Shown here: one piece after another, positions 1-64,000 of the stretch | Layout of the letters: the number at the start of each line of letters is the position of its first letter | Position numbering within the stretch: the stretch's first letter is position 1 | Assembly (NCBI GenBank): GCA_964421125.1 | Contig: CAYQVD010000003.1 | Location: forward strand, 5,779 to 69,778 | DNA from: an uncultured Bdellovibrionales bacterium | Lineage (GTDB): Bacteria; Patescibacteriota; Minisyncoccia; Moranbacterales; DUUL01 | Length of the DNA stretch: 64,000 nucleotides | Reading direction: 5' to 3' | Translations under genes and position numbers: made by a program | The notes under the pieces: generated by a model | What the model was told of the DNA's origin: nothing | The model's database searches: none | Seen by the model: only the letters and a program-made list of their open reading frames with translations

Positions 1-7
1 CATTTTT

Positions 8-616
8 ATGATTGGGGCACCAAGTTCGGCAGTTAGAGCGGCAGTTATGGGAATTTTGATTTTATGGGCAGTGAAAAATGGAAAGTTAGCGAATTCATGG
101 CGAGCAATTGTTTTTGCAGCTTTTTTGATGGTTATTTTCTCTCCATTTATTTTGGTTTATGATGCTGGTTTTCAACTTTCATTTTTAGCAACGCTTTCTT
201 TGGTTTTTTTGTATACACCACTGGCGAATAAATTTGGAATAACAAATGATTTTTTAGAAATAAAATCAATTTTATTAATGACAATTGTGGCACAGCTTGG
301 AGTGCTCGGTTTAATAATTTATACCTTTGAAAGTGTTTCATTGCTTTCTCTTTTAGCAAATTTGATTATCCTGCCCTTAATCCCGGTGATTATGTTAGGA
401 GGTTTTTTGGTGATTGCTTTGAGCTTTTTTGTTCCATTTTTGGCTGGATTTTTAGCAATGCCAGTTCAAATGTTGCTTGATTTAGAAATTTGGGCAGTTT
501 CAGTGTTAGCACAGTTTAGATGGGCGAGTGTGGAATTTAGTAATTTGTCAATTTGGTGGCTGGTGGGGTACTATATATTTTTTATTGGATTGATTTTGAA
601 ATATAGGAAGCAGTAA
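8..616 (+). CDS. ComEC/Rec2-like competence protein, C-terminal part of the membrane competence domain (N-terminus lies outside the window)
   Basis: Multi-TM ORF with ...VYDAGFQLSFLATLSLVFLY..., matching the conserved GFQLSF block of ComEC competence domains. Confidence 0.55.
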   Translation: MIGAPSSAVRAAVMGILILWAVKNGKLANSWRAIVFAAFLMVIFSPFILVYDAGFQLSFLATLSLVFLYTPLANKFGITNDFLEIKSILLMTIVAQLGVLGLIIYTFESVSLLSLLANLIILPLIPVIMLGGFLVIALSFFVPFLAGFLAMPVQMLLDLEIWAVSVLAQFRWASVEFSNLSIWWLVGYYIFFIGLILKYRKQ

Positions 617-944
617 TTTGTAATTTGTTAATTTGGTAAAAAAGTTAGTTTTTTAAAATATTCATTTATGTAAGTAATCTATTACTTACATAGCAATCGG
701 ATTAATGGATTTCTGTCGGAGTTTATGTTCGTGGATGCGGGTGCAGGAATGACAAAGAGAGAGATTTTGAATAATATATTTTTGAGTGTCAGGTCATTCT
801 GATGAGATTTTGGGAGAAAATATGTTATTCAAAATCTTTTTTAGAATGACAAGGGCAGATTAATTGTTTATATAAAAATACAACATACTGTATTTTAGTA
901 ATGTATTATTATGTTATTTAAATTGCTCTACTAACTATCAACTA

Positions 945-975
945 AAATCTATTAACTAAACAATTTGCTCAAATA
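945..975 (+). promoter_or_regulatory. Putative sigma70 promoter (TTGCTC ... TGtGATAAT, extended -10) upstream of the response regulator gene
   Basis: Direct reading of the sequence; hexamer spacing is approximately right. Confidence 0.3.
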
Positions 976-1107
976 AAAAAAGTGTGATAATATGGTGAGT
1001 AAATAAGGGTTTTTTATGCTTAATAATAGCGTGATTAAATACAAGCTTTCTTTATTATTAATAAGTTTGATTTTGCCTGAAATCGCAATTTCAAATATAA
1101 ATAAAAA

Positions 1108-1980
1108 ATGAATAAAATTCTCATCGTCGAAGATGATCCGATGTTATCTGAGATATATCAAAAAAAGTTTTCGCAAGAAGGAAATTTTGAAGTTTTGACA
1201 GCGATTTCAGGTAGTGAAGCTGAGAAGAAAATAAGAAGGGAAAAACCTGATTTAGTGTTATTGGATTTGGTGTTACCAGAAAAGGATGGATTCGAAATTT
1301 TGAAAGATCTTAGAGAAGATTCTAGTCTTGATGATATTAAAATTGTTATTTTTTCAAATCTTTCTCAAGAAGAGGAACAACAAAAAGCTAAGACTCTTGG
1401 GGCGAATGGTTTTATCGCTAAATCTGATTTTACTCCTCAACAAATTGTTTCTGAAGTTAATAAAATTATTGGAGAAGATGATAATAGTCAGAAAAAAACA
1501 GATTCAGAAAAGATGATACAGGAAGACAAAGGGGGAGAAGAAAATAAGGCGGTTAAGGGAAGAAAAACAGTTAAAAATAGTAATATTGCTGTTGATTTAG
1601 GATTTACTCCTAAGATTTTAATCGTTGAAGATGAAGAAGTTTTTTTGGAAGTTTTTGGAATAAAATTAAAAGATTCTGGATTTGAAGTGGATACTGCTTC
1701 GAATGGTGGATGGGGATTGAAACTTGCGGATAAAAATAAATATGATGCAATTTTATTGGATATTGTGATGCCAGTTTTGAATGGCGTTGATTTAATTAAG
1801 AAGCTTCGCAAAAAAGGTGAAAACAAGGAAACACCAGTGATTATTTTATCTGGATCGATTGATGAGCAATCACAAAGAGATGAAGTCTTGAAGGCTGGAG
1901 CAGTTGACGTGTTGATAAAAACTCGTGTAACTCCGAGTCAAGTAGTTGATTGTGTTAAAAGTCATATCAAGAAGCAATAG
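1108..1980 (+). CDS. Response regulator with two CheY-like receiver (REC) domains and no output domain
   Basis: Two copies of the ILIVEDD...LLD...P REC signature (residues 1-120 and ~170-290), separated by a K/E-rich linker. Confidence 0.75.
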   Translation: MNKILIVEDDPMLSEIYQKKFSQEGNFEVLTAISGSEAEKKIRREKPDLVLLDLVLPEKDGFEILKDLREDSSLDDIKIVIFSNLSQEEEQQKAKTLGANGFIAKSDFTPQQIVSEVNKIIGEDDNSQKKTDSEKMIQEDKGGEENKAVKGRKTVKNSNIAVDLGFTPKILIVEDEEVFLEVFGIKLKDSGFEVDTASNGGWGLKLADKNKYDAILLDIVMPVLNGVDLIKKLRKKGENKETPVIILSGSIDEQSQRDEVLKAGAVDVLIKTRVTPSQVVDCVKSHIKKQ

Positions 1981-2061
1981 TGATGTTAAAAGTAGCTTCA
2001 AGGAGCTCCAAATAATACTGGGGAATGGATATTGATTGTTTCTAATAAAAAATGATTTAAA

Positions 2062-2781
2062 ATGTTGCAAGAATATAAAATAAAAACAGAACAATTTGAG
2101 GGACCACTTGATTTGTTGTTGGAATTGATTGAGAAAGAAAAGCTTGATATTACAAGATTGTCTATTGCGACAGTGGCAGATGATTTTTTGAAGTTTATTG
2201 AAAATAATACTGAAATTAATTTGGCAAATTTAAGTGAATTTTTATTGACTGCTTCGCAGTTAATTTTAATTAAATCGAAAGCTCTTTTGCCGCTTTTTGA
2301 ATTTACTCAAGAAGAGGAAGAAGAAATCGTTGATTTAGAAGAGAGGCTTTTGGAGTACAAGAGATTTAAGGATGCTTCTAGTAAGGTTGGAGAATTATTT
2401 TGTTCTTCAATGAAATGTTTTTCCAGAAAAGAAGAAAAAGATATTGATTTCAAGAAGTTTGTTGATCCGAAAATGAACGGAAAAAATTTATTAAATTTAT
2501 ATAAAAGAGTTATTATTAATATTCCTCAAGAGGAAAAAATGATTGAAAGAGTAATGGAAAAGGTTGTAAGTCTTGAAGATAAAATGGTTGAATTGAAAAC
2601 TTCATTAGAAAAGAGGATGAAAGTGGCTTTTGCAGATACAATTAAGAATGCGACTGGGAAGGTTGATGTGATAGTTACTTTTTTGGCGATGCTTGAAATG
2701 GTCAAACAGCGATCTATAGCAGTTGAACAAGCGGATTTATTTGGTGATATTTTATTAACATCAAGAAAACATGTTGAATAA
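2062..2781 (+). CDS. scpA: Segregation and condensation protein A (ScpA kleisin)
   Basis: N-terminal FEGPLDLLLELIEKEKLDITRLSIATVADDF is typical of ScpA; scpB lies immediately downstream. Confidence 0.8.
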   Translation: MLQEYKIKTEQFEGPLDLLLELIEKEKLDITRLSIATVADDFLKFIENNTEINLANLSEFLLTASQLILIKSKALLPLFEFTQEEEEEIVDLEERLLEYKRFKDASSKVGELFCSSMKCFSRKEEKDIDFKKFVDPKMNGKNLLNLYKRVIINIPQEEKMIERVMEKVVSLEDKMVELKTSLEKRMKVAFADTIKNATGKVDVIVTFLAMLEMVKQRSIAVEQADLFGDILLTSRKHVE

Positions 2782-3325
2782 AAATATAAAAGGAGAAATT
2801 GAAGCAATTTTATTTGCCACCGGAGATTCAGTAGAGATTTCTAAAATTGCAAAGTTTTTTAAGATTTCAAAAGAGAGTGTAAAAAAAGAAATAATGAATC
2901 TTGAAAATGATTATTTATCTAAAAAATCTGGATTAATTATTGTGACAAAAGGAAATCGAGTGCAACTTTCAAGTGAGCCTAACTTTGGTGAAGTGGTTAT
3001 GAAGTTTATGAATAAGGAGGTTGGAGAGGCACTTTCGCCAGCTACCTCAGAGGTATTGGCAGTGGTTGCTTACAGAGGACCTCTTACTCGAGCTCAAATT
3101 GAATATATTCGGGGAGTGAATTGTAGTTTTACCTTAAGAAATTTGGCGATGAGAGGATTGGTCGAAAGAAAAGAGAATCCAGATGATTCTCGTTCATATT
3201 TATATGAAATAAGTTTTGATTTTTTAAATAGTCTTGGAATTAAAAAAATTCAAGATTTACCTGAATATGAAGAATTAACTAAAAAACAAGAAGAAACAAT
3301 AAATGAAATCAAGAACGAAACTTAA
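2771..3325 (+). CDS. scpB: Segregation and condensation protein B (ScpB)
   Basis: GEIEAILFATGDSVEISKIAKFF... is a winged-helix ScpB N-terminus; 4-nt overlap with scpA. Confidence 0.75.
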   Translation: MLNKNIKGEIEAILFATGDSVEISKIAKFFKISKESVKKEIMNLENDYLSKKSGLIIVTKGNRVQLSSEPNFGEVVMKFMNKEVGEALSPATSEVLAVVAYRGPLTRAQIEYIRGVNCSFTLRNLAMRGLVERKENPDDSRSYLYEISFDFLNSLGIKKIQDLPEYEELTKKQEETINEIKNET

Positions 3326-4397
3326 TATCGTGGGAATTATTTTTTCCGGAATAGTTTTATGGACTGGTTATTCTATCTATGCTTATTTTACTAATGATAA
3401 AAATGGAGAATTGGCAGTTAATTCAACAAGCCAGATAATTAGAGTTGATAACCAGAGTATTAGTGTTATGGGTGATTCTAATGATAATCAGAATGATGAA
3501 AAAGAAGATGATGAAAATTTTTGTTCTGATGGGATAGTCTCTGGTGAATTATTTAAGGATAATCCCGATGCACCAATAAAAGATTTAGAATACGGTAATC
3601 ATTATGTTGGTGCCCGTTCTGCTATTGCGATTGATGCTGAAACACATACAATTCTTTTCGATCAAAATGCTACAAAGAAAATGGCAATTGCTTCTTTGAC
3701 AAAAATGATGACAGCCGTTTTAGTTGTGGAGAATATTGATGATTTGAGAAATGAGATTGTTACTATTGATGAAGAAACTATTTATACCGATGGGACAATC
3801 ATTGGTTGTCCACGAAGCGGTTATTGTATTTCAAACAGATTAAGAATTGGTGAGAAAATATCTGTATTAAGTCTTTTGGAAGCAATGATAATGAATAGCA
3901 CTAATGATGCTGCTGTTGCCTTAGCTCGACATATTGCTGGAAGCGAGAAAGAGTTTGCGAAAATGATGAACGAAAAAGCCGAAGATCTTGGTTTGGAGGA
4001 TACTCATTTTTGTAATCCATCTGGACTTGATGAAGACAATAATCCAGGGGGGTGCTATTCTACTGCATATGACTTGGCTCGAATTTCTGCTTATTCATTG
4101 CAATATGATACAATTTGGAAGATAATGAGAATGGAGCCAAAGGATATCTATTCAGCGGATGGTCAAATTGTTCATCATATAGTAAATACAGATCGTTTAA
4201 TTGATCAAATGCCAAATTGCATTGGAGGGAAAACTGGATTTACCTATGAAGCAGGAAAGTCTTTGATGACAGCGGCTTATCATCCATATGATAAAGATAA
4301 GAAAGTTATAGCGGTTATTCTGGATGATAATTATAGATGGGTTGATATGAAAGATTTAATGACTTGGGTTTTTAGCGCGTATAATTGGCCTAAATAA
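3303..4397 (+). CDS. D-alanyl-D-alanine carboxypeptidase (peptidase S11, PBP5/6-like)
   Basis: N-terminal TM helix; SxxK (ASLTKMM), SxN (NSTND) and KTG (GGKTGFT) active-site motifs. Confidence 0.7.
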   Translation: MKSRTKLNIVGIIFSGIVLWTGYSIYAYFTNDKNGELAVNSTSQIIRVDNQSISVMGDSNDNQNDEKEDDENFCSDGIVSGELFKDNPDAPIKDLEYGNHYVGARSAIAIDAETHTILFDQNATKKMAIASLTKMMTAVLVVENIDDLRNEIVTIDEETIYTDGTIIGCPRSGYCISNRLRIGEKISVLSLLEAMIMNSTNDAAVALARHIAGSEKEFAKMMNEKAEDLGLEDTHFCNPSGLDEDNNPGGCYSTAYDLARISAYSLQYDTIWKIMRMEPKDIYSADGQIVHHIVNTDRLIDQMPNCIGGKTGFTYEAGKSLMTAAYHPYDKDKKVIAVILDDNYRWVDMKDLMTWVFSAYNWPK

Positions 4398-4403
4398 ATA
4401 AAA

Positions 4404-5510
4404 ATGATTATTGAAGTAGCCCAAATACAAACTATTCCAGAGGTTCTTGCCATGGCTAAGATAGTTATTTTGTCAGTTTTGGCTTTTGTTTTAGCAATGG
4501 GGCTCACACCTTTGCTGGCTTATTTTTTGTATAAATATAAAATAGGAATTCGAATAAAAGATAAAGATGTTGATGGGGAGAAGCTTTCCCATGTTAGTAA
4601 AATGCATGCTCATAAAAGTGGGACTCCAACAATGGGAGGGATTCTTATTTGGGGAACTGTTTTAATTTTGATTATAGTTATGCATTTTTTAGCTCCATTT
4701 TTTTCGGAATGGACTCAAAATGTTTGGATAAGTCGTTTAGATTTTTTAAGTAGAAGTCAAACATGGCTTCCTCTTTTTGCTTTGATTTCAGTTGCCATCC
4801 TTGGGATGGTTGATGACTTTATGAGTATTAGAAATGTTGGTGGGAACAAGGGAGGCGGGATGAGATTTTTCTGGAGATTAATTTGGATTATCGTGATCAC
4901 AGCCTTTGGTGCTTGGTGGTTTTATTCCAAGCTTGGCTGGGACACTATTCACATTCCAGCAGTGGGAGATTTTGAAATAGGACTTTTCTATATCCCACTT
5001 TTCATGTTTGTGATTATTGCATCTGCTTTTTCTTCAAATGAAACTGATGGTCTGGATGGGCTAAATGCAGGAATTCTTGCTCAAGCTTTCGCAGTGTTTT
5101 CTTTAATTTCATTTTTTCAAGGGAGAATGGATTTAGCAGCTTTTTGTGGAGTTATTGCTGGAGTATTGATGGCATTTTTGTGGTTTAATTTTTATCCAGC
5201 TAGATTTTTCATGGGAGATACTGGAGCATTTTCGTTAGGAGCAACTTTGGGTGTAGTGGCGCTTTTAACTAACTCGGTGATCGTATTGCCTTTTATTGTT
5301 ATAATTTATGTAATTGAATCATCCTCCGTTGTCGTTCAATTGACTTCTAAGAAAGTTTTTAAGAAAAAAGTATTTTTAGCTGCTCCAATTCATCATCATT
5401 TTGAAGCAAGAGGTTGGCCGGAAACAAAAGTTACGGTGAGATTTTGGATTATTAATATAGCAGTGGCAATAATTGGCTTGTTAATTGGAATTATTGGTAG
5501 TGGGTTTTAA
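4404..5510 (+). CDS. mraY: Phospho-N-acetylmuramoyl-pentapeptide transferase MraY
   Basis: Polytopic membrane protein with MraY motifs: MGGILIW, DDFMSI, NETDGLDGL, APIHHHFE. Confidence 0.9.
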   Translation: MIIEVAQIQTIPEVLAMAKIVILSVLAFVLAMGLTPLLAYFLYKYKIGIRIKDKDVDGEKLSHVSKMHAHKSGTPTMGGILIWGTVLILIIVMHFLAPFFSEWTQNVWISRLDFLSRSQTWLPLFALISVAILGMVDDFMSIRNVGGNKGGGMRFFWRLIWIIVITAFGAWWFYSKLGWDTIHIPAVGDFEIGLFYIPLFMFVIIASAFSSNETDGLDGLNAGILAQAFAVFSLISFFQGRMDLAAFCGVIAGVLMAFLWFNFYPARFFMGDTGAFSLGATLGVVALLTNSVIVLPFIVIIYVIESSSVVVQLTSKKVFKKKVFLAAPIHHHFEARGWPETKVTVRFWIINIAVAIIGLLIGIIGSGF

Positions 5511-5529
5511 TCTTTATTTATTTTAAATT

Positions 5530-6474
5530 ATGAAATCAAGAGAAAAGAAAATATCTATTGTTGTTCCTGTTTTTAATGAAGAAGGGAGTATTGCTAAGTT
5601 GCATCAGGAAATTAAAATTACTTTCAAAAATAATAATTTAGATGGAGAAATTATTTTTGTTGACGATGGAAGTTCAGATAGAACTGTGGAAGAATTTAAA
5701 AAACTTTCTCCTATTAAGATTGTGATTTTTCGAAAAAACTTTGGTCAAACGGCGGCAATGGATGCAGGAATAAAATCGGCAACTGGTGAAATTATTGTGA
5801 CAATGGATGGAGATGGTCAGAATGATCCAGCTGATATTCCTCAATTACTTGATAAATTAGATGAAGGATTTGATGTGGTTTCTGGTTGGAGAAAGAATCG
5901 AAAGGATCCATGGTCAAAGAAATTTTTATCTCGAGGAGCCGATAAGTTAAGAAGATATTTGATTAATGATCAAATTAATGACAGTGGTTGTAGTCTTAAG
6001 GTATATAAAAAAGAGTGCTTTGAAGATGTTGATCTTTATGGGGAAATGCATCGATTTATTCCTGCAATTTTGAAAATTCAAGGATTTAAAATTGGGGAAG
6101 CTGTCGTGAATCATCGACCTCGAATAAGCGGAAATACAAAATATAATTATAAGCGTTTATTTAAAGGATTTCTTGATGCAATTAGTGTTTGGTTTTGGGG
6201 AAAATTTTCAGCACGTCCGCTTCATCTTTTTGGCGGACTTGGATTTTTTTCTGGAATAGTTGGTATCATAATTTTAATTTGGATGGCCATCGATCGAATT
6301 TTCTTTGGGATTCCATTGGAAAGTAGGATTTGGCCAATGATTGGTATCTTTATGATATTAATTGGAATTCAGCTTTTCATTTCAGGGCTTTTGGCGGATA
6401 TCTCTATAAAAACATATCATCAATCTCGTAACGAAACTCATTATAAGATAAAGGAGCGAATTGAAAATAGTTAA
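5530..6474 (+). CDS. GT2 glycosyltransferase (polyprenyl-phosphate sugar transferase, GtrB/DPM1-like) with two C-terminal TM helices
   Basis: ISIVVPVFNEEGSI, FVDDGSSD and DGDGQNDP are GT2 motifs; hydrophobic C-terminus. Confidence 0.75.
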   Translation: MKSREKKISIVVPVFNEEGSIAKLHQEIKITFKNNNLDGEIIFVDDGSSDRTVEEFKKLSPIKIVIFRKNFGQTAAMDAGIKSATGEIIVTMDGDGQNDPADIPQLLDKLDEGFDVVSGWRKNRKDPWSKKFLSRGADKLRRYLINDQINDSGCSLKVYKKECFEDVDLYGEMHRFIPAILKIQGFKIGEAVVNHRPRISGNTKYNYKRLFKGFLDAISVWFWGKFSARPLHLFGGLGFFSGIVGIIILIWMAIDRIFFGIPLESRIWPMIGIFMILIGIQLFISGLLADISIKTYHQSRNETHYKIKERIENS

Positions 6475-6514
6475 TGGATTATTGGCTGTTGAAACAGTTG
6501 TTTTTTGGCTTTAA

Positions 6515-6946
6515 ATGGTTTATAATAAGTATGTAAAAAATAAAAAAATGCAATATAGATCCTTACTTTGGATACTGCGATTCATTGCTTTAATAGCCTT
6601 TTTTGGGGTTCTTTATTTTGTTTTTTATTTATCTCCATATGTGAGTCAAATTTCATTTGATTTGATTACTTGGAATATTGTAGTTTTTGAAATAATTCTC
6701 CTTATTTTTCTTTCGGCAATTTTTTCTATTCTTCTATTTTGGATTAGAAGAATCGGGAGGAAGGGATTAGTGAAGAATGAAAAGATGCTTTTTATGGGAA
6801 TAATTTCGATTAGACAAGGAATTCTTTTGGGATTTTGTGCGATAATTTTGTTAGTATTGCAGAGTTTTAATATTTTAACTTGGTGGGATGGATTATTGGC
6901 AGTTGGGGCGATATTAATGCTAGAACTATATTTTTTAGTTAAGTAG
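6515..6946 (+). CDS. Hypothetical small integral membrane protein
   Basis: Four predicted TM segments; no recognisable family. Confidence 0.3.
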   Translation: MVYNKYVKNKKMQYRSLLWILRFIALIAFFGVLYFVFYLSPYVSQISFDLITWNIVVFEIILLIFLSAIFSILLFWIRRIGRKGLVKNEKMLFMGIISIRQGILLGFCAIILLVLQSFNILTWWDGLLAVGAILMLELYFLVK

Positions 6947-6995
6947 TAGTTTGTGTAAAATAATTTAAATTTAATAAAAATAATTAATTCAAGTT

Positions 6996-9020
6996 ATGGC
7001 GGAAAAAAAGAAGAAAATTGGGGAGTATTCAGCAGATTCGATTCAAGTTCTTGAGGGATTAGAGCCGGTTCGAAAAAGACCTGGAATGTATATTGGAGGA
7101 ACATCTCTACAGGGACTTCATCATTTGGTTTGGGAAGTTGTTTCAAATTCGATTGACGAAGCGATGGCAGGATATGGAAATTATATAGAAGTTGAAATTC
7201 TTCCAGGAAACAAAATTTCCGTGAGTGATGATGGACGAGGAATTCCAGTTGAGAAGCATCCACAAACGGGGCTTTCAACTCTCGAAACTGTTTTAACAAA
7301 ACTTCATGCTGGTGGAAAATTTGGTGGAGATGGATACAAGGTCTCTGGAGGTCTTCATGGAGTTGGTATTTCAGTTGTTAATGCTTTATCTGTTTGGACA
7401 AAAGCTGAAGTGCATCAAAAGGGAAAAATTTGGACTCAGGAATACTCAAGAGGGATTCCAACAGGAAAAATTAAGAGAACTGGAAAAACTACTAAAAAGG
7501 GAACGGTTATTACATTTGAGCCTGATCCACAAATATTTTCAGAAATTGAATGGAACTGGAAAACAATTTCTAGTTATTTAAGAGAACAAGCTTATTTAAC
7601 TAAAGGTGTTCATATTAAATTAATAGATGAAAAAGATGATAATCCGGAAATGCATCGAAAAGTTGGTTATTGTTTTGATGGAGGAATTAAATCTTTTGTT
7701 AGTTTTTTGAATAAAGGGAAAGAAATTATTAACCCAAATATTTTTTATGTTGAAAAAGAAAATGACGGAATTCTTGTAGAGCTATCCATGCAATATCAAG
7801 GAGGAATGAAAGATAGATTAATGTCTTTTGCTAATAATATTAATACAGTTGAAGGAGGAATGCACGAAACTGGTTTTAGAACAGCTCTAACTCGAACAAT
7901 TAATGATTATGGAAGAAAAAAGGGCATTCTAAGAGAAAAAGAAGGAAATCTAACGTCAGATGATGTTAGAGAGGGAATTACAGCTATTATTTCAGTAAAA
8001 CTTACTGATCCTCAATTTGAAGGACAAACAAAATCTAAACTTGGAAATTCAGAAGCAAGAACTGCAACTTCAGCAGTGGCCTCAGAAGCATTAGTTGATT
8101 ATTTTGATAAAAATCCACAAGATGCAAAATTAATTATTAGTCGATGTTCTTTGTCTGCTCGAGCTCGATTAGCTGCAAAAGCTGCGAAAGATGCTGTTAT
8201 TAGAAAAGGTGTTCTTGACGGAATGACTTTACCGGGAAAACTTTCAGATTGTAGTAGTAAGAAGCCTGAAGAATGTGAAATATTTGTGGTTGAGGGAGAT
8301 TCTGCTGGTGGAAGTGCTAAACAAGGTCGTGATCGAAGATTTCAAGCAATTTTACCTATTTTTGGAAAAATGTTGAATGTTGAAAAAGCAAGAATTGATA
8401 AGGTTATTAAAAATGATAAAATTCAACCTCTTATTATTGCAATGGGGGCCGGAATTGGCGAAACATTTAATATTGAAAAACTTCGTTATCACAGGATTGT
8501 GTTGATGGCCGATGCGGATGTCGATGGTGCGCATATTCGAACTCTTCATTTAACTTTTTTTTATCGTTATTTTGAAGAACTTCTTAGGAGAGGCCATATT
8601 TATATTGCTCAACCACCGCTTTATAAAGTTCAAAAAGGAAAAGATTTTAAGTATGCCTTTACGGATGAAGAAAAAGATGAATATGTTGCAGAATTTAGCA
8701 AGGCTTCCAATGGAAAAGTAGAAAAAGAAATAGAGAAAGTTGTTGAAGAAGATGATGATGAGACTAGTGATGGTGATGAAAATGAAATTAAGGATAAATC
8801 TGGAATTAAAATTCAGCGATACAAGGGTCTTGGAGAAATGAATCCAGATCAGCTTTGGGATACAACGATGAATCCTGAAACTCGAATGATGTATCAAGTA
8901 ACCATTGAAGATGCTGAAAGAGCAGACAAGATGTTTGATATTCTTATGGGAAGTGAAGTTGCTCCTCGAAAGAGATTTATTCAGGCGCATGCTAAAAGCG
9001 TGCAAAACCTTGACATCTAG
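6996..9020 (+). CDS. gyrB: DNA gyrase subunit B
   Basis: GHKL ATPase (LHHLVWEVVSNSIDEAMAGY), Toprim (VEGDSAGGSAKQGRDR), C-terminal GyrB tail; 674 aa. Confidence 0.9.
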   Translation: MAEKKKKIGEYSADSIQVLEGLEPVRKRPGMYIGGTSLQGLHHLVWEVVSNSIDEAMAGYGNYIEVEILPGNKISVSDDGRGIPVEKHPQTGLSTLETVLTKLHAGGKFGGDGYKVSGGLHGVGISVVNALSVWTKAEVHQKGKIWTQEYSRGIPTGKIKRTGKTTKKGTVITFEPDPQIFSEIEWNWKTISSYLREQAYLTKGVHIKLIDEKDDNPEMHRKVGYCFDGGIKSFVSFLNKGKEIINPNIFYVEKENDGILVELSMQYQGGMKDRLMSFANNINTVEGGMHETGFRTALTRTINDYGRKKGILREKEGNLTSDDVREGITAIISVKLTDPQFEGQTKSKLGNSEARTATSAVASEALVDYFDKNPQDAKLIISRCSLSARARLAAKAAKDAVIRKGVLDGMTLPGKLSDCSSKKPEECEIFVVEGDSAGGSAKQGRDRRFQAILPIFGKMLNVEKARIDKVIKNDKIQPLIIAMGAGIGETFNIEKLRYHRIVLMADADVDGAHIRTLHLTFFYRYFEELLRRGHIYIAQPPLYKVQKGKDFKYAFTDEEKDEYVAEFSKASNGKVEKEIEKVVEEDDDETSDGDENEIKDKSGIKIQRYKGLGEMNPDQLWDTTMNPETRMMYQVTIEDAERADKMFDILMGSEVAPRKRFIQAHAKSVQNLDI

Positions 9021-9177
9021 TTGAAAATTAACTATCTGGCGCACTTCGTTGTTAAAATCTGCGCTTTTCACTCGTCGTATAATTAATACGACTCGTTCAA
9101 TGCTCGATTTTGCCTAGAAGTGCACTCAGATATTTAATTTTCATATCTTTAAATTTAATAATTAAAAATAAATAAAA

Positions 9178-10191
9178 ATGAAAATTGCAATAAATGGTTT
9201 TGGGAGAATTGGACGACCAGTTATGGAAATCGCTCTTGAAAATCCAGAGTTAGAAGTGGTTGCCATAAATGACTTGGCAGATATTGAAAATCTGGCATAT
9301 TTATTGAAATACGATACGGTTTATGGTGTTTATGAGCATGATATTGAAACTCGGGATGGAAATTTGATTGTAGGTGGAAAAGAAATTAAAGTTTTATCAG
9401 AAAAAGATCCCGCAAAGCTTCCTTGGAAAGAAATGGGAGTTGATATTGTTTTTGAATGTACTGGAATTTTTAAAGATCAAGAATCTGCTGGTGCACACTT
9501 AAAGGCTGGGGCAAAGAAGGTGGTAATTTCTACTCCTACTAAAGACGATACAGTTAAAACTGTTGTAATGGGTTGTAATGAAGAAGAACTTACTGAAGAA
9601 AATAATGTGATATCAATGGCATCTTGTACAACAAATTGTGTAGCACCGATGATGAAAGTCTTGGATGAAAAATTTGGAATAGAGAAATCTTTGATGTCAA
9701 CAATTCATAGTTATACCTCAACCCAATCGCTTGTTGATGGGCCAGCTAAGAAAGATATGAGAAGAGGCCGTGCAGCTGCCCAAAATATTGTTCCTTCAAC
9801 AACTGGAGCAGCTATTGCAGCAACAAAAACTCTCCCAGCCTTAAAAGAAAAATTTGATGGAATGGCTTTTCGTGTTCCAATTCCAGTTGGTTCAGTTACT
9901 GATGTAGTTGCTTTATTAAAAAAAGATGTAACAGAAGATGAGATTAATAATGCTTTTAAAGAGGCGTCAGAAGGAGAGCTTGAAGGAATTCTTCAGGTTA
10001 CTGACGAGCCACTCGTTTCTCACGATATTGTAGAAAGCACCTATTCCTCAATTGTTCAAACTGATTTAACCAAAGTGGTTGATGGAAACTTGGTGAAAGC
10101 AGTTGCTTGGTATGATAACGAATGGGGTTATTCAAATCGCCTTATTGATCTTGGAGTATTTTTGAAAAAATTTATTATTAGTGAAGAATAA
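9178..10191 (+). CDS. gap: Glyceraldehyde-3-phosphate dehydrogenase
   Basis: KIAINGFGRIGR Rossmann start and ASCTTNC catalytic Cys motif. Confidence 0.9.
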   Translation: MKIAINGFGRIGRPVMEIALENPELEVVAINDLADIENLAYLLKYDTVYGVYEHDIETRDGNLIVGGKEIKVLSEKDPAKLPWKEMGVDIVFECTGIFKDQESAGAHLKAGAKKVVISTPTKDDTVKTVVMGCNEEELTEENNVISMASCTTNCVAPMMKVLDEKFGIEKSLMSTIHSYTSTQSLVDGPAKKDMRRGRAAAQNIVPSTTGAAIAATKTLPALKEKFDGMAFRVPIPVGSVTDVVALLKKDVTEDEINNAFKEASEGELEGILQVTDEPLVSHDIVESTYSSIVQTDLTKVVDGNLVKAVAWYDNEWGYSNRLIDLGVFLKKFIISEE

Positions 10192-10196
10192 TTTAA

Positions 10197-10967
10197 ATGA
10201 TTGGAGTATTTGACAGTGGTGTTGGAGGATTAACTGTTGTGAAAGCAATTAAGGAAATTAAACCAAGTTTGCCATTGATATATTTTGGAGACACAGCTCG
10301 AGTTCCTTGGGGAGATAAAAGTCCTGAAACAATTCGAGAATACTCTCATCAGATATGTGATTTTTTGATTTCAAAAAAGGTTGATGAAATCATAATTGCG
10401 TGTAATACTGCATCTTCTGTGGCGGGTAATTACTTGCGAGAAAAATTTCCCGATATTAAAATCATTGATGTTGTTAGTCCAACGATTAGTGCGATTGAAA
10501 AAAATAAAAATGTGAACAAGGTAGCCGTAATTGGAACCAAGGCTGTTATTGCGAGTCAGTTTTATGACAAGAAAATCAAAGAAGCTTTTAGTGATATTGA
10601 AGTTAAATCAAAAGCTTGTCCATTGTTTGTCTCCATTGTTGAAGAAGGCTGGCATGAAGAATCTTTTGCTGAGGAAGTTGCAGAAAAATATCTTAAAGAT
10701 ATTCGTGATTGGAAACCTGATGTTTTAGTTTTGGGTTGCACTCATTATCCATTGTTAAAAAAAACAATCAAAAAAGTGATAGGAGGAAATGTGAAAGTGA
10801 TAGATTCTGCTTCTCCTGTGGCTGATTATATTAAAAATGATAATATTATTAGATTAGACGATTCGGTGATTGATCAGTTTTATTTTTCAGACTTATCGCC
10901 TCATTATCAAAATTTAATTGAAGTTATATTAGGAAGTTCTATTGATTCCAAGCAACTTAATTTATAG
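10197..10967 (+). CDS. murI: Glutamate racemase
   Basis: IGVFDSGVGGLTV, ACNTAS, GCTHYP motifs. Confidence 0.85.
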   Translation: MIGVFDSGVGGLTVVKAIKEIKPSLPLIYFGDTARVPWGDKSPETIREYSHQICDFLISKKVDEIIIACNTASSVAGNYLREKFPDIKIIDVVSPTISAIEKNKNVNKVAVIGTKAVIASQFYDKKIKEAFSDIEVKSKACPLFVSIVEEGWHEESFAEEVAEKYLKDIRDWKPDVLVLGCTHYPLLKKTIKKVIGGNVKVIDSASPVADYIKNDNIIRLDDSVIDQFYFSDLSPHYQNLIEVILGSSIDSKQLNL

Positions 10968-11002
10968 AACAGCTAAGACAATAAGAAGCATAAAAAATAT
11001 TT

Positions 11003-12412
11003 GTGATGAAAATTTCTGAATTAAAGAATAAGAAAGTGACGGTGATGGGGATTGGATTGCATGGTGGTTCGGTTCAATTGATTAAATGGCTTCTTGAAAA
11101 AGGGGCAATTGTTACTGCAACTGATATTAAAAATAAAGAAAAGTTGAAAACTTCAATTGATGAAATTGGTGATCACAAAAACTTGAAAATTGTAGCTGAT
11201 CAACATCGACCAGAAGATTTTCAAAAAGCAGAACTGGTGATTAAGAACCCAACCGTTCCTTGGAAAAACAAGTATATTCAAATGGCAGTTAAAAAAAATA
11301 TTCCAATTGAAATGGATTCGTCTTTGTTTTTTCAATTTTGTCAGAGCGATAAGATTATTGGAATAACTGGGACAAAAGGGAAGACTACAGTTTCTTCTTT
11401 AATGGTGGATATTTTAAAAAATGCAGGGGAAAAAGTTGTGAGCGTTGGAGTTGGAAAAGAGCCTGTGATGAGTAAGTTGAAAAAAATTGACGAGAATACT
11501 TATGTGGTTTTTGAACTGTCTTCTTGGAGGCTTTCGGGAATTGATCAAATTAAAAAGAGTCCAAAGGTTGCTGTTGTTACAAATATTTATCCAGATCATT
11601 TGAATCATTATTCTTCAATGGAAAAGTATATTGAAGATAAAAAGGCAATTTTTAAACATCAGAAAGAAGAAGATAGTTTGATATTAAATTGGGACAATGA
11701 GATAACCAGAGAGTTTGCCGAAGAAGCTATTTCTCAAAAAATATTCTTTTCAATAAATAAAGCAGATGAACCGATAAGTGTTTTTATTAATGAAGGAGAG
11801 ATTGTTTATCGAAATGATGATGGTGAGGAGAAAATAATTTTAGATATTAAAAAAATAAGATTAAGAGGGGCACATAATATTTCCAATGCTTTAACCGCGA
11901 TTACCGTAGGAATTTCTTTGGGAATTGATATTGCAGTAATTAAGTCAGTTGTTGAAAAATTTCCAGGAGTGAAACATCGCTTGGAATATGTTGGAAAAAT
12001 AAATGAAAAATTTTTCTATAACGATACTACTGCTACTACTCCTGATTCAGCGATCGCTGGAGTAAATTCTTTTTGGAAACCAATTATTTTGATTTGTGGT
12101 GGAGCTGAAAAGAAACTTGACCTAAGTGAATTTGCAAAGAAAATTGCTACTGCTAAGAGTGTCAAAAAAATTATTTTATTAAAAGGTGAGGCAACTGAAA
12201 AGTTGAAAAGTATGATTGAAGAAAACGGTGGAATTGAAAAGATTGTTGATGTTTATGATAATATTGAAGAGGCAGTTCAAAAATCAGATGAAGTTTCTGA
12301 AAAAGGCGAAGTCGTTTTGCTTTCACCGGGATGCGCAAGTTTCGGAATGTTTGAAAATGAATTTGATCGGGGAAGGAAATTTAAAAGAGCAGTGGAAGTG
12401 TTACGTAACTAG
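11003..12412 (+). CDS. murD: UDP-N-acetylmuramoylalanine--D-glutamate ligase
   Basis: Mur ligase P-loop GITGTKGKTT; N-terminal MurD-type Rossmann VTVMGIGLHGG; length typical of MurD. Confidence 0.85.
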   Translation: MMKISELKNKKVTVMGIGLHGGSVQLIKWLLEKGAIVTATDIKNKEKLKTSIDEIGDHKNLKIVADQHRPEDFQKAELVIKNPTVPWKNKYIQMAVKKNIPIEMDSSLFFQFCQSDKIIGITGTKGKTTVSSLMVDILKNAGEKVVSVGVGKEPVMSKLKKIDENTYVVFELSSWRLSGIDQIKKSPKVAVVTNIYPDHLNHYSSMEKYIEDKKAIFKHQKEEDSLILNWDNEITREFAEEAISQKIFFSINKADEPISVFINEGEIVYRNDDGEEKIILDIKKIRLRGAHNISNALTAITVGISLGIDIAVIKSVVEKFPGVKHRLEYVGKINEKFFYNDTTATTPDSAIAGVNSFWKPIILICGGAEKKLDLSEFAKKIATAKSVKKIILLKGEATEKLKSMIEENGGIEKIVDVYDNIEEAVQKSDEVSEKGEVVLLSPGCASFGMFENEFDRGRKFKRAVEVLRN

Positions 12413-12648
12413 TTACTTAACACTTTTTGCATTGAAAATGGCGGGAATATAGTAGTATATTTTTTTGAAGCATCATCAGGAGAAAAGGTGTCTTGGAATG
12501 TAATTAATATATCTTCTCGCAACGCCATCGGAATGGCGAAATCCTCGAAGATACATTAATTACATTCCAAGATGAAAGAAGTTTTGAGACACTCAAAATT
12601 ATATCAGCTATATTTTTAAAAGTGTGAGATTATAAATAAGTTTAAAAA

Positions 12649-13218
12649 ATGGAAAAATATAATAATAAAAAAGTTATTGCAGTGGTTGGGATGGCTGGTG
12701 CTGGGAAGTCAGAAGTAACGAATTATCTTTTGGAGAAACTTTCTTGTCCGAAAGTATATTTTGGTGATGTGACATTTAATCGAATGAAAGAGGATGGGCT
12801 TGAATTGAATTATGATAATGAACGGGTGACTAGGGAGAAAATTAGAGTAGAGCATGGAATGGGGGCTTATGCAAAATTTTCTCTTCCAAAAGTTATTAAA
12901 CTTTTAGGGGATAATGATGTTGTAGTTATTGAGAGTCTTTACAGCTGGGATGAATATAAAATTATTAAAGAAGAATTTGGAGGTAGCTTTATGGTAGTGG
13001 CAGCACATGCTTCACCAGAGGCAAGATCATTAAGACTTAAGAATAGAGAGCATCGTCCGGTTAAAACTAGAGAGGATTTGTATCAACGTGATAAGACTGA
13101 ACTAGAAGGCACAGACAAGGGAGGGACAATTGCTATGGCTGATTTTATGTTAATTAATGAAGGCACACTTGAAGAGCTTCACGAAAAAATTGATAAAAAT
13201 GTTTTGAATAAGATTTAA
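12649..13218 (+). CDS. P-loop nucleotide kinase-like protein (dephospho-CoA kinase / dNMP kinase superfamily)
   Basis: Walker A VIAVVGMAGAGKSEV at the N-terminus; ~190 aa NMP-kinase-sized fold. The specific family was not determined. Confidence 0.45.
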   Translation: MEKYNNKKVIAVVGMAGAGKSEVTNYLLEKLSCPKVYFGDVTFNRMKEDGLELNYDNERVTREKIRVEHGMGAYAKFSLPKVIKLLGDNDVVVIESLYSWDEYKIIKEEFGGSFMVVAAHASPEARSLRLKNREHRPVKTREDLYQRDKTELEGTDKGGTIAMADFMLINEGTLEELHEKIDKNVLNKI

Positions 13219-13222
13219 CTTT

Positions 13223-13718
13223 ATGGAATTATTAAGAGAGATAGATGACAATGAAAACGGAGAAATAGAAAAAGAGAGGACAGCAGCGAGGGGTGTGTTT
13301 TTTGATGATAAAGATAATATTCCAGTTTTGTTTGTTTCAAAATATAATTACCACAAGCTTCCGGGGGGGGGGCGCTAAGGATGGCGAAGATTTAAAAGAG
13401 ACACTTGATAGAGAAGTTTTTGAAGAAACCGGATGTGGAATTGAGGTGATCGGAGAAGTTGGTAAAATTATTGAGTATCGAAGAAGGTGGAACATGAAAC
13501 AAGATTCCTTTTGTTATTATGGAAAAATAATACAAAAAGGAGATACCTCATTTACAGAAAAAGAGACTGAACAAGGATTCATTTTGAAATGGATGACTTT
13601 AACTGATGCGTTAAGAGTTATCGAGAAGGATAAGCCGAAAAATTATGAAGGAAAATTGATACAGAAAAGAGATTTGATTTTTTTAAAAAAGACTAAAGAT
13701 ATCTTGACGAATAATTAA
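13223..13718 (+). pseudogene. Nudix hydrolase split by a +1 frameshift inside a G10 homopolymer (13363-13372)
   Basis: Upstream frame: MELLREIDDNENGEIEKERTAARGVFFDDKDNIPVLFVSKYNYHKLPGGGR*. Downstream frame (ORF 13293..13718) continues GGGAKDGEDLKETLDREVFEETGCGI, a perfect Nudix box. Removing one G gives the contiguous ...YHKLPGGGAKDGEDL... Nudix consensus. Confidence 0.65.
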
Positions 13719-13747
13719 TTGTCTCAAAAACTATCAATTGGTTGCAT

Positions 13748-13776
13748 TTGACTTTTGGCTTTAAATGAAGTATAAT
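13748..13776 (+). promoter_or_regulatory. Sigma70-type promoter TTGACT-17-TATAAT upstream of lepB
   Basis: Consensus hexamers with 17-bp spacing; a short hairpin (agccttgtttcaggct + T-run) lies between it and the start codon. Confidence 0.5.
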
Positions 13777-13840
13777 TAGCTTGAAATTAAGTAAAAAAGC
13801 CTTGTTTCAGGCTTTTATTGTGTCGTTTGTAAGAATAATA

Positions 13841-14491
13841 ATGACTGAAGAAGAAAAAGAAGAGAAAATTGAAGAAAAGGCAGTTCCAGAAGAGAAAGGT
13901 GAGACAAAAGTCTCATATATTTTTGAGTTAATCAAAATCATAATTTGGTCATTAGTTATTATTATTCCTATTAGAGCGTTTCTTTTTCAACCTTTTTTTG
14001 TAAAAGGAATTTCAATGGAAACGAATTTTTATGATGGGAATTATTTAATTGTAAATGAATTAGGATTCAAGGAAACAGAGTTTTCTATTGCTGGTAAAGA
14101 GTTGTTTACTGTAGAAAATTTTAGAGATTTTAATCGAGGAGATGTTGTTGTTTTTCATTATCCTAATAATCCTAAAGATTTTTTCATTAAAAGAATTATT
14201 GGATTACCAGAGGAAAAGATTGTAATTAAGAGTAATCGAGTAATGGTTTATAATAATGAATATCCAGAAGGATTTGTTTTAGATGAATCAGAATATTTGC
14301 CTGGAAATTCTCAGTTAACAAGTTGTAGTGGAAAATGTACCTACGAGTTAGGAGAAGAAGAATATTTTGTTCTTGGGGATAATAGAAATCATAGTAGTGA
14401 TTCTAGAAGCTGGGGAAAGCTTGAGCAAGGCTTTGTTGTTGGAAAAGTTCTTTTTAGAGCTTGGCCTGTTGGAGATATTAAGATTTTTTAA
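13841..14491 (+). CDS. lepB: Signal peptidase I (start moved to the in-frame ATG at 13841, because the longer ORF would begin upstream of its own -10 box)
   Basis: N-terminal TM helix; catalytic Ser (GISME) and Lys region; box E GDNRNHSSDSRSWG. Confidence 0.8.
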   Translation: MTEEEKEEKIEEKAVPEEKGETKVSYIFELIKIIIWSLVIIIPIRAFLFQPFFVKGISMETNFYDGNYLIVNELGFKETEFSIAGKELFTVENFRDFNRGDVVVFHYPNNPKDFFIKRIIGLPEEKIVIKSNRVMVYNNEYPEGFVLDESEYLPGNSQLTSCSGKCTYELGEEEYFVLGDNRNHSSDSRSWGKLEQGFVVGKVLFRAWPVGDIKIF

Positions 14492-14509
14492 ATATTTAGT
14501 TTAATAAAG

Positions 14510-15868
14510 ATGTCACGTATAAGAAAGATTAAATCAAAAAAGTTAGAAGTTGCAAAAACTGCGATAAAAAGAACAAAAAAATTGAAACCAAAACAGTTTC
14601 AAACTGTTCGAGGAATGCGAGATATTCTTCCCGATGTGCAACCTTATTGGCAAAAAGTAAGAAAAGCATTTGAAAAAATTTCAAATGATTATAGTTATCA
14701 ACGAATTGATCTTCCGTTAGTTGAATTTCGAGAGCTTTATGAACGAGGAACTGGAAAGAATACTGACATTGTTGAAAAAGAGATGTTTAAATTTAGAACT
14801 CAAGGTAATGATGATGTTGCTTTGCGACCTGAAGGTACCCCTGGTGTTGTGAGAGCTTATTTGCAAAATGGAATGCAGTCTTGGTCAAAACCAGTAAAGC
14901 TTTCCTATATGGGGCCAATGTATCGATATGATCGTCCACAAGAAGGTCGATATCGAGAGTTTTATCAATTTGGTTTTGAAGCAATTGGTGAAAAAGATGC
15001 AATCTTGGATGCACAAGTAATTCAGATGGCTCTTCGAGTCTTTAAGCTTATTGGATTTAAAAAGCTTTCATTACAAATTAATAGTATCGGATGTAGTGAA
15101 TGTCGACCAAGTTATAATTCTTTATTAGTGAGTTATTTAAATAATCGGAAGAAATCTTTATGTATGGATTGTAAGAAGAGACTGAAAAAAAATCCTTTAA
15201 GAGTTTTGGATTGTAAAGAAGAGAAATGCACACAAGTTGTTTCACAGGCTCCTCAAGCAATCGATCATCTTTGCAAGGAATGCAAGGATCATTTTACTTT
15301 CTTACTTGAGTGTTTGGATGAATTGGATGTTCCCTATGAGATTAATTCAAAGCTTGTAAGAGGTTTGGATTATTATACTAAAACAGTATTTGAAATTTGG
15401 TCCACAAATGACGAAAAAGGTGCAAAAATGGCACTTGGTGGTGGTGGTCGATATGACGAGCTTGTCGAATCATTAGGAGGGAAGAAAACTCCAGGTGTTG
15501 GATTTGCGGCAGGAGTTGACCGAGTGACTGAGAAGATGAAGGAGATTGGCGTGAAAGCTTTTTATCCAGCCCCTCCAAGAGTGTATTTAGCACAGCTTGG
15601 TGATATGGGGAAGAAGAAGAGCTTGAAAATATTTGAAGAATTGGAAAAAGCAGGGATTGGTGTGGCAGAAAGTTTTGGACGAGGAAATCTTCGTTCTCAA
15701 CTCAATCAAGCTAATCAACTTGATATGGATTTGGTTTTGATTATTGGTCAAAGAGAGGCACTTGATGAAACTGTGATTATTAAAGATATGAAATGTGGTA
15801 GTCAAGAAGTAGTTGCATTTAATAAGGTTGTTAATCAGGTAAAAAAGAGATTAAAGAATAATCAATAA
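14510..15868 (+). CDS. hisS: Histidyl-tRNA synthetase carrying a Cys-rich (4x CxxC-type) insertion
   Basis: Class II motifs (RGMRDILPD; FRPEGTPGVVRAY; RYDRPQEGRYREFYQFG; GGGGRYD). Insertion ...GCSECRPSY...CMDCKK...CKEEKC...CKECKDHF between motifs 2 and 3. Confidence 0.9.
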   Translation: MSRIRKIKSKKLEVAKTAIKRTKKLKPKQFQTVRGMRDILPDVQPYWQKVRKAFEKISNDYSYQRIDLPLVEFRELYERGTGKNTDIVEKEMFKFRTQGNDDVALRPEGTPGVVRAYLQNGMQSWSKPVKLSYMGPMYRYDRPQEGRYREFYQFGFEAIGEKDAILDAQVIQMALRVFKLIGFKKLSLQINSIGCSECRPSYNSLLVSYLNNRKKSLCMDCKKRLKKNPLRVLDCKEEKCTQVVSQAPQAIDHLCKECKDHFTFLLECLDELDVPYEINSKLVRGLDYYTKTVFEIWSTNDEKGAKMALGGGGRYDELVESLGGKKTPGVGFAAGVDRVTEKMKEIGVKAFYPAPPRVYLAQLGDMGKKKSLKIFEELEKAGIGVAESFGRGNLRSQLNQANQLDMDLVLIIGQREALDETVIIKDMKCGSQEVVAFNKVVNQVKKRLKNNQ

Positions 15869-15903
15869 TCAATAAATTATCTGTTGATTGTTCAGTTCGA
15901 ATC

Positions 15904-16054
15904 CTTCTGGTAACATAAATTTTGAAAAAAATAAACTCGAGTATGAATTTTGTTGCTGAAAATCTCACCCATATTCAACACCACCTTGGTCGATTTTCAG
16001 ACAAAATTCAAACTCTCAAACATAATTTTTTGTCAAAATTTATGTTACCAGAAG
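15904..16054. repeat. Perfect 21-bp inverted repeats (cttctggtaacataaattttg / caaaatttatgttaccagaag) flanking a 109-bp AT-rich core; MITE-like element or long hairpin
   Basis: The two arms are exact reverse complements; read directly from the sequence. Confidence 0.6.
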
Positions 16055-16074
16055 ATTAGCTAAGTATTTTTTAA

Positions 16075-16440
16075 ATGGTTTTTATGAAAGATTGTATTTT
16101 TTGTAAAATTGCTAGAAAAGAAGCTCCGGCTACATACCATTATGAAGATGATGAAATTGTGGCTTTTGATGCAATTCCAAAAATTGCACCAATTCATATT
16201 CTCATTATTCCAAAAGAACATATTGAAAGCGTTAATGAATTGACAGAAGATAAAAAAGGTGAAAAAATAGCTGGAAGATTGATTTTAGTGGCTAAGAAAA
16301 TAGCTAGAGAAAAAGGGATTAATGAGGATGGCTATAAATTGCTTATCAGAACAGGAGAGCATGGTGGTCAGGAAGTTCCTCATCTTCATTTGCATCTTTT
16401 GGGAGGAGCAAGATTATCTGAAGGAATTAAGCCGATTTAA
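16075..16440 (+). CDS. HIT-family nucleotide hydrolase (histidine triad protein)
   Basis: HLHLHLLGG histidine-triad motif; N-terminal CIFCKI. Confidence 0.8.
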   Translation: MVFMKDCIFCKIARKEAPATYHYEDDEIVAFDAIPKIAPIHILIIPKEHIESVNELTEDKKGEKIAGRLILVAKKIAREKGINEDGYKLLIRTGEHGGQEVPHLHLHLLGGARLSEGIKPI

Positions 16441-16471
16441 AGTAATTAATGAGTTTATATAAAATAACTGG

Positions 16472-16527
16472 CCCTGTTGAATAATTTGATTCGCAAATTA
16501 AAAATCGAAAATTTTTATTTCACAGGG
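16472..16527 (+). promoter_or_regulatory. Conserved ~56-nt hairpin motif in the rpsU leader (a paralogous copy lies upstream of dnaK at 62045-62098)
   Basis: CCCTGTTGAATAATTTGATTCGCAAATTAAAAATCGAAAATTTTTATTTCACAGGG versus the dnaK copy CCCTGTTAAATAATTTGCTTTGCAAATTAAAATCGAAGATTTTATTTAACTGGG. Confidence 0.5.
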
Positions 16528-16558
16528 TAAATTAAACTATGAGAAAGGAGGAGCTATT

Positions 16559-16822
16559 ATGGTAGAAGTAGAAAAAAAGGATAAAGAAACATCCGAAAGT
16601 CTTATTCGAAGATTTTCTCGAAGAATGCAACAAAGCCGTGTTCTTATGACCGCTCGTAAGGGTCGATTTTTGGCTAAAAAAAAGACCAAGAGAGTTCTTA
16701 GGGATGATGCTCTTTATCGAAAAAATATGAAAAAAGAAGTTGATAAGCTCAAGAAAATGGGCAAATTCGATGAAGATAATTTTAAAGATATTAAGAAAAG
16801 AATTCTTAATAAGAATAAATAA
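16559..16822 (+). CDS. rpsU: 30S ribosomal protein S21 (C-terminally extended)
   Basis: MVEVEKKDKETSESLIRRFSRRMQQSRVLMTARKGRFLAKKKTKR fits the S21 pattern (E...LRRFxR...R..F..K.T..R); strong SD aaggagg. Confidence 0.7.
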   Translation: MVEVEKKDKETSESLIRRFSRRMQQSRVLMTARKGRFLAKKKTKRVLRDDALYRKNMKKEVDKLKKMGKFDEDNFKDIKKRILNKNK

Positions 16823-16840
16823 TTTTTAAATAAAATTTAA

Positions 16841-17293
16841 ATGAGCCTAAAAGAAACTATTATTGTTGATTTCAAGCAGGCTTTTAAAGACAAGGACTTG
16901 GAAAAAAAGTCTGTTTTGTCTATGATTCGGTCTGAAATAAAGAATCGTGAAATTGATCTTAAAATAGGAGAGGAGGATTTGGGTGATGATGACGTGATGG
17001 CTTTAATTAAAACAGCCTTGAAGCAAAGAAAAGACTCTGCTAATCAATTTAAAGAAGGAGGAAGAGATGATTTAGTAGAAAAAGAGCTCGCTGAAGCTGT
17101 TATTTTAGAAGCATATTTACCAGAGCAAATGTCTGATGAAGAAATAAAAGCAGAAGTGAAGAAGATTATCGAAGAAATAGGTACTAGTGATAAGTCAGAA
17201 ATGGGAAAAGTTATGGGAATTGCAATGGGAAAATTAAACGGAAAAGCTGATGGAGGAAAGGTGAAAGAAGCTGTTGAAAAAATGCTTTCATAG
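16841..17293 (+). CDS. GatB/YqeY domain protein
   Basis: Typical YqeY N-terminus (LKETIIVDFKQAFKDKD...LSMIRSEIKNREI) and length. Confidence 0.75.
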   Translation: MSLKETIIVDFKQAFKDKDLEKKSVLSMIRSEIKNREIDLKIGEEDLGDDDVMALIKTALKQRKDSANQFKEGGRDDLVEKELAEAVILEAYLPEQMSDEEIKAEVKKIIEEIGTSDKSEMGKVMGIAMGKLNGKADGGKVKEAVEKMLS

Positions 17294-17344
17294 GGGTCGG
17301 AATCTAGAATTTAGGATAGGAATAATAAGATAATTTAGAGAAAT

Positions 17345-17797
17345 TTGAAGATTGAATTTAATAATCTTGCTGGGTTTGAGCCGACTGATGACATTGAGTC
17401 AACGGTTTGTTCTGTTCTTGAAGATATTCAATTAGGGCTTGTTAAAGAGGGGGTTATTTCAAAAAAACTCGAATATGAAATAAGTGTTGCTTTAGTTGAT
17501 AGGGATGAGATTAAAAAATTGAATTTTGAATATCGAAAAAATGATGAATCAACAGATGTTCTTTCTTTTGGATATGAAAGAAGTGATGAAGATATTCAGG
17601 GTGAACTCATTCTTTGTCCAGAGATTATTTGGGAAAATGCCATTGAAGATGGAATTGATCCGATGGAAGAGTTATTGAAAAATTTAATTCATGGGATTCT
17701 TCATGTTTCTGGGTATGAACATGGAGATGAAATGTTTGGAATTCAGGATTTGGTCTTGAGTAGTCTTTTACCTGTTTATGGTAATAGTATGAAATAA
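17345..17797 (+). CDS. ybeY: Endoribonuclease YbeY (rRNA maturation factor)
   Basis: HGILHVSGYEH zinc-binding H3xH5xH motif near the C-terminus; the true start codon is uncertain (possibly TTG). Confidence 0.8.
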   Translation: MKIEFNNLAGFEPTDDIESTVCSVLEDIQLGLVKEGVISKKLEYEISVALVDRDEIKKLNFEYRKNDESTDVLSFGYERSDEDIQGELILCPEIIWENAIEDGIDPMEELLKNLIHGILHVSGYEHGDEMFGIQDLVLSSLLPVYGNSMK

Positions 17798-17824
17798 TTG
17801 AGGAGGTTTTAATTTTAAAAAATA

Positions 17825-18847
17825 ATGTCAAAATTTAGTGGGTTATTTTTAAATAAGATAGGAATTGATTTGGGTACGGCGAATACTTTGGTTTTTGTTC
17901 CTGGAAAAGGAATTGTAGTAAATGAGCCTTCAGTGGTGGCAGTTTCAATAGAAGAAAATACAGTTTTAGCAGTTGGGAGTGAAGCAAAGAATATGGTTGG
18001 AAGAACTCCTGAGTCAATTATTGCTTATCGTCCTCTTAAGGATGGTGTGATTGCTGATTACAAGGTTACGGAGGCGATGATTAGATATTTTGTAAACAAG
18101 GTGAGTCCAAAGATTAGATTTGTACGACCAGAAATTTTGGTTTCAACTCCTGCCGGAGTGACTTCAACTGAAAGACGAGCAGTCGTGGAAGCAACGTTAC
18201 GAGCTGGGGCAAAAAATGCTTATGTAGTAAAGGAACCAGTATTAGCAGCAATTGGAGCAGGAATTCCAATTAATAGTGCTTCTGGGAATATGATTATTGA
18301 TATTGGTGGTGGAACTTCTGAGGTAGCAATTATCTCTCTTGGAGGGGTGGTGGCGGCACACAGTGCTAGAGTTGGAGGAAATAAGATTGATAATGCAATT
18401 GCTCAGTATATCAAAAAGAAACATGGACTTGCAATTGGAGAAAGAACTGCAGAAGAAATTAAAATAGCCGTTGGAAGTGCAATTCCTCAGGTGAAAGAAA
18501 AATATGTTGAAGTTCGAGGACGAGATATGATGGGTGGATTACCAAAAAATATCAGAGTTTCTTCAAACGAAATAACAGAAGCAATTCAAGATGAATTGAG
18601 AGAAGTTATTAATGCGGTTAAAAAAGTTCTTCAAGAAACTCCACCGGAGCTGGCAGCTGATGTGATGGACAAAGGAATGGTACTTTCTGGAGGAGGAGCA
18701 TTGCTCAAAAATCTAGATCAACTAATTACTCGAATAACTGGTGTTCCTTGTTATACAGCAGAGGATCCACTTCTTTGTGTGGCAAAAGGAACGGGAGTAG
18801 CACTTGAGAATTTGGATATTTATAAGAAAACTATTTTAATGAAATAG
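17825..18847 (+). CDS. mreB: Rod shape-determining protein MreB
   Basis: IGIDLGTANTLVFV actin-fold phosphate-1 motif and DIGGGTSEVA phosphate-2 motif. Confidence 0.9.
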   Translation: MSKFSGLFLNKIGIDLGTANTLVFVPGKGIVVNEPSVVAVSIEENTVLAVGSEAKNMVGRTPESIIAYRPLKDGVIADYKVTEAMIRYFVNKVSPKIRFVRPEILVSTPAGVTSTERRAVVEATLRAGAKNAYVVKEPVLAAIGAGIPINSASGNMIIDIGGGTSEVAIISLGGVVAAHSARVGGNKIDNAIAQYIKKKHGLAIGERTAEEIKIAVGSAIPQVKEKYVEVRGRDMMGGLPKNIRVSSNEITEAIQDELREVINAVKKVLQETPPELAADVMDKGMVLSGGGALLKNLDQLITRITGVPCYTAEDPLLCVAKGTGVALENLDIYKKTILMK

Positions 18848-18927
18848 GGATTAGAAACTGGAAGTTAGAGTTTGGAATATTGAATGTGAATAATAGAATT
18901 TAGAATAATTTTGGTTTATCAGTTTTT

Positions 18928-19075
18928 AGATAAGATACAATATATTTATTTTTGGAACGTAATGGTTTCGAAAAGAATGACATAACCAAAATTTCAAATA
19001 TTTCTTTAGCCTCTTGGTTATTTGAAAGCAAGGATAAATTCAGTGAAAAAAAATAAATATATTGTATCTTATTCT
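18928..19075. repeat. ~26-bp inverted repeats (agataagatacaatatatttattttt / aaaaataaatatattgtatcttattct) flanking a ~95-bp core; MITE-like element or hairpin between mreB and the GT4 gene
   Basis: Near-perfect reverse-complementary arms (one indel), read directly from the sequence. Confidence 0.5.
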
Positions 19076-19138
19076 TAATAATAAAAATAAAAAAGTAATA
19101 GTTTTGAATTTTGAACTTTATTTTAAGCAAAAATTTAT

Positions 19139-20296
19139 ATGAAAATTGGAATTGATGGATCGAGGGCTTACTTGGGGAATAAAACTGGAATAGAGGATTA
19201 TGCCTATCAAACTATTGGTCATCTTACGAAACACTTGAAAGGAGAACAAGTGATTCTTTATGTTAAAAAAGGACAAAAAGAAACAGCCTTTAATGATGAG
19301 AAATTTTCTTTTCCGGATAATTGGGAGATTAAAGAAATTCCGTTTAAATATCTTTGGACTCAATTTGGACTGGCACTTGAAATGTTTTTGAGACCTATTG
19401 ATATGCTTTTTGTTCCTGCTCATACGGTTCCATTTATTCATCCAAAAAATACAGTCGTAACAATTCACGGGCTTGAATATGAGCATTGCCCAGAGAGTTA
19501 TTCCTTTTGGGGTGGGAAGTTTCATCAATTTTTTGTTCGTAAAAGTTGCAAGTGGGCATCAAAAATTATTGCAGTTTCAAAAAATACTAAAAAAGATTTA
19601 ATAAAACTTTATAAAATAGAAAAAGAAAAAATAACAGTTGTTTATAATGGATTTGAAAGCAAGAATTTAAAGCCTGTGATTGAAGGAGAGGAGAAAAAAG
19701 ATTTTAATTGGGCTGATGTGAAAGATTTTCCAGCTAGTGAGAAAAAAACAAATTCTAAGATTGATAACTTTCTTTTGTTTGTGGGAAGATTGGAGCAAAG
19801 AAAGAATGTTTTAGGAATGATTGAATCTTTTGAAATATTAAAAAGAAATTATAGTTATAAAGGAAAGTTAGTTTTAGCAGGAAAATATGGACATGGAAGT
19901 AGGATGATTCGAAATAGGATTGCTAGAAGTGAATTTCAAAGAGATATTGTTTGTTTGGGATATATTCGTGATGAACAAAAATGGGAACTATTCCACAATG
20001 CTAGTATTTTTCTCTTTCCTTCACTGTGCGAAGGTTTTGGAATTCCGATCCTTGAGGCTCAAAGTTGTGGACTCCCAGTAATTACCAGCAATTATGGCCC
20101 AATGGACGAGGTTGCAGGAGATAAGAATACTTTGGTTAATCCATTGAATTTTGAAGAAATGGCGAAGAAGATTAATGAAATATTAAAAGATGAAACTTTT
20201 CGAAAAAATATTATTGAAAAAGGAAGCAAAAATGTTAAAAGATTTTCATGGGAAAAGAGCGGGGAAGAAGTTGCAAAAGTGATTCGTAAGAAATAG
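19139..20296 (+). CDS. GT4-family (GT-B fold) glycosyltransferase
   Basis: C-terminal EGFGIPILEAQSCGLPVITS (E-x7-E region) typical of group-1 glycosyltransferases. Confidence 0.75.
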   Translation: MKIGIDGSRAYLGNKTGIEDYAYQTIGHLTKHLKGEQVILYVKKGQKETAFNDEKFSFPDNWEIKEIPFKYLWTQFGLALEMFLRPIDMLFVPAHTVPFIHPKNTVVTIHGLEYEHCPESYSFWGGKFHQFFVRKSCKWASKIIAVSKNTKKDLIKLYKIEKEKITVVYNGFESKNLKPVIEGEEKKDFNWADVKDFPASEKKTNSKIDNFLLFVGRLEQRKNVLGMIESFEILKRNYSYKGKLVLAGKYGHGSRMIRNRIARSEFQRDIVCLGYIRDEQKWELFHNASIFLFPSLCEGFGIPILEAQSCGLPVITSNYGPMDEVAGDKNTLVNPLNFEEMAKKINEILKDETFRKNIIEKGSKNVKRFSWEKSGEEVAKVIRKK

Positions 20297-20328
20297 GTAA
20301 TTTGTGAATTTGTAATTTGGATAAAAAA

Positions 20329-20366
20329 ACAAGCCAATCACGGTGTTCTGTGATGGCTTGTTTTTT
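20329..20366. terminator. Rho-independent terminator between convergent genes (stem aagccaatcac/gtgatggctt + T-run)
   Basis: GC-rich hairpin followed by TTTTTT. Confidence 0.6.
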
Positions 20367-20393
20367 GGTTTGGTGGTAATTCAAAAAAATGAT

Positions 20394-21143
20394 CTAAGGG
20401 AATCTAAAAGCAAAAAGGGAGTCTTTGAAATCTTTTTTTTCTATTAAATCTCTAAGATTTCCTGACCATTCTTTGATCCATTTTTTTAACCATTGTGAGG
20501 AATCAGGATCATAATATTGTTGTCTGAATCCTAAAAGGATAGAGCGCTCGGATGTTCTTACTTGAATTGTTCGAAGTATAAGTTCTGCTCGATTGCGAGT
20601 ATACTTCAAATAAGGAATTTCAGAGGAGCGGTCTTTAATTATATGATTTTCTATTTCTTTATCTGAAGAGGTTGTGTCTGTATAGAAAATCATACATTCT
20701 GGCTTATTTCCTAATCTAGGAATCGCAAGAAATTTCAGAGTTTCAGGTGATAATTCACGGAGTTCTTCAAAGGACATATCAGGAGAATTATCTAGCTTAA
20801 TAAATTTAGAAAAATTTTCCATGGCTTTATAAGGGAGCAATTTTTCCTTATATTTTGATATTTCTTGTTGAAGAAATTCCTGTTTCTTTTCCCCTGTTTC
20901 AATCTGCAGTTGCATGAACATGTTCATGCTAAATACAAGAAGAGCAAGGAATGCAAATGAAGGGACTGCAATACAGCTGATGGTCATTGTTTTATCAATT
21001 TTGATTTTCGATGCTCCATTTTTATGAGCATCAGCAGTTCTTTGGTGTATTATCACCATTAAGATTAACACCATAATTCCAATTAAGGCTATGGCAATCT
21101 CAATAATGGGAACTAATGTATCAGTGAAAATCGTCATTGTCAT
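20394..21143 (-). CDS. Hypothetical membrane-anchored protein (2 N-terminal TM helices + ~170-aa soluble domain)
   Basis: Long ORF with a good SD (gagaaggagag) and hydrophobic N-terminus; no recognisable family. One of only a few minus-strand genes. Confidence 0.4.
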   Translation of the reverse strand: MTMTIFTDTLVPIIEIAIALIGIMVLILMVIIHQRTADAHKNGASKIKIDKTMTISCIAVPSFAFLALLVFSMNMFMQLQIETGEKKQEFLQQEISKYKEKLLPYKAMENFSKFIKLDNSPDMSFEELRELSPETLKFLAIPRLGNKPECMIFYTDTTSSDKEIENHIIKDRSSEIPYLKYTRNRAELILRTIQVRTSERSILLGFRQQYYDPDSSQWLKKWIKEWSGNLRDLIEKKDFKDSLFAFRFP

Positions 21144-21242
21144 GAGAATCTCTCCTTCTCTTTTTTAGTTTAAGTTTTTAAGGTTACTTCATTTAGAAAA
21201 ATAATTTTATCATAAAAACAGTGAAATGTCAAGCGGTGGGGC

Positions 21243-21270
21243 TTGACAAATTTTGTGGGTATGCTATAAA
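21243..21270 (+). promoter_or_regulatory. Strong sigma70-type promoter P1: GGGGC-TTGACA-16-TGcTATAAA (extended -10)
   Basis: Consensus -35, extended -10 and 16-bp spacer. The same GGGGCTTGACAA box recurs at 39554 and in related form at 59869. Confidence 0.6.
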
Positions 21271-21288
21271 GATACTTAAAGTTATTTG

Positions 21289-21504
21289 AAAAATTTTGTT
21301 GTTCCGGGTCGAAGTCTGCGTCATTTCAGGAAAGGTTTTTCCTGAGGCGTTGGATTTACTCGGTTTTAATGGGCGCTTGAGTTGGGAATTTCCCGTTGCC
21401 TGAACTGGACTATTCCCGTTGTTGGTTTCATTGGGAACCTCGGGATATGTATCCACATCGGCGTTTTATGGGATTTTCCTGACTCAAGTTTTTTGGTAAG
21501 TGAA
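21289..21504 (+). ncRNA. Candidate structured non-coding RNA or cis-regulatory leader immediately downstream of P1
   Basis: GC content far above the local background and no ORF. Contains hairpins caggaaaGGTTtttcctg and ggatatgtatcc, a long-range stem cttgagt(21376)/actcaag(21492), and a closing U-run. Confidence 0.35.
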
Positions 21505-21964
21505 TTTTTTAACGAAGGAGGAATGTTTTATGAGTGTTTTTAAAAAAACCATCATAGGAACGGGAGAAAAAAATTATTTTTAAATGATAACCCGGCGGCG
21601 ACCCATGATCGCGGTGGTGGCAGTGGATCCAATCTTATTATTATAAAATAGATTCTGGAATCCGGCCGACGCGCCTGTGATTTGGCCGCGACATAATAAC
21701 TTCAAGGATTGTTAATTTTTGAGAACTTTCACTGTCGCTGGCAAACTCAATGTTTTTGTGACGGAGATAAGAATGAGGTGAATTTAATTTCAGAGTTTGA
21801 TTCATAAATTTTTATTGTCGAAGTCGCAAAAGCAATCAATACCACTGAATATTATTCAGGGGAACTCATTTTAAAAAAGAAAAACCTTTACTGCATTTAA
21901 TTTTGTAGTAAAGGTTTTTATTTTAAATTGATATTTTAATAACATTTAAAGGAAAGGAGAGCGA

Positions 21965-22135
21965 ATGAAGAAAATATCTGGTGTTAATAATGCTGAGGAA
22001 GAGAGAACTATTGATATTGGAATAACAGTTGAAACCAAGGTGCCAGGACTTATTCCTCCTGAGCATGTAAACAGGGTTGGATTTATGATCGTAGGGTTTT
22101 TTCGAGCTTGCACCTTGGGTCTTAAGGACAGGTAA
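21965..22135 (+). CDS. Small ORF (56 aa, MKKISGVNNAEEERTIDIGITVETKVPGLIPPEHVNRVGFMIVGFFRACTLGLKDR) with SD aaaggagag; below the ORF-track size cutoff
   Basis: Good RBS spacing; followed directly by a perfect terminator. Function unknown. Confidence 0.35.
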   Translation: MKKISGVNNAEEERTIDIGITVETKVPGLIPPEHVNRVGFMIVGFFRACTLGLKDR

Positions 22136-22150
22136 AAAAATAAACGAACA

Positions 22151-22190
22151 CCCGGAAGCTCAGTGAAGCTTCCGGGAGTTTTTTTATTTT
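22151..22190 (+). terminator. Rho-independent terminator (cccggaagct-cagtga-agcttccggg + TTTTTTTATTTT)
   Basis: Perfect 10-bp GC-rich stem with a U-tract. Confidence 0.8.
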
Positions 22191-22420
22191 AAAAGGAGAT
22201 ATGCTTATTTTATAGAAGATGCGTCATGGGGATTTTTCTAAAAAATAAAGTAAAACAGGAGTAAAAGTTCAAGTTTAGAATGCACCACTTTTAAATATTT
22301 CATTAGGAGTTGAATATTTCTTTTTAAGTCTTTGTTTTGTTTAAAACAAGGGTTTTAAAAGGGAAGGGTTCCCTTATTATATTTATTCTTTGAAAATTTT
22401 TTGGAAAGGGAGAATTTAAG

Positions 22421-23098
22421 ATGAAAAACGTATTATCTTTTGTTTTGGCTATCGTTGCTTCTTTAGTATTGACTGGAAGTTCTTTTGCTCAGGAAAATGC
22501 TACAGAGAAGCCGCCTGTATATGAAGCTGCTGAATTACTCATTAAGCCCGCTGTTTCATATGAAAAAATGAAAGAGGCTTACGGAGATGCTGTTATCTGG
22601 GAAAAAGATGATTTTCATTTTTTTCCTCGTGTTGAACTTCGATCTGGGGACGTTCTTTTGATTGATGGTAGACATGATAATATCAATAAAAATGCTTTCA
22701 TGGATGGACGTGTGGACTTGGTGATTGTTCAGAAGGGTGATAAAACTGTTAGAGAGGAATATCTCATAAATTGTCCATATGACAATTACTTTAAGGTTAA
22801 AGTTGATAAATTAATCGAGAAGTATATTGAGATGGCCCAAAAAGCTTTTCTTGCCAAGGACGCTTTTGTGGAAAAGGGTATTTTTAAGGGAAATCTTAAT
22901 CACTTAGGGTATTCTCTTATAATAGCTGAGGAAGGAATTGCGTTTACAGTTGTAGGCGAAACCAGTAAAAACCTGATTTCAATTACAATAAGTGATTCTA
23001 ATTATAAAATTGAAAAAAAATTCCTCGACCTTGGAGCGGTCGTGGAAAAGGAGATATTCCAATCTGAAATGGATAAACTGCTTGGTGAGCAGTTGTAA
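22421..23098 (+). CDS. Secreted hypothetical protein (signal peptide MKNVLSFVLAIVASLVLTGSSFAQE)
   Basis: Sec-type signal peptide with AQE cleavage region; SD aaagggagaa; no recognisable family. Confidence 0.5.
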   Translation: MKNVLSFVLAIVASLVLTGSSFAQENATEKPPVYEAAELLIKPAVSYEKMKEAYGDAVIWEKDDFHFFPRVELRSGDVLLIDGRHDNINKNAFMDGRVDLVIVQKGDKTVREEYLINCPYDNYFKVKVDKLIEKYIEMAQKAFLAKDAFVEKGIFKGNLNHLGYSLIIAEEGIAFTVVGETSKNLISITISDSNYKIEKKFLDLGAVVEKEIFQSEMDKLLGEQL

Positions 23099-23260
23099 TA
23101 ATTTTTTATCAATCAGTTTCAAAACTAATAATCGTTTTACTCATAATAGGTAAAGCGGTTATTTTTTTACAATAAATATTTTTTAAGAAGTTTTTTTGTT
23201 TTAAACGGTGTTTATGATATAATCAACGCAGAACTAAATAATCAAACAATAATAAAAAGC

Positions 23261-24388
23261 ATGAAGAAAGTTGCCTTGGTGCATGATTTTTTGACTTCGT
23301 ATGGGGGAGCGGAAAGTGTCTTGAAAGAATTTGGTGAAATGTATCCGGATGCTCCGGTTTATACAATGATTCAGGATAAAAAAGTGTTGGATGAATTTGG
23401 AGAAAATTGGTTTTCAAAAAGAGGACTAGAGACGTCTTTTCTTCAAAAAGCTCCAAAGTTTTTCAAGAAACGAAAAAAGTTTCTTTTACCGTTTATGACA
23501 GTAGCGCCGGAGACCTATAATCTTCGTGATTTTGATTTAGTGATTTCTTCTTCTGGAGCTTTTTCTAAGGGTATTGTTGTGAAACCAAAAACGATTCATG
23601 TTTGCTATATGCATTCTCCAATGCGTTATGTTTGGGATTGGTATCATGATTATTTAGAAGAAAATAAATTGAAAGGTAAAATAAAATTTTTTACTCGATT
23701 TGTTTTGAACTATGTGAGAATGTGGGATCGATCTAGTGCGCAAAGACCAGATTTTTTAATTGCAAATTCGAATTATACTGCTCGAAGAATTAAAAAATAT
23801 TATAGACGTGATTCAAAAGTGATTTATCCACCAGTTGAAATTAATGATATCAAGCCTCAAAAAGAAAATAAGGGATATTTTATGTTAGTGGCACGACTTT
23901 CTCCTTATAAAAGAATTGATGTGGTTATTAGGGCTTTTCAAAAACTCGATTTACCACTTGTGATTGTTGGTGAAGGAGGGCAAAGAAAAGAATTGGAGGA
24001 GTTAATTGTTCAAGGAAAAAATTTTAAAATAAAGCTAGTTGGATGGAAGAAGCGAGAAGAATTAGTAAAATTATATCAAAATGCTCGAGCATTTGTTTTT
24101 GCGGCTGAAGAAGATTTTGGAATTGTAGCAGTTGAAGCAATGGCAGGTGGAAAACCAGTATTGGCTTTGAAACGAGGAGGACTGAAGGAGATCGTGAAGG
24201 AGAATGTATCAGGATTGTTTTTTGATGAGCCGGTAATGGAACTTGTTGCAGATGCAGTTCGAAGATTTATTAATAAGGAAAAAGAATTTGATTTTGAAAT
24301 GATCAGGAAAGAGTCGGAGAAGTTTTCTGTTGAGAGATTTAGGAGGGAGTTTCATGAATATGTGAACGAAGTAACTGGTAATTTGTAA
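23261..24388 (+). CDS. GT4-family glycosyltransferase
   Basis: N-terminal VALVHDFLTSYGGAESV and C-terminal EDFGIVAVEAMAGGKPVLAL motifs of group-1 glycosyltransferases. Confidence 0.75.
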   Translation: MKKVALVHDFLTSYGGAESVLKEFGEMYPDAPVYTMIQDKKVLDEFGENWFSKRGLETSFLQKAPKFFKKRKKFLLPFMTVAPETYNLRDFDLVISSSGAFSKGIVVKPKTIHVCYMHSPMRYVWDWYHDYLEENKLKGKIKFFTRFVLNYVRMWDRSSAQRPDFLIANSNYTARRIKKYYRRDSKVIYPPVEINDIKPQKENKGYFMLVARLSPYKRIDVVIRAFQKLDLPLVIVGEGGQRKELEELIVQGKNFKIKLVGWKKREELVKLYQNARAFVFAAEEDFGIVAVEAMAGGKPVLALKRGGLKEIVKENVSGLFFDEPVMELVADAVRRFINKEKEFDFEMIRKESEKFSVERFRREFHEYVNEVTGNL

Positions 24389-24407
24389 TTTGAGGATAAG
24401 AGGTTGA

Positions 24408-24477
24408 ACTGTAGGTGATACGTTTTCTCGCAAAACTTCATAGGAATGTCATACTGCTCGAAAATGTATCACCTACA
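24408..24477 (+). repeat. Family B structured repeat, copy B3 (perfect 19-bp terminal inverted repeats ctgtaggtgatacgttttc / gaaaatgtatcacctacag around the conserved core TTTTCTCGCAA...CTCGAAAAT)
   Basis: See the family B finding; other copies at 763-846 (reverse orientation), 12470-12587, 26790-26924 and 31811-31894. Confidence 0.6.
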
Positions 24478-24590
24478 GTTCACTAAGTTTTTAATAAACA
24501 TGGAATAATACCAATGGATTTTCGCTGGAGTTTATCTGATTTGGGCGGGCAGGAATAATAAGAGTATTTCTGATATAATAAAGTAATAAA

Positions 24591-24623
24591 ACTAATGGAT
24601 TCCTGCCTTTGCAGGAATGACAG
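24591..24623 (+). repeat. Family A hairpin repeat, copy A3 (ctaATGGATTCCTGC-cttt-GCAGGAATGACAgg); a degenerate copy A2 lies at 24511-24562
   Basis: See the family A finding; other copies at 666-757, 31096-31161, 36966-36998, 37137-37170, 44880-44946, 52184-52214 and 59795-59858. Confidence 0.6.
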
Positions 24624-24633
24624 GGGTGATTTT

Positions 24634-25566
24634 ATGAAAGAATTAGGTTTAAGGGAGAAAATGTATCCAGCTTCTTGGAAGCAACTAAAAAAAGGCGCTC
24701 AGAATGAGAAAATTGTCCATGCTTTTTTGTTTTGCGGACCAGGATTTACTGGTAAAAATGACATGGCACTTGATTTAGTAGCTGTTCTTAATGGTATTGA
24801 CGTTGAGGCAAATCGGGATAAGGTTTTGAATAATGGATTTCCTGATATTGTAATTATTCGACCTGATGAAGAGATGAAGAAAAAAGAAATTGGAGTTGAT
24901 CAAATTAAGGATGTAATTAAGAAGATTGGATATTATGCCTATGATCAGAAATACAAAGTATTAATTGTTTTTAATGCTGATTTGATGAACAAGTCAGCTG
25001 GAAATAGCCTTCTGAAAACTCTTGAAGAGCCACCAGAAAAAACTATTATTATTCTTATTGCTAATCGAGAGGAGCGAATTTTAACAACTATTCGGTCTCG
25101 ATGTCAGAGAGTTTACTTTGGTCTTAAGAGAAATGAAGAAGTGAAAAATTATCTTAAAGAAAATGAAAGAATTGATTTGCCAGAGGGGTCACTGAATCAA
25201 ATTGTAGAAATTTCTCATGGGAAATATAAGTTAGCAGAGAACTTAGCATTGAGTCCAGATCTATTGGATGAAAAAAGGGAGCGAATTGAAAAGTTTCGAA
25301 AAGCTCTTAAGGGTGGAATCTCGGAGACTTTTGATTTCATTGAACAAGAAACAAAAGATGGAAAGGTTGATAGTGAGGTGCTTGAAGATTGGCTTTATTT
25401 TCTTCATGCTTTTATTAAGGAAAGCATTAAGGAGGATCGGCCGGCTCAAATGGTTGAGAAAGTTTTTGAGATGGAAAAGAGTTTAATAGAAGTTAAAAAT
25501 AAGATAGAAAATAGCAATGCTAGTCCAAGAACTTTGTTAGAGAATTATTTTGTGCAGTTAATTTGA
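24634..25566 (+). CDS. holB: DNA polymerase III delta-prime subunit (start moved to the ATG at 24634; the longer ORF would translate the family A hairpin)
   Basis: AAA+ Walker A-like FLFCGPGFTGKNDMALD and clamp-loader SRC-like LLKTLEEPPEKTIIILIA...TIRSRCQ. Confidence 0.75.
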   Translation: MKELGLREKMYPASWKQLKKGAQNEKIVHAFLFCGPGFTGKNDMALDLVAVLNGIDVEANRDKVLNNGFPDIVIIRPDEEMKKKEIGVDQIKDVIKKIGYYAYDQKYKVLIVFNADLMNKSAGNSLLKTLEEPPEKTIIILIANREERILTTIRSRCQRVYFGLKRNEEVKNYLKENERIDLPEGSLNQIVEISHGKYKLAENLALSPDLLDEKRERIEKFRKALKGGISETFDFIEQETKDGKVDSEVLEDWLYFLHAFIKESIKEDRPAQMVEKVFEMEKSLIEVKNKIENSNASPRTLLENYFVQLI

Positions 25567-25585
25567 TAGAGTATAAAAACAAAAA

Positions 25586-26746
25586 ATGAAAACTTTTTTT
25601 TCATATTTAATAAAATTTTTATTATTTTTGTTGGTGCTTGTTTGTATTGGAGGAGTTCTTTTCCTTGGAAGAGGATTCTATTTAAAAGAAAAAAATACTG
25701 ATATTAAAATTTCAGTTGAAGGAAGATATACAGAAGAACTGATGGTTTCTAAGGGAGATGCTTTGGTAATTCAATTTTCTGGGTCAGTTTTGCAAGAAAG
25801 CGTTGAACAAAATTTTGAATTTAATGATAATTTGAAAATAGAAACAGATTGGAGAGGAAGGAGATATTTCCGAATTGAAATTGATGAATATCCAGCTCCA
25901 GGAGAAAAGTATTATATATCAATAAAAAATATTAGAACAAAATGGTATATTCCATTAGAAAAGCAGGTTGACTTCTATTTTTCTGCGGTTACTGCACCTG
26001 AGATTGAAGAAATTGAACCAAGGAATGAACAAGGTGATGTGGATTACAATTCATCGATTAAGATTGATTTTAATGGGAGAATGGGAGAGGAATATTTTTT
26101 AGAATTTAAGAGTGAGCCAAAAATTAGTTTTGATTATACGATAGCTAATGATAGGTCGAGTCTTGAAATTACTCCGCTAGAAGATTTTCAGAAAAATACT
26201 AAATATAATATTGATATTGCTGTTCGACATCGTGCTTTCGATGATTTTGAAAAAGAGATTTATAGTGGGTTTTTTGTGACACAAAGACCTCCGGAAATTG
26301 TATATAATTTTGATAAGAATGGAGATTCATTGAAAACCGAAGAGAGAGAAGAAAATATTGAGCCTCAGATATTAGAAGGGCGATATATTGATATCGATAT
26401 TTCATCTCAGGCACTTTTTATTTTTGAGAATGGTTTTGAAAAAGGAGCTTTCAAAGTTTCAACTGGGATTCGTGGGATGGATACACCGATTGGAACATTT
26501 GAAGTAATGGGGAAATCAACAAGACCGTGGTCGCAAAAATATTCTTTGTATATGCCATGGTTTATTCAATTCACAAGAGAAGGGCATGGAATTCATGAGT
26601 TGCCTGAATGGCCAGGAGGAGTGAAAGAGGGAACTCATCATCTTGGAATTCCAGTTTCTCATGGTTGTGTGAGACTAGGGGTTGGCCCAGCAAAAGTTGT
26701 TTATGATTTTGTTGAGAATGGAACTCCTGTTGTGATTCATAGGTAA
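25586..26746 (+). CDS. L,D-transpeptidase (YkuD domain) with an N-terminal TM anchor
   Basis: C-terminal catalytic signature GTHHLGIPVSHGCVRL (His/Cys dyad). Confidence 0.75.
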   Translation: MKTFFSYLIKFLLFLLVLVCIGGVLFLGRGFYLKEKNTDIKISVEGRYTEELMVSKGDALVIQFSGSVLQESVEQNFEFNDNLKIETDWRGRRYFRIEIDEYPAPGEKYYISIKNIRTKWYIPLEKQVDFYFSAVTAPEIEEIEPRNEQGDVDYNSSIKIDFNGRMGEEYFLEFKSEPKISFDYTIANDRSSLEITPLEDFQKNTKYNIDIAVRHRAFDDFEKEIYSGFFVTQRPPEIVYNFDKNGDSLKTEEREENIEPQILEGRYIDIDISSQALFIFENGFEKGAFKVSTGIRGMDTPIGTFEVMGKSTRPWSQKYSLYMPWFIQFTREGHGIHELPEWPGGVKEGTHHLGIPVSHGCVRLGVGPAKVVYDFVENGTPVVIHR

Positions 26747-26949
26747 TGTGAATTTTCAGTTCTTAATTTTCAATTAAGACTAAGATATAGATAACATATT
26801 TTCTCGCAACGCCATCAGAATGGCCTGCCTCGACGGCAAGGCGGGCGAGATCCTCGAAAATACATTCGTTATATTCTAAAATGAAAGAAGTTTTAAGGGT
26901 CTCGAAAATGTATTATTCAAAATTTTATGGTTTTAAATAATGAAATTTT

Positions 26950-29697
26950 ATGAAAGATAAGAAACAGAAGGAAACTTTAGTGTTGTTGGACTCGAATGCT
27001 TTGATTCATCGTGCGTTTCATGCATTGCCACCACTTACAAACAAGGAAGGTCAATTGACGAATGCTGTTTATGGTTATGCGCTGACTCTCTTTAGTGTTT
27101 TGGAGAAAGTGAAGCCGGAATATATTGTGGCGACTTTTGATTTGAAAGGTCCAACTTTTCGACATGAGCAATATAAGGAATATAAGGCGACAAGAAAAAA
27201 AGCTCCAGATGAACTCTATGCACAGATTCCTCTCGTGAAGGAAATGCTTCAAGCTTTTAGTATTCCTATTTATGAGAAAAAGGGTTTTGAGGCTGACGAT
27301 GTTATTGGAACAATTGTTAGAGATAAAAATATAAATGGTGAAATAGAAAAAATGATTGTGACAGGGGATATGGATGCATTGCAACTTGTTGATGAAAACA
27401 CAAAAGTTTTTACGCTTCGAAAGGGAATCACTGATACGGTTATTTATGATATTGACCGAGTGAGGGATCGATATAATCTTTCCCCTCTTCAGATTATTGA
27501 TTATAAATCTTTAAAGGGTGATGTTTCTGATAATATCCCTGGAGTTAAGGGAGTTGGTGATAAGACTGCGACTGATTTATTGCTTGAATATGAAACACTG
27601 GATGGGATTTATGAAAATCTTGATAAAATTAAAGAAACGGTCAAAAAGAAACTTGAAGTGGATAAAGAAAATGCTTTCATGAGTTATAAATTGGCTACAA
27701 TCAACACTGAGGTACTAATTGATTTTAGTCTTAATGAATGTGAGGCAAAGGATTATGATAAGGAGAAATTGGTCAACTTTTTGAGAAAAATGGGATTTCA
27801 CACACTAATTAGTAGGCATTTTCCTGATTTTCAGGCAAGTGAGGATGATTTGGGAGTAAAAAAGGCTACTGAAATGTCAGAGGTGGATGTAATTAAGGAT
27901 GAAAAGGCATTTTCAAATGTTTCGAAACTTTTAGAAAGGGCTGATAAAATAAGCATTTATGGACTTGGAAGTGATGAAAATTGCTATATTTCAGAATTAT
28001 TGGGTATTGGATTAGCGATATTTAAAAAGAAGAAAATAAAGCTCTTTTTTGTTGAAAGTGGGCTTATTGAAAATTTATTGAAATTCTTGAAAGATGAGAA
28101 AGTTGAAATTGTTGGATATGACATGAAAAAAGACTTTCAATTGCTTAAAAAAGCCTTCCCAGAAGGAGTTTTCGGAAAGTTTGGCAAAATATTTGATGTG
28201 CAAATTGCGGTCTATTTATTGAGTTCTGGGGCAGGTAATGAGATTGAAAAGCTTGTGATGGAAGAGTTTGGCCAAAATTTAAAGCATAAAACCACTAAAA
28301 ATGGACAAGCAAGCTTTTTGGATGATAATTCAGAGAATAAGAAAAAAGAGACGGCCGAAATAGCTGGTTGGTCAATGGTGCTAGCTGAAATATATTCAAA
28401 GAAACTTCAGGAAATTGAAAAGAGCCAAGAGAAAGAGAATTCTTCAGTTGGCGAAGGAGACAAGAAAAATATTTTAGGAATTTTTGAGTTACTTGAACTT
28501 CCCCTCGTGAAAATTTTAGCTGATATGGAAATGTCAGGTATGCAAGTGGATAAAAATGTTTTGAAAAATGTTTCCGATCTAGCTCAGAAAGAAATTGGAA
28601 AACTTGAGAAAAATATTCATGAAATGGCTGGAGAAAATTTTAATATTAACTCCCCAGGTCAATTGGCAAATATTCTTTATGAAAAATTGAAGATTTCAAC
28701 TATTGGAATTAAAAAAGGGAAAACTGGATTTTCAACTAATGCAGAACAACTTAAAAAACTTTTTGAGCTTCATCCGATTATTCCTGAAGTTGAAAGTTAT
28801 CGAGAACTTTTTAAATTGAAAAGTACCTATGCAGATGCTTTGCCAAAATTGATTACAGAAGATGGAAGAATTCATGCCAAATTTAATCAGGCTGTCACAG
28901 CTACTGGAAGACTTTCTTCTTCTGATCCAAATCTTCAAAATATTCCAAAGCGAGGTTCTTTAGCGAAAGAAATTCGAAAAGCTTTTGTGGCGGAAGAAGG
29001 AAAAGTTTTGTTGGCACTCGATTATTCTCAGATTGACTTGAGAGCAGCAGCTCATCTTTCCAATGACAAAAAAATGATTGAAATTTTTCAAAAGGGGCGA
29101 GATATTCATCGATCCACTTCAGCTTGGGTTAATAAAGTTGACGAAGAAAAAGTGACGCCAGAACAGAGAAGTGAAGCGAAGTCTTTGAATTTTGGAGTGC
29201 TTTATGGGATGGGAATTTATGGCTTTATGCGAGACAGTGGAGTTTCGAGAGATCGAGCAAGTTTTTTTATCGAAAAATACATGGAGACTTTTTCAGGCCT
29301 TAAAGACTATCTTGAAAAAACTAAAGAATTTGCTCGAAAATTTGGATATGTTGAAACAGAATTAGGAAGAAGACGTTATATTCCAAATATCAATAATTCA
29401 AATCACATGGTGAAAAATGCAGCAGAACGGGTGGCAATTAATCTCCCGGTTCAAGGACTTTCTGCTGACATCATGAAGTTGGCGATGATCAAAGTTGATG
29501 AAGCAATTTCAGAGGGGCTTGCTAAAAAAGAAATTGCTTTGGTTTTGCAGGTGCACGATGAATTGATTTTTGAAGTGGATAAAAAGAAAGCGGACGAATA
29601 TGAAAAGAAAATTAAAGAAGTGATGGAGGGTGTTTATGAATTGAAAGTTCCGCTTGTAGTGGAAAGTTCAATAGCAGGGAATTGGAGTGAGATTTGA
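26950..29697 (+). CDS. polA: DNA polymerase I
   Basis: 5-prime nuclease domain (GDMDALQL, Hhh); degenerate 3-5 exo region (no DxE); polymerase motif A (LLALDYSQIDLR), motif B (RRSEAKSLNFGVLYG) and motif C (VLQVHDELIFE); TGA stop. Confidence 0.9.
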   Translation: MKDKKQKETLVLLDSNALIHRAFHALPPLTNKEGQLTNAVYGYALTLFSVLEKVKPEYIVATFDLKGPTFRHEQYKEYKATRKKAPDELYAQIPLVKEMLQAFSIPIYEKKGFEADDVIGTIVRDKNINGEIEKMIVTGDMDALQLVDENTKVFTLRKGITDTVIYDIDRVRDRYNLSPLQIIDYKSLKGDVSDNIPGVKGVGDKTATDLLLEYETLDGIYENLDKIKETVKKKLEVDKENAFMSYKLATINTEVLIDFSLNECEAKDYDKEKLVNFLRKMGFHTLISRHFPDFQASEDDLGVKKATEMSEVDVIKDEKAFSNVSKLLERADKISIYGLGSDENCYISELLGIGLAIFKKKKIKLFFVESGLIENLLKFLKDEKVEIVGYDMKKDFQLLKKAFPEGVFGKFGKIFDVQIAVYLLSSGAGNEIEKLVMEEFGQNLKHKTTKNGQASFLDDNSENKKKETAEIAGWSMVLAEIYSKKLQEIEKSQEKENSSVGEGDKKNILGIFELLELPLVKILADMEMSGMQVDKNVLKNVSDLAQKEIGKLEKNIHEMAGENFNINSPGQLANILYEKLKISTIGIKKGKTGFSTNAEQLKKLFELHPIIPEVESYRELFKLKSTYADALPKLITEDGRIHAKFNQAVTATGRLSSSDPNLQNIPKRGSLAKEIRKAFVAEEGKVLLALDYSQIDLRAAAHLSNDKKMIEIFQKGRDIHRSTSAWVNKVDEEKVTPEQRSEAKSLNFGVLYGMGIYGFMRDSGVSRDRASFFIEKYMETFSGLKDYLEKTKEFARKFGYVETELGRRRYIPNINNSNHMVKNAAERVAINLPVQGLSADIMKLAMIKVDEAISEGLAKKEIALVLQVHDELIFEVDKKKADEYEKKIKEVMEGVYELKVPLVVESSIAGNWSEI

Positions 29698-29764
29698 TTT
29701 AGTTTTTTTGGGGGTAGAATTTCTTGTAATTAGTAATTTGTGAATAGGTACTTTAGATAGAAAA

Positions 29765-29803
29765 GAAAAAAGCCAGTCGCGTTTTAGCGATTGGCTTTTT
29801 TTG
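29765..29803. terminator. Bidirectional Rho-independent terminator (aagccagtcgc / gcgattggctt, A-run 5-prime and T-run 3-prime)
   Basis: Hairpin between convergent polA (+) and the 29831..30889 (-) gene. Confidence 0.7.
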
Positions 29804-29830
29804 ATTTTAAATTGATGATAATATTATATT

Positions 29831-30889
29831 TTAGCTTTCTAAAATAAATCTAGTCGGGATTGGTTCGTCTAAAGATTTTTTATAGTCAGATGCATTTTGG
29901 TTTTTCATTTTATATTTTCTTGGAAAAAAATGAATATTTGGGAATATCAAAGCTCCATATCCAAGAGAAGTATTGAGACTGGCGTTTGCAGGAAATTTCT
30001 TTTTCCAATAAGAGTGCTGATTTTTTTCATGCATTCCTGCTACTGTAAGACCGTTTGCCGTTATAATTTTTGGTATGTCAAAGCTCCATGTAGTCATATT
30101 ACCTTGTTGTTTTCTAGTAAAATGTTTTAATGTTTCTTTTGTATTACAAGGAAATATGAATATTGGATAAAGATTAAAAACGTCAAGATAACATAATTCA
30201 TTGATAATTCTTAATCTTCTTCCTTTTAAATTTCTAAAATTAAAATTTTCAAGAAGAGGAAACTGTTCTAAAAGCTCCTTTTGATATGTTATTGTAATAG
30301 ACCAGCCTTCACAGGATGCGCTTCTAAGAACTTTTTTAGTATTATCTTTTAATAATGGAAAAAAATTAAATAATTTAGCAGTTAAATTAGATGAATGGTA
30401 TGGAAAATTTTTCAATTCACTATAATAAGGATTTAATTTTGCATACCTGTACATTTCGTAACGATGAATTCCTATTAACCAATTAATTAACGTTAAGGTT
30501 TTCTCTGGAAAAGGCATAACAAGAGTGTACGGAACAGTTTCTTCTATGGGAAAAATTTCTCCTGGCAAAAGAAAACTTGAGTTTCTTAATGCTTCTTCTA
30601 AGAGTTCTGTAGCGTAACTCCAGCCATCTCTTATAAATTTAGCAAGAAGATTTCCCATAACTTTTCTTTCGGCTGTTAGGGAGTCCCATTTTGCACAAAA
30701 ATTAGATGGGTTCTTTGAATTTTTTACTACATTAATAGGATTTAGATAAATTGATCCACGACAAGCCTTGAAAGCTTTATTGCCAGCCAATTTTTCTGTT
30801 AAAAATTTTAGCTGTTCTTCATTGCTTGGTACATTTTTTTCTCCAGGCATTTGCTTTTCCATAGTTAATTTCTCCTTTTCAAAAGCCAT
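29831..30889 (-). CDS. Hypothetical protein (352 aa, aromatic-rich, no TM helix); isolated minus-strand gene with its own operator
   Basis: Long ORF with SD (aaaggagaaatt) and terminator; no recognisable motifs. Confidence 0.45.
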   Translation of the reverse strand: MAFEKEKLTMEKQMPGEKNVPSNEEQLKFLTEKLAGNKAFKACRGSIYLNPINVVKNSKNPSNFCAKWDSLTAERKVMGNLLAKFIRDGWSYATELLEEALRNSSFLLPGEIFPIEETVPYTLVMPFPEKTLTLINWLIGIHRYEMYRYAKLNPYYSELKNFPYHSSNLTAKLFNFFPLLKDNTKKVLRSASCEGWSITITYQKELLEQFPLLENFNFRNLKGRRLRIINELCYLDVFNLYPIFIFPCNTKETLKHFTRKQQGNMTTWSFDIPKIITANGLTVAGMHEKNQHSYWKKKFPANASLNTSLGYGALIFPNIHFFPRKYKMKNQNASDYKKSLDEPIPTRFILES

Positions 30890-30926
30890 CTGAAGCAGTA
30901 CCCTTTGGGGGATACCATGTTAATTG

Positions 30927-30953
30927 TTGATTATCAGACCATCTGATAATCAA
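30927..30953. promoter_or_regulatory. Perfect 12-3-12 palindrome TTGATTATCAGA-cca-TCTGATAATCAA, 38 bp upstream of the start of the minus-strand gene; candidate repressor operator
   Basis: Exact dyad symmetry; resembles GATAAT-type (Fur-like) half-sites. Confidence 0.5.
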
Positions 30954-31253
30954 GTATCTCCTGGGAGACATTTTTTTTCAATGTACTAATTGGTAGTTTA
31001 TTATATAATTGTATTTTAGTCAAAAAGATTTTAATGACGGGAAAGATGATTTGTGGTAAAATGTTTATGTAAAGTGTTGTAAGAATAGTATTAAGACTAA
31101 TGGATTCCTGCTTTGCGCTATTGCTAAAGCTAGGGCGACACACGGTCGTGGGAATGACAAGAATAAGAAACGGGTTTGGTATATTTATAATTTTGAAAAT
31201 TAATTAATTGGAAATTCAATGGAAATTGTGAATTAAAAATTGAAAATTTAACA

Positions 31254-31808
31254 ATGAAAATAATTGTAGGGACAAAAAATCAAAGTAAGGTGGATGCTGT
31301 TACAGAAACACTGAGAGAGTATGAAATGTTTTCTGGAGCGGAACTTAATTTTGTTTCAGTTGAATCAGGAGTTTCGGATCAACCGAAGACATTTGAGGAA
31401 TCAGTTCGAGGAGCAAAAAATCGAGCGCAAAATGCCTTTTCTTCAAAATCTGGTTGTGATTACTCTATTGGAATTGAATCAGGTCTTTTCGAAATTCCAT
31501 TGTCAGATGGGACTTTGGCTGATCTTTGTGTTTGTGTGATTTTTAATGGGGAAGATTTTTCTTATGGATTTTCCTGTGGATTTGAATTGCCAAATAATAT
31601 TTCTGACTTAATGGTAAATGACGATTTGGATATGACTCAAGCTTCAAATGAAGCAGGTTTGAGTAAAAATCCGAAACTTGGTGCTGCAGAAGGGTTGATT
31701 GGAATTTTAACGAAAGGAAGAATTAAAAGAAAAGATTACACAAAGCAAGCAATTATGACCGCGTTGATTAAATTGGAGAATAAAGAGATTTATAATTCAT
31801 CATGCTAG
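31254..31808 (+). CDS. Inosine/xanthosine triphosphatase, YjjX-like (Maf/Ham1 superfamily)
   Basis: KIIVGTKNQSKVDAV...VESGVSDQPKTFEESVRGAKNRAQNA parallels E. coli YjjX ([26 protein letters not shown]). Confidence 0.65.
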   Translation: MKIIVGTKNQSKVDAVTETLREYEMFSGAELNFVSVESGVSDQPKTFEESVRGAKNRAQNAFSSKSGCDYSIGIESGLFEIPLSDGTLADLCVCVIFNGEDFSYGFSCGFELPNNISDLMVNDDLDMTQASNEAGLSKNPKLGAAEGLIGILTKGRIKRKDYTKQAIMTALIKLENKEIYNSSC

Positions 31809-31931
31809 AAGATTTTGAATAATATGTTTTCTCCCAAAATCCCATCGGAATGGCCTGACACTCGAAAATATATTATTCAAAATCTTTGGAAACTTTTATT
31901 TAAATATCTAGGTTAGTAATTAATCAAAAAT

Positions 31932-32804
31932 ATGCCTGAATTGCCGGAGGTGCAGACAGTTGTGGATGATTTGAATAAGAAGATTAAAGGATCTTTGATT
32001 GTTGATTTTTGGACGGATTGGGCGAAATCGATTAAGAATCAGCTTGCTTTTTTTAAGAGAAAAATAAAAAATAAGAAAATTGCTGTGGTGAAACGAAGAG
32101 CAAAGAATATTTTAATTTATCTTGATGACGGACAAGTGATGTTGGTGCATTTGAAAATGACGGGGCATTTGCTTTTAAAGAGAGAAAAAGTGAGTAAAAA
32201 AGATCAGGAATTTTTTAAGGAAAGAGTTAATCAATATATTCATCATGTTTGGACATTGAAAAAAGGGAAAAGTGAAATGAAATTAGAATTTTCTGATTTG
32301 AGAAAGTTTGGAAAGATTCAGTTGTTTAAAAACGAAGAAGAGTTATTTAAGGAGAAAAATTTTGTAGCACTTGGGACGGAGCCGTTGGATGAGGGTTTTG
32401 ATTTTAAGAAGTTTGAAGAATTTTTGAATAAGAAGCCGAAAATGTTAGTGCGGAACTTTTTATTAAGTCAGAAAATTATTGCTGGTATTGGAAATATTTA
32501 TGTTTCTGAGATTATGTTTGAAGCGCGGGTTCATCCTGGGAGAATTATTAAGAGTTTAAGTAAAAAAGAAAAAAAAGATTTATTTAAGTTTACTAAAAAA
32601 ATTCTTAAAAAAGCAATTGAATTGCGAGGGACTTCCGATTCAGATTATCGAGACACGACTGGTGCGCCAGGAGGTTTTCAAAAAATCTTAAAAGTGTATA
32701 ATAGAGAAAAGGAAAAATGCAAAAGAAAAGGTTGCAATGGGATTGTTAAGCGAGAAAAATTTAATCAAAGAAGCGCTTATTTTTGTGAGGGGTGTCAGAA
32801 GTAA
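31932..32804 (+). CDS. mutM: Formamidopyrimidine-DNA glycosylase
   Basis: N-terminal MPELPEV (catalytic Pro2/Glu3), H2TH, and C-terminal zinc finger CKRKGC...CEGCQK. Confidence 0.85.
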   Translation: MPELPEVQTVVDDLNKKIKGSLIVDFWTDWAKSIKNQLAFFKRKIKNKKIAVVKRRAKNILIYLDDGQVMLVHLKMTGHLLLKREKVSKKDQEFFKERVNQYIHHVWTLKKGKSEMKLEFSDLRKFGKIQLFKNEEELFKEKNFVALGTEPLDEGFDFKKFEEFLNKKPKMLVRNFLLSQKIIAGIGNIYVSEIMFEARVHPGRIIKSLSKKEKKDLFKFTKKILKKAIELRGTSDSDYRDTTGAPGGFQKILKVYNREKEKCKRKGCNGIVKREKFNQRSAYFCEGCQK

Positions 32805-32840
32805 TTTAATAATATTTTAATAGAATAATAAAACAAAAAA

Positions 32841-34055
32841 ATGCAGAATAATATTTATAAGCCAAAACAAGAAATGTATATTAGTGGAGATGAAAAAGGA
32901 AATAGTGGCCCTTCTGGAGGAAAATCTAATTTTAAGAATGGTCTAATCTTTGTGATTGTGGTAATTGTGATTATTGGTCTTGTTTGGTTTGTTTCAAATA
33001 AATCAAAGGATGATCGACAGGGAGAATTGATAGAAATTGAAAATAATGGAAGTGCGCCGAGTCAAGAAATTTTAAATGAAGGAGAGGTAAGTCCGATTAC
33101 GGGATTAGCTTGTGAAAATTGGAATCGACGTCCAATGGCTGTTATGCAACCTTCAGATGCTCCTGCGCGTCCAGCTGCGGGGTTTTCTGATGCAGACATG
33201 GTGATTGAGATGCCAGTAATTACGGCATCGATTACGAGGCTTATGGGAATTTATATTTGTGGAAACCCAGAAGATGTTGGGTCAATGAGAAGTTCAAGAC
33301 ATGATTTTCTTCATCTTGCGAAAGGACTAGATGCAATTTATGTTCATTGGGGAGGGTCAAGTTATGCAAAAGAAAAACTCAACGAGGGAGTGATTGATAA
33401 TATTAATTGTAATGATGATGGAGGAAAGTCAGGGTCACAATGTTGTTTTAGGAAAGAAGGCATGAGTCGAGGGGTTGATTCTGGATATGCGAAGTTTGAT
33501 AAGTTGCTTGAATGCTCAGAGGATTTTGGTTACCGAATGGAAGGAGAATTTGGTGGATATGCTCATCAAGCGGATGCACCAGAAAGTGATCGTCCATTAG
33601 GAGGAAATTTAAGAGTTGGATTTGCTGGAGTTTCTGGGGTTAATTATGAATATGATAAAAAAACTAATAGTTATTTGAGATTTTGGGGTGGCGAAGAGGA
33701 TTTTGATAGAAATAATGATAAGCGTCATGCTCCAAAAAATGTCGTTGTGATGATGGCTTTATCTGAGCAGATAGCTAAGGGGGAACAGTATAATAATATT
33801 CAAATTGGTGATCCTTGGTATGACAAGACTGATTCAGGGGAGGCTTATTATTATATAAATGGTCAGCAAATAAAAGGAACTTGGAAAAAGAGTAAAACAA
33901 GAATTGATTCCAAGCTAGTATTTTCAGATCAAAATGGTAGTGATATTGAATTTGTTCCAGGACAAATTTGGGTTGAGGTTCTCGAACCAGGACAAGGATT
34001 GAAATGGCGACCAATTGAAGCTGAAACAGAAATTGAAGATGGAATAGAGGAGTAA
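32841..34055 (+). CDS. Membrane-anchored secreted protein, possibly DUF3048 (YerB-like)
   Basis: N-terminal TM; central RPMAVMQPSDAPARPAAGFSDADMVIEMPV resembles the DUF3048 core. Assigned from memory of the family only. Confidence 0.35.
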   Translation: MQNNIYKPKQEMYISGDEKGNSGPSGGKSNFKNGLIFVIVVIVIIGLVWFVSNKSKDDRQGELIEIENNGSAPSQEILNEGEVSPITGLACENWNRRPMAVMQPSDAPARPAAGFSDADMVIEMPVITASITRLMGIYICGNPEDVGSMRSSRHDFLHLAKGLDAIYVHWGGSSYAKEKLNEGVIDNINCNDDGGKSGSQCCFRKEGMSRGVDSGYAKFDKLLECSEDFGYRMEGEFGGYAHQADAPESDRPLGGNLRVGFAGVSGVNYEYDKKTNSYLRFWGGEEDFDRNNDKRHAPKNVVVMMALSEQIAKGEQYNNIQIGDPWYDKTDSGEAYYYINGQQIKGTWKKSKTRIDSKLVFSDQNGSDIEFVPGQIWVEVLEPGQGLKWRPIEAETEIEDGIEE

Positions 34056-34154
34056 AGATTAAATTCGATTTTTTATAATAACCCTCCCTAGCCCTCCTTT
34101 ATAATAAGAGAGGGGATAAAAGAGACACTGTTTAGGTTTTATAATTTTAAAGGA

Positions 34155-35114
34155 ATGGTTTATTTATTATTTGGGAAAGCGAATTTTTTGATTAAAGAGG
34201 AGCAGGAAAGAATTGTTGCTGATTTTGTTGTGAAAAATCCAGAGGCAAATATTCAAAAGTTTGATGCAGAAGAAGATTGGAATATTTTCACGGTAAAAGA
34301 ATCTATTGGACAAGGAGGTGGACTTTTTTCTTCTGAGAAATTAATTTTAATTAGAAATATTGATAAGGTGAATAAGCAGGACCAAGAGGAATTGGCAGAG
34401 CTTATTAAATTATCAATTCCGGAAGAGAGTGATAATACGATTGTTTTTACTGCAGAGAAGGCAGTGAAAAAAGAAAAGATCTTTAGAGTGCTTTTTTCAA
34501 AAGCAAAGACGGTTGAATTTAAGAATTTAACAGGGGATGTGCTCAGGAGGTGGATTATTAAGAAAGTTAATGATTTATCAGAAGGAGAGGTGAGTATTGA
34601 TAATATGGCAGTTTCTCGGCTTGAATTAATGTTTGGCAAAGATCTTTGGCAACTTGGGAATGCAATTAATGTTTTAGTTAATTTCTGCGGTGAAAAAAAG
34701 CAGATAACTAAAGCAGATGTTAATGAGGTTTGTCGAGGAAGAATTGATGTAAAGATTTTTGATTTTGTTGATGCAATTGGAGCTCGAAATAAAAGTCGAG
34801 CAATTGAATTGCTGAATTCACTTCTTAATCAGGGAGAAAGTGGTTTCTACATTCTTTCAATGATCTTATTTCAACTTCGAAATTTAGTAAAAGTTTTTTC
34901 AATTTCTAAGAATGGTCCAACTAACTCAACGATTGTGAGTAAAAAACTTTCAATTCATCCTTTTGTTGCTCAAAAAACCTTGGGGCAGTTAAATAACTTT
35001 TCTTCGGAATCTCTCAAAAAAGTTTATCAGCAAGTGGCTGATCTTGATTATCAAGCAAAGATTGGTGAAAAATCAATCGAAGATGGACTGACTGATTTTA
35101 TTGTTTCACTTTAA
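34155..35114 (+). CDS. holA: DNA polymerase III delta subunit
   Basis: N-terminal VYLLFGKANFLIKEE and overall length/pattern of HolA; weak similarity. Confidence 0.6.
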   Translation: MVYLLFGKANFLIKEEQERIVADFVVKNPEANIQKFDAEEDWNIFTVKESIGQGGGLFSSEKLILIRNIDKVNKQDQEELAELIKLSIPEESDNTIVFTAEKAVKKEKIFRVLFSKAKTVEFKNLTGDVLRRWIIKKVNDLSEGEVSIDNMAVSRLELMFGKDLWQLGNAINVLVNFCGEKKQITKADVNEVCRGRIDVKIFDFVDAIGARNKSRAIELLNSLLNQGESGFYILSMILFQLRNLVKVFSISKNGPTNSTIVSKKLSIHPFVAQKTLGQLNNFSSESLKKVYQQVADLDYQAKIGEKSIEDGLTDFIVSL

Positions 35115-35123
35115 AAAGATTAA

Positions 35124-35681
35124 ATGCAAAATATTAATCAAGAAAAAGAATTGAAGAAATTTTTCGATGATTATTTGTTGGATAAAAAAGTTGCCTTGAA
35201 GTTCATTAAAAGATTGATGAAAGGAAGGCTAACCAGAGATGAAAATCCAGAATCTCATTTTTCTACTTATTTTGCTGCTTATGATCTTAGTGCTAGGCAA
35301 ATTTTTATTGGTCTTCATAAAAAAGCTGGACTTTGGCTTTTTAATGGGGGACATATCGATAAGGGAGAATTAATAAGACAAACTTTAACTAGAGAAATTA
35401 ATGAGGAATGGGGGATTGATAGCAATGATCTTGAGATCAAATCACCAGCCTTTTTGACTATTACTGAAATTGATAATCCTAGCAAGCAATCTTGTAGAAT
35501 TCATTATGACTTGTGGCATTTTATATCAGTAGATAAAAATTATTTTAATCCAGAAAAGGAAAAATTACTACAAGAGTTTCATGAGGCTGGTTGGAAAAGT
35601 TTAAAAGAAGCTAAAGATTTAATAAGAGATAGAAATACCTTAAAGGCAATCGATTTTATTGAGAAAAATTATTTTGTTTAA
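35124..35681 (+). CDS. Nudix hydrolase
   Basis: Perfect Nudix box GHIDKGELIRQTLTREINEEWGI (GX5EX7REUXEEXGU). Confidence 0.7.
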   Translation: MQNINQEKELKKFFDDYLLDKKVALKFIKRLMKGRLTRDENPESHFSTYFAAYDLSARQIFIGLHKKAGLWLFNGGHIDKGELIRQTLTREINEEWGIDSNDLEIKSPAFLTITEIDNPSKQSCRIHYDLWHFISVDKNYFNPEKEKLLQEFHEAGWKSLKEAKDLIRDRNTLKAIDFIEKNYFV

Positions 35682-35777
35682 AAATAAAAACGGGAAATAA
35701 AAAACAAACCGCGAGGTCTGTTTTTTTGTAATAATCTTCCTGTTCCTCCTTTTATAATAAGGGGAGAGAAATTAGAG

Positions 35778-36503
35778 TTATTTTAAATTCTCCCAAAGAA
35801 GATGGAAGAGTTTTTGGTAGGATTTGATGGCGATGGCTTGTTCGATGACATAGCCGTCTTCTTTTTCAAAAAGATAGGTTTTGTCGGCAATGATAATGCT
35901 GAGAGAGTTCTTATCCTTAGAAAATTTTCTGGTTACAAAATCAAGCTCCTTACTTTTTAGAAGTTTGGCATGAATTTCATGGACTTCGATTTCACCCATT
36001 CTTGTTTTAATTTTTTTATAAACATCTGTGAGTTCCTTGGTCGGTAGAGTATTTTTAGCAGATAGAAGAACTTTAATTTTCTTGGTACTTGAGTTTGAAA
36101 GATCTTCCAGGAGGATTTTGTGACTTTGTTTTCCTGAATACATCTTGATTTCATTTTTATTGGAAAGAAGATGATATTTCCCTTGAAGAACGGAAATAAT
36201 TCTTAAGAACTCTCTTTCTTGTTCTTCAACTTTTCTTTTTTGTACTTTAAGGATTTTAAGGAAATTGTCAGGAGATCCAGCAATGTATTGACTTTTTTTG
36301 CCTTTTTGGACCTTGTTGATCAATTCTTTCTTTTCAAGGCTTTCAAGAATACGATAGACAGTCGGACGACTTAGGCCCGCTTGTTTTCCGATTTTTCCAA
36401 TACTAATATAGCCTGATTCAAGAAGAATTAAGTAAACATCGGCTTCATTTTTATTTAATCCCAATTTTCGAAGCTCAAGAGGGAGGTAATCGTATTTTTG
36501 CAT
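35778..36503 (-). CDS. TrmB-family HTH transcriptional regulator
   Basis: N-terminal winged HTH LGLNKNEADVYLILLESGYISIGKIGKQAGLSRPTVYRILESLEKKELI typical of TrmB/Lrs14-type regulators. Confidence 0.6.
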   Translation of the reverse strand: MQKYDYLPLELRKLGLNKNEADVYLILLESGYISIGKIGKQAGLSRPTVYRILESLEKKELINKVQKGKKSQYIAGSPDNFLKILKVQKRKVEEQEREFLRIISVLQGKYHLLSNKNEIKMYSGKQSHKILLEDLSNSSTKKIKVLLSAKNTLPTKELTDVYKKIKTRMGEIEVHEIHAKLLKSKELDFVTRKFSKDKNSLSIIIADKTYLFEKEDGYVIEQAIAIKSYQKLFHLLWENLK

Positions 36504-37195
36504 AAAAGTGTTGGAGTCTGTTCAAAATATCCATATTCTATTGCAAATTCCATATTTATGCTGTAAATTGTTCAAAAATCGTCAGAATATCACCGATATT
36601 CTTTCTCATTTTTCACAATTTTCGCTATAAATCTGAAATTTTCATAACGAAAGAGAAATTATGAACAGACTCTGGAACATTATTAAATTAATGTTACAAT
36701 ATTAATGATTAATAATCAACTATTTTGTTGTTTTTGTCAAGCTTTTTATATGTATGTATTTTGAAAAAAACAAAACATGTCCATTTTTTTCACTGAATTT
36801 ATATTTGCTTTTGGATGGATAGGTAGTTAAAGATAGTGACTTATTAAGTGGTTGGGTTCTTCTTTTCGATACCATTACGTTCAAAAAATGAACATGCTTT
36901 GTTTTGATGTCTTGGTGTTCAAGAATTAAGAATTGTTATACGTTCTTGGTTTATTTGTCTTTCTCTTAATGGATTCCTGTCTTCGCAGGAATGATAATGT
37001 TTTTGTTTAATAATTTGAAATTGAAAATTATTTTAAAATTAATAATTAATAATTAAAAATTAGTGTTAGGCTATTGCAAAAAATGTTTAGGCAAGGCATA
37101 ATGATTAATGAATGTAGGTATTAATAAAGACTTAAAACTGGATTCCCAATCGAGTTGGGAATGACAAGGATTATAAATATTATTTTAAATAAAAT

Positions 37196-38983
37196 ATGTT
37201 AAGAACGCATACATGCGGAGAATTGAATAAAACCAGTGAAGGTCAGGAGGTGACTTTGGCAGGTTGGGTTCATCGTAGGAGAGATCATGGAGGTATTATC
37301 TTTATTGATCTTCGGGATCGTTATGGGCTTACTCAAATTAAGTTTGATGTTTCGAATAATCCAGAAATTCAAGAAGAAGCTGAAAAATTAAGAAGTGAAT
37401 GGGTTATTCAGGTAACTGGAAAAGTCTTGAATCGTCCAGATAATATGATTAATTCAAAACTTAAAACTGGTGAGGTTGAAGTTTTTGTGGAGAAGCTTGA
37501 TATTTTGAATAAATCAAAAACGCCTCCTTTTGAGCTTGATGAAGAAAAGTCAAATGAGGCAAATGAAAATTTAAGGTTAAAATATCGGTTTATTGATTTG
37601 AGACGACCAGAATTGCAAAAACTTTTGGCTCTCAAGGCTGATTTTTTTGAACATTTGAGAAGCTATTTTAAAAAAGAAGGGTTTTTTGAAATTCAAACTC
37701 CAATTCTTGCAAATTCTTCTCCTGAGGGAGCACGAGACTTTGTGATTCCGTCACGACTTCATCCTGGAAAATTTTATGCTCTTCCGCAAGCTCCGCAGCA
37801 ATTCAAGCAATTATTAATGGTAGGAGGAGTAGATAAATACTTTCAAATTGCTCCATGTTTTCGAGATGAGGACCCAAGAATGGATCGGCATTATGGAGAG
37901 TTTTATCAACTAGATATGGAAATGAGTTTTGTTGAGCAAGAGGACGTTTTTGCAGTAATGGAGCCGGTGATGATTGAGTTGACGGAGAAATTTTCTGACA
38001 AAAAAATAGTTAACCTTGAAGAAGACGGAAGTTTCAAGAAGATTCCTTGGAAAGAGGCAATGAATAAATATGGAATAGATAAACCAGATTTGAGATTTGA
38101 TTTGGAAATTAAGCCTGTTACTGAGTTAGTGAAGGATTGTGAATTTGCAGTTTTTGCTGGTGCGGTCGAAAAAGGAGGAGTAGTTCATGCTTTAAAAGTT
38201 GATTCTGGTGCAAAATTTACTCGAAAAGAAATTGACGAACTTACTGAAATAGCAAAAGAAAAGGGTGCGAAAGGATTGGCATATATTGTCTTGGAAGAAG
38301 ATGGAAGCTTGAAGTCTCCGATTGTGAAATTTTTGGGAGAGACTCTGGTTCAAAAGATTATTACAGAAGTTGAGGCGAAGTTGGGTGATATCATTTTCTT
38401 TGGAGCAGATGAATGGAGAATCGTTTGTGAGAGTCTTGGGGCTGTTCGAAATGAATGTGCTGAAAGACTTGGTCTTAAGGATAATAAAAAAGCTGCTTGG
38501 TGCTGGATCGTTGATTTTCCAATGTATGATTATTCAGAGATTGAAGAGGGAAGAATTGATTTTGGACATAATCCATTTTCAATGCCTCAAGGAGGGATGA
38601 AAGCTTTGGAAGAAAAAAAGCCTTTGGATATTCTAGCTTATCAATATGATTTAGTAATAAATGGGTTTGAAGCTTCTAGTGGAGCGATTAGAAATCATGA
38701 TCCAGAGGCTATGTATAAAGCGTTTGAAATTGCTGGTTATTCAAAAGAAGAAGTAGACAGTCGATTCGGTGCAATGATTGAAGCATTTAAATATGGAGCA
38801 CCTCCACACGGAGGAAATGCACCTGGAATTGATCGAATCTTGATGGTTTTGCAAGACTTGAATTCTATTCGTGATATTTATGCTTTTCCAAAAGATGGGA
38901 GTGGTAAGGATTTAATGATGAATAGCCCAAGCGAGATTGATGAAAAGCAGTTAAGAGAATTGAATATAAAGAAGCTGAAATAG
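37196..38983 (+). CDS. aspS: Aspartyl-tRNA synthetase
   Basis: OB-fold N-terminus (LRTHTCGELN), class II motif 2 FRDEDPRMDRHYGEFYQLDMEMSF, motif 3 GGNAPGIDRILM, GAD insertion. Confidence 0.9.
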   Translation: MLRTHTCGELNKTSEGQEVTLAGWVHRRRDHGGIIFIDLRDRYGLTQIKFDVSNNPEIQEEAEKLRSEWVIQVTGKVLNRPDNMINSKLKTGEVEVFVEKLDILNKSKTPPFELDEEKSNEANENLRLKYRFIDLRRPELQKLLALKADFFEHLRSYFKKEGFFEIQTPILANSSPEGARDFVIPSRLHPGKFYALPQAPQQFKQLLMVGGVDKYFQIAPCFRDEDPRMDRHYGEFYQLDMEMSFVEQEDVFAVMEPVMIELTEKFSDKKIVNLEEDGSFKKIPWKEAMNKYGIDKPDLRFDLEIKPVTELVKDCEFAVFAGAVEKGGVVHALKVDSGAKFTRKEIDELTEIAKEKGAKGLAYIVLEEDGSLKSPIVKFLGETLVQKIITEVEAKLGDIIFFGADEWRIVCESLGAVRNECAERLGLKDNKKAAWCWIVDFPMYDYSEIEEGRIDFGHNPFSMPQGGMKALEEKKPLDILAYQYDLVINGFEASSGAIRNHDPEAMYKAFEIAGYSKEEVDSRFGAMIEAFKYGAPPHGGNAPGIDRILMVLQDLNSIRDIYAFPKDGSGKDLMMNSPSEIDEKQLRELNIKKLK

Positions 38984-39131
38984 AGTTAGTTTGATATTAT
39001 GAAAAAGCCTTCCTGAATGAACAGGAGAGTTTTTTATTTTATAAAAATTTTTGGAAAAGAAAAAAGCCAAGAATTTTGTTGATAAAAACTCTTGGCTTTT
39101 CGGTTGCGTTTCTTTTTCTTCCATTTTATTA

Positions 39132-39461
39132 TTACTCCTGTTTAGCGGGAAGAAGTGATTGATTGATCCAATCTGTAATAACGAGAGATCCGGTCACAAT
39201 TACTTGACCGGCGATGAGGCCAATCGCGAACCAAATTGGGCTACCAGTAGTAGCAGACATGATGATGCCAATTGATCCTCCTAGGCCAAATGTAAGAGGG
39301 GATAAAATTAGAATCATTAATGGGTGCAATAGTACCCCCATCATTTCTTTCAGAGTCAGTCTTTCTGCTTTTTTTTGTGACATGGCATACCTCCCTTTGT
39401 GGTTGATTTCAAGTTGCTTCATTTGAAATCGAAGCATAGCATGGGTATTTTTATTTGTCAA
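39132..39461 (-). CDS. Small hypothetical membrane protein (2-3 TM helices)
   Basis: Hydrophobic 109-aa ORF; weak evidence only. Confidence 0.3.
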   Translation of the reverse strand: MTNKNTHAMLRFQMKQLEINHKGRYAMSQKKAERLTLKEMMGVLLHPLMILILSPLTFGLGGSIGIIMSATTGSPIWFAIGLIAGQVIVTGSLVITDWINQSLLPAKQE

Positions 39462-39553
39462 GTTTGTCCGGGGTGGTTTAACACTTATTTATGATAAAAA
39501 GGCTTATGTAATGGGGTAAAAAGATGCTTGTGGATAACTTGTTTCATGGGGGC

Positions 39554-39582
39554 TTGACAACTTGAAATGGATATGATATAAA
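39554..39582 (+). promoter_or_regulatory. Strong sigma70-type promoter P2: GGGGC-TTGACA-17-TGaTATAAA (extended -10); paralog of P1
   Basis: The core box GGGGCTTGACAA matches P1 at 12 of 12 positions. Confidence 0.55.
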
Positions 39583-40055
39583 GAGTGTAATAAATATTAA
39601 TGTAGATAAACAGGAAATTTAGTTGGACGTAAAAGTACTTTGTTATTTCGAATGTAGTTGAGAAATCTTTATTTAAAGGGGACTAAATAAAGACTGTAAG
39701 AAGCAGAAAGATCTTTCGACTACGCTCAGGACGACAGAGCGTCGAATTATATGAACAATATACCGATAAAAATAAAAATCGAGACATACGATACACTACC
39801 AAATGTTCCGGGTTTGATGTTGTTCGAATCTGGTTCTGAAGTTGAAAATTTAGTAGCAAAAACAAAACCGACAATTTTTTAATGTTGGTTTTTGTTAAAT
39901 TGAAGTCCCGGAATTAGTTTTTTTATGAAAATTAGCCTGGCACTTTGAAAAACACAACGTTTGAAAAAACGTTTATACATATATCATACTGAATCAAAAA
40001 ATTAAGATTTTGCAAATAAACTTTCCTCTGCGATGAGGAGAAAGGACGTGATGAT

Positions 40056-41258
40056 ATGAATATTAAGAATAGTGCTAATAACAGAGATGTTAGAGAATGT
40101 GATTTTGTTGCGCACAGAGTGGAATCTCGCAATAAATTGCTGGATCATAAGTGTTTTCGTAATTTTCATAAGAATCCGGAGAAGGCAAAAGAAAGAAGAT
40201 TTTGGCCATTATTGCCTTATTGCTGGATTAGAAGTTTTCTGGTTCTTTTTTCGAAAAAACCTTTCGATGTGGTGGATGAATTTATTCATGCTCCTACATC
40301 CGAGACGGTTATTCGAGAAAGAATCGTCTTATTGAAAAACTATGGCTGGCATTTTTTACCGAAAATTCATCTTCAGAATTTTATCAAGGCTCGTATTTTG
40401 AAAACAGTTCTTGATATTCAGAGGCCTGGCAAAGTAGTTGGTCTTGGTGCATTAATAAAAGATCACAGTTTAACGCAAGGAGGAGAATGGGTTGTTGAAC
40501 AACTTGGTGACAGGTTGGTATCTCCTATTGTTCATGGTGATACAGCTACGGCTGGTTACGTCATGGAAAATATGGAGAAGATTATGAAAACAAGGAAGCT
40601 TAGTGGACCGATTGCTTTGACGGGACCAACTTCAAAAATTGGGAAAGTAATTGCAAAAATATTTTCTGAGTTCCATGTGATTTTTTGTATTACAAAGGAT
40701 GAAAAAAGGTTTCTTAAACTTCAGTCTCAAGCTAAAAATCCTAAAAACCTGGTTTTTTGTCCAAATTCTCGGAAGGCTACTGGTTGTCCGTTGTGGGTAA
40801 CTGGAAAGTTTAAGCCTGCAGGAAAAAAGCTTTTAAGTTGTATTCCGCAGGGAGCTGCAGTACTGAATTTTGCAGTGCCAAACCCTCTTAATAAAAAAAT
40901 CGTAAAAGCTATTCGTCCCGATCTTTTTGTTGCTGAAGCTGGTTTAGTTGAAATAGATCCTACTTTCTCAGGTCAAGAGTTCACTATGCGACTTTGCCCT
41001 GAATTCACTTATGCTTGTGACGGTGGCACTCGGATTCATGCAGCCATGAATTGGACACATAACGAGGTCGGAGAGGTTGAAATTGATCAGGTTTCAGTGG
41101 TCATGGAGGCCGGTCATAACCTTGGATTTGAACCTCACTTAGAGATTCTCTGGGATCCGGCTTGGCATGTCGTAGAGGTTATTGCGCCAAGAACGGACAA
41201 ATGGTATTGGTTAAAAATCAAAAAGGGTTTGGCAAGGAATGCTGGAATTTTTCTGTAA
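40056..41258 (+). CDS. Hypothetical protein (400 aa) with a basic Cys/His-containing N-terminus and a possible Rossmann-like segment (TGPTSKIGKVIA)
   Basis: Long ORF with SD (gaggagaaagga); lies behind a ~470-nt structured leader from P2; family unknown. Confidence 0.45.
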   Translation: MNIKNSANNRDVRECDFVAHRVESRNKLLDHKCFRNFHKNPEKAKERRFWPLLPYCWIRSFLVLFSKKPFDVVDEFIHAPTSETVIRERIVLLKNYGWHFLPKIHLQNFIKARILKTVLDIQRPGKVVGLGALIKDHSLTQGGEWVVEQLGDRLVSPIVHGDTATAGYVMENMEKIMKTRKLSGPIALTGPTSKIGKVIAKIFSEFHVIFCITKDEKRFLKLQSQAKNPKNLVFCPNSRKATGCPLWVTGKFKPAGKKLLSCIPQGAAVLNFAVPNPLNKKIVKAIRPDLFVAEAGLVEIDPTFSGQEFTMRLCPEFTYACDGGTRIHAAMNWTHNEVGEVEIDQVSVVMEAGHNLGFEPHLEILWDPAWHVVEVIAPRTDKWYWLKIKKGLARNAGIFL

Positions 41259-41382
41259 TCTGAGTCGAAACTTTTTAAACTTTCAACCCTGGAATGTTAA
41301 TTCATTTCAGGGTTGTTTCTTTTTTACAAGAAGATATGTTATAATTGTAATTAAATAAGCGGGGTTAAATTAAAATAAAAAA

Positions 41383-43623
41383 ATGGATTATAACTATACA
41401 GATATCTTTCCTTTATTAAGTGCAATTTTTGTTTTTGTGATTGGATTATTTGTGCTTCTTAAGAATAAAAAATCGAGAATTAATCTTACTTTTTTTCTTC
41501 ATGCGCTGGCGATTGCTCTTTGGTTATTTACTACCTTTATGATGTTTATAAGTAGAGAGAATCGTGAGCAGGCAATTTTTTGGGATAGAGCGGTTTATGC
41601 TTCAGTTGTCTTTATTCCTATTTTTATGTATCATTTCGGGCTTGCTTATATGAATAAAAAGCGAGACTTTTTGTTATATCTTGGCTATGCTTTATCTGTA
41701 ATATTTCTCCTGCTTGTTCCAACAAAATATTTTGTTAATGATATTTTTATTTATAAATGGGGTGTTCATACTAAGGCGCAACTCTTTCATCATATATTTT
41801 TAGTTTATTTTGTTTCTTATGTAATTATTTGGTTTATAAAGATATTTTTTTATTATAAGAAATTAAAGTCACCACTTTTAAAGGAACAAACGAAATATAT
41901 TATTTTAGGATTTTTATTTTTGTTTACTATTGGTCCTGTGGCATATCTTCCTGCTTATGGGATTGGTATCTACCCTTTTGCTTATGTTTCAGGAGTAATC
42001 TTTTCAGCAATTATCGCTTATGCTATTGTGAGGCATCGTTTGATGGATATTAAGTTGGTTTTTAGGAGATCAACAGTTTTTGCTTTGTCATTATTTTTAA
42101 TTTTAATTCCAGCTTTCGTTGCCAAGTATTTTCTTGAAAAATATTTAGGAAGTGTTTCTGTCTGGCTTGATTTGATTATTTTGATTATTGGAGTTGTTAG
42201 TTATCCTTTTGCGAGAGATTATTCTTTTAAAATTGCTAATAAATATTTCTTCTCATCACTTTATGATGGTCAGCAAGTTATTGCTGAAGTCAGTGATAGA
42301 CTAAGAATGATTATGGATATTAAGAAGGTTTATGACTTTATATATTCAGTTCTGTTAAAAACTTTTCATACTAAGACTTTTGCTGTCATTTCTTATAACA
42401 AAGAAAGAAAAGAGTACGCCATTCAATATAATAAGGGAATTAAAATTAAGAAGAATAATGTTTTTGATGGAAATGATTTTTTGCATCGATATTTTACGGA
42501 GCAAAACAAAGCAATTGTTGTTGAAGAAGTGAAAAAGATGTATTACAATAATAAAACTAAAAAAACAATCGATCTTTTGATTGAGTTAAATATTAGCATT
42601 TTGGCTCCTCTTAACGTTAAGAATAAGACAATCGGATTATTGGTATTAGGACCGAAAGAGTCAGGTGATATGTATAACGATGAAGATTTTCAGGTTTTGG
42701 AGATTATTGGGGCTCAAGCAGCGGTTTCTATTGAAAATGCTCAGTTGTATTCTGAAGTTAAAGAGTTTAATGAAAAACTTGAAGAAAAGGTGGAGAATGC
42801 AACAATTGAGCTTCGGAGTACGAATAGTGAATTGAAGGATATGAATGAAAAATTAGTGACTGCTTATGAAAAACTTCATCAACTTGATCGGGCTAAGACA
42901 GAATTTATTTCAATTGCTTCTCATCAACTTCGAACGCCGTTGACTTCAATTAAAGGATTTATTTCCCTTTTACTTGATGGAACTTATGGGGAAATTCATA
43001 AAGTTACTCGAGAGGTTTTAGAAAAAGTTTTTATTTCTAATGAAAGATTAATTAAACTTGTTGAAGATTTATTGAATATTTCTCGAATTGAATCTGGTAA
43101 ATTAGTATTTCGTTTTAATAAGGATGATATCACTGAATTAGTAAAAGACATGGTTGATAGTTTTGAATTGGCAGCTAAAAATAAGAAATTGAAACTTGAA
43201 TATCGATCTCCAAAGAAAAAGATTCCGGAGATATATTTTGATCACGATAAGATGAGAGAAATAATTTCTAATTTGATTGATAATTCAATTAAATATACAA
43301 AGAAGGGTTCAGTTAGTGTGACTGTAGAGAGTGATAAGGATTTTGTTAGAATTGTAGTTTCTGATTCAGGGATGGGGATTGTAAAGGAAGAGGTAAGATA
43401 TATTTTTGAAAAATTTCAGCGAGGGAAAGACAGTAGCACTACTCATACAGAAGGAATTGGATTGGGACTTTATGTTTGTGAAAAAATGTTGTCTTTGCAT
43501 AAGGGTAAAATATGGGCAGAATCTGAAGGTCTTGGAAAAGGTAGTAAATTTATTATTCAACTCAAGAGAGATTTTGTCCCGGAAGATATGATAAAAACTA
43601 TTGGGAAAGAAAAGAGAAATTAG
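41383..43623 (+). CDS. Sensor histidine kinase (polytopic N-terminal membrane domain + GAF-like + HisKA/HATPase_c)
   Basis: H-box SHQLRTPLTSIKG, N-box IISNLIDNSIKYT, G1 DSGMGI, G2 GIGLGLYVCEKM; ~7 N-terminal TM helices. Confidence 0.85.
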   Translation: MDYNYTDIFPLLSAIFVFVIGLFVLLKNKKSRINLTFFLHALAIALWLFTTFMMFISRENREQAIFWDRAVYASVVFIPIFMYHFGLAYMNKKRDFLLYLGYALSVIFLLLVPTKYFVNDIFIYKWGVHTKAQLFHHIFLVYFVSYVIIWFIKIFFYYKKLKSPLLKEQTKYIILGFLFLFTIGPVAYLPAYGIGIYPFAYVSGVIFSAIIAYAIVRHRLMDIKLVFRRSTVFALSLFLILIPAFVAKYFLEKYLGSVSVWLDLIILIIGVVSYPFARDYSFKIANKYFFSSLYDGQQVIAEVSDRLRMIMDIKKVYDFIYSVLLKTFHTKTFAVISYNKERKEYAIQYNKGIKIKKNNVFDGNDFLHRYFTEQNKAIVVEEVKKMYYNNKTKKTIDLLIELNISILAPLNVKNKTIGLLVLGPKESGDMYNDEDFQVLEIIGAQAAVSIENAQLYSEVKEFNEKLEEKVENATIELRSTNSELKDMNEKLVTAYEKLHQLDRAKTEFISIASHQLRTPLTSIKGFISLLLDGTYGEIHKVTREVLEKVFISNERLIKLVEDLLNISRIESGKLVFRFNKDDITELVKDMVDSFELAAKNKKLKLEYRSPKKKIPEIYFDHDKMREIISNLIDNSIKYTKKGSVSVTVESDKDFVRIVVSDSGMGIVKEEVRYIFEKFQRGKDSSTTHTEGIGLGLYVCEKMLSLHKGKIWAESEGLGKGSKFIIQLKRDFVPEDMIKTIGKEKRN

Positions 43624-43764
43624 GATTTTGGAGAAGTACTGAATAAAATGAATAAAAAATAAATTTTTCAAAGGTTTAATTCAAAGACTAGGAGTTTATT
43701 GGAGCTTCTAGTCTTTTGTAAATAAAAACACTTAATGTAAATTAGGTGTTTTAAAATATGAAAG

Positions 43765-43837
43765 TGGGCGCAGAGGGATTCGAACCCCCGACCATCAGCT
43801 TAAAAGGCTGTTGCTCTACCAACTGAGCTATGCGCCC
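43765..43837 (-). tRNA. tRNA-Lys (anticodon UUU)
   Basis: The reverse complement folds as a cloverleaf: acceptor GGGCGCA/TGCGCCC, D-arm GCTC-AGTTGGTA-GAGC, anticodon loop CTTTTAA, T-arm GGGGG-TTCGAAT-CCCTC. CCA is not encoded. Confidence 0.8.
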
Positions 43838-44120
43838 GTAATCGACAATTAACTTTTGACAATTTACAATTAACGACAAATTCCCGTTTTTAGAAGTTGC
43901 GGGAAAGATTTTATATCTAACCCTCTTTGGTTCTTCTTTAGCCTAAAAGAGTTGTTTTTTAAATTGAGATATCAAACATGTTAAATTATATATTCAACTT
44001 GCGAACAAGTCAATAGGGAGGTAGAATAGAGGGGTAATTTTCATTTCTCAATTTCCAATTTTCATTGAATTTTCAATTAGTTAATTTTCAATGAGTTTTG
44101 AATAGATTGAATACAAGGGA

Positions 44121-44144
44121 AATTACGTAATTAATTACGTAATT
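44121..44144. promoter_or_regulatory. Two adjacent copies of the self-complementary 12-mer AATTACGTAATT, ~10 bp upstream of the 44154 start codon; candidate operator
   Basis: Each 12-mer is a perfect palindrome; read directly from the sequence. Confidence 0.45.
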
Positions 44145-44153
44145 AATCAATGT

Positions 44154-44861
44154 ATGAAGAAAATTGTTTTTGATATTGAGACTGCTGGAGAAGATTTTAA
44201 TGAGATGGATGAGGTGACACAATCTGCTCTTAGTAAGTGGATTGATCGAGTTGCTTCTGATGATAAAGAGAGACAAAAACTTCTTAATGAGCTGAAAGGT
44301 GGTATGGGATTTTCTCCTTTTACGGGAGAAATTGTGGCAATTGGAGTCTTTGATGTTGATACTGAAAAAGGGGCTGTTTATTATCAAGATTCTCAAAATA
44401 AAGAAGAGTCAGAAAAAGATGGAGTGAAATTGAAACCAATGAATGAAAAAGAAATGCTTGAAAATTTTTGGAGAATTGTGGATCATGGCAAGGAATTTAT
44501 TAGTTATAATGGGAGAGGTTTTGATGTTCCTTTTTTAATGATTCGATCAGCGAAGTATGGAATCAAACCAACGAAAAATTTAATGTCGAATCGTTATCTT
44601 AATAGTCAATTTGAAGGAGCTAAGCATGTTGATTTAATGGATCAATTAACTTTCTATGGAGCAGTGAGGAGAAATCCAAATTTACATATAGCTTGTAGAC
44701 TTTTCGGAATTCCAAGCCCAAAAGAGGAAGGAGTGACTGGTGACAAGGTCACGGAACTTTTCAATGCAGGACGATGTCAAGAAATTGCTGAATATAATGC
44801 GAGGGATTTGAAATCAACAGCTGAGGTTTATGATTATTGGAATAAGTATTTAAGGATATAG
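44154..44861 (+). CDS. DEDD/DnaQ-like 3-5 exonuclease domain protein (PolB-exonuclease-like)
   Basis: Exo I motif VFDIETAG at the N-terminus and Exo II-like region FISYNGRGFDVPFL. Confidence 0.55.
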   Translation: MKKIVFDIETAGEDFNEMDEVTQSALSKWIDRVASDDKERQKLLNELKGGMGFSPFTGEIVAIGVFDVDTEKGAVYYQDSQNKEESEKDGVKLKPMNEKEMLENFWRIVDHGKEFISYNGRGFDVPFLMIRSAKYGIKPTKNLMSNRYLNSQFEGAKHVDLMDQLTFYGAVRRNPNLHIACRLFGIPSPKEEGVTGDKVTELFNAGRCQEIAEYNARDLKSTAEVYDYWNKYLRI

Positions 44862-44969
44862 GGAGTAAATTTGAGGTTTTATGTAAGTAAAGTATTACTT
44901 ACATAGAAATTGGACTAATGGATTCCTGCTTTCGCAGGAATGACAATTTAAAGAATAATTTCTTTATAT

Positions 44970-46229
44970 ATGCAAGAATTTAACCAAGAAGCAAAAGATC
45001 AAATTAGAAGGGCAACGTTGAATATTAAACGTTCCAAGGAAGACTCTTTGAAAAGAGTTGGTTTGAGCGAGGAAGAATACAAAAAGAAAATGCAAGAAAT
45101 TCGAAGGAGATGTTTAAACGATTTTGAGTTTTCATTGGAGAAAGCAAAAGAGAATTTTCAGAAAAATGGGGTTATAGTGCATGAAGCAAGAAGTAAAGAA
45201 GATGCGCAAGAAATTGTTAGAAAGTTAACGGTTGATTCTAAGAAAATAGTTAAATCAAAAACTAACACTGGAAGTGAAATTGAATTAAAGAGTATTTTAA
45301 AGGATTTTGAATATTCAGAAACTGATCTTGGTGATTTTGTAGCTGACTTAATGAAGGAAGATGGAATCCATTATGTTTTGCCAGCACTTCACATTAAATC
45401 TGGAGAAATTGCAAAAAAGATTGAGGAAGAATTTGACGAAAAGATTGATGATGATCCGGAAAAAATTACAAGATATTTGTGTGATGTGATTAGGAAAAAT
45501 ATTTTAGAAGCTGATACGGGAATTACGGGAGCAAATTTTTTTACAAAAAATGGAGAAATTATTTTACTTGAAAATGAAGGAAATATTTCACTTGTGAGTC
45601 GATTACCTGAGAAGCATATTGTTCTTTGTGGAATTAATAAAATCGTTGATAGTGTGGCTGATGCAACTGAGCTTTCTCAAGCAACAGCAATTTTTGGGAC
45701 AGGACAGTATAATCCTCAATATATCTCAATTATTACTGGACCATCAAAGACAGCAGATATCTCAAGTCACCTTGTGACGGGAGCTCAGGGGGCAAGGGAG
45801 ATTCATTTGGTTTTGCTTGATGGAGGACGAAGCAATTTAATGAAAAAAGAATTCTTTAAAGATCTTTGTTCTTGTGTTGGATGTGGAGCTTGTTTGAATT
45901 TTTGTCCTGCATTTAATGAACTTGGAAAGGAATATGGAGGGAAAACGGTTGGAATTAAAGAAATGATTTTCGAATATTTTAATCAAACAGGATTTGATGA
46001 GAGATTAGCTAAAAACTTTTTTAAATGTATTTTATGTGGTACTTGCACAGAAAATTGTCCGATGGGAATTGATTTAACTGGAATGTCTCGAAAGATACGA
46101 GAAGAATTGAACGAAAAAGGCGAAGGATTGTCAGTAACTAAGGAAATGATTAAAACAATTGAAAAATACGGAAATCCTTTTGGAGAAAAAAAGAAAACAG
46201 ATAAACCAGATAAGCTTTATTGCTGTTAA
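44970..46229 (+). CDS. LutB/YkgF-like iron-sulfur protein (LUD domain + two 4Fe-4S ferredoxin motifs)
   Basis: LUD-domain block GITGANFFTKNGEIILLENEGNISLVSRLPEKHIVLCGINKIV, plus CSCVGCGACLNFCP and CILCGTCTENCP clusters. Confidence 0.7.
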   Translation: MQEFNQEAKDQIRRATLNIKRSKEDSLKRVGLSEEEYKKKMQEIRRRCLNDFEFSLEKAKENFQKNGVIVHEARSKEDAQEIVRKLTVDSKKIVKSKTNTGSEIELKSILKDFEYSETDLGDFVADLMKEDGIHYVLPALHIKSGEIAKKIEEEFDEKIDDDPEKITRYLCDVIRKNILEADTGITGANFFTKNGEIILLENEGNISLVSRLPEKHIVLCGINKIVDSVADATELSQATAIFGTGQYNPQYISIITGPSKTADISSHLVTGAQGAREIHLVLLDGGRSNLMKKEFFKDLCSCVGCGACLNFCPAFNELGKEYGGKTVGIKEMIFEYFNQTGFDERLAKNFFKCILCGTCTENCPMGIDLTGMSRKIREELNEKGEGLSVTKEMIKTIEKYGNPFGEKKKTDKPDKLYCC

Positions 46230-46275
46230 ATAAATCATATAATATAATTATCTTAAATTAATTAATATAAAAATT

Positions 46276-46836
46276 ATGAAAAATGAGCCCAAAATATTAA
46301 CGCCAGAAGAAATAGCTAAAATACAAAACGAGAGGACATTATCAGATGCTGAATTAATTAATGGAGGAGCTGGATATACTCCTTCTCTTCATAATGATGG
46401 CACGAGATTTGATCTAGAGAATAAACAGATAAGAGAATTAGAAAAGGAGATGGGAGAAAGTAAACAAGAATCTCCTAGTATTAAGTTGCCAAAAAATCCT
46501 GAGGTAATTAAAAAATTAAAAAATAAATTAGAAGAATACAAGAAACGACTTGAAAAGATAAAAAATTCAGAGGATTATAATAATGAATATAATTCACCCG
46601 AAGAAGCTTTTAAGAAGACAGCAGATGTATATTATAAGATTAAGATTTTAGAGGAAGTACTTACTTATGGTGAGGTTAAGACATATGAATTTTTAAGTAG
46701 ATTTAAAAAAAGAGATGAGCAATTTAACATAGAAGCATTTGAAAATGCTTGTGGGGTTATAAAAGATTACTGTGACACTGGAGGAGCGAATAATATTAAA
46801 GGGTCCTTGTCTGATTTATCGGATAATGTTAAATAA
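46276..46836 (+). CDS. Hypothetical protein
   Basis: ORF with a plausible start; no recognisable family. Confidence 0.35.
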   Translation: MKNEPKILTPEEIAKIQNERTLSDAELINGGAGYTPSLHNDGTRFDLENKQIRELEKEMGESKQESPSIKLPKNPEVIKKLKNKLEEYKKRLEKIKNSEDYNNEYNSPEEAFKKTADVYYKIKILEEVLTYGEVKTYEFLSRFKKRDEQFNIEAFENACGVIKDYCDTGGANNIKGSLSDLSDNVK

Positions 46837-46849
46837 AAAAATAATACAA

Positions 46850-46886
46850 AAGAGGTACCCGCAGTTGCGTGATACCTCGTTATTTT
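46850..46886 (+). terminator. Rho-independent terminator (gaggta...tacctc + TTATTTTTT)
   Basis: Hairpin followed by a T-run. Confidence 0.55.
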
Positions 46887-47123
46887 TTGTGGTGCCGTGT
46901 TACATCCTGAAGTGAAAATGAATTTCAGGTCAACGATATTAATCAGGATCATTGAATCTCAAGTGATTGATTAATACCGGATCATTAACAGCTGACTAAA
47001 GATCTCGCTGGATCTATTTGGCTGTCTCCATTTTAATCAAAAGGATTTCTTCAGTGGCACCACCTTATTAATAACATAAATGGCCTTCGATTGTCAATGT
47101 AAAAAACTGACAAATAGGACTAT

Positions 47124-47780
47124 TTGGTGTATGATAATTGCATGGAAAATAAAGATATTGGAAAAGTGTCTTGTGCACAAGCTGATGAATGTATTAAAAA
47201 AACTGATGAAGAATTGGTTATTTTGGTGAAAAAAAATAGTGAATGTTTTGGTTGTTTAATTTCTCGATATGAAAATAAAATGATTAGATATATTCGAAGG
47301 ATTAGCGCGGTTAATGAGGAGATGGCTGAAGACATTGCTCAGAATATTTTTCTTAAAGTCTATATCAATTTAAATCAATTTGATCCAAAGTTGAAATTTT
47401 CAAGTTGGGTTTATCGAATTGCTCATAATGAAACAATTAATTATTGGCGTCGTAATAGTAAAGGAAAGCAACCGGATGTCTCATGGGATCAACATGAGTC
47501 ATTGAAAAACATAATAAAAGACAGTTTTAATACAGAGCAAAGAGTTTATCAAAAAATAACGAACGAAGAAGTGATGGTTGTGATTAATCAACTTGAGAAT
47601 AAGTATCGAGAGGTAATTATTTTAAGTTATATCGAGGGAAAAAATTATCAAGAAATTGCAGATATTTTAAATAAACCGTTGGGGACAATTGGAACATTGA
47701 TTAACAGAGGAAAAAAAATTCTTGCAAAAAAACTTAAAGAAAACGGAATTGATGAGAATGTAGCTGTTATTAATAATTAA
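47124..47780 (+). CDS. ECF-type RNA polymerase sigma factor (sigma-70 regions 2 and 4)
   Basis: Region 2 (IAQNIFLKVYINLNQFDPKLKFSSWVYRIAHNETINYWRR) and region 4 HTH (ILSYIEGKNYQEIADILNKPLGTIGTLINRGKKIL). Confidence 0.8.
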   Translation: MVYDNCMENKDIGKVSCAQADECIKKTDEELVILVKKNSECFGCLISRYENKMIRYIRRISAVNEEMAEDIAQNIFLKVYINLNQFDPKLKFSSWVYRIAHNETINYWRRNSKGKQPDVSWDQHESLKNIIKDSFNTEQRVYQKITNEEVMVVINQLENKYREVIILSYIEGKNYQEIADILNKPLGTIGTLINRGKKILAKKLKENGIDENVAVINN

Positions 47781-47799
47781 TTTTTACTTTTCAAAAAAA

Positions 47800-48498
47800 A
47801 TGTCTTTGAAAGATGATCAAAAGAATAAAAAAATGTTTGGTGATGAAATTGTCAACGAAATAAAAAAGAATAATATAAAAATGAAACCACCTTGTTATTT
47901 TACGTTTGTTTATTTTGTTTGGATTTGTTTAGGAGCTATTTTGTTTTTAATTTCCTTGATATTATTAGGGATTATTATTCATTGTTTAAAGGAATATGAG
48001 TTCATTGGTCTTATTGGAAGAGGGTGTTTCTCTGGATGGTTTCTGATTCCTCTTTTAATTATGGCATTTTCTGTTTCTTTACTTTATCTTTCAAGTAGAT
48101 TTTATCGAAAAGGAAGAATTTGTTGTCGTCATGAAGAATGGATGCTTTTGTTAGCAATAGGAATTATAACAATTTTAGGACTTTTTATACTAGCGAGAAG
48201 TGATGTATTTAAGGGATGGAGGGATTTTGTTGAAGATTGTTGTGTAGAACAAGGAATTATTGTTTCAACTGAAGAATTTTGGTCTAATTCTCAAAAAGGT
48301 AGATTATCCGGAGAGGTCGTAGGAATAGATCGAGATAAAAAATACATATTAATTAAAAAAGGAGATAGTTTATGGAAAGTGCATACTAAAGATTGTGAGT
48401 GTAAAATTAATCATGAAACAGTTAAGGAGGGTGATTATATTAAGTTGATTGGAAAATTTGAAAATGAAAAGTTTCAGGCGGGAAAAGTCTGGGATTAG
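47800..48498 (+). CDS. Putative anti-sigma factor / Cys-rich membrane protein encoded directly downstream of the ECF sigma
   Basis: Assigned from gene position; 3-4 TM helices; Cys pairs (CC, DCC, CEC). Confidence 0.35.
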   Translation: MSLKDDQKNKKMFGDEIVNEIKKNNIKMKPPCYFTFVYFVWICLGAILFLISLILLGIIIHCLKEYEFIGLIGRGCFSGWFLIPLLIMAFSVSLLYLSSRFYRKGRICCRHEEWMLLLAIGIITILGLFILARSDVFKGWRDFVEDCCVEQGIIVSTEEFWSNSQKGRLSGEVVGIDRDKKYILIKKGDSLWKVHTKDCECKINHETVKEGDYIKLIGKFENEKFQAGKVWD

Positions 48499-48612
48499 GA
48501 ATAGCTTCGCAACCTGCCTGCCAGTAGACAGGTTTTCATTTATCAATTTCCAATTTCCAATAATAAAACAAGCCTCTGGCTTGTTTTATTTAATTTCATT
48601 AAAAAGAAGGGA

Positions 48613-48945
48613 TTATTTTCCTTTGAGCATCATGATTATTGCAATAATTGCAAATCCAGAAAGAAAGCCAAACAATAAAGCTTGGTCATTGGGATAACCA
48701 AGAAGATGTTTAAAGTCTAGGTAGATTGCGATTGAGAAGAAAATATAAATAAGAATTAGTGAAGTAAAAAGTTGTATAATCGGAACTTCCTTGTCTATCG
48801 TGTTTATGGCAATAGGAAAGAATACAAGCGCGATAAGGATTGCTAAAATAATCCAAGTGATAAATCCAAATGCTAGCCCAAAAATTAAATTGATAAAGGC
48901 AACGATCAAGAAGACTAAAAAGGGTAATAGTAATATTTTTTTCAT
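48613..48945 (-). CDS. Small hypothetical membrane protein (3 TM helices)
   Basis: Hydrophobic ORF on the minus strand between the anti-sigma candidate and leuS; weak evidence. Confidence 0.3.
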   Translation of the reverse strand: MKKILLLPFLVFLIVAFINLIFGLAFGFITWIILAILIALVFFPIAINTIDKEVPIIQLFTSLILIYIFFSIAIYLDFKHLLGYPNDQALLFGFLSGFAIIAIIMMLKGK

Positions 48946-49068
48946 TTTTGTGTTTTTAAATATTTATTTTATTATATCAGAAAAATTAAAATTAGGGAAC
49001 AGACGTCTTGAAAAAAGATTATAAATGAGATAAGATAATAGTATGTTTATAAGAAGTAATTTTAGTAT

Positions 49069-51990
49069 ATGAATTCAGTGAAAACAGCGACTCCGAAATA
49101 TAACTTTAAATCCATTGAGAAGAAATGGCAGAAATATTGGGAGGAAAACAAGACTAATCAAGTTGATTTAGAAAAGGCTGAAAATCCTTTCTATAATTTG
49201 ATGATGTTCCCATATCCTTCAGCAGAAGGTTTGCATGTTGGAAATATGTATGCTTTTACTGGAGCAGATGTCTATGGACGTTTCAAAAGACTTCAAGGGT
49301 ATGATGTTTTTGAGCCAATTGGATTAGATGGATTTGGTATTCACAGTGAAAACTATGCAATTAAGATTGGAGAACATATCAATGAATTCTCCAAGCGAAG
49401 TGAAAAAAGATTTTATGAGCAATTAAGCTTGGTCGGGAATATGTATGATTGGTCTCGAACCGTTGAGACTTATAAAACTGATTATTATAAATGGACTCAA
49501 TGGCTTTTCTTAAAAATGTTTGAAAAAGGGTTGGCTTATCAAAAGAAAGCCAAGGTTAATTGGTGTCCTTCTTGTAAGACAGTGCTTTCAGATGAACAAG
49601 TAGTCCAGGGAAAATGTGAGCGATGTGATAGTCAGGTTGAGAAAAAGGAACTAAAACAATGGTTTTTCAAGATTACTGATTATGCAGATCGGCTTCTTGA
49701 AAATTCTCAAAAAGAAGATTTTGATTGGCCAGCAGATGTAAAATTAAATCAACAAAATTGGATTGGAAAATCTGAGGGAGCCTCGATCAAATTTCCAATT
49801 TCCAATTTCCAATTTCCAAATAAATCTCAAAATTCAAATTCTCAAAAAAAGGATAAGTTTATTGAAGCTTTTACTACTAGACCAGACACTTTATTTGGGG
49901 CGACTTATATGGTGGTTGCACCAGAGCATGAAATTCTACAAAATCAAAAATCAAAAATCAAAAATCAAAAAGAGGTGTTTGAGTATGTTAAGAAATCTTT
50001 AAATAAATCGGAGCAAGAAAGAAAGGAAGAAGAAAAAACAAAGACAGGAGTTGAGTTAAAAGGAGTCAAGGCAATTAATCCAGCAACTAAGGAGGAAATT
50101 CCAGTTTGGGTGGCTGACTATGTTTTGGCTGGTTATGGAACGGGAGCGATTATGGCGGTTCCAGCGCATGATGAACGTGATTTTGAATTTGCGAAAAAGT
50201 TTGGATTGGAAATTAAAGATGTTGTTGTTCCATACATTAAAGATAATCCAAGAGATGATAAGGAAACTGAAGAAAGGGATGCTGTTGTTGGAGTTGTTAA
50301 AGATCCCAAAACTAATAAATATCTTTGTTTGAAATGGAATAAAACAGAATGGCAATCTTTTCCATCTGGAGGGACTGACGGAGATGAAATTGTGGAGGCT
50401 GGAAAGAGAGAAATAAAAGAAGAAACTGGTTATATTGATTTGGAATTTAAAAAAGAACTTGGGAGTCCAATCTTTGCAGAATTCTATCGACCCCATAAAG
50501 ATTCAAATGTAATTGCAAAATTTAGATATCTATTATTTGAACTTAATAGCGATGAACAAGTTGAAATTGAAAAAAAGGAAATGGAAATACATGAGCCTTT
50601 GTGGATTGATGAAGAAAAGATAGAATCTTTTATTAATGTTTCTAATCAGAAAATTGTTTGGGAGCGATTGACTCAAGGAATAAAATCTTTTTGTGGAGAA
50701 GGAGTCAGTATTGATTCAGATTTTTTGGATGGACTGAAAACTGCTGAAGCAAAAACTAAAATGATTGAATGGCTTGAAGAAAATAAAGTTGGTAAAAAGG
50801 CTGTTGATTATAAGTTGCGAGACTGGTGTGTTTCAAGGCAAAGATATTGGGGACCACCAATTCCAATTATTCATTGCAAAAATTGTGGAACGGTGCCAGT
50901 TCCAGAAGAAGATCTGCCAGTGGAGTTGCCACCAATGGATGATTTTTTACCAGAAGGAAAAGGAAAAAGTCCACTTGCGAAGAATGAAGAATTTGTGAAA
51001 GTGAAATGCCCAAAGTGTGGAACGGATGCAGAAAGAGAAACTGATGTTTCTGATCCATTTGTGGATTCATCTTGGTACTTTTTTCGATATCCTTCAACTG
51101 AAATTGAAGATAAGCCTTTTGATAAAGAGCGTACTAAAAAATGGTTACCAGTGGATAGCTATATTGGAGGCAAGGAACATACTGTTCTTCATTTGCTTTA
51201 TTCTCGTTTTGTGACGATGGTTTTGCACGATTTGGACTATATTGATTTTGATGAGCCTTACAAAAGATTTTTTGGGCATGGGCTTATCACCAAAGATGGA
51301 GCAAAAATGTCAAAATCAAAAGGAAATGTAGTGAATCCAGATGAGATGATTGAGAAATATGGAGCAGATACAGTGCGATTATATTTGAGATTCTTGGGAG
51401 ATTTTTCTCAAGGAGGAGATTGGCGAGATAGTGGTGCTGAAGGAATTTTCAAGTTTGTGAAAAAACTTTGGGCAACTTTCTTTGAACTTGAAAATGTTGA
51501 AGGAAATGGGGTTGAAAAAACTAATATGATTGATAAAACAATTAAAGTGATTGGTGAAGATATCGAAAGACTTTCATTTAATACTGCTGTTGCAAGATTA
51601 ATGGAGTTTGTGAATTGGATTAGAGACAATATTTCAGAGTTTGATCAATCTCAGGCAAAAAGAGTTCAAGAAGTTTTGGCGCTTGTCAGCGCTCCAATGA
51701 TGCCACATATTGCAGAAGAATTTTGGAATCAAATTGGAAACGAGGATTCAGTGTTCAATTCAAAGTGGCCGGAGTTTAATGAAAATAATATTTTGGATGA
51801 TGAAATTGAACTTGTGGTTCAAGTGAATGGAAAAGTCAGAGATCGAATTCAGTGTCCAAGAGATGTTTCCGAAAAAGATGCAAAGAAATTGGCGACAGAA
51901 AGTTTGAAAATTAAATCTTACACTGAAGGAAAAGAGATAATAAAAACAATCTATGTTCCAGGAAAGCTTGTTAATATTGTTGCCAAGTAG
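49069..51990 (+). CDS. leuS: Leucyl-tRNA synthetase with an inserted Nudix hydrolase domain (973 aa)
   Basis: PYPSAEGLHVGN (HIGH variant), ZN-1 CPSCKT...CERCD, editing-domain blocks TTRPDTLFGATYMVVAPEH and GTGAIMAVPAHDERD, KMSKSKGN. Extra ~140-aa Nudix fold (..SFPSGGTDGDEIVEAGKREIKEETGY..) between the editing domain and the RLRDW block. Confidence 0.9.
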   Translation: MNSVKTATPKYNFKSIEKKWQKYWEENKTNQVDLEKAENPFYNLMMFPYPSAEGLHVGNMYAFTGADVYGRFKRLQGYDVFEPIGLDGFGIHSENYAIKIGEHINEFSKRSEKRFYEQLSLVGNMYDWSRTVETYKTDYYKWTQWLFLKMFEKGLAYQKKAKVNWCPSCKTVLSDEQVVQGKCERCDSQVEKKELKQWFFKITDYADRLLENSQKEDFDWPADVKLNQQNWIGKSEGASIKFPISNFQFPNKSQNSNSQKKDKFIEAFTTRPDTLFGATYMVVAPEHEILQNQKSKIKNQKEVFEYVKKSLNKSEQERKEEEKTKTGVELKGVKAINPATKEEIPVWVADYVLAGYGTGAIMAVPAHDERDFEFAKKFGLEIKDVVVPYIKDNPRDDKETEERDAVVGVVKDPKTNKYLCLKWNKTEWQSFPSGGTDGDEIVEAGKREIKEETGYIDLEFKKELGSPIFAEFYRPHKDSNVIAKFRYLLFELNSDEQVEIEKKEMEIHEPLWIDEEKIESFINVSNQKIVWERLTQGIKSFCGEGVSIDSDFLDGLKTAEAKTKMIEWLEENKVGKKAVDYKLRDWCVSRQRYWGPPIPIIHCKNCGTVPVPEEDLPVELPPMDDFLPEGKGKSPLAKNEEFVKVKCPKCGTDAERETDVSDPFVDSSWYFFRYPSTEIEDKPFDKERTKKWLPVDSYIGGKEHTVLHLLYSRFVTMVLHDLDYIDFDEPYKRFFGHGLITKDGAKMSKSKGNVVNPDEMIEKYGADTVRLYLRFLGDFSQGGDWRDSGAEGIFKFVKKLWATFFELENVEGNGVEKTNMIDKTIKVIGEDIERLSFNTAVARLMEFVNWIRDNISEFDQSQAKRVQEVLALVSAPMMPHIAEEFWNQIGNEDSVFNSKWPEFNENNILDDEIELVVQVNGKVRDRIQCPRDVSEKDAKKLATESLKIKSYTEGKEIIKTIYVPGKLVNIVAK

Positions 51991-52183
51991 CGACAATTTT
52001 CAGTTATCAATTTCCAATTTCCATTAAATTTTCAATGAAAGAATTTTCAATAATTTATGTTGTTGTCGTGGCGGGTTCAAGTGTCCTCGTTTGAATCCTA
52101 ATAGGTCTTCTTTTATAATATTAAGAATTAAATGGCTCAGGTGTGAACGTCTGAATTCGCGTGATTAAAAAAGCTATAAAAAG

Positions 52184-52214
52184 ACTGGATTCCCGCCTAC
52201 GCGGGAATGACAAG
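52184..52214 (+). repeat. Family A hairpin repeat, copy A8 (ctGGATTCCCGC-ctac-GCGGGAATGACAAG). Its stem carries compensatory T-to-C / A-to-G changes. Nested between 19-bp GC-rich inverted repeats at 52071-52089 and 52230-52250
   Basis: Compare with copies A3/A7 (ATTCCTGC/GCAGGAAT) and A6 (ATTCCCA/TGGGAAT). Confidence 0.55.
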
Positions 52215-52352
52215 TAAAAAAGTTTCAGTCGAGGATGCCTGAACCCGCGGAGATTGACTTTAATAGCTCAATTAAGATTGTGAATTATAAAATTTCCTTG
52301 ATTAAAAATTATTTAAAAATTACTAAAATTATAAAATTAAAAATTTCAAAAT

Positions 52353-53282
52353 ATGCTTCCAAGGGAATTTAAGGATTCAATAGAGCTTTGTGATTTGGAT
52401 GATTTGCTGAAAAGCAAATGTCGATTCATTGTAGATGGAAATAAGGTTATTGATCAAGAAAACGTTGAAGGAGTTGAGGTAAATTCTTCTGAAACTGAAA
52501 AAGGAGTTAATGTTGAGCTGAAAATTAAAAAAGGAGTGAAATTGATTGAGCCGATTTTTCTTTGTTTTGGGGTGATGGGGAGTCATGATGAGCAGATTAT
52601 TATTCCAAACGTAATTTTCGAAGAAGGAGCGGAGGCGGATGTGGTTTCGCATTGTACTTTTCCGAAAGCGATTGAAGTTAGTCATGAGATGGAAGCACAA
52701 TTTAAAATTGGAAAGAATGCTAAAATGAACTATACTGAATATCATTATCATGGAAATGAGTCTGGTGTGCGAGTAGTGCCGAAATTAAATGTTGACATTG
52801 CAGAAGGTGGAATATTTGTGACAAGTTTCAATCTTGTAAAAGGAACAATTGGAAAAACTTCAATTGAGCTTGAAATTCATTTAGCAAAAAATGCTCGAAC
52901 AGAAATTGAAACAAAAGTTCTCGGAAAAAATGAAAAAGATCATATTAAGATAATTGACAAAGTTTATCTTGAAGGAGAAAATAGTAAGAGTTTGATTAAG
53001 ATGAGAGCGGCGGCCAAGAATGGTGGAACAGTTTTGATGCAAGGAGAAACTTATGCAAAAGCGTCTGGGTGTATTGGACATGTTGATTGTCAGGAGATTT
53101 TGTTTGGAGAGGGATCAGTGGCTCGAGCAGTTCCAATTGTTGAAGTGAGTAATGATGATGCAAGAGTCACGCATGAAGCTTCGGTTGGAAAAATTAATCA
53201 AAAAGAATTAGAGACTTTGATGACGAGAGGATTGGACGAAGATGAGGCATCGGAGTTGATAGTGAATTCACTCTTACAGTAA
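52353..53282 (+). CDS. SufB/SufD-family Fe-S cluster assembly protein (short, SufD-like)
   Basis: C-terminal beta-helix block HVDCQEILFGEGSVARAVPIVEVSNDDARVTHEASVGKINQKELETLMTRGLDEDEA typical of SufBD; no sufC or sufS nearby. Confidence 0.55.
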   Translation: MLPREFKDSIELCDLDDLLKSKCRFIVDGNKVIDQENVEGVEVNSSETEKGVNVELKIKKGVKLIEPIFLCFGVMGSHDEQIIIPNVIFEEGAEADVVSHCTFPKAIEVSHEMEAQFKIGKNAKMNYTEYHYHGNESGVRVVPKLNVDIAEGGIFVTSFNLVKGTIGKTSIELEIHLAKNARTEIETKVLGKNEKDHIKIIDKVYLEGENSKSLIKMRAAAKNGGTVLMQGETYAKASGCIGHVDCQEILFGEGSVARAVPIVEVSNDDARVTHEASVGKINQKELETLMTRGLDEDEASELIVNSLLQ

Positions 53283-53385
53283 TTTAAAATTTTCATTAAT
53301 TAATTATTTATTGCTATGGCAGAAAAGACTTTTAAAGAAGAAAGAGAAAAAATTATAATAGAATCTTTAAATATAAAATAAAAAG

Positions 53386-53703
53386 ATGGTGCATCAAATT
53401 TCTTCTGATGATTTTGAGGAGCTTATTAAAGAAAAGAAAGTTTTTCTTTTAGATGTGCGTGAGAAAAATGAATTTGATGCTGGTCACATTAAGGGGGCTA
53501 ATTTAGTTTCTTCAATAAGATTTAATGAAGGATTTGAAAAATTAAAAATTAAAAAGAATGACAAGATTGCTCTTTATTGTTTAAATGGTAGTAGAAGTGA
53601 TTTTATTGGGAAAAAATTAGTGGAAAATGGTTTTGATAGGATTTATAATTTAGAAATGGGAACAGTTGAATGGCTTGAATATGGAAAGAAGTTAGTTAAA
53701 TGA
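53386..53703 (+). CDS. Rhodanese-domain sulfurtransferase (single domain)
   Basis: VFLLDVREKNEFDAGHIKGA and active-site loop YCLNGSRS; TGA stop followed immediately by TAG. Confidence 0.75.
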   Translation: MVHQISSDDFEELIKEKKVFLLDVREKNEFDAGHIKGANLVSSIRFNEGFEKLKIKKNDKIALYCLNGSRSDFIGKKLVENGFDRIYNLEMGTVEWLEYGKKLVK

Positions 53704-53798
53704 TAGGATGATTAAGCAAATTTTATAACTCTCCCTTTAAATCTTTCGCTGGAAGATTTAAATCCCTTACATTAAGGGAGGGAATAAGAAAAGAATTC

Positions 53799-55442
53799 AT
53801 GATAAAAAATATTACAAATTGTTTTAGGAATGGAGAGAAGGCAATTAACTCTATCACAGGAGCTGCTTTTTTGATTGCAATAATGGGATTGGCTAGTCGT
53901 TTGTTGGGTCTTGTTCGTGATCGTATTTTAGCTTCAAAATTTGGGGCAGGAGATGAGCTCGATGTTTATTATGCTGCATTCAAGGTTCCTGATTTAGTTT
54001 TTAACTTATTAATTTTAGGAGCTTTGTCGGCTGCTTTTGTTCCGGTTTTTACGTCTTTGATTTCAAAAGATAAGAAAAAGGAGGCATGGAAGATGGTTGA
54101 TAAGATTTTAACTTTGATGATTATCACCTTAGTTGTGGTGACTATGATCTTGTTCTTTTTTGCTCCTTGGCTAACTGGTCTTATTACTTTTGGATTTAAT
54201 CCAGGAAAACAAGAATCAGTTGCTGTTTTGACTCGAATTATGCTTTTGAGCCCGATTCTTATGGGTATTTCAGGTCTTTTTGGTGGAATATTAAATTCTT
54301 TTAAAAAATTCTTTTTTTATTCACTCGCTCCAATTTTCTATAATATTGGAATAATCATTGGAATCCTATTTCTTGTTGATCGTTTTGGAATTAGTGGACT
54401 TGCCTGGGGAGTTGTTTTGGGGGCTTTTTTGCATCTTTTAATTCAATTTCCGGAAATACTGCGTTGTGGATTTAGATTCAAGCCAAACTTTAACTTTAAA
54501 GATAAGAATCTTTTAAAGATAATTAAACTGATGATTCCGCGAACATTGGGATTAGCTGTGGCACAAATTAATCTTTTAGTGATAACAATTTTAGCTTCTA
54601 CTTTACATGCAGGAAGCTTGGCTATCTTTAGCCTTGCTAATAATATTCAAAGTGTTCCATTGGGGCTTTTTGGGATTTCTTTTGCAACAGCTGCTTTTCC
54701 AACCCTTTCTGCTTATTGGGCTCAAAAGAAAAAGGAACAGTTTATTCAAAGTTTTTCAAGAACTTTTCGAAATATTATGTTTTTTGCGATTCCTTTTTCA
54801 GTGGTCTTTATTGTACTTAGAGCACAAATTGTTCGAGTGGTTTTGGGAGCAGGAAAATTTGACTGGGAAGATACGATTTTGACTTTTCAAGCGCTTGGGA
54901 TTTTTGCTCTTTCTCTCTTTGCTCAGAGTCTCATTCCTCTTTTAGCTCGGGCTTTTTATTCTATTCATAATACTAAAATTCCATTTTTTGTTGGGTTATT
55001 TTCTGGAGCAGTTAATTTGTTTTTAGCACTTTTCTTAATTAAGGAATACGAAATGCTTGGCTTGGTTTTCGCGTTTACTTTTTCATCAATTTTAAATATG
55101 TTACTTCTTTTGTTTTTACTAAGAAGAAAAATTGGAAGCTTGGGTGAGCGAGCGATTATTAGAAGTACTTGGAGAATAATTTTCGCAACGTTTATTATGG
55201 CGATATTTATGCAAGCGACTAAACATGGAATGAGTTATGTAGTTAATATGGAAACTTTTTTGGGAGTATTTTTTCAGATGACAGTATCCTTTATTGTCGG
55301 AGTAGGAGTGTTTATTTTAGCAGGAAAGTTTATTAAGATTCAAGAATTGGATTATTTTATTAATGGTTGTAAAAAGAGGCTTTTTTTGAAACCAAAAATT
55401 GTTTATGATGATAGTAGGGATGAAATAGGTGGAATAAAATAA
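53799..55442 (+). CDS. murJ: Lipid II flippase MurJ (MviN)
   Basis: N-terminal AAFLIAIMGLASRLLGLVRDRILASKFGAGDELDVYYAAFKVPD and 14-TM topology. Confidence 0.85.
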   Translation: MIKNITNCFRNGEKAINSITGAAFLIAIMGLASRLLGLVRDRILASKFGAGDELDVYYAAFKVPDLVFNLLILGALSAAFVPVFTSLISKDKKKEAWKMVDKILTLMIITLVVVTMILFFFAPWLTGLITFGFNPGKQESVAVLTRIMLLSPILMGISGLFGGILNSFKKFFFYSLAPIFYNIGIIIGILFLVDRFGISGLAWGVVLGAFLHLLIQFPEILRCGFRFKPNFNFKDKNLLKIIKLMIPRTLGLAVAQINLLVITILASTLHAGSLAIFSLANNIQSVPLGLFGISFATAAFPTLSAYWAQKKKEQFIQSFSRTFRNIMFFAIPFSVVFIVLRAQIVRVVLGAGKFDWEDTILTFQALGIFALSLFAQSLIPLLARAFYSIHNTKIPFFVGLFSGAVNLFLALFLIKEYEMLGLVFAFTFSSILNMLLLLFLLRRKIGSLGERAIIRSTWRIIFATFIMAIFMQATKHGMSYVVNMETFLGVFFQMTVSFIVGVGVFILAGKFIKIQELDYFINGCKKRLFLKPKIVYDDSRDEIGGIK

Positions 55443-56314
55443 TGAATTTATCTTTTCGAAAATTTTTAGGAACTTTTGTAGCAGTTCTTTTCTTTGTTTT
55501 TTTAACTCAATTTGTTAATAGTGCAACATTTACTGACAATTTTCCTTTGAAAGTTGTTTTTTTAGATATTGGTCAAGGTGATTCAATTTTAATAAATTAT
55601 CTTGATCGTCATCAGATTCTGATTGATGGAGGGCCTGATGGTAAAAAGTTAATGTATGAACTTGGAAAAGTGATGCCGAAAAATGATAAGGAAATAGAGG
55701 TTGTCATTGCAACTCATCCAGATTGGGATCATTTTGGAGGATTTATTGATTTAATTGATTATTATTCTGTGAAGTCATTTTTAACTAGTGATATTGAGAA
55801 TGAAAAGACAAGTTTTCAGAAATTGATAAAAAAAATAGAAGACAAAAATATTAAAATTAATTCACCAGAAGTTGGATCAAGAATTGATATTGGTGAGTAT
55901 TTAGATATTGAATTTTTAGCTCCGGATAGTGGAAATGATTTTAAAGATGGAAATGATAATTCAATTGTGACAAGAGTTGATTTTGGAAAAAACTCCTTTC
56001 TTTTCACTGGTGACATTGGAAAGAAGCCTGAGGCTTATTTAGTAAAAGAATATGGCAATTTATTAGATGTTGATTGGTTGAAAGTGGCTCATCATGGTTC
56101 GAAAAATTCCAGTTCTGATATTTTTTTGGAAAAAGTATCGCCTGAATTTGCAGTTATTTCAGCGGGGAAAGATAATCGTTATGGTCATCCAGCAGTAGAA
56201 GCGCTTGAGCGACTTAAGAATGTCGATGCGGATGTTTTAAGGACTGATGAGATAGAGTCAATTGTTGTGGGTTGTGAGACACCAAAGAAGAAGTCTTGCG
56301 AAGTTCTAGATTGA
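55442..56314 (+). CDS. ComEC-type metallo-beta-lactamase domain protein (standalone, secreted or membrane-anchored)
   Basis: VVFLDIGQGDSILI, HPDWDHFGG, VAHHGSKNSS are ComEC C-terminal MBL-domain motifs; start codon overlaps the murJ stop. Confidence 0.75.
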   Translation: MNLSFRKFLGTFVAVLFFVFLTQFVNSATFTDNFPLKVVFLDIGQGDSILINYLDRHQILIDGGPDGKKLMYELGKVMPKNDKEIEVVIATHPDWDHFGGFIDLIDYYSVKSFLTSDIENEKTSFQKLIKKIEDKNIKINSPEVGSRIDIGEYLDIEFLAPDSGNDFKDGNDNSIVTRVDFGKNSFLFTGDIGKKPEAYLVKEYGNLLDVDWLKVAHHGSKNSSSDIFLEKVSPEFAVISAGKDNRYGHPAVEALERLKNVDADVLRTDEIESIVVGCETPKKKSCEVLD

Positions 56315-56420
56315 CTTTAATACTATTTTGACTTAGAATTACTTATTAAGTTCTTTTAATGGTTAACGGGGAAAAATGACCTTTTTTGAAAAGGAGGTTT
56401 TTATGAAAATTGGTGAATGC

Positions 56421-57471
56421 GGCATATAGACCCAAATAGGACCTACTATGTTAAAATAACCCAGTATTTAATTAGGTTATTTAACATTCAAACGTATGAA
56501 CAACAAAAAATGTCCTTTTTGTAACTCTCCAGAATGTATTAAAAAAGGATTTCAACAAGGACACCAGAGATGGCAATGTAAAAAATGTAAAACAAAATTT
56601 CAAGCTAACAAAAAAGTTCCACTAATTAAAGAGGAACTTTTTTGTTTGTATGTTTTTAATAAGCAAACATTAAGAGAATTATCAGTAGAACATCATTTTA
56701 AAACTCAAAATCTTCAGTCTTTCTTTGATTCTGTAGTGTTACCAAAAAAGAAACACTGTCCCAGAGAACTCTCCCTAGCAGTAGATACAACTTTCTTTGA
56801 AGAATTTGGAGTTGTTGTATTTAGAGACCAAGAACGTAAAGAAAATCTTTGGTGGAAGTTTGTTGAATCAGAAAGACTTATACATTATGAAGAAGGAATG
56901 ATTTATCTTGAAAGATTAGGTTATACATTCAGGTCGGTTACAGGAGATGGCTTACCTGGTTTGCCCAGTGTTTTCGTTGATATTCAGTTTCAGTATTGTC
57001 ATTTTCATGCCCGTAAGAACATTACAAAATATATTACAAGAAATCCAAAAACTAATGCAGGAATAGAGTTAAAGTTTATCATGGATAGTTTAAAGAGTTA
57101 TACTCATAACTCTTTTTTAAAAGATATGTCTTATTGGGAAGAAAAGTATAGTTATTTTTTAAAAGAAAAAACATATCATCCTGGAGGAAATTGGTCGTAT
57201 ACTCATGGAAGACTAAGAAGTGCTATTAGAAGTATGAAAAGAATGTCAGGATATCTTTTTACTTATCAGAGGTGTAATTTCTTTATGCCAGTAACAACAA
57301 ATACTTTAGAGGGTCACTTCGCTCATCTTAAAGTTAGAGTCGGAGTACATAGAGGTATTTCATTAAAAAGAAAACAAAGAATCATCTATTTGGTTCTTCT
57401 AAATTCCTCTGCTTCATATGAAAAAGATATGCATAAAAAGTTGTTTTAGGTCCTATTTGGGTCTATATGCC
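56421..57471 (+). mobile_element. IS1-family-like insertion sequence (1051 bp) with 24-bp perfect terminal inverted repeats (GGCATATAGACCCAAATAGGACCT) and 8-bp target-site duplication GTGAATGC (56413-56420 and 57472-57479)
   Basis: IRL 56421-56444 is the exact reverse complement of IRR 57448-57471; identical 8-bp direct repeats flank it; one internal transposase ORF. Confidence 0.8.
56496..57449 (+). CDS. IS1-family transposase (fused InsA-like zinc finger + DDE domain)
   Basis: N-terminal CPFCNSPECIKKGFQQGHQRWQCKKCKTKF parallels the IS1 InsA zinc finger (CPxC...HQRYxCxxC). Confidence 0.7.
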   Translation: MNNKKCPFCNSPECIKKGFQQGHQRWQCKKCKTKFQANKKVPLIKEELFCLYVFNKQTLRELSVEHHFKTQNLQSFFDSVVLPKKKHCPRELSLAVDTTFFEEFGVVVFRDQERKENLWWKFVESERLIHYEEGMIYLERLGYTFRSVTGDGLPGLPSVFVDIQFQYCHFHARKNITKYITRNPKTNAGIELKFIMDSLKSYTHNSFLKDMSYWEEKYSYFLKEKTYHPGGNWSYTHGRLRSAIRSMKRMSGYLFTYQRCNFFMPVTTNTLEGHFAHLKVRVGVHRGISLKRKQRIIYLVLLNSSASYEKDMHKKLF

Positions 57472-57491
57472 GTGAATGCTATATTTATATT

Positions 57492-57716
57492 ATGGAAAAT
57501 AGAAATGGAGAATGGCTTGAAAAATTTCGAAAAACACTTTGGGGTGCAAGAAGGGATATTATCTGGCTTGAGGAGAATCTTGGTTTTGCTAACGTAATCA
57601 TCTTTCCTGTCCGTAAAAAGTTCCAGGAAGCAGGTCTTTTCCTAGCAAGAAAGATGTGCGAAGGAAAAATTACAATAAAGGAATTATTGGAGAAATCAAA
57701 GAAATATGCCGTTTAA
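57492..57716 (+). pseudogene. 3-prime portion of a small gene interrupted by the IS. The intact gene would read M-K-I-G-E-C|Y-I-Y-I-M-E-N-R..., with its first 6 codons at 56403-56420
   Basis: Removing the IS plus one TSD copy joins ATGAAAATTGGTGAATGC (with SD aaaggagg) in frame to TATATTTATATTATGGAAAAT... (84-aa ORF). Confidence 0.5.
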
Positions 57717-57803
57717 TTTTTTTATCGTTATTTTAAATGAAAAGATTCCCAAGTTTTATTAAAACAAGGGAGTCTTTTGTTTTTTTAGGGAATGTGGAAA
57801 AAT

Positions 57804-57831
57804 TTGCCATAATTTTATTTCTTGCTATAAT
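57804..57831 (+). promoter_or_regulatory. Sigma70-type promoter TTGCCA-16-TGcTATAAT upstream of a ~200-nt structured leader of the adenylate-kinase-like gene
   Basis: Consensus hexamers with extended -10. The leader contains 16-bp perfect inverted repeats at 57862-57877 and 58003-58018. Confidence 0.45.
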
Positions 57832-58044
57832 GATGTCAATCAACTCCTCTTGGGGGTTTAGCAACTGTCTAAGATTTCCGTATTCGACTGCAATTTCCAA
57901 ATTTAAGCTGCAAGAAATTCATCATTCGTCAACATATTTCCGATATGTTTCCTCATGCTTCATTTCTTTCGCTTTAAATTTGAAAATTTTGCAATGAAAG
58001 AAAAATCTTAGACAGTTGCTTATTAATTATCTTAAAATCAAAAC

Positions 58045-59124
58045 ATGAAATTTGAAAAAGAATTTCCTCTATTTAAAACTAAAATAGAAGGGGTAGATAA
58101 AAAATTTAATTTATCGGATGTTCAAGATAGAAAAAAATATTTTGAAATTAAAGCTGGAGAAGAGATTAAAAAATTAAAAAAATATTTTGAAGAAGGAAAT
58201 ACTTTTATTGCTTATCTTCTAGGAAAGAAGAATGCAGGAAAGGGGACTTATACGAAACTTTTCATGGAATTATTCGGAAAAGAAAATATTGTGCATATTT
58301 CCATTGGAGATATCGTGCGTGATGTTCATGCTGAAATGAAAGATGACGAAAAAAGAAAAGAATTGCTTGATTATTTACATGAAAATTATCGAGGATATAT
58401 TACTCCAGAAAAGGCAATTGATGCTCTTCTGGGAAAGGATCAAAAAACACTTCTTCCCAATGAGTTTATTATGGCTTTGGCAAAAAGAGAAATTGATCAA
58501 GCTGGTAAAAAGATTGTTTTTTTGGATGGATTTCCGAGAAGTTTAGATCAAGTTTCTTACGCTTTGTTTTTTAAGGAGCTTGTAGATTATAGAAATGACC
58601 CAGATATTTTTGTTGCTATTGATATTCCTGAAGCGGTCATTGATGAAAGAATGAAGTATAGGGTTGTTTGTCCAAAATGTCATACACCAAGAAATTTAAA
58701 GCTTTTTACTACTGAAAAAGTTGAGCACAACGAAGATGAGAATAAATTTGAACTCATTTGTGATAATCCTGAATGTGATAACATTAAAATGACTTCTAAA
58801 GAGGGAGACAATTTGGGAATTGAATCTATTAGAGATAGACTTGAACTTGATGATATTTTAATTAATAAAATATTTTCTTTGCATGGCGTTTCTAGAATTT
58901 TACTTCGTAATGCCGTTCCGGTTGATAAGGCAGTTGAATATTTAGACGATTATGAAATAACCCCAGAGTATTATTATGAAAAAAATGATGATACAGGGGA
59001 AATAAAAACATTAGAAAGACCTTTTATTGTTAAAGATGACGAAGGAGTTGAAGTTTATAGTTTATTGGCTCCTCCAGTAGTGCTTTCTCTTATAAAACAT
59101 TTAGTCAAAACGCTCAAACTTTAA
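58045..59124 (+). CDS. Adenylate kinase-family protein with N- and C-terminal extensions (359 aa) and a zinc-type LID
   Basis: P-loop LLGKKNAGKGTYTKLFMELFG, NMP-binding HISIGDIVR, LDGFPRSLDQ, LID CPKCH...CDNPECD. Confidence 0.6.
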   Translation: MKFEKEFPLFKTKIEGVDKKFNLSDVQDRKKYFEIKAGEEIKKLKKYFEEGNTFIAYLLGKKNAGKGTYTKLFMELFGKENIVHISIGDIVRDVHAEMKDDEKRKELLDYLHENYRGYITPEKAIDALLGKDQKTLLPNEFIMALAKREIDQAGKKIVFLDGFPRSLDQVSYALFFKELVDYRNDPDIFVAIDIPEAVIDERMKYRVVCPKCHTPRNLKLFTTEKVEHNEDENKFELICDNPECDNIKMTSKEGDNLGIESIRDRLELDDILINKIFSLHGVSRILLRNAVPVDKAVEYLDDYEITPEYYYEKNDDTGEIKTLERPFIVKDDEGVEVYSLLAPPVVLSLIKHLVKTLKL

Positions 59125-59138
59125 TTTTTAAAAAAGTA

Positions 59139-59167
59139 TTGACAAATAGCTATGAATTCTGTAGAAT
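59139..59167 (+). promoter_or_regulatory. Sigma70-type promoter TTGACA-17-TAGAAT upstream of greA
   Basis: Consensus -35 and 17-bp spacer. Confidence 0.5.
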
Positions 59168-59205
59168 CGTCACACTCTAAAAAATAAGCATTGTAAAAAT
59201 TTAAA

Positions 59206-59661
59206 ATGAAATATTTAACTAAAGAAGGTTTCGATAGGATTGGAAAAGAGCTTGAGGACAGAAAAAGAAACTTGAGACAGACAATTGCCATTTCAATCAA
59301 GGAAGCGAAAGAACAAGGTGATTTGAGCGAAAATGCTGAATATTCAGAAGCTAAGAGACAACAACGAGAGAATGAATCAAGAATTATTTATCTTGAAAAT
59401 GCTATTAGAACCTCAAAAGTTGTTAGTAAGACGAAATCAAATGGTCATGTTGAAGTTGGCTCAGAAGTTCTTGTAAAGACTAATGGAAAGAAGATGACTT
59501 TTCATATTGTTGGTTCAAATGAAGCAGATCCAGCTCAAGGAAAGATTTCTAATGAATCTCCGATTGGAGAAGCATTTCTTGGAGCTCAAAAAGGTGAAGC
59601 AATTGAAATAGTTCTTCCAAATAAGAAAAAAATGGTTTATGATATTTTGGAAGTGAATTAA
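59206..59661 (+). CDS. greA: Transcription elongation factor GreA
   Basis: N-terminal coiled-coil (LTKEGFDRIGKELEDRKRNLRQ) and C-terminal FKBP-like domain; followed by a terminator at 59685-59708. Confidence 0.85.
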   Translation: MKYLTKEGFDRIGKELEDRKRNLRQTIAISIKEAKEQGDLSENAEYSEAKRQQRENESRIIYLENAIRTSKVVSKTKSNGHVEVGSEVLVKTNGKKMTFHIVGSNEADPAQGKISNESPIGEAFLGAQKGEAIEIVLPNKKKMVYDILEVN

Positions 59662-59868
59662 ATCTAGAATTTTTTTATATGAAAACAGCCTTAATGGGCT
59701 GTTTTTTGGCCTTTTTGAGACAATTATTAAAAAACACTTGTTAATATTGCAGCAAAAAAGTTTACACTTTTGCTACAATGTTAACAGAGTACCTTAACTG
59801 GATTCCTAATCTGCTTCGTTAAAGCTTCAGCGAGGCGAGTCAAGTTGGGAATGACAAGTGAGGGGTCT

Positions 59869-59896
59869 TGACAAGATTTTTATTGGGTATAAAATA
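59869..59896 (+). promoter_or_regulatory. Promoter P3 (GGGTC-TTGACA-16-TAAAAT) of the hrcA-grpE operon; related to P1 and P2
   Basis: The conserved GGG(G/T)CTTGACAA box; directly follows family A copy A9. Confidence 0.5.
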
Positions 59897-59901
59897 TGAA
59901 T

Positions 59902-59928
59902 TAGCAGTCTCGTGTGGTGACTGCCAGA
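59902..59928 (+). promoter_or_regulatory. CIRCE-like inverted repeat TTAGCAGTC-N9-GACTGCCAG (candidate HrcA operator)
   Basis: Consensus CIRCE is TTAGCACTC-N9-GAGTGCTAA. Left arm has 8 of 9 matches; right arm is complementary to the left for 6 of 9 positions. It lies at the predicted transcription start of hrcA. Confidence 0.45.
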
Positions 59929-59976
59929 AAATTTAAAAATTTGCGTATAATATAGGCAGGAGGAGAAAATAAAATT

Positions 59977-60747
59977 ATGCTAAATGAAAGACAGGGAAAA
60001 ATTTTAAAGGCAATTGTTCAGGAATACACCGAAACTGCGAATCCGGTGAGTAGTGGGTATCTAAGAAAAAAAAATAAGCTTGATTATTCAACGGCTACGA
60101 TTCGGAGTGAAATGGCAAATCTTGAGGAAAATGGTTTTTTAATAAAAGTTTATGTTTCTTCTGGAAGAGTTCCAAGTGATATGGGCTATCGATATTTTAT
60201 TGATAATCTTATGGGAGAAAGAGATCTTTCTCGAAGTTATCAAAAGAAATTGGAATTAGAACTTTTGAAACAAAAAGCCAAGAATGCGAGATTTGAGAGA
60301 ACGACTACGAAACTTCTTTCTTCAATGTCACAATGCCTTGTTTTGAGTGGAGCGATTGAAAAGGAAGAATATTTTGATTTTGGAATGCATAATTTAATTG
60401 ATGATCCAGAATTTTCTAATATGGATGATCTTTCTCGGTTAACATCTGCGCTTGATTTGATTGATGAAAATGTTGATAAGATTCTTTCACAAGTTAAGGA
60501 AGGAGAAACAAAGATTTTTGTTGGAAAAGAAAATCCATTAAAAGAAATTCAGAATTGTTCAATGATTGTGGCTCCCTACAAACTCAAAGAAGGAAAAAGT
60601 GGATTGATTGCCATCATTGGTCCAAAGAGAATGCGTTATGAGAAGAATAAGAGTTTGATTGATTTTGTTAAGAAGGTTCTTGGAGGAAATGGAGACAAGG
60701 TCGTGATGATTATGATTGCAGGGAGTTCAATTATGACTATTATATAA
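59977..60747 (+). CDS. hrcA: Heat-inducible transcription repressor HrcA (short form)
   Basis: N-terminal winged helix LNERQGKILKAIVQEYTETANPVSSGYL typical of HrcA. Confidence 0.8.
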   Translation: MLNERQGKILKAIVQEYTETANPVSSGYLRKKNKLDYSTATIRSEMANLEENGFLIKVYVSSGRVPSDMGYRYFIDNLMGERDLSRSYQKKLELELLKQKAKNARFERTTTKLLSSMSQCLVLSGAIEKEEYFDFGMHNLIDDPEFSNMDDLSRLTSALDLIDENVDKILSQVKEGETKIFVGKENPLKEIQNCSMIVAPYKLKEGKSGLIAIIGPKRMRYEKNKSLIDFVKKVLGGNGDKVVMIMIAGSSIMTII

Positions 60748-60758
60748 TTTAAATATTT

Positions 60759-61625
60759 ATGAAGAAGCAAAAAAAACAAATGGAGTCAATGGCACGTCCA
60801 ATGGCGATTACGATTAAGGCAGTTGTTCTGAATGGAAAAGGTGAGATTCTTTTGATTAAAAGAGGATTAGAAGAATTGAATGGTGGGAAATATGATTTGC
60901 CAGGTGGCCACATTGAAGCAGGAGAGACAATTGAGGAGGCGCTTATTCGGGAAATCAAGGAGGAAACAGGACTGGATGTGGAAAAAGGAGAAATTATTGA
61001 TGCAGTTGAGTTTCCAAAAGATAATAAACTTTTCAAAGAAGAAAAAAGAGGATTGAGATATATTTGTTATACTGAAGGTAAAGAGATTCAATTAAGCGAT
61101 GAACATCACAGTGCAGATTGGTTTTCAGTGGATGATGCCATTGAGGAACTTGATGAGAAAGATGGATTTGAAAATGAAAAGAGACAAACAATCTTAAAGG
61201 CAAAAGAATTACTAGAACGAAAAAGTTCAATGGATGGATGGAAAAGAGCCCTGGCAGATTTGGAGAATTTTAAAAAAAGAACTGCTGACTCAAATGCAGA
61301 ATTTAGTCAGTATTGCATAGAAGATTTTGTGTTTGAGATTTTGCCAGTGATTGATAATTTTGATTTGTCGCTTAAACATGTTCCAGAAGGAAAAGAAAAT
61401 GACGGATGGACTACAGGAATATTGCATATCAGAAAACAACTTGCTGATGTATTAGAAGGAAAAGGAGTTGTTGAAATTAAATGTAAGTCAGGAGACAAAA
61501 TTGATGAAACAGTTCACGAGGTAATTGCAGGAAATGGAAAAAAAGGAAAAGTTAAAAAGGTTATTAAGAAAGGATATAAGCTGAAGGAAAAGGTGATTCG
61601 ACCGGTGAGTGTGGAGGGAGAATAG
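60759..61625 (+). CDS. grpE: Nudix hydrolase domain fused to GrpE nucleotide-exchange factor
   Basis: Residues ~10-145: Nudix fold with perfect box GHIEAGETIEEALIREIKEETGL. Residues ~160-288: GrpE (WKRALADLENFKKRTADSNAEF...ILPVIDNFDLSL...GVVEI...KKGYKLKEKVIRPVSV). Confidence 0.75.
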   Translation: MKKQKKQMESMARPMAITIKAVVLNGKGEILLIKRGLEELNGGKYDLPGGHIEAGETIEEALIREIKEETGLDVEKGEIIDAVEFPKDNKLFKEEKRGLRYICYTEGKEIQLSDEHHSADWFSVDDAIEELDEKDGFENEKRQTILKAKELLERKSSMDGWKRALADLENFKKRTADSNAEFSQYCIEDFVFEILPVIDNFDLSLKHVPEGKENDGWTTGILHIRKQLADVLEGKGVVEIKCKSGDKIDETVHEVIAGNGKKGKVKKVIKKGYKLKEKVIRPVSVEGE

Positions 61626-61695
61626 TTCTTTATAAAAAAACTCCCAGCGATACTGTTTCAGTAGCGCCGGGGTTTATAGGAATCAGTTGATATAA

Positions 61696-61941
61696 TTAGT
61701 AGCTATAATAACCACTTCTTCTTACGGGAGTTTTTTCAGAAAGTTTTCCAAGGGTTTGAAGCTTATTTTTAGACATTTGGATTTGTTTCAGTTCTTTGTT
61801 TTCTGATAGCAATTTACTTATTTGATTAATTGCAGAGGTAAATCTTTTTTTCGTCTTTTTGGAAAAGCCATCTTGTTTAGAAGAATATTCTATTTTTCTG
61901 AGCAGTATTTTGAGATATTTTTTAGGAACATTAATGAACAT
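61696..61941 (-). CDS. Small basic hypothetical protein (81 aa) encoded divergently between grpE and dnaK
   Basis: Strong SD (gaggaggtaacaATG on the minus strand); K/R-rich; no family recognised. Confidence 0.35.
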   Translation of the reverse strand: MFINVPKKYLKILLRKIEYSSKQDGFSKKTKKRFTSAINQISKLLSENKELKQIQMSKNKLQTLGKLSEKTPVRRSGYYSY

Positions 61942-61982
61942 TGTTACCTCCTCAAACGTTCAGGGTTAGTTAAATGATTTTC

Positions 61983-62015
61983 TAGAATTAATAAAATTTT
62001 AATTTATTAATTCTA
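61983..62015. promoter_or_regulatory. Perfect 13-bp inverted repeats TAGAATTAATAAA-N7-TTTATTAATTCTA in the divergent region upstream of dnaK; candidate operator
   Basis: Exact dyad; AT-rich, so the significance is moderate. Confidence 0.35.
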
Positions 62016-62111
62016 AGAAGTCAATTTAATAAATAATTAATTTACCCTGTTAAATAATTTGCTTTGCAAATTAAAATCGAAGATTTTATTTAACTGGGCA
62101 AGAAAAACAAT

Positions 62112-64000
62112 ATGTCAAAGATTCTAGGAATTGACCTTGGAACAACAAACTCTGCGATGGCTGTCGTTGAAGGCGGAAAGCCAGAGATTGTTGAAAACAA
62201 GGAAGGTAATCGAACCACTCCATCAATGGTGGCGATTAACAAAAGTGGAGAAAGATTAGCTGGTTTGCTTGCAAAAAGACAAGCGGTGACTAATCCAGAA
62301 AGCACAATTTATTCTGCAAAGAGATTAATTGGGCGAAAGTTTTCTGATAAAGAAGTTCAGGAAGCCATGAAAACTCTTCCTTTTAAGATTAAGGAAGGAG
62401 AAAATGGTTCAGTAAATATCGTTATGAATGGCGAAGAAAAAAGACCAGCAGAAATTTCTGCTATAGTTCTTCAGAAAATGAAAGCTGATGCTGAAGAAAA
62501 ACTTGGAGAAACAATTGAAGAAGCAGTGATTACTGTTCCAGCATATTTTGATGACGCTCAAAGAAAGGCAACGAAAGATGCTGGTGAAATTGCTGGATTG
62601 AAAGTAAAGCGAATTATCAATGAGCCAACTGCAGCCGCTTTGGCTTATGGGTTTAATAAGAAAAAAGACGAAAAAATTGCCGTCTATGATCTTGGAGGTG
62701 GAACATTTGATGTTTCCATTTTAGAAGTCAGTGATGACACTGTTGAAGTGAAGTCAACTAATGGTGATACCTATCTTGGTGGAGACGACTTTGATCAAAA
62801 AATTATTGACTTTATTCTTGATGAATTCAAGAAACAGGAAGGAATTGATCTTTCAAAAGATCCGCTTGCTCTTCAAAGAATTAAAGAATCTGCTGAAAAA
62901 GCAAAGATTGAGCTTTCAACTGTTCAAGAAACTGAAGTTAATCAACCATTCATCACGACTGGTGAAGATGGACCAAAGCATCTTGTTTTGAAAATTACTC
63001 GAGCAAAACTTGAAGAACTTGTTTCTGAATTAGTCGATAAGAGTATTAAACCTTGCAAGAAAGCACTCGATGATGCTGGAATGAAAATTTCTGATATTAA
63101 TGAAGTTATCTTGGTGGGTGGAATGACTCGAATGCCGTTAGTTCAAAAGAAGGTTGAGGAATTCTTTGGAAAGAAGCCAAACGCAACCGTGAATCCAGAT
63201 GAGGTTGTAGCTCTTGGAGCTGCGATTCAAGGAGGTGTTTTACAAGGAGATGTGAAAGATGTTCTTTTGCTCGATGTGACTCCTTTGACTGTGGGGATTG
63301 AAACAATGGGATCAATTCGAACACCGCTTATCGATCGAAATACTACAATTCCAGCAAGTAAATCACAAATCTTTTCAACCGCGGCTGACAACCAACCTTC
63401 TGTTGAAATTCACGTTCTTCAAGGAGAGCGAGAAATGGCAGCTGATAACAAAACTCTTGGAAGATTCATTTTGGATGGTATTCCGCCATCTCCACGAGGA
63501 GTTCCACAAATTGAAGTTACTTTTGACATTGATGCTAATGGAATCTTGAATGTAAAAGCTCAAGATAAGGCCACTGGAAAAGAACAATCAATTCGAATTG
63601 AAGCTTCAAGTGGACTTTCTGATGAAGAAATCGAAAAGATGAAAAAAGATGCAGAAGTGCATGCTGATGAAGACAAGAAAAAGAAAGAACAAGTTGAAAT
63701 CAAGAACAACGCCGATGCTCTTGTCTTCACAACTGAAAAAGCTTTAAAAGAAGCTGGTGAAAAAGTCAGTGCTGACAAAAAGAAGCCAGTTGAAGAAAAA
63801 ATTGAAGCTTTGAAAAAAATAAAAGATGGTGATGATATTGATGCAATCAAAAAGGCTTCCGAAGAACTTTCAACAGAAGCTCAAAAGATTGGTCAAGAAC
63901 TTTATCAAGCTGCACAAAAAGAGCAAGACGCCTCTGCAAAGGATGCAAAACCCGACTCCGATAAAGCTACGACGGGCGAAGCAGAAGTGAAAGATGCAGA
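62112..64000 (+). CDS. dnaK: Chaperone DnaK (Hsp70), 3-prime end outside the window
   Basis: [22 protein letters not shown]..., [12 protein letters not shown], the full Hsp70 ATPase and substrate-binding domains; not in the ORF track because there is no stop codon in the window. Confidence 0.95.

Follow-up and report, generated by a model that had tools for sequence, protein, structure and literature searches.

A strain-specific ORFan island of a Moranbacteria genome with a strong promoter and a putative structured leader

Which product is made from a strong promoter that faces about 690 bases (21277-21964) of hairpin-dense DNA without a credible gene? The question arose from a locus on a 64-kb stretch of genomic DNA, hereafter the window, which was analysed at its full length. 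The locus belongs to the cell-envelope region MreB-GT4-GT4 of a Moranbacteria genome. For comparison, relatives were collected among 185k species genomes by synteny anchored on MreB. In four of them the orthologues of GT4a and GT4b are adjacent, separated by gaps of only ~35-160 bp. As judged by this comparison of loci, 20297-23260 is an insertion relative to the four relatives, carried by a single Moranbacteria (CPR) strain. The accessory island proposed in an earlier note was thus corroborated by four relatives not possessing it, but its extent had to be corrected, since the real span is larger and takes in memb249, the gene of a 249-aa membrane protein. For GT4a, a called-gene record is absent. 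The features of the locus are compiled in Table 1.

Table 1. Features of the insertion and its flanks; positions are those of the window.
Feature	Position	Strand	Properties
Strain-specific insertion	20297-23260		~2.96 kb, between GT4a (19139-20296) and GT4b (23261-24388)
Repeated post-stop motif	20297-20330		precedes the 20324-20366 hairpin
Bidirectional terminator-like hairpin	20324-20366		between convergent GT4a and memb249
memb249	20394-21143	-	249 aa, two long N-terminal helices, soluble C-terminal part
memb249 promoter	21204-21232	-	TTGACA-17-(TG)ATAAAAT; 11/12 match, TG-extended
Palindrome	21227-21248		TGTCAAGC-ggtggg-GCTTGACA, made by the two back-to-back -35 boxes
75-aa ORF	21229-21456	-	GTG start, no SD
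Strong native-class promoter	21237-21270	+	tGGGGcTTGACA-N16(TGc)-TATAAA; predicted +1 near 21277
Hairpin A	21304-21363	+	MFE -25.9, z -3.9; - strand -13.1, z -2.3
Hairpin B	21375-21489	+	115 nt, rod-like; MFE -52.8, z -5.5; then U6 21489-21494
53-aa ORF	21382-21543	+	TTG start, no SD, 22-residue hydrophobic stretch
SD of 17-codon ORF	21514-21522	+	GAAGGAGGA, 8 nt before ATG
17-codon ORF	21530-21583	+	MSVFKKTIIGTGEKNYF
20-codon ORF (putative)	21584-21646	+	MITRRRPMIAVVAVDPILLL; TAA-ATG, begins directly at the stop of the 17-codon ORF
Block 2 hairpin	21595-21689	+	imperfect, GC-rich, 14-nt AU loop; MFE -36.4, z -1.5; - strand z -0.5
Further long leader hairpin	21751-21834	+	MFE -26.8, z -4.0
T1	21880-21929	+	perfect 16-bp AU-rich hairpin, then AUUUUAAAUU; z -7.3
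orf56	SD 21948-21961, ORF 21965-22135	+	ORFan
T2 (intrinsic terminator)	22137-22190	+	stem 22151-22176, 10 bp, then U7; z -7.2
Weak promoter-like site	22354-22383	+	encloses palindrome AAGGGAAGGGTTCCCTT
sec225	SD 22403-22414, ORF 22421-23098	+	ORFan, N-terminal signal-peptide-like helix (…SFA/QE)
T3 (terminator-like)	23127-23163	+	hairpin, then T-run; downstream of sec225

Attempts were also made to find the island elsewhere. Using blastn, nhmmer and a covariance model, no homologue of the inserted DNA was detected in 80 related loci, and the covariance-model search of 471 kb of related loci yielded no second copy. Homologues of any part of the island were also missing from the genome, metagenome, viral, phage, plasmid and E. 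coli collections searched, blastn against phages, plasmids and E. coli genomes giving zero matches. The copies on record, which stem from the samples ENA ERZ27316679 and ERZ27317826 and JGI 3300031657, are 100% identical to one another; every contig with an identical GT4b carries the island, and there is no presence/absence polymorphism. Lack of conservation in related genomes had been named beforehand as an argument against a functional element. The block is indeed unconserved, solely in the sense that the number of related copies is zero. Exact-core scans of viral contigs and metagenome contigs remained empty except for two block 20-mers. The 20-mer of block 1, the first ~218 nt of the leader, had one match inside an ORF of a contig with 63% GC, which was judged to be due to chance. 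The same was concluded for the block 2 20-mer GATTCTGGAATCCGGCCGAC, which matched one viral sequence, present in two copies (two contigs), at 22 of 23 nt, outside any tRNA, tmRNA or Rfam element there.

At the junctions we found neither a target-site duplication nor terminal repeats, and no direct repeats beyond one 9-mer. Island sequences are not repeated within the 64-kb window, and a multicopy palindrome of the REP/MITE type was dismissed on the grounds that no other copy exists in the window or in the 471 kb of related loci. Tandem arrays in 20300-23300 are confined to trivial AT-rich 7-12-mers without repeat families; CRISPR or TIGR-type guide arrays and the RNA repeats of type III TA systems were ruled out by the absence of tandem direct repeats and spacers. 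Integron attC sites consist of R''(RYYYAAC) and R'(GTTRRRY) boxes on both sides of an imperfect hairpin and lie behind co-oriented cassettes. By inspection, hairpin B and the block 2 hairpin do not possess such boxes, nor are the island genes co-oriented, and this candidate was also discarded.

The proteins encoded by the island did not disclose any relatives. Among 5.8 billion clustered proteins memb249 matched only itself, as it did when 1.84 billion representatives were searched exhaustively with HMMER, and the protein homology searches with sec225 and orf56 gave the self-match only. Nothing above threshold was obtained for the three proteins with Pfam, NCBIfam, PADLOC and PHROG, and tblastn of two island proteins, sec225 included, revealed no match in phages. 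Judged by these sequence searches, memb249, sec225 and orf56 are all ORFans. Single-sequence AlphaFold2 models reached pLDDT values of 49 (memb249) and 35 (sec225). The hydrophobic, signal-like helix at the N-terminus of sec225 is in line with its previous description as a signal-peptide protein. A RiPP or small-peptide system, which had been suggested as well, found no support: orf56, the 56-aa peptide, and the other ORFs searched match no precursor family, the 17-aa peptide being too short for family and homology searches; modifying enzymes are absent nearby, and the island encodes no enzymes.

The promoter described earlier, a near-consensus extended -10 promoter of the type TTGACA-16-(TGc)TATAAA, is present at 21243-21270. 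Within the 64 kb, five TTGACA-N16-18-TAWAAW sites including this one were counted, while 0.67 were expected. An upstream GGGGnC extension occurs in only three promoters of the window (0.45 expected), i.e., in that of the island, in a promoter upstream of hrcA-grpE (59862-59895), which shares the GGGGnCTTGACA-extended motif with it, and in a third one at 39548-39582. The island promoter displays the TTGACA box, the spacing of 16-18 nt, the TAWAAW box and the TG extension that make up the sigma-70-type pattern common to housekeeping operons. It is credible from these motifs that the + strand promoter belongs to the native strong sigma-70-type class of the organism, its activity being predicted. 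The island leader is not similar to the other long leader found behind the same promoter class (39590-40055). The promoters of memb249 and of the island leader are arranged back-to-back, and the palindrome resulting from their -35 boxes is a possible shared operator.

The DNA downstream of the promoter had been called strikingly GC-rich. This amounts to 47-49% (windows of 100-150 nt) against a mean of 33%; eight other stretches of the window also reach at least 46%. Of the ten segments above this limit, two correspond to blocks 1 and 2; the other eight are mostly coding. Among the IGRs, the island IGR shows the highest local GC content (0.49 in a 150-nt sub-window, compared to 0.45 for the IGR bearing a tRNA gene); it is also the longest internal IGR and the top outlier in GC and length. 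Precisely this criterion enriches for structured ncRNAs in GC-IGR searches by the Breaker lab (PMC6429828, PMC11109978). Block 1 had furthermore been regarded as ORF-free, which is not strictly correct, as two overlapping ORFs (53 aa and 75 aa) exist, but neither of them is preceded by an SD or matches a family. Gene calling on the source contigs passed over both. When stop-free segments of the noncoding stretch, taken from all six frames, were compared with Pfam and NCBIfam, nothing exceeded the threshold; a sub-threshold match to the Pfam family RTE1 (18.6 vs 29.4 bits) lies in frame with the 53-aa ORF. A pseudogene remnant is therefore unsupported, a credible coding remnant being absent in every frame.

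To what extent the leader is structured was judged by predicted folding. For the + strand of 21277-21925 an MFE of -204.5 kcal/mol was calculated, corresponding to z values of -9.9 (20 shuffles) and -7.5 (60 shuffles), whereas the - strand reached -142.2 with z values of -3.1 and -3.8, respectively. The gap of 62 kcal/mol is in favour of the promoter's strand, and a coding control gave a z of -0.4. In these models the excess folding is strand-specific, because 37 of the 221 predicted pairs of the + strand are G.U. By comparison, true DNA palindromes of the window fold equally on both strands. Block 1 on the + strand even has the lowest absolute MFE among 2320 windows of 220 nt taken from both strands, though it reaches only about -3 SD once composition is corrected. 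In this genome, all long IGRs fold better than shuffled versions of themselves, typically with z values of -3 to -5, and the island leader is surpassed by two short IGRs. The structural argument is weakened by the fact that hairpin richness is partly genome-wide. Several hairpins had been claimed for the leader; in block 1, hairpins A and B are above chance, but the folding of block 2, the most GC-rich part of the leader, is not significant in the predictions (z -1.4 to -1.5).

Hairpin B includes the long-range stem with U-run that had been recognized before. CTTGAGT (21376-21382) and U6 were confirmed, but ACTCAAG is located at 21482-21488 and not at 21492. Altogether, three coordinate slips of ~9-10 nt each were noticed in the earlier description. 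A continuous 14-bp basal stem directly precedes U6. Intrinsic terminators typically have stems of 5-14 bp and loops of 3-8 nt; hairpin B is much longer, and with its 115 nt it was not called by the consensus scanner. From its sequence we infer that hairpin B together with U6 is a putative intrinsic terminator, T0, releasing an RNA of ~218 nt. Behind it, the 17-codon ORF with its SD was found, however at 21530-21583 instead of 21539-21592. The SD is ideal and the peptide hydrophilic. The 20-codon ORF adjoining it contains CGG-CGG-CGA, CGG making up 3% of the Arg codons in six housekeeping genes. Further downstream, the 56-aa ORF with SD is present as described, and gene calling recognised orf56 on every source contig. 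A promoter belonging to orf56 was not detected, and two terminators lie between the promoter at 21243 and this gene. The textbook terminator reported behind orf56 also exists; T2 shows a perfect 10-bp stem, in which 7 pairs are G-C, a loop of 6 nt and U7.

Taken together, we favour, with a probability of roughly 0.4, a terminated sRNA of ~218 nt or an attenuating leader that precedes coupled micro-ORFs and orf56. The native strong promoter, back-to-back with that of memb249, would drive the synthesis of a G/U-rich, hairpin-dense and essentially noncoding + strand RNA, the first ~218 nt of which would comprise a 27-nt AU-rich 5' tail, hairpin A, the rod-like hairpin B and U6. The majority of the transcripts would probably stop at U6, giving rise to an abundant small RNA. 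In read-through transcripts, translation of the SD-led 17-codon ORF may be coupled to that of the 20-codon ORF, which invades the next hairpin; the RNA would then cross further hairpins and terminator T1 before reaching the promoterless orf56. Block 1 might accordingly act as an attenuating leader and/or as an sRNA that gates the downstream small genes. The terminators and SDs stand at the positions given in Table 1; transcription of the leader, termination at U6, translation of the micro-ORFs and the regulatory logic are what we infer from this arrangement. That the insertion carries three ORFan genes plus one RNA-level regulatory unit is a real possibility, if somewhat below even odds.

The strongest competitor, which we consider rather unlikely, is that 21277-21964 represents decaying foreign DNA or an insertion scar, a non-functional cargo whose GC-richer blocks and hairpins are leftovers of terminators, palindromes or operators of the donor element, the promoter serving mainly orf56. 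The restriction of the island to one strain, its exclusively ORFan genes, the hairpin-rich IGRs of the genome in general, the insignificant fold of block 2 and the absence of conservation pointing to selection would all suit such an origin. It does not explain why the excess folding resides on the promoter's strand (z -7.5 vs -3.8), as neutral DNA palindromes would fold alike on both, and coding remnants were not found. Moreover, the GC content of the island genes is host-like, so that the GC-richer blocks do not simply reflect the composition of a donor.

Decidedly doubtful is the proposal that block 1 (~218 nt) or the whole chain of hairpins (~650 nt) forms a functional structured RNA of an undescribed class, borne by a lineage-restricted island of a CPR episymbiont, including variants in which it acts as a trans-acting antiterminator or an RRR attenuator. 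The antiterminator variant was considered because the apex of hairpin A (21327-21341) is complementary to the 5' arm of T1 at 14 of 15 positions (p ~0.03 by shuffling). Alternatively, a leader peptide containing the RRR sequence could operate an attenuator over the ORFan envelope proteins. In a ranking of sRNA-target duplexes over 55 translation-initiation regions, memb249 came third, and orf56 and sec225 were mid-table; the gapped duplexes are unrealistic.

An improbable explanation is a small-protein or type I toxin-antitoxin locus, in which the structured RNA would be a folded mRNA or the antitoxin, and the 53-aa ORF, the 75-aa ORF, the 17- and 20-aa micro-ORFs or orf56 would be candidates for the functional products. 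The mRNAs of type I toxins tend to be highly structured, and both the hydrophobic stretch of the 53-aa ORF and the ideal SD of the 17-codon ORF would fit. However, the hydrophobicity of the 53-aa and 75-aa ORFs is a consequence of the G/U-rich composition; their TTG and GTG starts, the missing SDs and the disregard by gene callers speak against them, as does the lack of family matches beyond that of RTE1 in the 53-aa frame. The 17-aa peptide is hydrophilic, and convergent or antisense promoters of good quality did not turn up.

Quite improbable, too, is a DNA-level element of a degraded ICE or plasmid, be it a single-strand origin, an oriT or a recombination site. Single-strand origins of RCR plasmids are strand-specific, noncoding and hairpin-dense, the leader is part of an inserted island, and memb249 faintly resembles transmembrane/conjugal-transfer proteins of Mycoplasma ICEs (NCBIfam, E 0.006-0.03). 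But the ICE matches score 16 bits compared to the cutoff of 70 and are confined to the TM region, genes for an integrase, a relaxase or Rep are absent, the junctions exhibit no terminal or direct repeats, and plasmid and phage records show no similarity. Furthermore, the asymmetry is due to G.U pairs, whose stabilising effect is far greater in RNA than in DNA, and the hairpins begin exactly behind a strong promoter and end in terminators.

Known RNA families were examined with Rfam 15, applying gathering thresholds to the whole window and E<=10 to a 1.35-kb slice (21100-22450). The only gathering-level match in the 64 kb is tRNA-Lys (43765-43837). In the slice nothing credible emerged at E<=10, which agrees with the previous statement that the RNA could not be assigned to a known family; RNase P RNA, 6S, SRP RNA, tmRNA and Intron_gpI were absent from the matches, and T-box and riboswitch models gave zero matches. 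Two leader models stayed below half of their gathering scores, His_leader at T2, which is the wrong place (23.4 vs 49 bits), and Thr_leader on the - strand, which is the wrong one (16.8 vs 55). A riboswitch, as contemplated earlier, is disfavoured by the missing Rfam match, the lack of a conserved aptamer and of a metabolic gene downstream. ARAGORN predicted no tmRNA in the window and, at default stringency with introns allowed, neither a tmRNA nor a tRNA gene at the locus; its single permuted call at the 80% threshold (22029-22359) is spurious. The likeness of block 2 to the tmRNA 5' end and to P4 of RNase P did not hold up in view of the negative ARAGORN and Rfam results and the insignificant fold z. 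In Patescibacteria, group I introns are known to conceal tRNA genes (PMC13011429). An intron-split tRNA with such an intron was rejected, since ARAGORN with introns found no gene and neither Intron_gpI nor a tRNA matched at E<=10. A housekeeping ncRNA is very unlikely, the locus being strain-specific and absent from the sister species. Thus, even though stable-RNA genes often have strong promoters, as is the case here, and GAUUCUGGAAUCCGGCCGAC of block 2 resembles GAUUCUGGAUUCGAC of the 5' end of E. coli tmRNA, a divergent representative of a known family (tmRNA, RNase P, 6S, SRP, riboswitch or split tRNA with group I intron) is scarcely credible given the negative Rfam 15 and ARAGORN searches and sister species that lack the locus.

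A real and functional transcript would represent a rare case of RNA-based regulation in a genome of the Patescibacteria (CPR), whose sRNAs and attenuators are, to our knowledge, almost a blank page. It would mean that strain-specific ORFan islands of reduced genomes bring along their own regulatory RNA under a strong promoter of the host type; should the antiterminator or the RRR attenuator apply, it would rank among the first regulatory RNAs to be reported for Patescibacteria. The leader is a single-copy candidate of a single strain that cannot seed a family, and a functional anchor is absent, since the genes around it are without exception ORFans. The main practical value of the leader is that of a mapped target for metatranscriptomes, comprising a promoter, a +1, two or three terminators and micro-ORFs.

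With regard to known systems, 6S RNA is likewise an RNA of ~200 nt with a strong promoter and a long rod-like helix (predicted for the island), but the island rod has no large central bubble and no Rfam 6S match, and it is strain-specific instead of core. HK022 put and the EAR element are similar in layout only, with two hairpins following immediately on a strong promoter and several terminators further downstream; there is no match in sequence or structure, and EAR, which is contained in Rfam, did not match the island. Candidate structured ncRNAs of AT-rich bacteria have been retrieved by the GC-IGR/DIMPL pipeline of the Breaker lab (PMC6429828, PMC8632094, PMC11109978). As with such GC-IGR ncRNAs (OLE, ROOL, GOLLD, raiA), the island IGR stands out by a length unsurpassed among internal IGRs and by the top local GC content in a genome of 33% GC, and the leader has a strong strand-specific predicted structure; ROOL and GOLLD also often reside in accessory DNA. 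These RNAs, however, owe their definition to conservation and covariation seen in many genomes, whereas the island leader is a single representative without an Rfam family. Strain-variable ORFan islands in cell-surface glycan loci resemble our insertion in its site between two glycosyltransferase genes by mreB and in its cargo of a membrane and a secreted protein without homologues, but they are a general phenomenon, not a defined family, and silent on RNA. The trp/his/thr and erm/cat attenuators as well as riboswitch-derived sRNAs differ from the island in that the latter has no demonstrated antiterminator pairing, no U-tract behind the block 2 hairpin, and ORFans instead of biosynthetic or resistance genes downstream. 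They have in common with it a promoter followed by a structured leader, a hairpin with U-tract and SD-led short ORFs, a micro-ORF translation positioned to invade the next hairpin, consecutive rare Arg codons, here in the second micro-ORF, and a second terminator ahead of the first real gene.

In four related genomes (L005, L008, L009 and L010), the genes follow the order MreB-GT4a-GT4b-holB-YkuD and the two glycosyltransferase genes GT4a and GT4b lie only some 35-160 bp apart, whereas the gap between them comprises 2964 bp (20297-23260) in the window. Thus, the earlier note was right in proposing an accessory island, but had drawn its limits too narrowly, as the insert takes in the minus-strand gene of a 249-aa membrane protein (memb249), previously treated as flank. 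The window belongs to a Candidatus Moranbacteria (Patescibacteria/CPR) genome, with an MreB that shares 81% identity with its counterpart in a Moraniibacteriota MAG and 73-78% with the MreB proteins of further Moranbacteria and Parcubacteria MAGs. The island was present with 100% identity on contigs of ENA ERZ27316679, ERZ27317826 and the JGI metagenome 3300031657, and on every contig with an identical GT4b. Homologs of block 1, the first GC-richer stretch 3' of the promoter P21243, were detected neither in 80 related loci nor in the rest of the window by blastn, nhmmer or the covariance model R1. A lack of conservation in related genomes had been named beforehand as speaking against the RNA; such conservation is indeed missing, but only because the entire island is unique. 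An insert of this kind might be non-functional cargo or scar DNA, a reading that we consider somewhat unlikely.

We favor, with a probability of about 0.4, an RNA-level unit, in which a ~218-nt sRNA or attenuator at the start of a strongly transcribed leader gates micro-ORFs and a 56-aa ORF (orf56). P21243 would drive this hairpin-dense, non-coding leader RNA on the plus strand. The extended -10 promoter noticed previously is present (TG two bases 5' of the -10 region). Sites of the form TTGACA-N16-18-TAWAAW occurred five times in the window (0.67 expected by chance), two of them being the divergent pair of the island, and the extended form GGGGnCTTGACA (at most one mismatch) was encountered exactly three times (21237, 39548 and 59862; 0.45 expected). 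The copy at 59862 immediately precedes hrcA-grpE, which by sequence places the promoter of the island RNA in the strong housekeeping class native to this organism. It stands back-to-back with the memb249 promoter, and their -35 boxes together make up the palindrome TGTCAAGC-N6-GCTTGACA (21227-21248), a possible shared operator of both promoters.

Some observations were made at the other two sites and at the end of the window. The hrcA-grpE operon promoter (within 59862-59976) reads GGGGTCTTGACA-N16-TATAAAAT, a CIRCE-like inverted repeat (TTAGCAGTC-N9-GACTGCCAG) resides between it and hrcA (59977-60747), and the gene after hrcA (60759-61625) encodes a NUDIX-GrpE fusion. The last 2.4 kb (61626-64000) contain no ORF of at least 100 aa in a crude gene map, with 46% GC at 63176-63327, and might belong to a gene cut by the end of the window or to another non-coding feature. 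At 39548-39582, a second GGGGnCTTGACA-class promoter precedes ~470 nt without an ORF; the gene that follows (40056-41258) encodes 400 aa with a CER1-like domain at the C-terminus and is GC-richer in its 3' part. The leader between them (z -2.9) is unrelated in sequence to that of the island and gave no Rfam match.

Features of the island (window positions; z, folding energy relative to shuffled sequences)
Feature	Position	Strand	Properties
memb249 promoter	21232 to 21204	minus	TTGACA-17-TGATAAAAT
P21243	21243-21270	+	TTGACA-N16-TATAAA
Hairpin A	21304-21363	+	MFE -25.9 kcal/mol, z -3.9
Hairpin B (rod-like)	21375-21489	+	MFE -52.8 kcal/mol, z -5.5
SD GAAGGAGGA	21514-21522	+	precedes 17-codon ORF
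17-codon ORF	21530-21583	+	
20-codon ORF MITRRRPMIAVVAVDPILLL	21584-21646	+	crosses 5' arm of block 2 hairpin
Block 2 hairpin	21595-21689		z -1.5 (+), -0.5 (-)
One of the further hairpins	21751-21834	+	z -4.0
T1	21880-21919	+	perfect 16-bp AU-rich hairpin, z -7.3, then AUUUUAAAUU
orf56	21965-22135		with SD
T2 (terminator 3' of orf56)	22151-22185	+	perfect 10-bp stem, 7 G-C pairs, then U7
sec225	22421-23098		225 aa, N-terminal hydrophobic helix

On the plus strand, block 1 folds into the two hairpins A and B. The stem halves CTTGAGT (21376-21382) and ACTCAAG (21482-21488) close the long hairpin and are followed by U6 (21489-21494); this stem and U-run had been recognized, with the second half placed 9-10 nt too high. 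The first ~218 nt would probably end at hairpin B and U6 (T0), yielding the sRNA or attenuator. Among 2320 windows of 220 nt from the two strands of the 64 kb, the one over block 1 had the lowest MFE, about -3 SD after regression on composition. Between the predicted +1 and the following terminator (21277-21925), the plus strand reached -204.5 kcal/mol (z -9.9 with 20 shuffles, -7.5 with 60) and the minus strand -142.2 kcal/mol (z -3.1 and -3.8), an asymmetry due to the fact that 37 of the 221 pairs predicted on the plus strand are G.U; an equally long coding control gave z -0.4. All long intergenic regions of the genome fold better than shuffles (typical z -3 to -5), and two short ones (15869-16074 and 12413-12648) folded symmetrically, to an equal extent on either strand, with z from -6 to -9, stronger than the island finding. 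With scores of z -8 to -9, these two show that the abundance of hairpins is in part a trait of this genome. Both are nested, near-perfect AT-rich palindromes (arms of 26-28 nt, 96% complementarity), mutually unrelated and of a different kind from the island leader.

The blocks exhibited 47-49% GC in 100-150-nt windows compared with 33% for the window, which is what "strikingly GC-rich" amounts to; eight other stretches, mostly coding, also had at least 46%. The island's intergenic region is the longest internal one of the window (1277 nt), its peak 150-nt GC (0.49) exceeds that of the tRNA-bearing intergenic region (0.45), and it is the window's top outlier when GC is set against length, as published searches for structured ncRNAs do (PMC6429828, PMC11109978). 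Block 1 is not strictly ORF-free as had been stated, being overlapped by a 53-aa TTG ORF (plus strand) and a 75-aa GTG ORF (minus strand), but both lack an SD, were left uncalled on the source contigs and matched no family above threshold.

Downstream of T0, the SD and the 17-codon ORF proposed earlier are present, the ORF ends lying 9-10 nt below the previous positions. Its stop abuts the ATG of the 20-codon ORF (TAA-ATG), whose three Arg codons are CGG-CGG-CGA; CGG accounts for 3% of Arg codons across six housekeeping genes. orf56 with its SD and the terminator behind it were likewise recovered. No promoter was detected for orf56, so that its expression probably requires P21243 transcripts to read through both T0 and T1. 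Block 1 may gate this read-through into the two coupled micro-ORFs and orf56. Between the 5' arm of T1 and the apex of hairpin A (21327-21341), there is complementarity at 14 of 15 positions (shuffling p about 0.03); an antitermination contact is a lead, not a result. A naive ranking of sRNA-target duplexes was uninformative. Elsewhere, the AT-rich conserved motif GTAATTTGTGAATTnGTAATTTGGATAAAAAAG lies directly 3' of the GT4a and PolA stop codons (20297-20330, 29733-29781) and at 613-643, the copy after GT4a being followed by a terminator hairpin (20324-20366); possibly, this element follows genes throughout the genome.

The island proteins are ORFans. Among 5.8 billion protein clusters, memb249, orf56 and sec225, the signal-peptide protein of the earlier note, matched only themselves, as did memb249 in an exhaustive HMMER scan (1.84 billion representatives), and Pfam, PADLOC and PHROGs returned nothing usable. 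Together with the pLDDT of single-sequence AlphaFold models (49 and 35), too low for fold searches to have any meaning, this leaves the proteins without a functional anchor. That the island codes primarily for small proteins or a type I TA system, with the 53-aa and 75-aa ORFs, the micro-ORFs and orf56 as candidates, appears improbable to us. The only promoter-like site upstream of sec225 carries the palindrome AAGGGAAGGGTTCCCTT (22359-22375) between its -35-like and -10-like hexamers, which may be an operator.

Slightly less probable still, in our estimate, is that a degraded mobile element has left a DNA-level origin or transfer site here. The insertion itself is evident; at its junctions no target-site duplication and within it no integrase was found, and its DNA resembled no phage, plasmid or E. 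coli DNA. Faint NCBIfam matches of the memb249 transmembrane region to Mycoplasma ICE membrane proteins (16 bits, cutoff 70) were treated as compositional. Exact-core scans of viral and metagenome collections gave two matches, both judged chance, the other scans being empty: a 20-mer of block 1 within an ORF on a contig with 63% GC, and 22 of 23 nt of block 2 in a single viral sequence, without flanking similarity and in no known RNA there. This viral sequence occurs in two contigs, L085 (1264-1286; IMG/VR UViG_3300029417_000148) and L086 (11129-11151; UViG_3300007530_000190), which are identical to each other over at least 250 nt; there, GATTCTGGAATCCGGCCGAC matches block 2 exactly over a 20-mer, and no tRNA, tmRNA or Rfam element is present.

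A diverged member of a known RNA family is very improbable. With Rfam 15 at gathering thresholds, the sole match in the whole window was tRNA-Lys (43765-43837), and at E<=10 the region 21100-22450 gave noise, the best matches being far below gathering scores and mostly on terminators. The cmscan check suggested earlier (RNase P, tmRNA, 6S, SRP, riboswitch) thus yielded no credible match. ARAGORN at default stringency detected neither tmRNA nor tRNA; introns were allowed because in Patescibacteria tRNA genes are concealed by group I introns (PMC13011429). The hairpin of block 2, which had prompted the comparison with tmRNA and RNase P, folds no better than chance on either strand. As the island also lacks tandem repeats, arrays and repeat families, tmRNA, RNase P, 6S, SRP, riboswitch, split-tRNA, CRISPR/TIGR-like and RiPP readings are all unsupported.

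The feature is real, and its map has gained in both precision and extent over the earlier one. It remains an orphan, one sequence in one strain without family, covariation or functional neighbors, and is best filed as an unvalidated candidate for a promoter-to-terminator structured RNA or leader within a strain-specific ORFan island. Structured RNAs and leaders in GC-rich intergenic regions of AT-rich genomes are a familiar kind, of which this candidate is a new one.

Follow-up and report, generated by a model that had tools for sequence, protein, structure and literature searches.

Bacterial aminoacyl-tRNA synthetases (aaRSs) are usually regarded as architecturally conservative, with added domains being mainly a eukaryotic theme. 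The leucyl-tRNA synthetases (LeuRS) of Thermus thermophilus (1H3N/2BYT) and Escherichia coli (4AQ7/4ARC) combine a Rossmann core bearing KMSKS with ZN-1, the CP1 domain with its T-rich, GTG and Asp motifs, and anticodon-binding and C-terminal domains. A curated exception model, ileS_w_GNAT (NCBIfam NF040702), describes a class Ia aaRS with an embedded N-acetyltransferase, and animals possess a LysRS/Ap4A/Nudix (NUDT2) and HIT (Hint1) axis in which a dinucleotide made by an aaRS is removed by a Nudix hydrolase.

The leuS gene described here lies within a 64,000-nt stretch of DNA from an uncultured, ultra-small bacterium (the window; coordinates count from its first letter). Its product shares all the above parts with the T. 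thermophilus and E. coli enzymes, but differs from the former in carrying a ~140 aa Nudix domain in place of a 15-residue CP1 loop (Tt 363-377), in being devoid of the leucine-specific domain (Tt about 579-635) and in its HIGH signature, which reads HVGN. As in ileS_w_GNAT, an aaRS is joined to an extra enzyme domain; however, synthetase and passenger are both different, and the window protein matches that model via the shared class I core only (66 bits vs a cut-off of 1999). No curated NCBIfam model for a LeuRS with a Nudix domain was matched. The LysRS/NUDT2/Hint1 axis, with its separate proteins, class II synthetase and signalling role, is a conceptual analogue only. The features of the locus are as follows.

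49069..51990, + strand: leuS ORF, 973 aa, uninterrupted; bacterial-type LeuRS (TIGR00396) with Nudix insert
49234..49245, + strand: HIGH-like signature HVGN, aa 56-59, with Asn instead of the second His
49564..49626, + strand: ZN-1 cysteine cluster CPSC...CERC, aa 166-186
49795..49857, + strand: low-complexity linker PISNFQFPNKSQNSNSQKKDK, aa 243-263, at the CP1 entry
49873..49890, + strand: editing-site threonine-rich motif TTRPDT, aa 269-274
50137..50181, + strand: editing-site block GTGAIMAVPAHDERD, aa 357-371, with the universal Asp, aligned to T. thermophilus LeuRS
50227..50691, + strand: inserted segment, aa 387-541, Nudix domain and short linkers, against T. thermophilus LeuRS residues 363-377
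50275..50622, + strand: Pfam PF00293 NUDIX match, aa 403-518
50368..50436, + strand: Nudix box GGTDGDEIVEAGKREIKEETGYI, aa 434-456, predicted catalytic helix with E448, E451 and E452
50482..50499, + strand: X-loop region FYRPHK, aa 472-477, 17-22 residues past the box, with a conserved aromatic pair and Lys
50578..50604, + strand: E504, H508 and W512, C-terminal part of the Nudix fold
50695..50736, + strand: CP1 resumes after the insert with GEGVSIDSDFLDGL, aa 543-556, aligning from Tt 378 onwards and kept in all homologues
50818..50853, + strand: RDWCVSRQRYWG block of the catalytic core, aa 584-595
51304..51318, + strand: KMSKS loop, exact, aa 746-750, with no leucine-specific domain before it

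Judged by its motifs, the gene product is a complete Patescibacteria-type LeuRS whose editing motifs are intact. The whole protein scored 914.2 bits against TIGR00396 (leuS_bact; cut-off 548.4), aligned to T. thermophilus LeuRS (1h3n) with an E-value of 9e-223 and yielded a full-length AF2 model with pLDDT 89.6 and pTM 0.80, in which linker residues 250-259 had a pLDDT <50. HVGN is the consensus in the closest LeuRS clade, HVGH occurs in more distant Nudix-bearing LeuRS, and the TIGN of TrpRS indicates that Asn is tolerated at this HIGH position in class I enzymes. The ZN-1 cysteines C166, C169, C183 and C186 were invariant in a LeuRS alignment (A4). The CP1 editing domain (PF13603) scored 187 bits; among aligned Nudix-bearing LeuRS, TTRPDT was kept in all, with minor substitutions only, and the GTGAIMAVPAHDERD block in nearly all, and GTG..AHD.RD, RDW and KMSKS were likewise retained, with minor substitutions in some. 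The leucine-specific domain, which both E. coli and T. thermophilus LeuRS possess, was absent from the window LeuRS and all aligned relatives: window aa 741 corresponds to Tt 578 and aa 745 to Tt 636, leaving ~57 Tt residues unmatched. This domain is not universal in bacterial LeuRS, and its absence does not exclude membership.

A self-contained Nudix domain of ~140 aa occupies the CP1 loop of this enzyme, with LeuRS motifs intact on either side. In the alignment with 1h3n, window aa 386 pairs with Tt 362 and aa 542 with Tt 378, so that 155 window residues stand against 15, a net gain of ~140 aa. PF00293 (gathering cut-off 21.1) matched at 32.2 bits (E 1.2e-7) in the whole protein and at 36.8 bits (E 4.8e-9) when 50230-50680 was searched alone. 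The segment folded confidently by itself (AF2 pLDDT 93.6, pTM 0.86), its Nudix blocks reached pLDDT 87-96 in the full-length model, and structure model and fold comparison agree on the alpha/beta/alpha sandwich of a Nudix fold. These data bear out an earlier sequence-only reading, which had noted the listed LeuRS motifs (HIGH-like, ZN-1, TTRPDT, GTGAIMAVPAHDERD, RDWCVSRQRYWG, KMSKS), all of them present, and had proposed that a Nudix domain of about this length was added to an otherwise complete LeuRS and would be found by a NUDIX HMM search of the translated ORF. It had placed the insert between the end of the editing domain and the segment leading into the RDW block. The insert sits inside CP1, not past its end: before the insert, PF13603 covers only model positions 1-150 of 185, whereas positions 1-185 are contiguous in the uninterrupted relative L076.

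The Nudix box of the insert, GGTDGDEIVEAGKREIKEETGY (aa 434-455), is exact in its REUxEExGU half (REIKEETGY). Relative to the consensus GX5EX7REUXEEXGU it is one residue short in the GG..E loop, where Asp439 aligns with the first Glu, in keeping with the earlier observation of a shortened box with its REx2EE glutamates retained; most homologues have a fully canonical box, with Glu where the window has Asp439. Across 72 aligned homologous inserts, whose mean column identity is only 25%, G434, E448, I449, E451, E452, T453, G454 and Y455 were invariant (72/72). One sublineage shows a joint substitution of the box Glu (to Q) and Arg (to A, M or K), which we read as the behaviour of an interacting pair. 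Toward the C-terminal part of the fold, W512 was invariant, E504 was Glu in 63 and Asp in 7 of the 72, and H508 was His in 50. In a comparison with the P0266 gene, the insert had a dN/dS of 0.087 and the LeuRS core one of 0.072. The insert is thus under purifying selection about as strong as that on the core. It evolves ~3x faster than the core. Strict conservation of the putative catalytic helix, together with this selection, suggests that the domain is catalytically intact, as first supposed.

The architecture is not unique to the window but widespread in public genomes. A search for homologues carrying the same insertion, as proposed earlier, recovered it at the same site in ~70 of the best 80 GTDB species-representative loci and in at least 150 protein clusters, and 265 50%-identity clusters matched a flank+Nudix+flank profile at E<=1e-30. 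Most hosts belong to the Patescibacteria (CPR); a gut clade labelled Bacilli/Tenericutes is also among them. Since site and similar length are kept across phylum-level CPR groups, the insertion is ancient. It is also dispensable, having been repeatedly lost or replaced: relatives with 72-77% identity in the LeuRS core are without it, and the LeuRS core tree requires at least 19 gains or losses. In some relatives the same CP1 loop is occupied by other inserts, nucleotidyltransferase-like in P0378 and of unknown type in P0338 and P0295. Others carry two or three Nudix boxes, or alpha/beta-hydrolase or GIY-YIG domains; the latter two enter LeuRS at other sites, the alpha/beta-hydrolase of P0279 and L015 lying N-terminal of the T-rich motif, in the window's linker region. 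With variants that combine up to three Nudix boxes with hydrolase and GIY-YIG domains, CPR leuS represents a natural experiment in domain accretion. Distances in core and Nudix correlated weakly (Spearman 0.22), which is more simply read as fast evolution with saturation. Replacement of the cassette by unrelated Nudix lineages was considered and rejected, as close relatives have homologous inserts of similar length; P0281 and P0288 may be independent Nudix types.

Related Nudix proteins also occur as separate genes. In L076, a leuS with uninterrupted CP1 is preceded, at a distance of 3 nt, by a separate gene for a Nudix of the same lineage, which shares 49-51% identity with the L013 and L006 inserts. 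Free-standing Patescibacteria Nudix proteins of ~160 aa (P0002, P0193, P0194; L065, L067, L068, L071, L073) belong to the same subfamily as the inserts, sharing the N-terminal PYF..ER extension, the REIKEETGY box and 36-43% identity; unlike the inserts, they are separate genes in varied contexts and form their own clade (45-61% identical mutually). Among them, a translation-related neighbourhood was seen only in L067, where the sister Nudix overlaps the end of pth and lies beside hisS, def and fmt (def and fmt were identified by eye from N-terminal sequences). P0196, at first a candidate standalone Nudix, proved to be a fragment of a broken LeuRS gene call. A second Nudix in the same 64,000-nt window, unrelated to the first, is fused to GrpE, and a metagenome scan with exact peptide patterns returned no relative of this fusion.

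Sequence and structure comparisons placed the insert among Nudix hydrolases of mixed specificity. The insert alone had no significant match among PDB sequences, and its family profile matched PDB Nudix chains with E-values of 1e-8 to 1e-5. The best structural neighbour, Enterococcus faecalis MutT/nudix 2AZW (18% identity, free-standing), is a structural-genomics entry that is itself uncharacterised and therefore allows no functional transfer. RppH and several ApnA hydrolases are among its closest characterised folds. Aquifex Ap4A hydrolase (3I7U), T. thermophilus Ndx1 (1VC8), Mycobacterium tuberculosis Rv2985 (9CXX), Chlamydia CT771 and E. coli RppH all have the Nudix fold, the box glutamates and an X-loop aromatic in common with the insert, but are only 15-21% identical to it and free-standing, whereas the insert is embedded in another enzyme. 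M. smegmatis MutT1 is a further structural neighbour, and its homologue in M. tuberculosis carries the annotation diadenosine polyphosphatase. The insert fell below every NCBIfam Nudix subfamily cut-off; the best RppH model, NF001936 (PRK00714 models), gave 30.3 bits vs 118, and no MutT family model was among the NCBIfam matches at E<=1. No PADLOC anti-phage defence family matched the insert at E<=0.01 and PHROG returned just a weak, generic Nudix match, and a defence or phage origin was rejected.

Some 17 aa past the Nudix box lies the X-loop, which makes contact with the X moiety of the substrate; Tyr at this place is correlated with ApnA hydrolases, a motif described by Dunn et al. 1999 and reviewed in PMC5389931. 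The window insert has F472/Y473 at +17/+18, with [FY][FY] in 71 and K477 in 69 of the 72 inserts, and so carries an aromatic of the kind associated with ApnA hydrolases, which is a correlate of specificity, not proof. In our preferred reading, which we hold to be moderately probable, the insert is an independent, active Nudix pyrophosphohydrolase carried in cis on LeuRS and probably directed at ApnA/NpnN. The module would be Mg2+-dependent and would work independently of aminoacylation and editing; nucleoside polyphosphates of the ApnA/NpnN type would be its most likely substrates, followed by 5'-polyphosphate or capped RNA ends. Carriage in cis, or directly upstream of leuS in one genome, would let a streamlined genome express the module together with the translation machinery, and might allow adenylate-derived by-products such as Ap4A to be cleared where aaRSs make them. 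Ap4A, tentatively raised by the sequence-only reading, is a plausible substrate that accords with the structural neighbours and with the X-loop aromatics; LeuRS is not among the strongest Ap4A producers, which counts against the preferred reading. Further points against that reading are the short box of the window insert with its Asp439, the dispensability of the domain, the occupation of its loop by other domains in some relatives, its faster evolution and the second, GrpE-fused Nudix of the window. An apparently intact second enzyme domain resides within the proofreading domain of an essential synthetase, and the arrangement is shared by much of an entire bacterial radiation, including 43 of the 120 closest LeuRS. 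Should its substrates be aaRS by-products, translation would be tied directly to dinucleotide alarmone or house-cleaning metabolism in organisms with very small genomes.

Alternatively, and this we regard as unlikely, the domain might be directed at RNA, removing 5' pyrophosphate or caps (ppp, NAD, Np4A) in the manner of RppH or NudC, with LeuRS serving as a ride to tRNA or nascent transcripts. RppH models are its best NCBIfam Nudix matches, E. coli RppH structures are among its top Foldseek matches, LeuRS binds RNA, and the L067 sister Nudix lies in the pth, hisS, def and fmt neighbourhood. However, the 30-bit RppH score is far under the cut-off of 118, and tRNAs are processed to a 5' monophosphate by RNase P, which leaves no obvious tRNA substrate.

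We give rather low probability to a broader proposal, in which patescibacterial LeuRS would be a multi-enzyme platform whose one to three Nudix domains (plus a serine-hydrolase in relatives) are coupled to aminoacylation and destroy Ap4A/ApnN or mis-activated adenylates at the source. If true, organisms of minimal metabolism would possess a cis-acting layer of aaRS quality control or alarmone control not known before.

Three further readings appear very unlikely to us. As an auxiliary proofreading step beside CP1 editing, the Nudix domain might hydrolyse mis-activated aminoacyl-adenylates or another LeuRS-bound intermediate, and the alpha/beta-hydrolase modules of relatives might similarly act on acyl esters. 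Placement within the editing domain, the repeated accretion of Nudix (up to three boxes) and serine-hydrolase domains on LeuRS, and the separate Nudix gene adjoining leuS would fit. Yet the canonical editing site is fully conserved and hence calls for no compensation, close relatives manage without the Nudix domain, and aminoacyl-AMP, an acyl-phosphate, is devoid of the pyrophosphate linkage that Nudix enzymes cleave.

Equally improbable is a non-catalytic role as a structural, ligand-sensing or RNA/protein-binding appendage, for instance one offsetting the missing leucine-specific domain. While every LeuRS of the set is without that domain, so are insert-free relatives such as P0283 and P0287, in which RDW-to-KMSKS spans 162 residues as in the window; and while one sublineage lost the box Arg and first Glu, the invariance of the three predicted catalytic glutamates and of EIxEETGY over deep divergence is not expected of a purely structural module.

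Finally, the CP1 loop of CPR leuS might be a hot spot for in-frame insertions and the Nudix a tolerated cargo with generic house-cleaning activity, a view to which we likewise assign little weight and which overlaps our preferred reading, an independent housekeeping hydrolase being common to both. The alternative occupants of the loop, the GIY-YIG and alpha/beta-hydrolase domains at other LeuRS sites and the patchy presence of the Nudix are consistent with it, and the GrpE-fused Nudix suggests that Nudix fusions to housekeeping genes may be opportunistic, not mechanistically coupled. Selection on the insert as strong as on the core, and a site and length conserved across phylum-level groups, argue against mere cargo, and the leuS-adjacent separate Nudix argues for a retained association.

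An assembly chimera or frameshift joining a separate Nudix gene to leuS is effectively refuted, given that ORF and composition are continuous across 50.2-50.7 kb, that LeuRS sequence picks up in frame after the insert, that the identical protein (P0265; in NCBI, JGI and ENA) is encoded on two contigs of 87.7 kb and 62.6 kb, and that the same junctions recur in ~70 independent genomes and at least 150 protein clusters.

A full-text literature search (LeuRS or aaRS with Nudix, CPR, editing domain, insertion, Ap4A) returned no description of a LeuRS with a Nudix insert, in agreement with the sequence-only reading, which knew of none, and the word 'tRNA' is absent from the Nudix-clan review PMC5389931. 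Public records of these LeuRS already contain precomputed Pfam NUDIX matches, and the source names read only 'leucine--tRNA ligase' or 'class I tRNA ligase family protein', an annotation gap by which Nudix-bearing proteins are recorded as plain LeuRS.

The open reading frame below runs through its whole length in one frame, with GC skew and GC content (0.29-0.40) showing no breaks in the region, and its product reads as a bacterial-type leucyl-tRNA synthetase (LeuRS).

49069..51990, plus strand: leuS, 973 aa, no interruption
49234..49245, within leuS: HIGH-like motif, HVGN in place of HxGH, aa 56-59
50227-50691, plus strand: insert, as placed by alignment to 1h3n
51274..51318, within leuS: KMSKS and the residues before it, leucine-specific domain absent, aa 736-750

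The protein scored 914 bits against TIGR00396 (cut-off 548), matched the Pfam families tRNA-synt_1, tRNA-synt_1g, the LeuRS editing domain PF13603 and Anticodon_1, and retrieved Thermus thermophilus LeuRS (1h3n) with an E-value of 9e-223 in phmmer. All LeuRS motifs listed in the sequence-only reading, among them the T-rich block TTRPDT and KMSKS, were found at their expected places, and the enzyme looks editing-competent. The closest clade has HVGN as its consensus too. Whereas the E. coli and T. thermophilus enzymes carry a leucine-specific domain before KMSKS, the window protein has none (aa 741 aligns with T. thermophilus residue 578 and aa 745 with residue 636); the domain is likewise missing from every aligned relative, Nudix-bearing and insert-free alike. 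N-terminal of the T-rich motif, where some relatives carry a hydrolase domain, the window protein has just a disordered linker of low complexity (aa 243-263), and in the full-length AlphaFold2 model the stretch aa 250-259 of this linker is the sole internal disordered segment, the first four N-terminal residues also having a pLDDT below 50.

Within this synthetase lies a Nudix domain, as had been proposed: PF00293 matches aa 403-518 at 32.2 bits in the context of the whole protein (cut-off 21.1), and the originally proposed segment gave 36.8 bits when searched by itself. Alignment to 1h3n sets the breakpoints at aa 386 (T. thermophilus residue 362) and aa 542 (residue 378), so that a 15-residue loop in T. 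thermophilus corresponds to 155 residues here; the interval first suggested for the insert agrees almost exactly with these bounds. Its description as lying after the end of the editing domain was slightly off. The PF13603 match preceding the insert reaches only model position 150 of 185, yet in an insert-free relative (locus L076) positions 1-185 are contiguous, which places the insert in a loop inside CP1, the editing domain. An AlphaFold2 model of aa 385-545, built from a 52-sequence alignment, was confident (pLDDT 93.6, pTM 0.86), as was the full-length model (pLDDT 89.6, pTM 0.80), in which the Nudix blocks reached 87-96.

Across 72 aligned homologous insert segments, mean column identity is 25%, with G434, E448, I449, E451, E452, T453, G454, Y455 and W512 invariant, K477 and L492 almost so, and residue 504 (E504 in the window) being Glu or Asp in 70. 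Most homologous inserts have a fully canonical GX5EX7REUXEEXGU box; the GG..E loop is one residue shorter in the window, whose box contains Asp439, and in a few others. In one sublineage that keeps EIxEETGY, Gln replaces the first Glu and, together with this, the Arg is changed to Ala, Met or Lys, a pairing that we read as a probable coupled change of two interacting residues. The Pfam match, the confident model and the conserved catalytic residues together bear out the original interpretation of an inserted, apparently intact Nudix domain.

We infer that the module is probably an active pyrophosphohydrolase operating independently of aminoacylation. Aminoacyl-tRNA synthetases (aaRSs) make Ap4A, and this, together with the characterised structural neighbours and the X-loop residues, makes (di)nucleoside polyphosphates our best guess for its substrate class. 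The guess is weak, because RppH-family HMM scores fall far under the cut-off, the insert-family profile matches PDB Nudix chains of mixed specificity, and the best fold match is an uncharacterised protein. In the X-loop, ~17 residues past the box, the inserts conserve an aromatic pair and a Lys, and an X-loop Tyr correlates with ApnA hydrolases (PMC5389931). Among other roles, RNA 5′-end processing appears unlikely.

The window also contains the following genes.

60759..61625, plus strand: Nudix-GrpE fusion, 288 aa (PF00293 85 bits, PF01025 109 bits)
14510..15868 and 37196..38983: HisRS and AspRS, ordinary domain architectures
43764..43837, minus strand: tRNA-Lys(UUU), the sole tRNA gene in the window
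58045..59124, plus strand: adenylate-kinase-like protein, 359 aa

The N-terminal Nudix domain of the GrpE fusion is fully canonical (box GGHIEAGETIEEALIREIKEETGL) and unrelated to the LeuRS insert, the likeness being limited to the Nudix box; a metagenome scan by exact peptide patterns found no relatives of the fusion. This second Nudix fusion counts against a specific mechanistic coupling to LeuRS, and in this genome Nudix domains may have a general tendency to fuse with housekeeping genes. As HisRS and AspRS are ordinary, domain accretion is not general to its aaRSs. A part for the insert in adenylate proofreading is considered very improbable, and we give equally little credence to a non-catalytic role for a domain whose catalytic residues are conserved. 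The adenylate-kinase-like protein matches ADK over aa 132-255 only; the long N-terminal extension before that has P-loop ATPase-like matches.

Patescibacteria also encode free-standing ~160-aa proteins of the same Nudix subfamily, of two kinds. Members of a sister clade share 45-61% identity with one another and 36-43% with the inserts, and their genes occur in varied genomic contexts; one (L067:3400-4483) overlaps the 3′ end of pth, encoding peptidyl-tRNA hydrolase, and adjoins hisS and ORFs that by eye resemble def and fmt. The other kind groups with the inserted forms: the Nudix gene at L076:492-977, whose product is 51% identical to the insert of locus L006, lies 3 nt upstream of a leuS (980-3220) with uninterrupted CP1. 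This arrangement may represent the fusion split apart or the state ancestral to it. That this Nudix lineage is found inside LeuRS or, at L076, beside leuS argues, from this one case, for a retained association.

A Nudix box is recognised by motif in 43 of the 120 closest LeuRS sequences, with a similar count by eye from Pfam. When mapped on a neighbour-joining tree built from the LeuRS core, presence is clustered yet patchy, requiring at least 19 changes versus ~59 with shuffled labels, and some insert-free relatives are 72-77% identical in the core. The insert evolves ~3 times faster than the core (distance 0.43 at a core distance of 0.14), although homology between inserts is clear among close relatives. 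Measured by Nei-Gojobori against the closest available gene, that of P0266 on locus L087, the insert has a dN/dS of 0.087 and the core one of 0.072, values that are approximate because dS is ~1. The insert is an intact Nudix fold under selection, and there is scant probability that it is a neutral passenger.

An artefact of assembly can effectively be dismissed: against the initial concern about chimerism or a frameshift, frame and composition are continuous, an identical protein (P0265) is recorded in NCBI, JGI and ENA and encoded on two contigs (87.7 kb and 62.6 kb), and the architecture recurs in many genomes. Scanning a single genome for each GTDB species showed at least 209 loci that encode a relative. 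The search for homologues with the same insertion, recommended at the outset, found it in ~70 of the best 80 loci, each with an ORF of roughly 900-1700 aa (stop to stop) or cut by a contig end and each with its Nudix box preceded by the editing motifs and followed by the RDWxxSRQR block. Measured in 69 homologues, the segment equivalent to aa 372-562 spans 187-203 aa. A flank+Nudix+flank profile, run exhaustively with HMMER over 1.84 billion cluster representatives, picked out 265 clusters (E<=1e-30); none of the top 150 scored below 182 bits, and most of these matched unbroken from the CP1 flank through the Nudix domain into the following flank.

Most record titles point to Patescibacteria/CPR lineages (Magasanik-, Nomura-, Moran-, Taylor-, Zambryski-, Wildermuth-, Gracili- and Peribacteria, Paceibacterota), and the closest species representative among the matches listed is Patescibacteria bacterium UBA2193. 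The homologues at L014, L041 and L052 are open only under genetic code 25 (UGA = Gly), a reading that for L014 and L052 agrees with their Peribacteria and Gracilibacteria labels. The same LeuRS-Nudix is also carried by a cohesive set of gut MAGs whose labels read Bacilli, Tenericutes or Mycoplasmatota, or at some loci Clostridia or Muribaculaceae (L024, L054-L061, L063, L066, L074, L077-L080). Their sequences group together among CPR sequences on the core tree, some with a divergent KMGKRYPE loop, and may reflect horizontal leuS transfer or mislabelled bins.

Source databases name these proteins only 'leucine--tRNA ligase', 'leucyl-tRNA synthetase' or 'class I tRNA ligase family protein'. The sequence-only reading knew of no described LeuRS with a Nudix insert, and full-text literature searches likewise found no paper describing one; a comprehensive review of the Nudix clan nowhere mentions tRNA (PMC5389931). 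A LeuRS with an embedded second enzyme is present, unremarked, in many public genomes, and is neither described nor functionally characterised in the searchable literature. An intact hydrolase inside CP1 would surprise an aaRS specialist, and the multi-Nudix, hydrolase and GIY-YIG variants even more so.

In some relatives the CP1 loop that bears the window's Nudix domain has different contents: a nucleotidyltransferase-like domain (PF14907/PF10706) in P0378, other inserts of ~100 aa in P0338 and P0295, and divergent Nudix types in P0281 and P0288. In P0266 (L087:880-4131), the nearest relative of the window protein at 87% overall identity, and also in P0279, a GIY-YIG domain (PF01541) of ~95 aa is inserted in frame in CP1, with the T-rich motif before it and the AHD motif after it. 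To the eye, these inserts look very similar in two hosts with more different cores, a hint of mobility. Directly upstream of leuS in L087 is a reverse-transcriptase-like ORF (weak RVT_1). Alpha/beta-hydrolase domains (PF00561, PF06821, PF12146) occur in relatives with or without Nudix (P0267, P0270, P0272-P0275, P0277, P0282, P0284 and others), their place being either ahead of the T-rich motif, towards the N-terminus, or in the stretch from the RDW block to KMSKS. The number of Nudix boxes rises to two or three in some LeuRS, P0007, P0008 and P0040 each having three. Three also occur in the 1735-aa frame (stop to stop) at L015:1280-6484, from a MAG labelled Candidatus Taylorbacteria, at ~aa 304, 470 and 973; two of its Nudix domains precede the T-rich motif, and the frame further contains a GHSLG serine-hydrolase (alpha/beta-hydrolase) motif.

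Follow-up and report, generated by a model that had tools for sequence, protein, structure and literature searches.

Introduction

GrpE is among the most conserved and best-studied of the co-chaperones. It forms a parallel dimer through its long stalk helices, and in E. coli this stalk serves as a thermosensor. The canonical proteins of E. coli (1DKG), T. thermophilus (3A6M) and G. kaustophilus (4ANI) share a stalk, a helical bundle and a C-terminal beta domain, preceded by a disordered N-terminal tail. The tails of E. coli GrpE bind the substrate-binding site of DnaK through an IIM motif in a temperature-dependent manner (PMC12915176). There is a precedent for an additional domain on GrpE in Anabaena All4144, which combines an HTH domain with GrpE (bioRxiv 10.1101/2025.04.14.648684). 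The domain added there has a DNA-binding role instead of an enzymatic one, and the architecture concerns one cyanobacterial protein, not a large clade.

Small MutT-type Nudix enzymes are built on a compact fold with a full Nudix box; they include M. mazei 3GRN, E. coli MutT, NudG, B. fragilis 3GWY, the A. aeolicus Ap4A hydrolase 3I7U, the T. thermophilus Ap6A hydrolase Ndx1 (1VC8) and BdRppH (3EES). Nudix domains are also known fused to partners related to nucleotide metabolism, as in NadM-Nudix (NMN adenylyltransferase/ADP-ribose pyrophosphatase) and the MutT-ThiE-like PRK08999 proteins, where the partner is a metabolic enzyme. Nucleoside polyphosphates and dinucleoside polyphosphates (ApnA) are aberrant or alarmone nucleotides whose levels rise under stress. 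One of them, Ap4A, is made by aminoacyl-tRNA synthetases and degraded by Nudix enzymes, and it crosslinks to DnaK, GroEL and ClpB (PMC10148737).

Here we describe a gene, found in a 64,000-nucleotide stretch of DNA (hereafter the window) from a small-genome bacterium of the Patescibacteria (CPR), in which a Nudix domain is fused to GrpE. To our knowledge, no catalytic domain has been reported for GrpE. The sequence-only reading of this DNA had called the fusion unusual, and this agrees with our literature searches, which returned no description of the combination; a 2025 review of GrpE-like factors mentions neither Nudix domains nor fusions. Unlike NadM-Nudix and PRK08999, both of which appear among the weak NCBIfam matches of the fusion, the partner here is a non-enzymatic co-chaperone.

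Results

The fusion gene (60759..61625, plus strand) is a single frame of 288 codons plus a stop, and its translation runs through without a stop or frameshift. As had been predicted from the sequence, Pfam places a NUDIX domain and then a GrpE domain in this protein, both far above their cut-offs: PF00293 at aa 18-131 (E 5e-24, 85.2 bits, cut-off 21.1) and PF01025 at aa 138-285 (E 2.6e-31, 108.9 bits, cut-off 25.8). An AlphaFold2 (AF2) model built from 93 family sequences has a mean pLDDT of 88.4. It consists of a Nudix fold (aa 16-130), 5 linker residues, a helix from 136 to 206, a second helix from 216 to 234 and a beta domain from 237 to 287. Ahead of the Nudix fold lies a short N-terminal tail (aa 1-15, 60759..60803, plus strand) that is poorly conserved, with a mean majority fraction of 0.39 and a pLDDT of 52 over aa 1-10. 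Judged by profile, fold and motifs, the protein belongs to the GrpE and the Nudix family at once. The continuity of the frame is further supported by an identical protein, P0001, in public assemblies, and by 119 further relatives at 44-89% identity that have the same continuous architecture.

We then asked how much of GrpE is present. It had been proposed that the Nudix domain takes the place of both the N-terminal tail and the long helix of GrpE. The first part of this proposal holds, as the disordered tail is gone, whereas the long helix is retained. The evidence for its retention is threefold: the PF01025 match begins at profile position 13 and extends to position 161 of 165; the GrpE half aligns with residues 49-189 of E. 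coli GrpE, 18-164 of T. thermophilus GrpE and 70-209 of G. kaustophilus GrpE; and AF2 models one continuous helix of 71 residues (aa 136-206, 61164..61376, plus strand; pLDDT about 90) that comprises the long stalk helix and the first bundle helix. The second bundle helix and the C-terminal beta domain follow (aa 207-288, 61377..61622, plus strand; AF2 helix H216-234 and strands 237-287), so that stalk, bundle and beta domain are all present in the model, at pLDDT 80-95. Matches to the GrpE structures in the PDB (1dkg, 3a6m, 4ani) have E-values from 2e-14 to 2e-10.

The sequence landmarks of canonical GrpE are also shared. The LPVxDNF motif is kept, with P196, D199, N200 and F201 invariant or nearly so, and position 122 of E. 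coli GrpE (1dkg), the site of grpE280, is matched by the invariant G220. The GrpE half scores below the NCBIfam equivalog cut-offs (best NF010738, 81.6 bits against 137); as these models are lineage-specific, the shortfall reflects divergence and not a different fold. Collectively, these data show an intact GrpE in which only the disordered N-terminal tail has been exchanged for a compact MutT-type Nudix domain, a folded enzyme domain of 115 residues.

This arrangement has geometric consequences. Hydrophobic residues recur with a heptad-like spacing of 3-4 from about aa 145 to 171, starting some 8 residues past the junction between the halves. As GrpE dimerizes in parallel through its stalk helices, the two Nudix domains of a dimer should be neighbours at the far end of the stalk. 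Counting 54 helical residues at 1.5 Å each in the AF2 model, we estimate that the Nudix site would lie about 80 Å from the nucleotide cleft of DnaK and the region of GrpE that binds its nucleotide-binding domain (NBD), a separation that disfavours direct channelling of nucleotides.

The Nudix fold (aa 16-130, 60804..61148, plus strand) is supported by the PF00293 match, by the AF2 strands and helices (E16..H130) and by Foldseek. Within it, the Nudix box, the catalytic motif, occupies aa 50-72 (60906..60974, plus strand) and reads GHIEAGETIEEALIREIKEETGL, a strict match to GX5EX7REUXEEXGU that bears out its earlier description as a perfect box. In an alignment of 93 sequences with a mean column identity of 47%, K20, R35, D46, P48, G49, G50, E56, E65, E69, R100, E115 and W121 are invariant, and R64, E68, E84 and H116 are conserved in at least 90%. 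E115, downstream of the box, and R35 presumably lie at MutT-like spacing. Mean pairwise identity is 51% in the Nudix half and likewise 51% in the GrpE half. The conservation of the catalytic residues suggests that the Nudix half is an active pyrophosphohydrolase.

If the Nudix half is an enzyme, then its kinship may indicate its chemistry. Foldseek returns matches at a probability of 1.00, with target-normalised TM scores of 0.74-0.79 to 3grn, 3gwy, 3i7u and 1vc8. The first is 3grn, followed at similar scores by a putative CTP pyrophosphohydrolase, the Aquifex Ap4A hydrolase, the Thermus Ap6A hydrolase Ndx1, MutT2 and BdRppH; the two ApnA hydrolases, 3i7u and 1vc8, rank fourth and fifth and are not separated from the CTP, MutT2 and RppH enzymes. 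By sequence, the best PDB match is again 3grn (E 6e-14), which comes from M. mazei and is related to MutT but uncharacterised; plant NUDX1 and MutT are among those that come next. The sequence matches also include NUDT18, a Nudix enzyme active on nucleoside diphosphates, and 3i7u at E 2e-5.

Among NCBIfam models, MutT and NudG come closest to the Nudix half, both well below cut-off, and no equivalog cut-off is reached; for the MutT equivalog (TIGR00586 / PRK10776) it scores 53.7 bits against 97.9 and 49.4 against 148. Thus, unlike the small MutT-type enzymes, the fusion reaches no specificity subfamily threshold, and its Nudix half is MutT-like, yet outside the MutT equivalog. Inspection by eye for specificity signatures found that P86 is not conserved across the family and revealed no clear ApnA-type tyrosine. 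Given the kinship with the nearest structures and NCBIfam models, we predict that the domain probably cleaves a nucleoside tri- or polyphosphate or a dinucleoside polyphosphate.

The best-conserved segment of the protein is neither domain core. It is the junction between them (aa 131-145, 61149..61193, plus strand), which contains the motif D-G-F-E-x-E-K-R within the consensus L-S-E-K-D-G-F-E-x-E-K-R-E-T-I. E138 and K141 are invariant, G136, F137 and E140 are conserved in at least 90% of sequences, and the spacing from W121 to E138 is fixed at 17-18 residues. In the AF2 model the stalk helix begins 5 residues past the Nudix fold. Together, the model and the conservation of the junction suggest that, in the standard form of the protein, the C-terminal helix of the Nudix domain runs straight into the GrpE stalk and that the connection is rigid. 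Here the fusion would differ from small MutT-type enzymes: the C-terminal helix of its Nudix domain bears the family-specific motif GFExEKR and continues into a 100-Å coiled-coil stalk, so that the Nudix domains would be an obligate tethered pair and not a free monomer or dimer.

Two tandem variants are informative about this motif. In P0047 and P0128, the junction motif stands behind a first Nudix domain, and a second Nudix domain is inserted after the motif, ahead of GrpE. As the motif stays with the first Nudix domain, it is part of the Nudix module, whose C-terminal helix it forms, and its conservation may therefore reflect folding or catalysis of the Nudix domain and not communication with GrpE. 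The GFExEK motif was not seen in free Nudix or tandem-Nudix relatives among the top matches.

To gauge the breadth of the fusion, we searched 5.8 billion protein sequences and obtained 417 relatives, the best 120 of which are 44-100% identical to the query. The same fusion had been expected in related genomes, and both PF00293 and PF01025 are found in all but one of these best 120, which come from NCBI, JGI, ENA and Logan assemblies. The exception, P0118 (190 aa, GrpE only, 57% identity), was considered as an unfused sister and rejected: its Nudix half is present but interrupted by a scaffold gap of 10 N. We also ran a profile against 1.84 billion representatives at 50% identity. Among the top 150 considered, at least 64 are Nudix-GrpE proteins, 74 are plain GrpE and 12 are Nudix-only, mostly tandem Nudix.

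Named carriers include Candidatus Moranbacteria/Moraniibacteriota (one on a 1.19-Mb contig), Magasanikbacteria, 'Pacebacteria' and unclassified Patescibacteria, and the nearest species-level genome is UBA2193 (locus L001), at 73% identity. The fusion is thus common to dozens of divergent uncultured lineages. The architecture also varies in a second way, as five relatives (P0109-P0112 and P0122) carry an extra, slightly irregular Nudix domain ahead of the standard one. The public-database labels that we saw on named fusions read only 'nucleotide exchange factor GrpE'.

Plain GrpEs occur close by. P0171 (L005/L006) and P0169 (L008) are genuinely unfused, have charged tails and lie directly behind hrcA. 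At another locus, L009, a natural split into two genes was considered and rejected, as both halves lie in one frame and TAA TAG stands inside the Nudix half. The unfused GrpEs in otherwise similar loci, together with the in-frame stops of L009, indicate that the Nudix module is accessory and that GrpE function is independent of it. A free tandem-Nudix relative, P0176, is followed by a methyltransferase gene and lacks a grpE gene beside it. In a neighbour-joining tree of GrpE domains, fused and unfused proteins are interleaved; this tree is not robust for counting gains and losses, and some of its 'unfused' leaves are fragments or mislabelled. The distribution of the fusion is wide but patchy.

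The genomic setting is that of a canonical grpE. The 256-aa heat-shock repressor gene hrcA (59977..60747, plus strand; PF01628, 86.8 bits) ends 11 nt upstream of the fusion gene and is itself preceded by greA and an adenylate-kinase-like gene. The 5' part of dnaK (62112..64000, plus strand), identified by its translation, follows and runs off the end of the window. An Hsp70 gene stands in the equivalent position in relatives: the order hrcA, fusion, dnaK recurs in L002, L003, L004 and the contig of P0104, sometimes with hsp20 between. The outer neighbours differ among these loci, which indicates that they represent independent genomes.

Upstream of hrcA, a sigma-70-like promoter, TTGACA-16-TAAAAT (59868..59895, plus strand), is predicted by a consensus match at 11/12 positions. 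Directly behind its -10 element lies a CIRCE-like inverted repeat, TTAGCAGTC-N9-GACTGCCAG (59901..59927, plus strand), a putative HrcA operator that is unique in the window, where 0.05 matches are expected by chance. Canonical CIRCE, TTAGCACTC-N9-GAGTGCTAA, is absent from the window when up to 3 mismatches are allowed; the repeat has 4, and for one of the arm changes the opposite arm carries the matching change. In L002, the equivalent place upstream of hrcA is occupied by a near-canonical version, TTAGCAGTC-N9-GAGTGCTAA. We infer that HrcA-mediated heat-shock control of the fusion is likely.

The sequence-only reading had placed the gene in an hrcA-grpE-dnaK operon. We confirm the gene order, whereas a single operon extending through dnaK is doubtful. 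Behind the fusion gene, a hairpin (61642..61672; MFE -17.3 kcal/mol, z = -2.4 against shuffles) with an A-run and a weak U-run on its flanks may act as a bidirectional terminator; a dedicated terminator scan did not call it. It is followed, inside the spacer between grpE and dnaK, by a small converging ORF of 81 aa (61696..61941, minus strand) with GGAGG upstream of its ATG and a promoter-like site at 62024-61996. The only family match of this ORF is to RHH_3, below threshold (E 0.008). As a hairpin and a converging ORF stand behind grpE, dnaK is probably a separate transcription unit here. Rfam and tRNA scans of the spacers gave nothing above threshold. The window is 33% G+C, with nearly all of its genes on one strand.

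Discussion

The explanation that we favour, and to which we give about an even chance when taken as a whole, is that the two-domain frame encodes a genuine bifunctional protein: an ordinary exchange factor joined to an active pyrophosphohydrolase of stress nucleotides, with the fusion keeping the enzyme co-induced with the chaperones, paired at the tip of the stalk and near DnaK. The GrpE half would act as the usual ADP/ATP exchange factor of DnaK. The Nudix half would be a Mg-dependent nucleotide pyrophosphohydrolase whose likeliest substrates are nucleoside tri- or polyphosphates or ApnA. Fusion would ensure that the hydrolase is made in step with the heat-shock chaperones and would hold two copies of it next to each other on the parallel stalk, at the end where the lost N-terminal tail would be anchored and at the distance from the DnaK cleft estimated above.

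An apparently active pyrophosphohydrolase on the end of the GrpE stalk, in a design kept across a large slice of Patescibacteria, is of interest on its own. The earlier suggestion that such a fusion could couple the alarmone or nucleotide state to chaperone cycling is a further step, and one that we would word with caution. In its most specific form, the Nudix domain would be a hydrolase of ApnA or aberrant adenine nucleotides, or a hydrolysis-timed sensor, built into the thermosensing stalk, so that the heat-shock alarmone Ap4A would be both read and erased at the DnaK-GrpE complex. We consider this form rather unlikely. If it were true, it would constitute a direct molecular link from a stress nucleotide to Hsp70 cycling, and if the substrate were Ap4A or a damaged adenine nucleotide, a soluble protein of 288 aa with clear mutants would make a tractable in-vitro system for the effect of stress dinucleotides on Hsp70.

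An alternative is that the fusion is uncoupled: in a streamlined genome, a housekeeping Nudix gene was joined to grpE and has stayed there because making the two together does no harm or is convenient, and each half works on its own, with no interplay at DnaK. This would explain the patchy distribution, the unfused close relatives and the decaying copy at L009, and it fits the Nudix copy number of one or two in two different arrangements. It is also consistent with an active site that, in the AF2 model, would be far from the DnaK-binding end, and with a Nudix-rich genome (four Nudix domains in 64 kb). Against it, the fusion has been kept in no fewer than 64 clusters at 50% identity, with a linker of fixed length and a junction better conserved than either domain. 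In the loci examined, moreover, the fused gene is always in the hrcA-dnaK slot, and the Nudix type with the junction motif was not found free among the top matches. We regard independence of the halves as rather unlikely. Were it correct, the protein would still illustrate neatly how stress functions are packed together in streamlined genomes, and it would be a warning that annotations as 'nucleotide exchange factor GrpE' hide a second activity.

The conservation of the junction could instead point to communication between the halves. If the Nudix domain is mainly a nucleotide sensor or timer that caps the stalk, then GrpE would be a ligand-gated co-chaperone. Several features are as this idea would have them: in the AF2 model, helix is spliced to helix across a linker of 5 residues, and the helix that follows runs unbroken for 71 residues; the junction is of fixed length and unmatched in conservation; the heptad pattern starts right past it; its GFExEK motif was not seen in free Nudix relatives; and the Nudix domain replaces exactly the tail that in E. 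coli modulates the substrate-binding domain of DnaK (PMC12915176). Against this, full conservation of the catalytic residues is more in keeping with an enzyme than with a pure sensor. In P0047 and P0128, a second Nudix domain separates the motif from GrpE, so the motif need not lie beside the stalk, and close relatives manage without any Nudix domain. Gating of this kind is thus unlikely in our estimation, and we retain the reading of an exchange factor that carries an active hydrolase.

Thematically, the pairing of nucleotide cleavage with nucleotide exchange also invites the idea of an ADP scavenger, in which the Nudix domain splits the ADP expelled by GrpE into AMP and Pi and thereby makes exchange irreversible at a low ATP/ADP ratio. 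The appearance of the nucleoside-diphosphate-active NUDT18 among the sequence matches agrees with this, but most of the closest relatives are enzymes of NTPs or ApnA, bulk hydrolysis of ADP would be wasteful, and the Nudix site would be about 80 Å from the DnaK-binding region of GrpE; we judge the idea very improbable. Lastly, that two adjacent genes were joined by a sequencing or assembly error is effectively refuted, since the L009 relative with its in-frame stops is outweighed by a continuous architecture throughout the top 120 relatives in NCBI, JGI, ENA and Logan (P0118 being only N-gapped) and by a conserved junction of fixed length.

A second fusion in the window had led to the suggestion that this lineage has a habit of grafting Nudix domains onto core proteins. 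The insertion in leucyl-tRNA synthetase (LeuRS; 49069..51990) is real: PF00293 matches at aa 403-518, behind the editing domain (32 bits), with a Nudix box that, read by eye, lacks one residue in the stretch from the first Glu to RE. A shared habit is unsupported, and the suggestion was overstated, because the LeuRS and GrpE Nudix domains resemble each other only at the level of the box and the sole database relative of the LeuRS domain is a free-standing Nudix protein of 161 aa. The LeuRS insert looks private to this organism, while the GrpE fusion appears, from its relatives, to be old and widespread. As a matter of speculation, we observe that both of these Nudix fusions are on proteins connected to Ap4A, LeuRS on the side of its source and GrpE on the side of its reported targets.

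Double-Nudix and disrupted relatives of the fusion

Some database relatives of the Nudix-GrpE fusion protein go beyond a single Nudix domain. Seven of them (P0047, P0109-P0112, P0122 and P0128) are GrpE proteins, 445-450 aa long, with a pair of Nudix domains arranged in one of two ways; one such relative is encoded at positions 5001-6344 of its own locus, L004. In the first arrangement (P0047 and P0128), the second Nudix domain is inserted behind the junction motif, the conserved D-G-F-E-x-E-K-R segment that follows the Nudix fold, while in the second (P0109-P0112 and P0122) an additional, irregular Nudix domain sits at the N-terminus.

Other relatives are interrupted. At locus L009 (2554..3474, own coordinates), the Nudix and GrpE halves share one frame, with two adjacent stops, TAA TAG, inside the Nudix half, and the gene caller split the fusion into a 114-aa Nudix protein and a 157-aa GrpE protein. 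Either the Nudix domain is decaying in this relative or the stops are a sequencing error. At locus L002 (1313..2184, own coordinates), a scaffold gap of 10 N lies within the Nudix half. Because of this gap, we rejected P0118 as a ‘GrpE-only’ protein, as that appearance is spurious; the same gap also yields an 81-aa orphan gene call in the public assembly.

Other Nudix domains in the window

The 64 kb hold four Nudix domains, including two stand-alone genes with strict Nudix boxes, at 13293..13718 (141 aa) and 35124..35681 (185 aa). None of the four arose from another by recent duplication. In LeuRS (49069..51990, 973 aa), a NUDIX domain is placed at aa 403-518 (PF00293, 32 bits), an insert at about 50275..50622, right behind the editing domain. 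Its Nudix box, GGTDGDEIVEAGKREIKEETG, has the canonical spacing minus one residue. As the sole database relative of this insert is a free-standing Nudix protein (161 aa, 42% identity), the LeuRS insertion looks private to the source organism.

Surroundings of hrcA-grpE-dnaK

Upstream of hrcA, the CIRCE-like operator (59901..59927) has GCAGTC...GACTGC arms, compared to the canonical GCACTC...GAGTGC, with the change mirrored in both arms. The L002 operator is an intermediate form, in which the left arm alone is changed from canonical CIRCE. The greA-hrcA spacer also contains a 19-nt inverted repeat (59739..59786; 89% complementary, 10-nt loop). A terminator-like hairpin (59681-59706) precedes this repeat and the hrcA promoter follows it; an Rfam scan returned no family at threshold in this region.

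Just upstream of greA-hrcA-grpE, the gene at 58045..59124 encodes a 359-aa adenylate-kinase-like protein. The match to the ADK profile is partial (residues 132-255 against profile positions 50-123/151), and the protein has ~60 additional N-terminal residues and CxxC...CxxxxC motifs. Together, these features make it an enlarged, atypical ADK relative.

On the other side of grpE, the 486-bp grpE-dnaK spacer contains a small minus-strand ORF (61696..61941, 81 aa) that converges on grpE. This ORF is preceded by a promoter-like site (62024-61996) and a GGAGG Shine-Dalgarno sequence, and its sole family match, ribbon-helix-helix, is sub-threshold (E 0.008). In relatives, this position is occupied by hsp20 or is empty.
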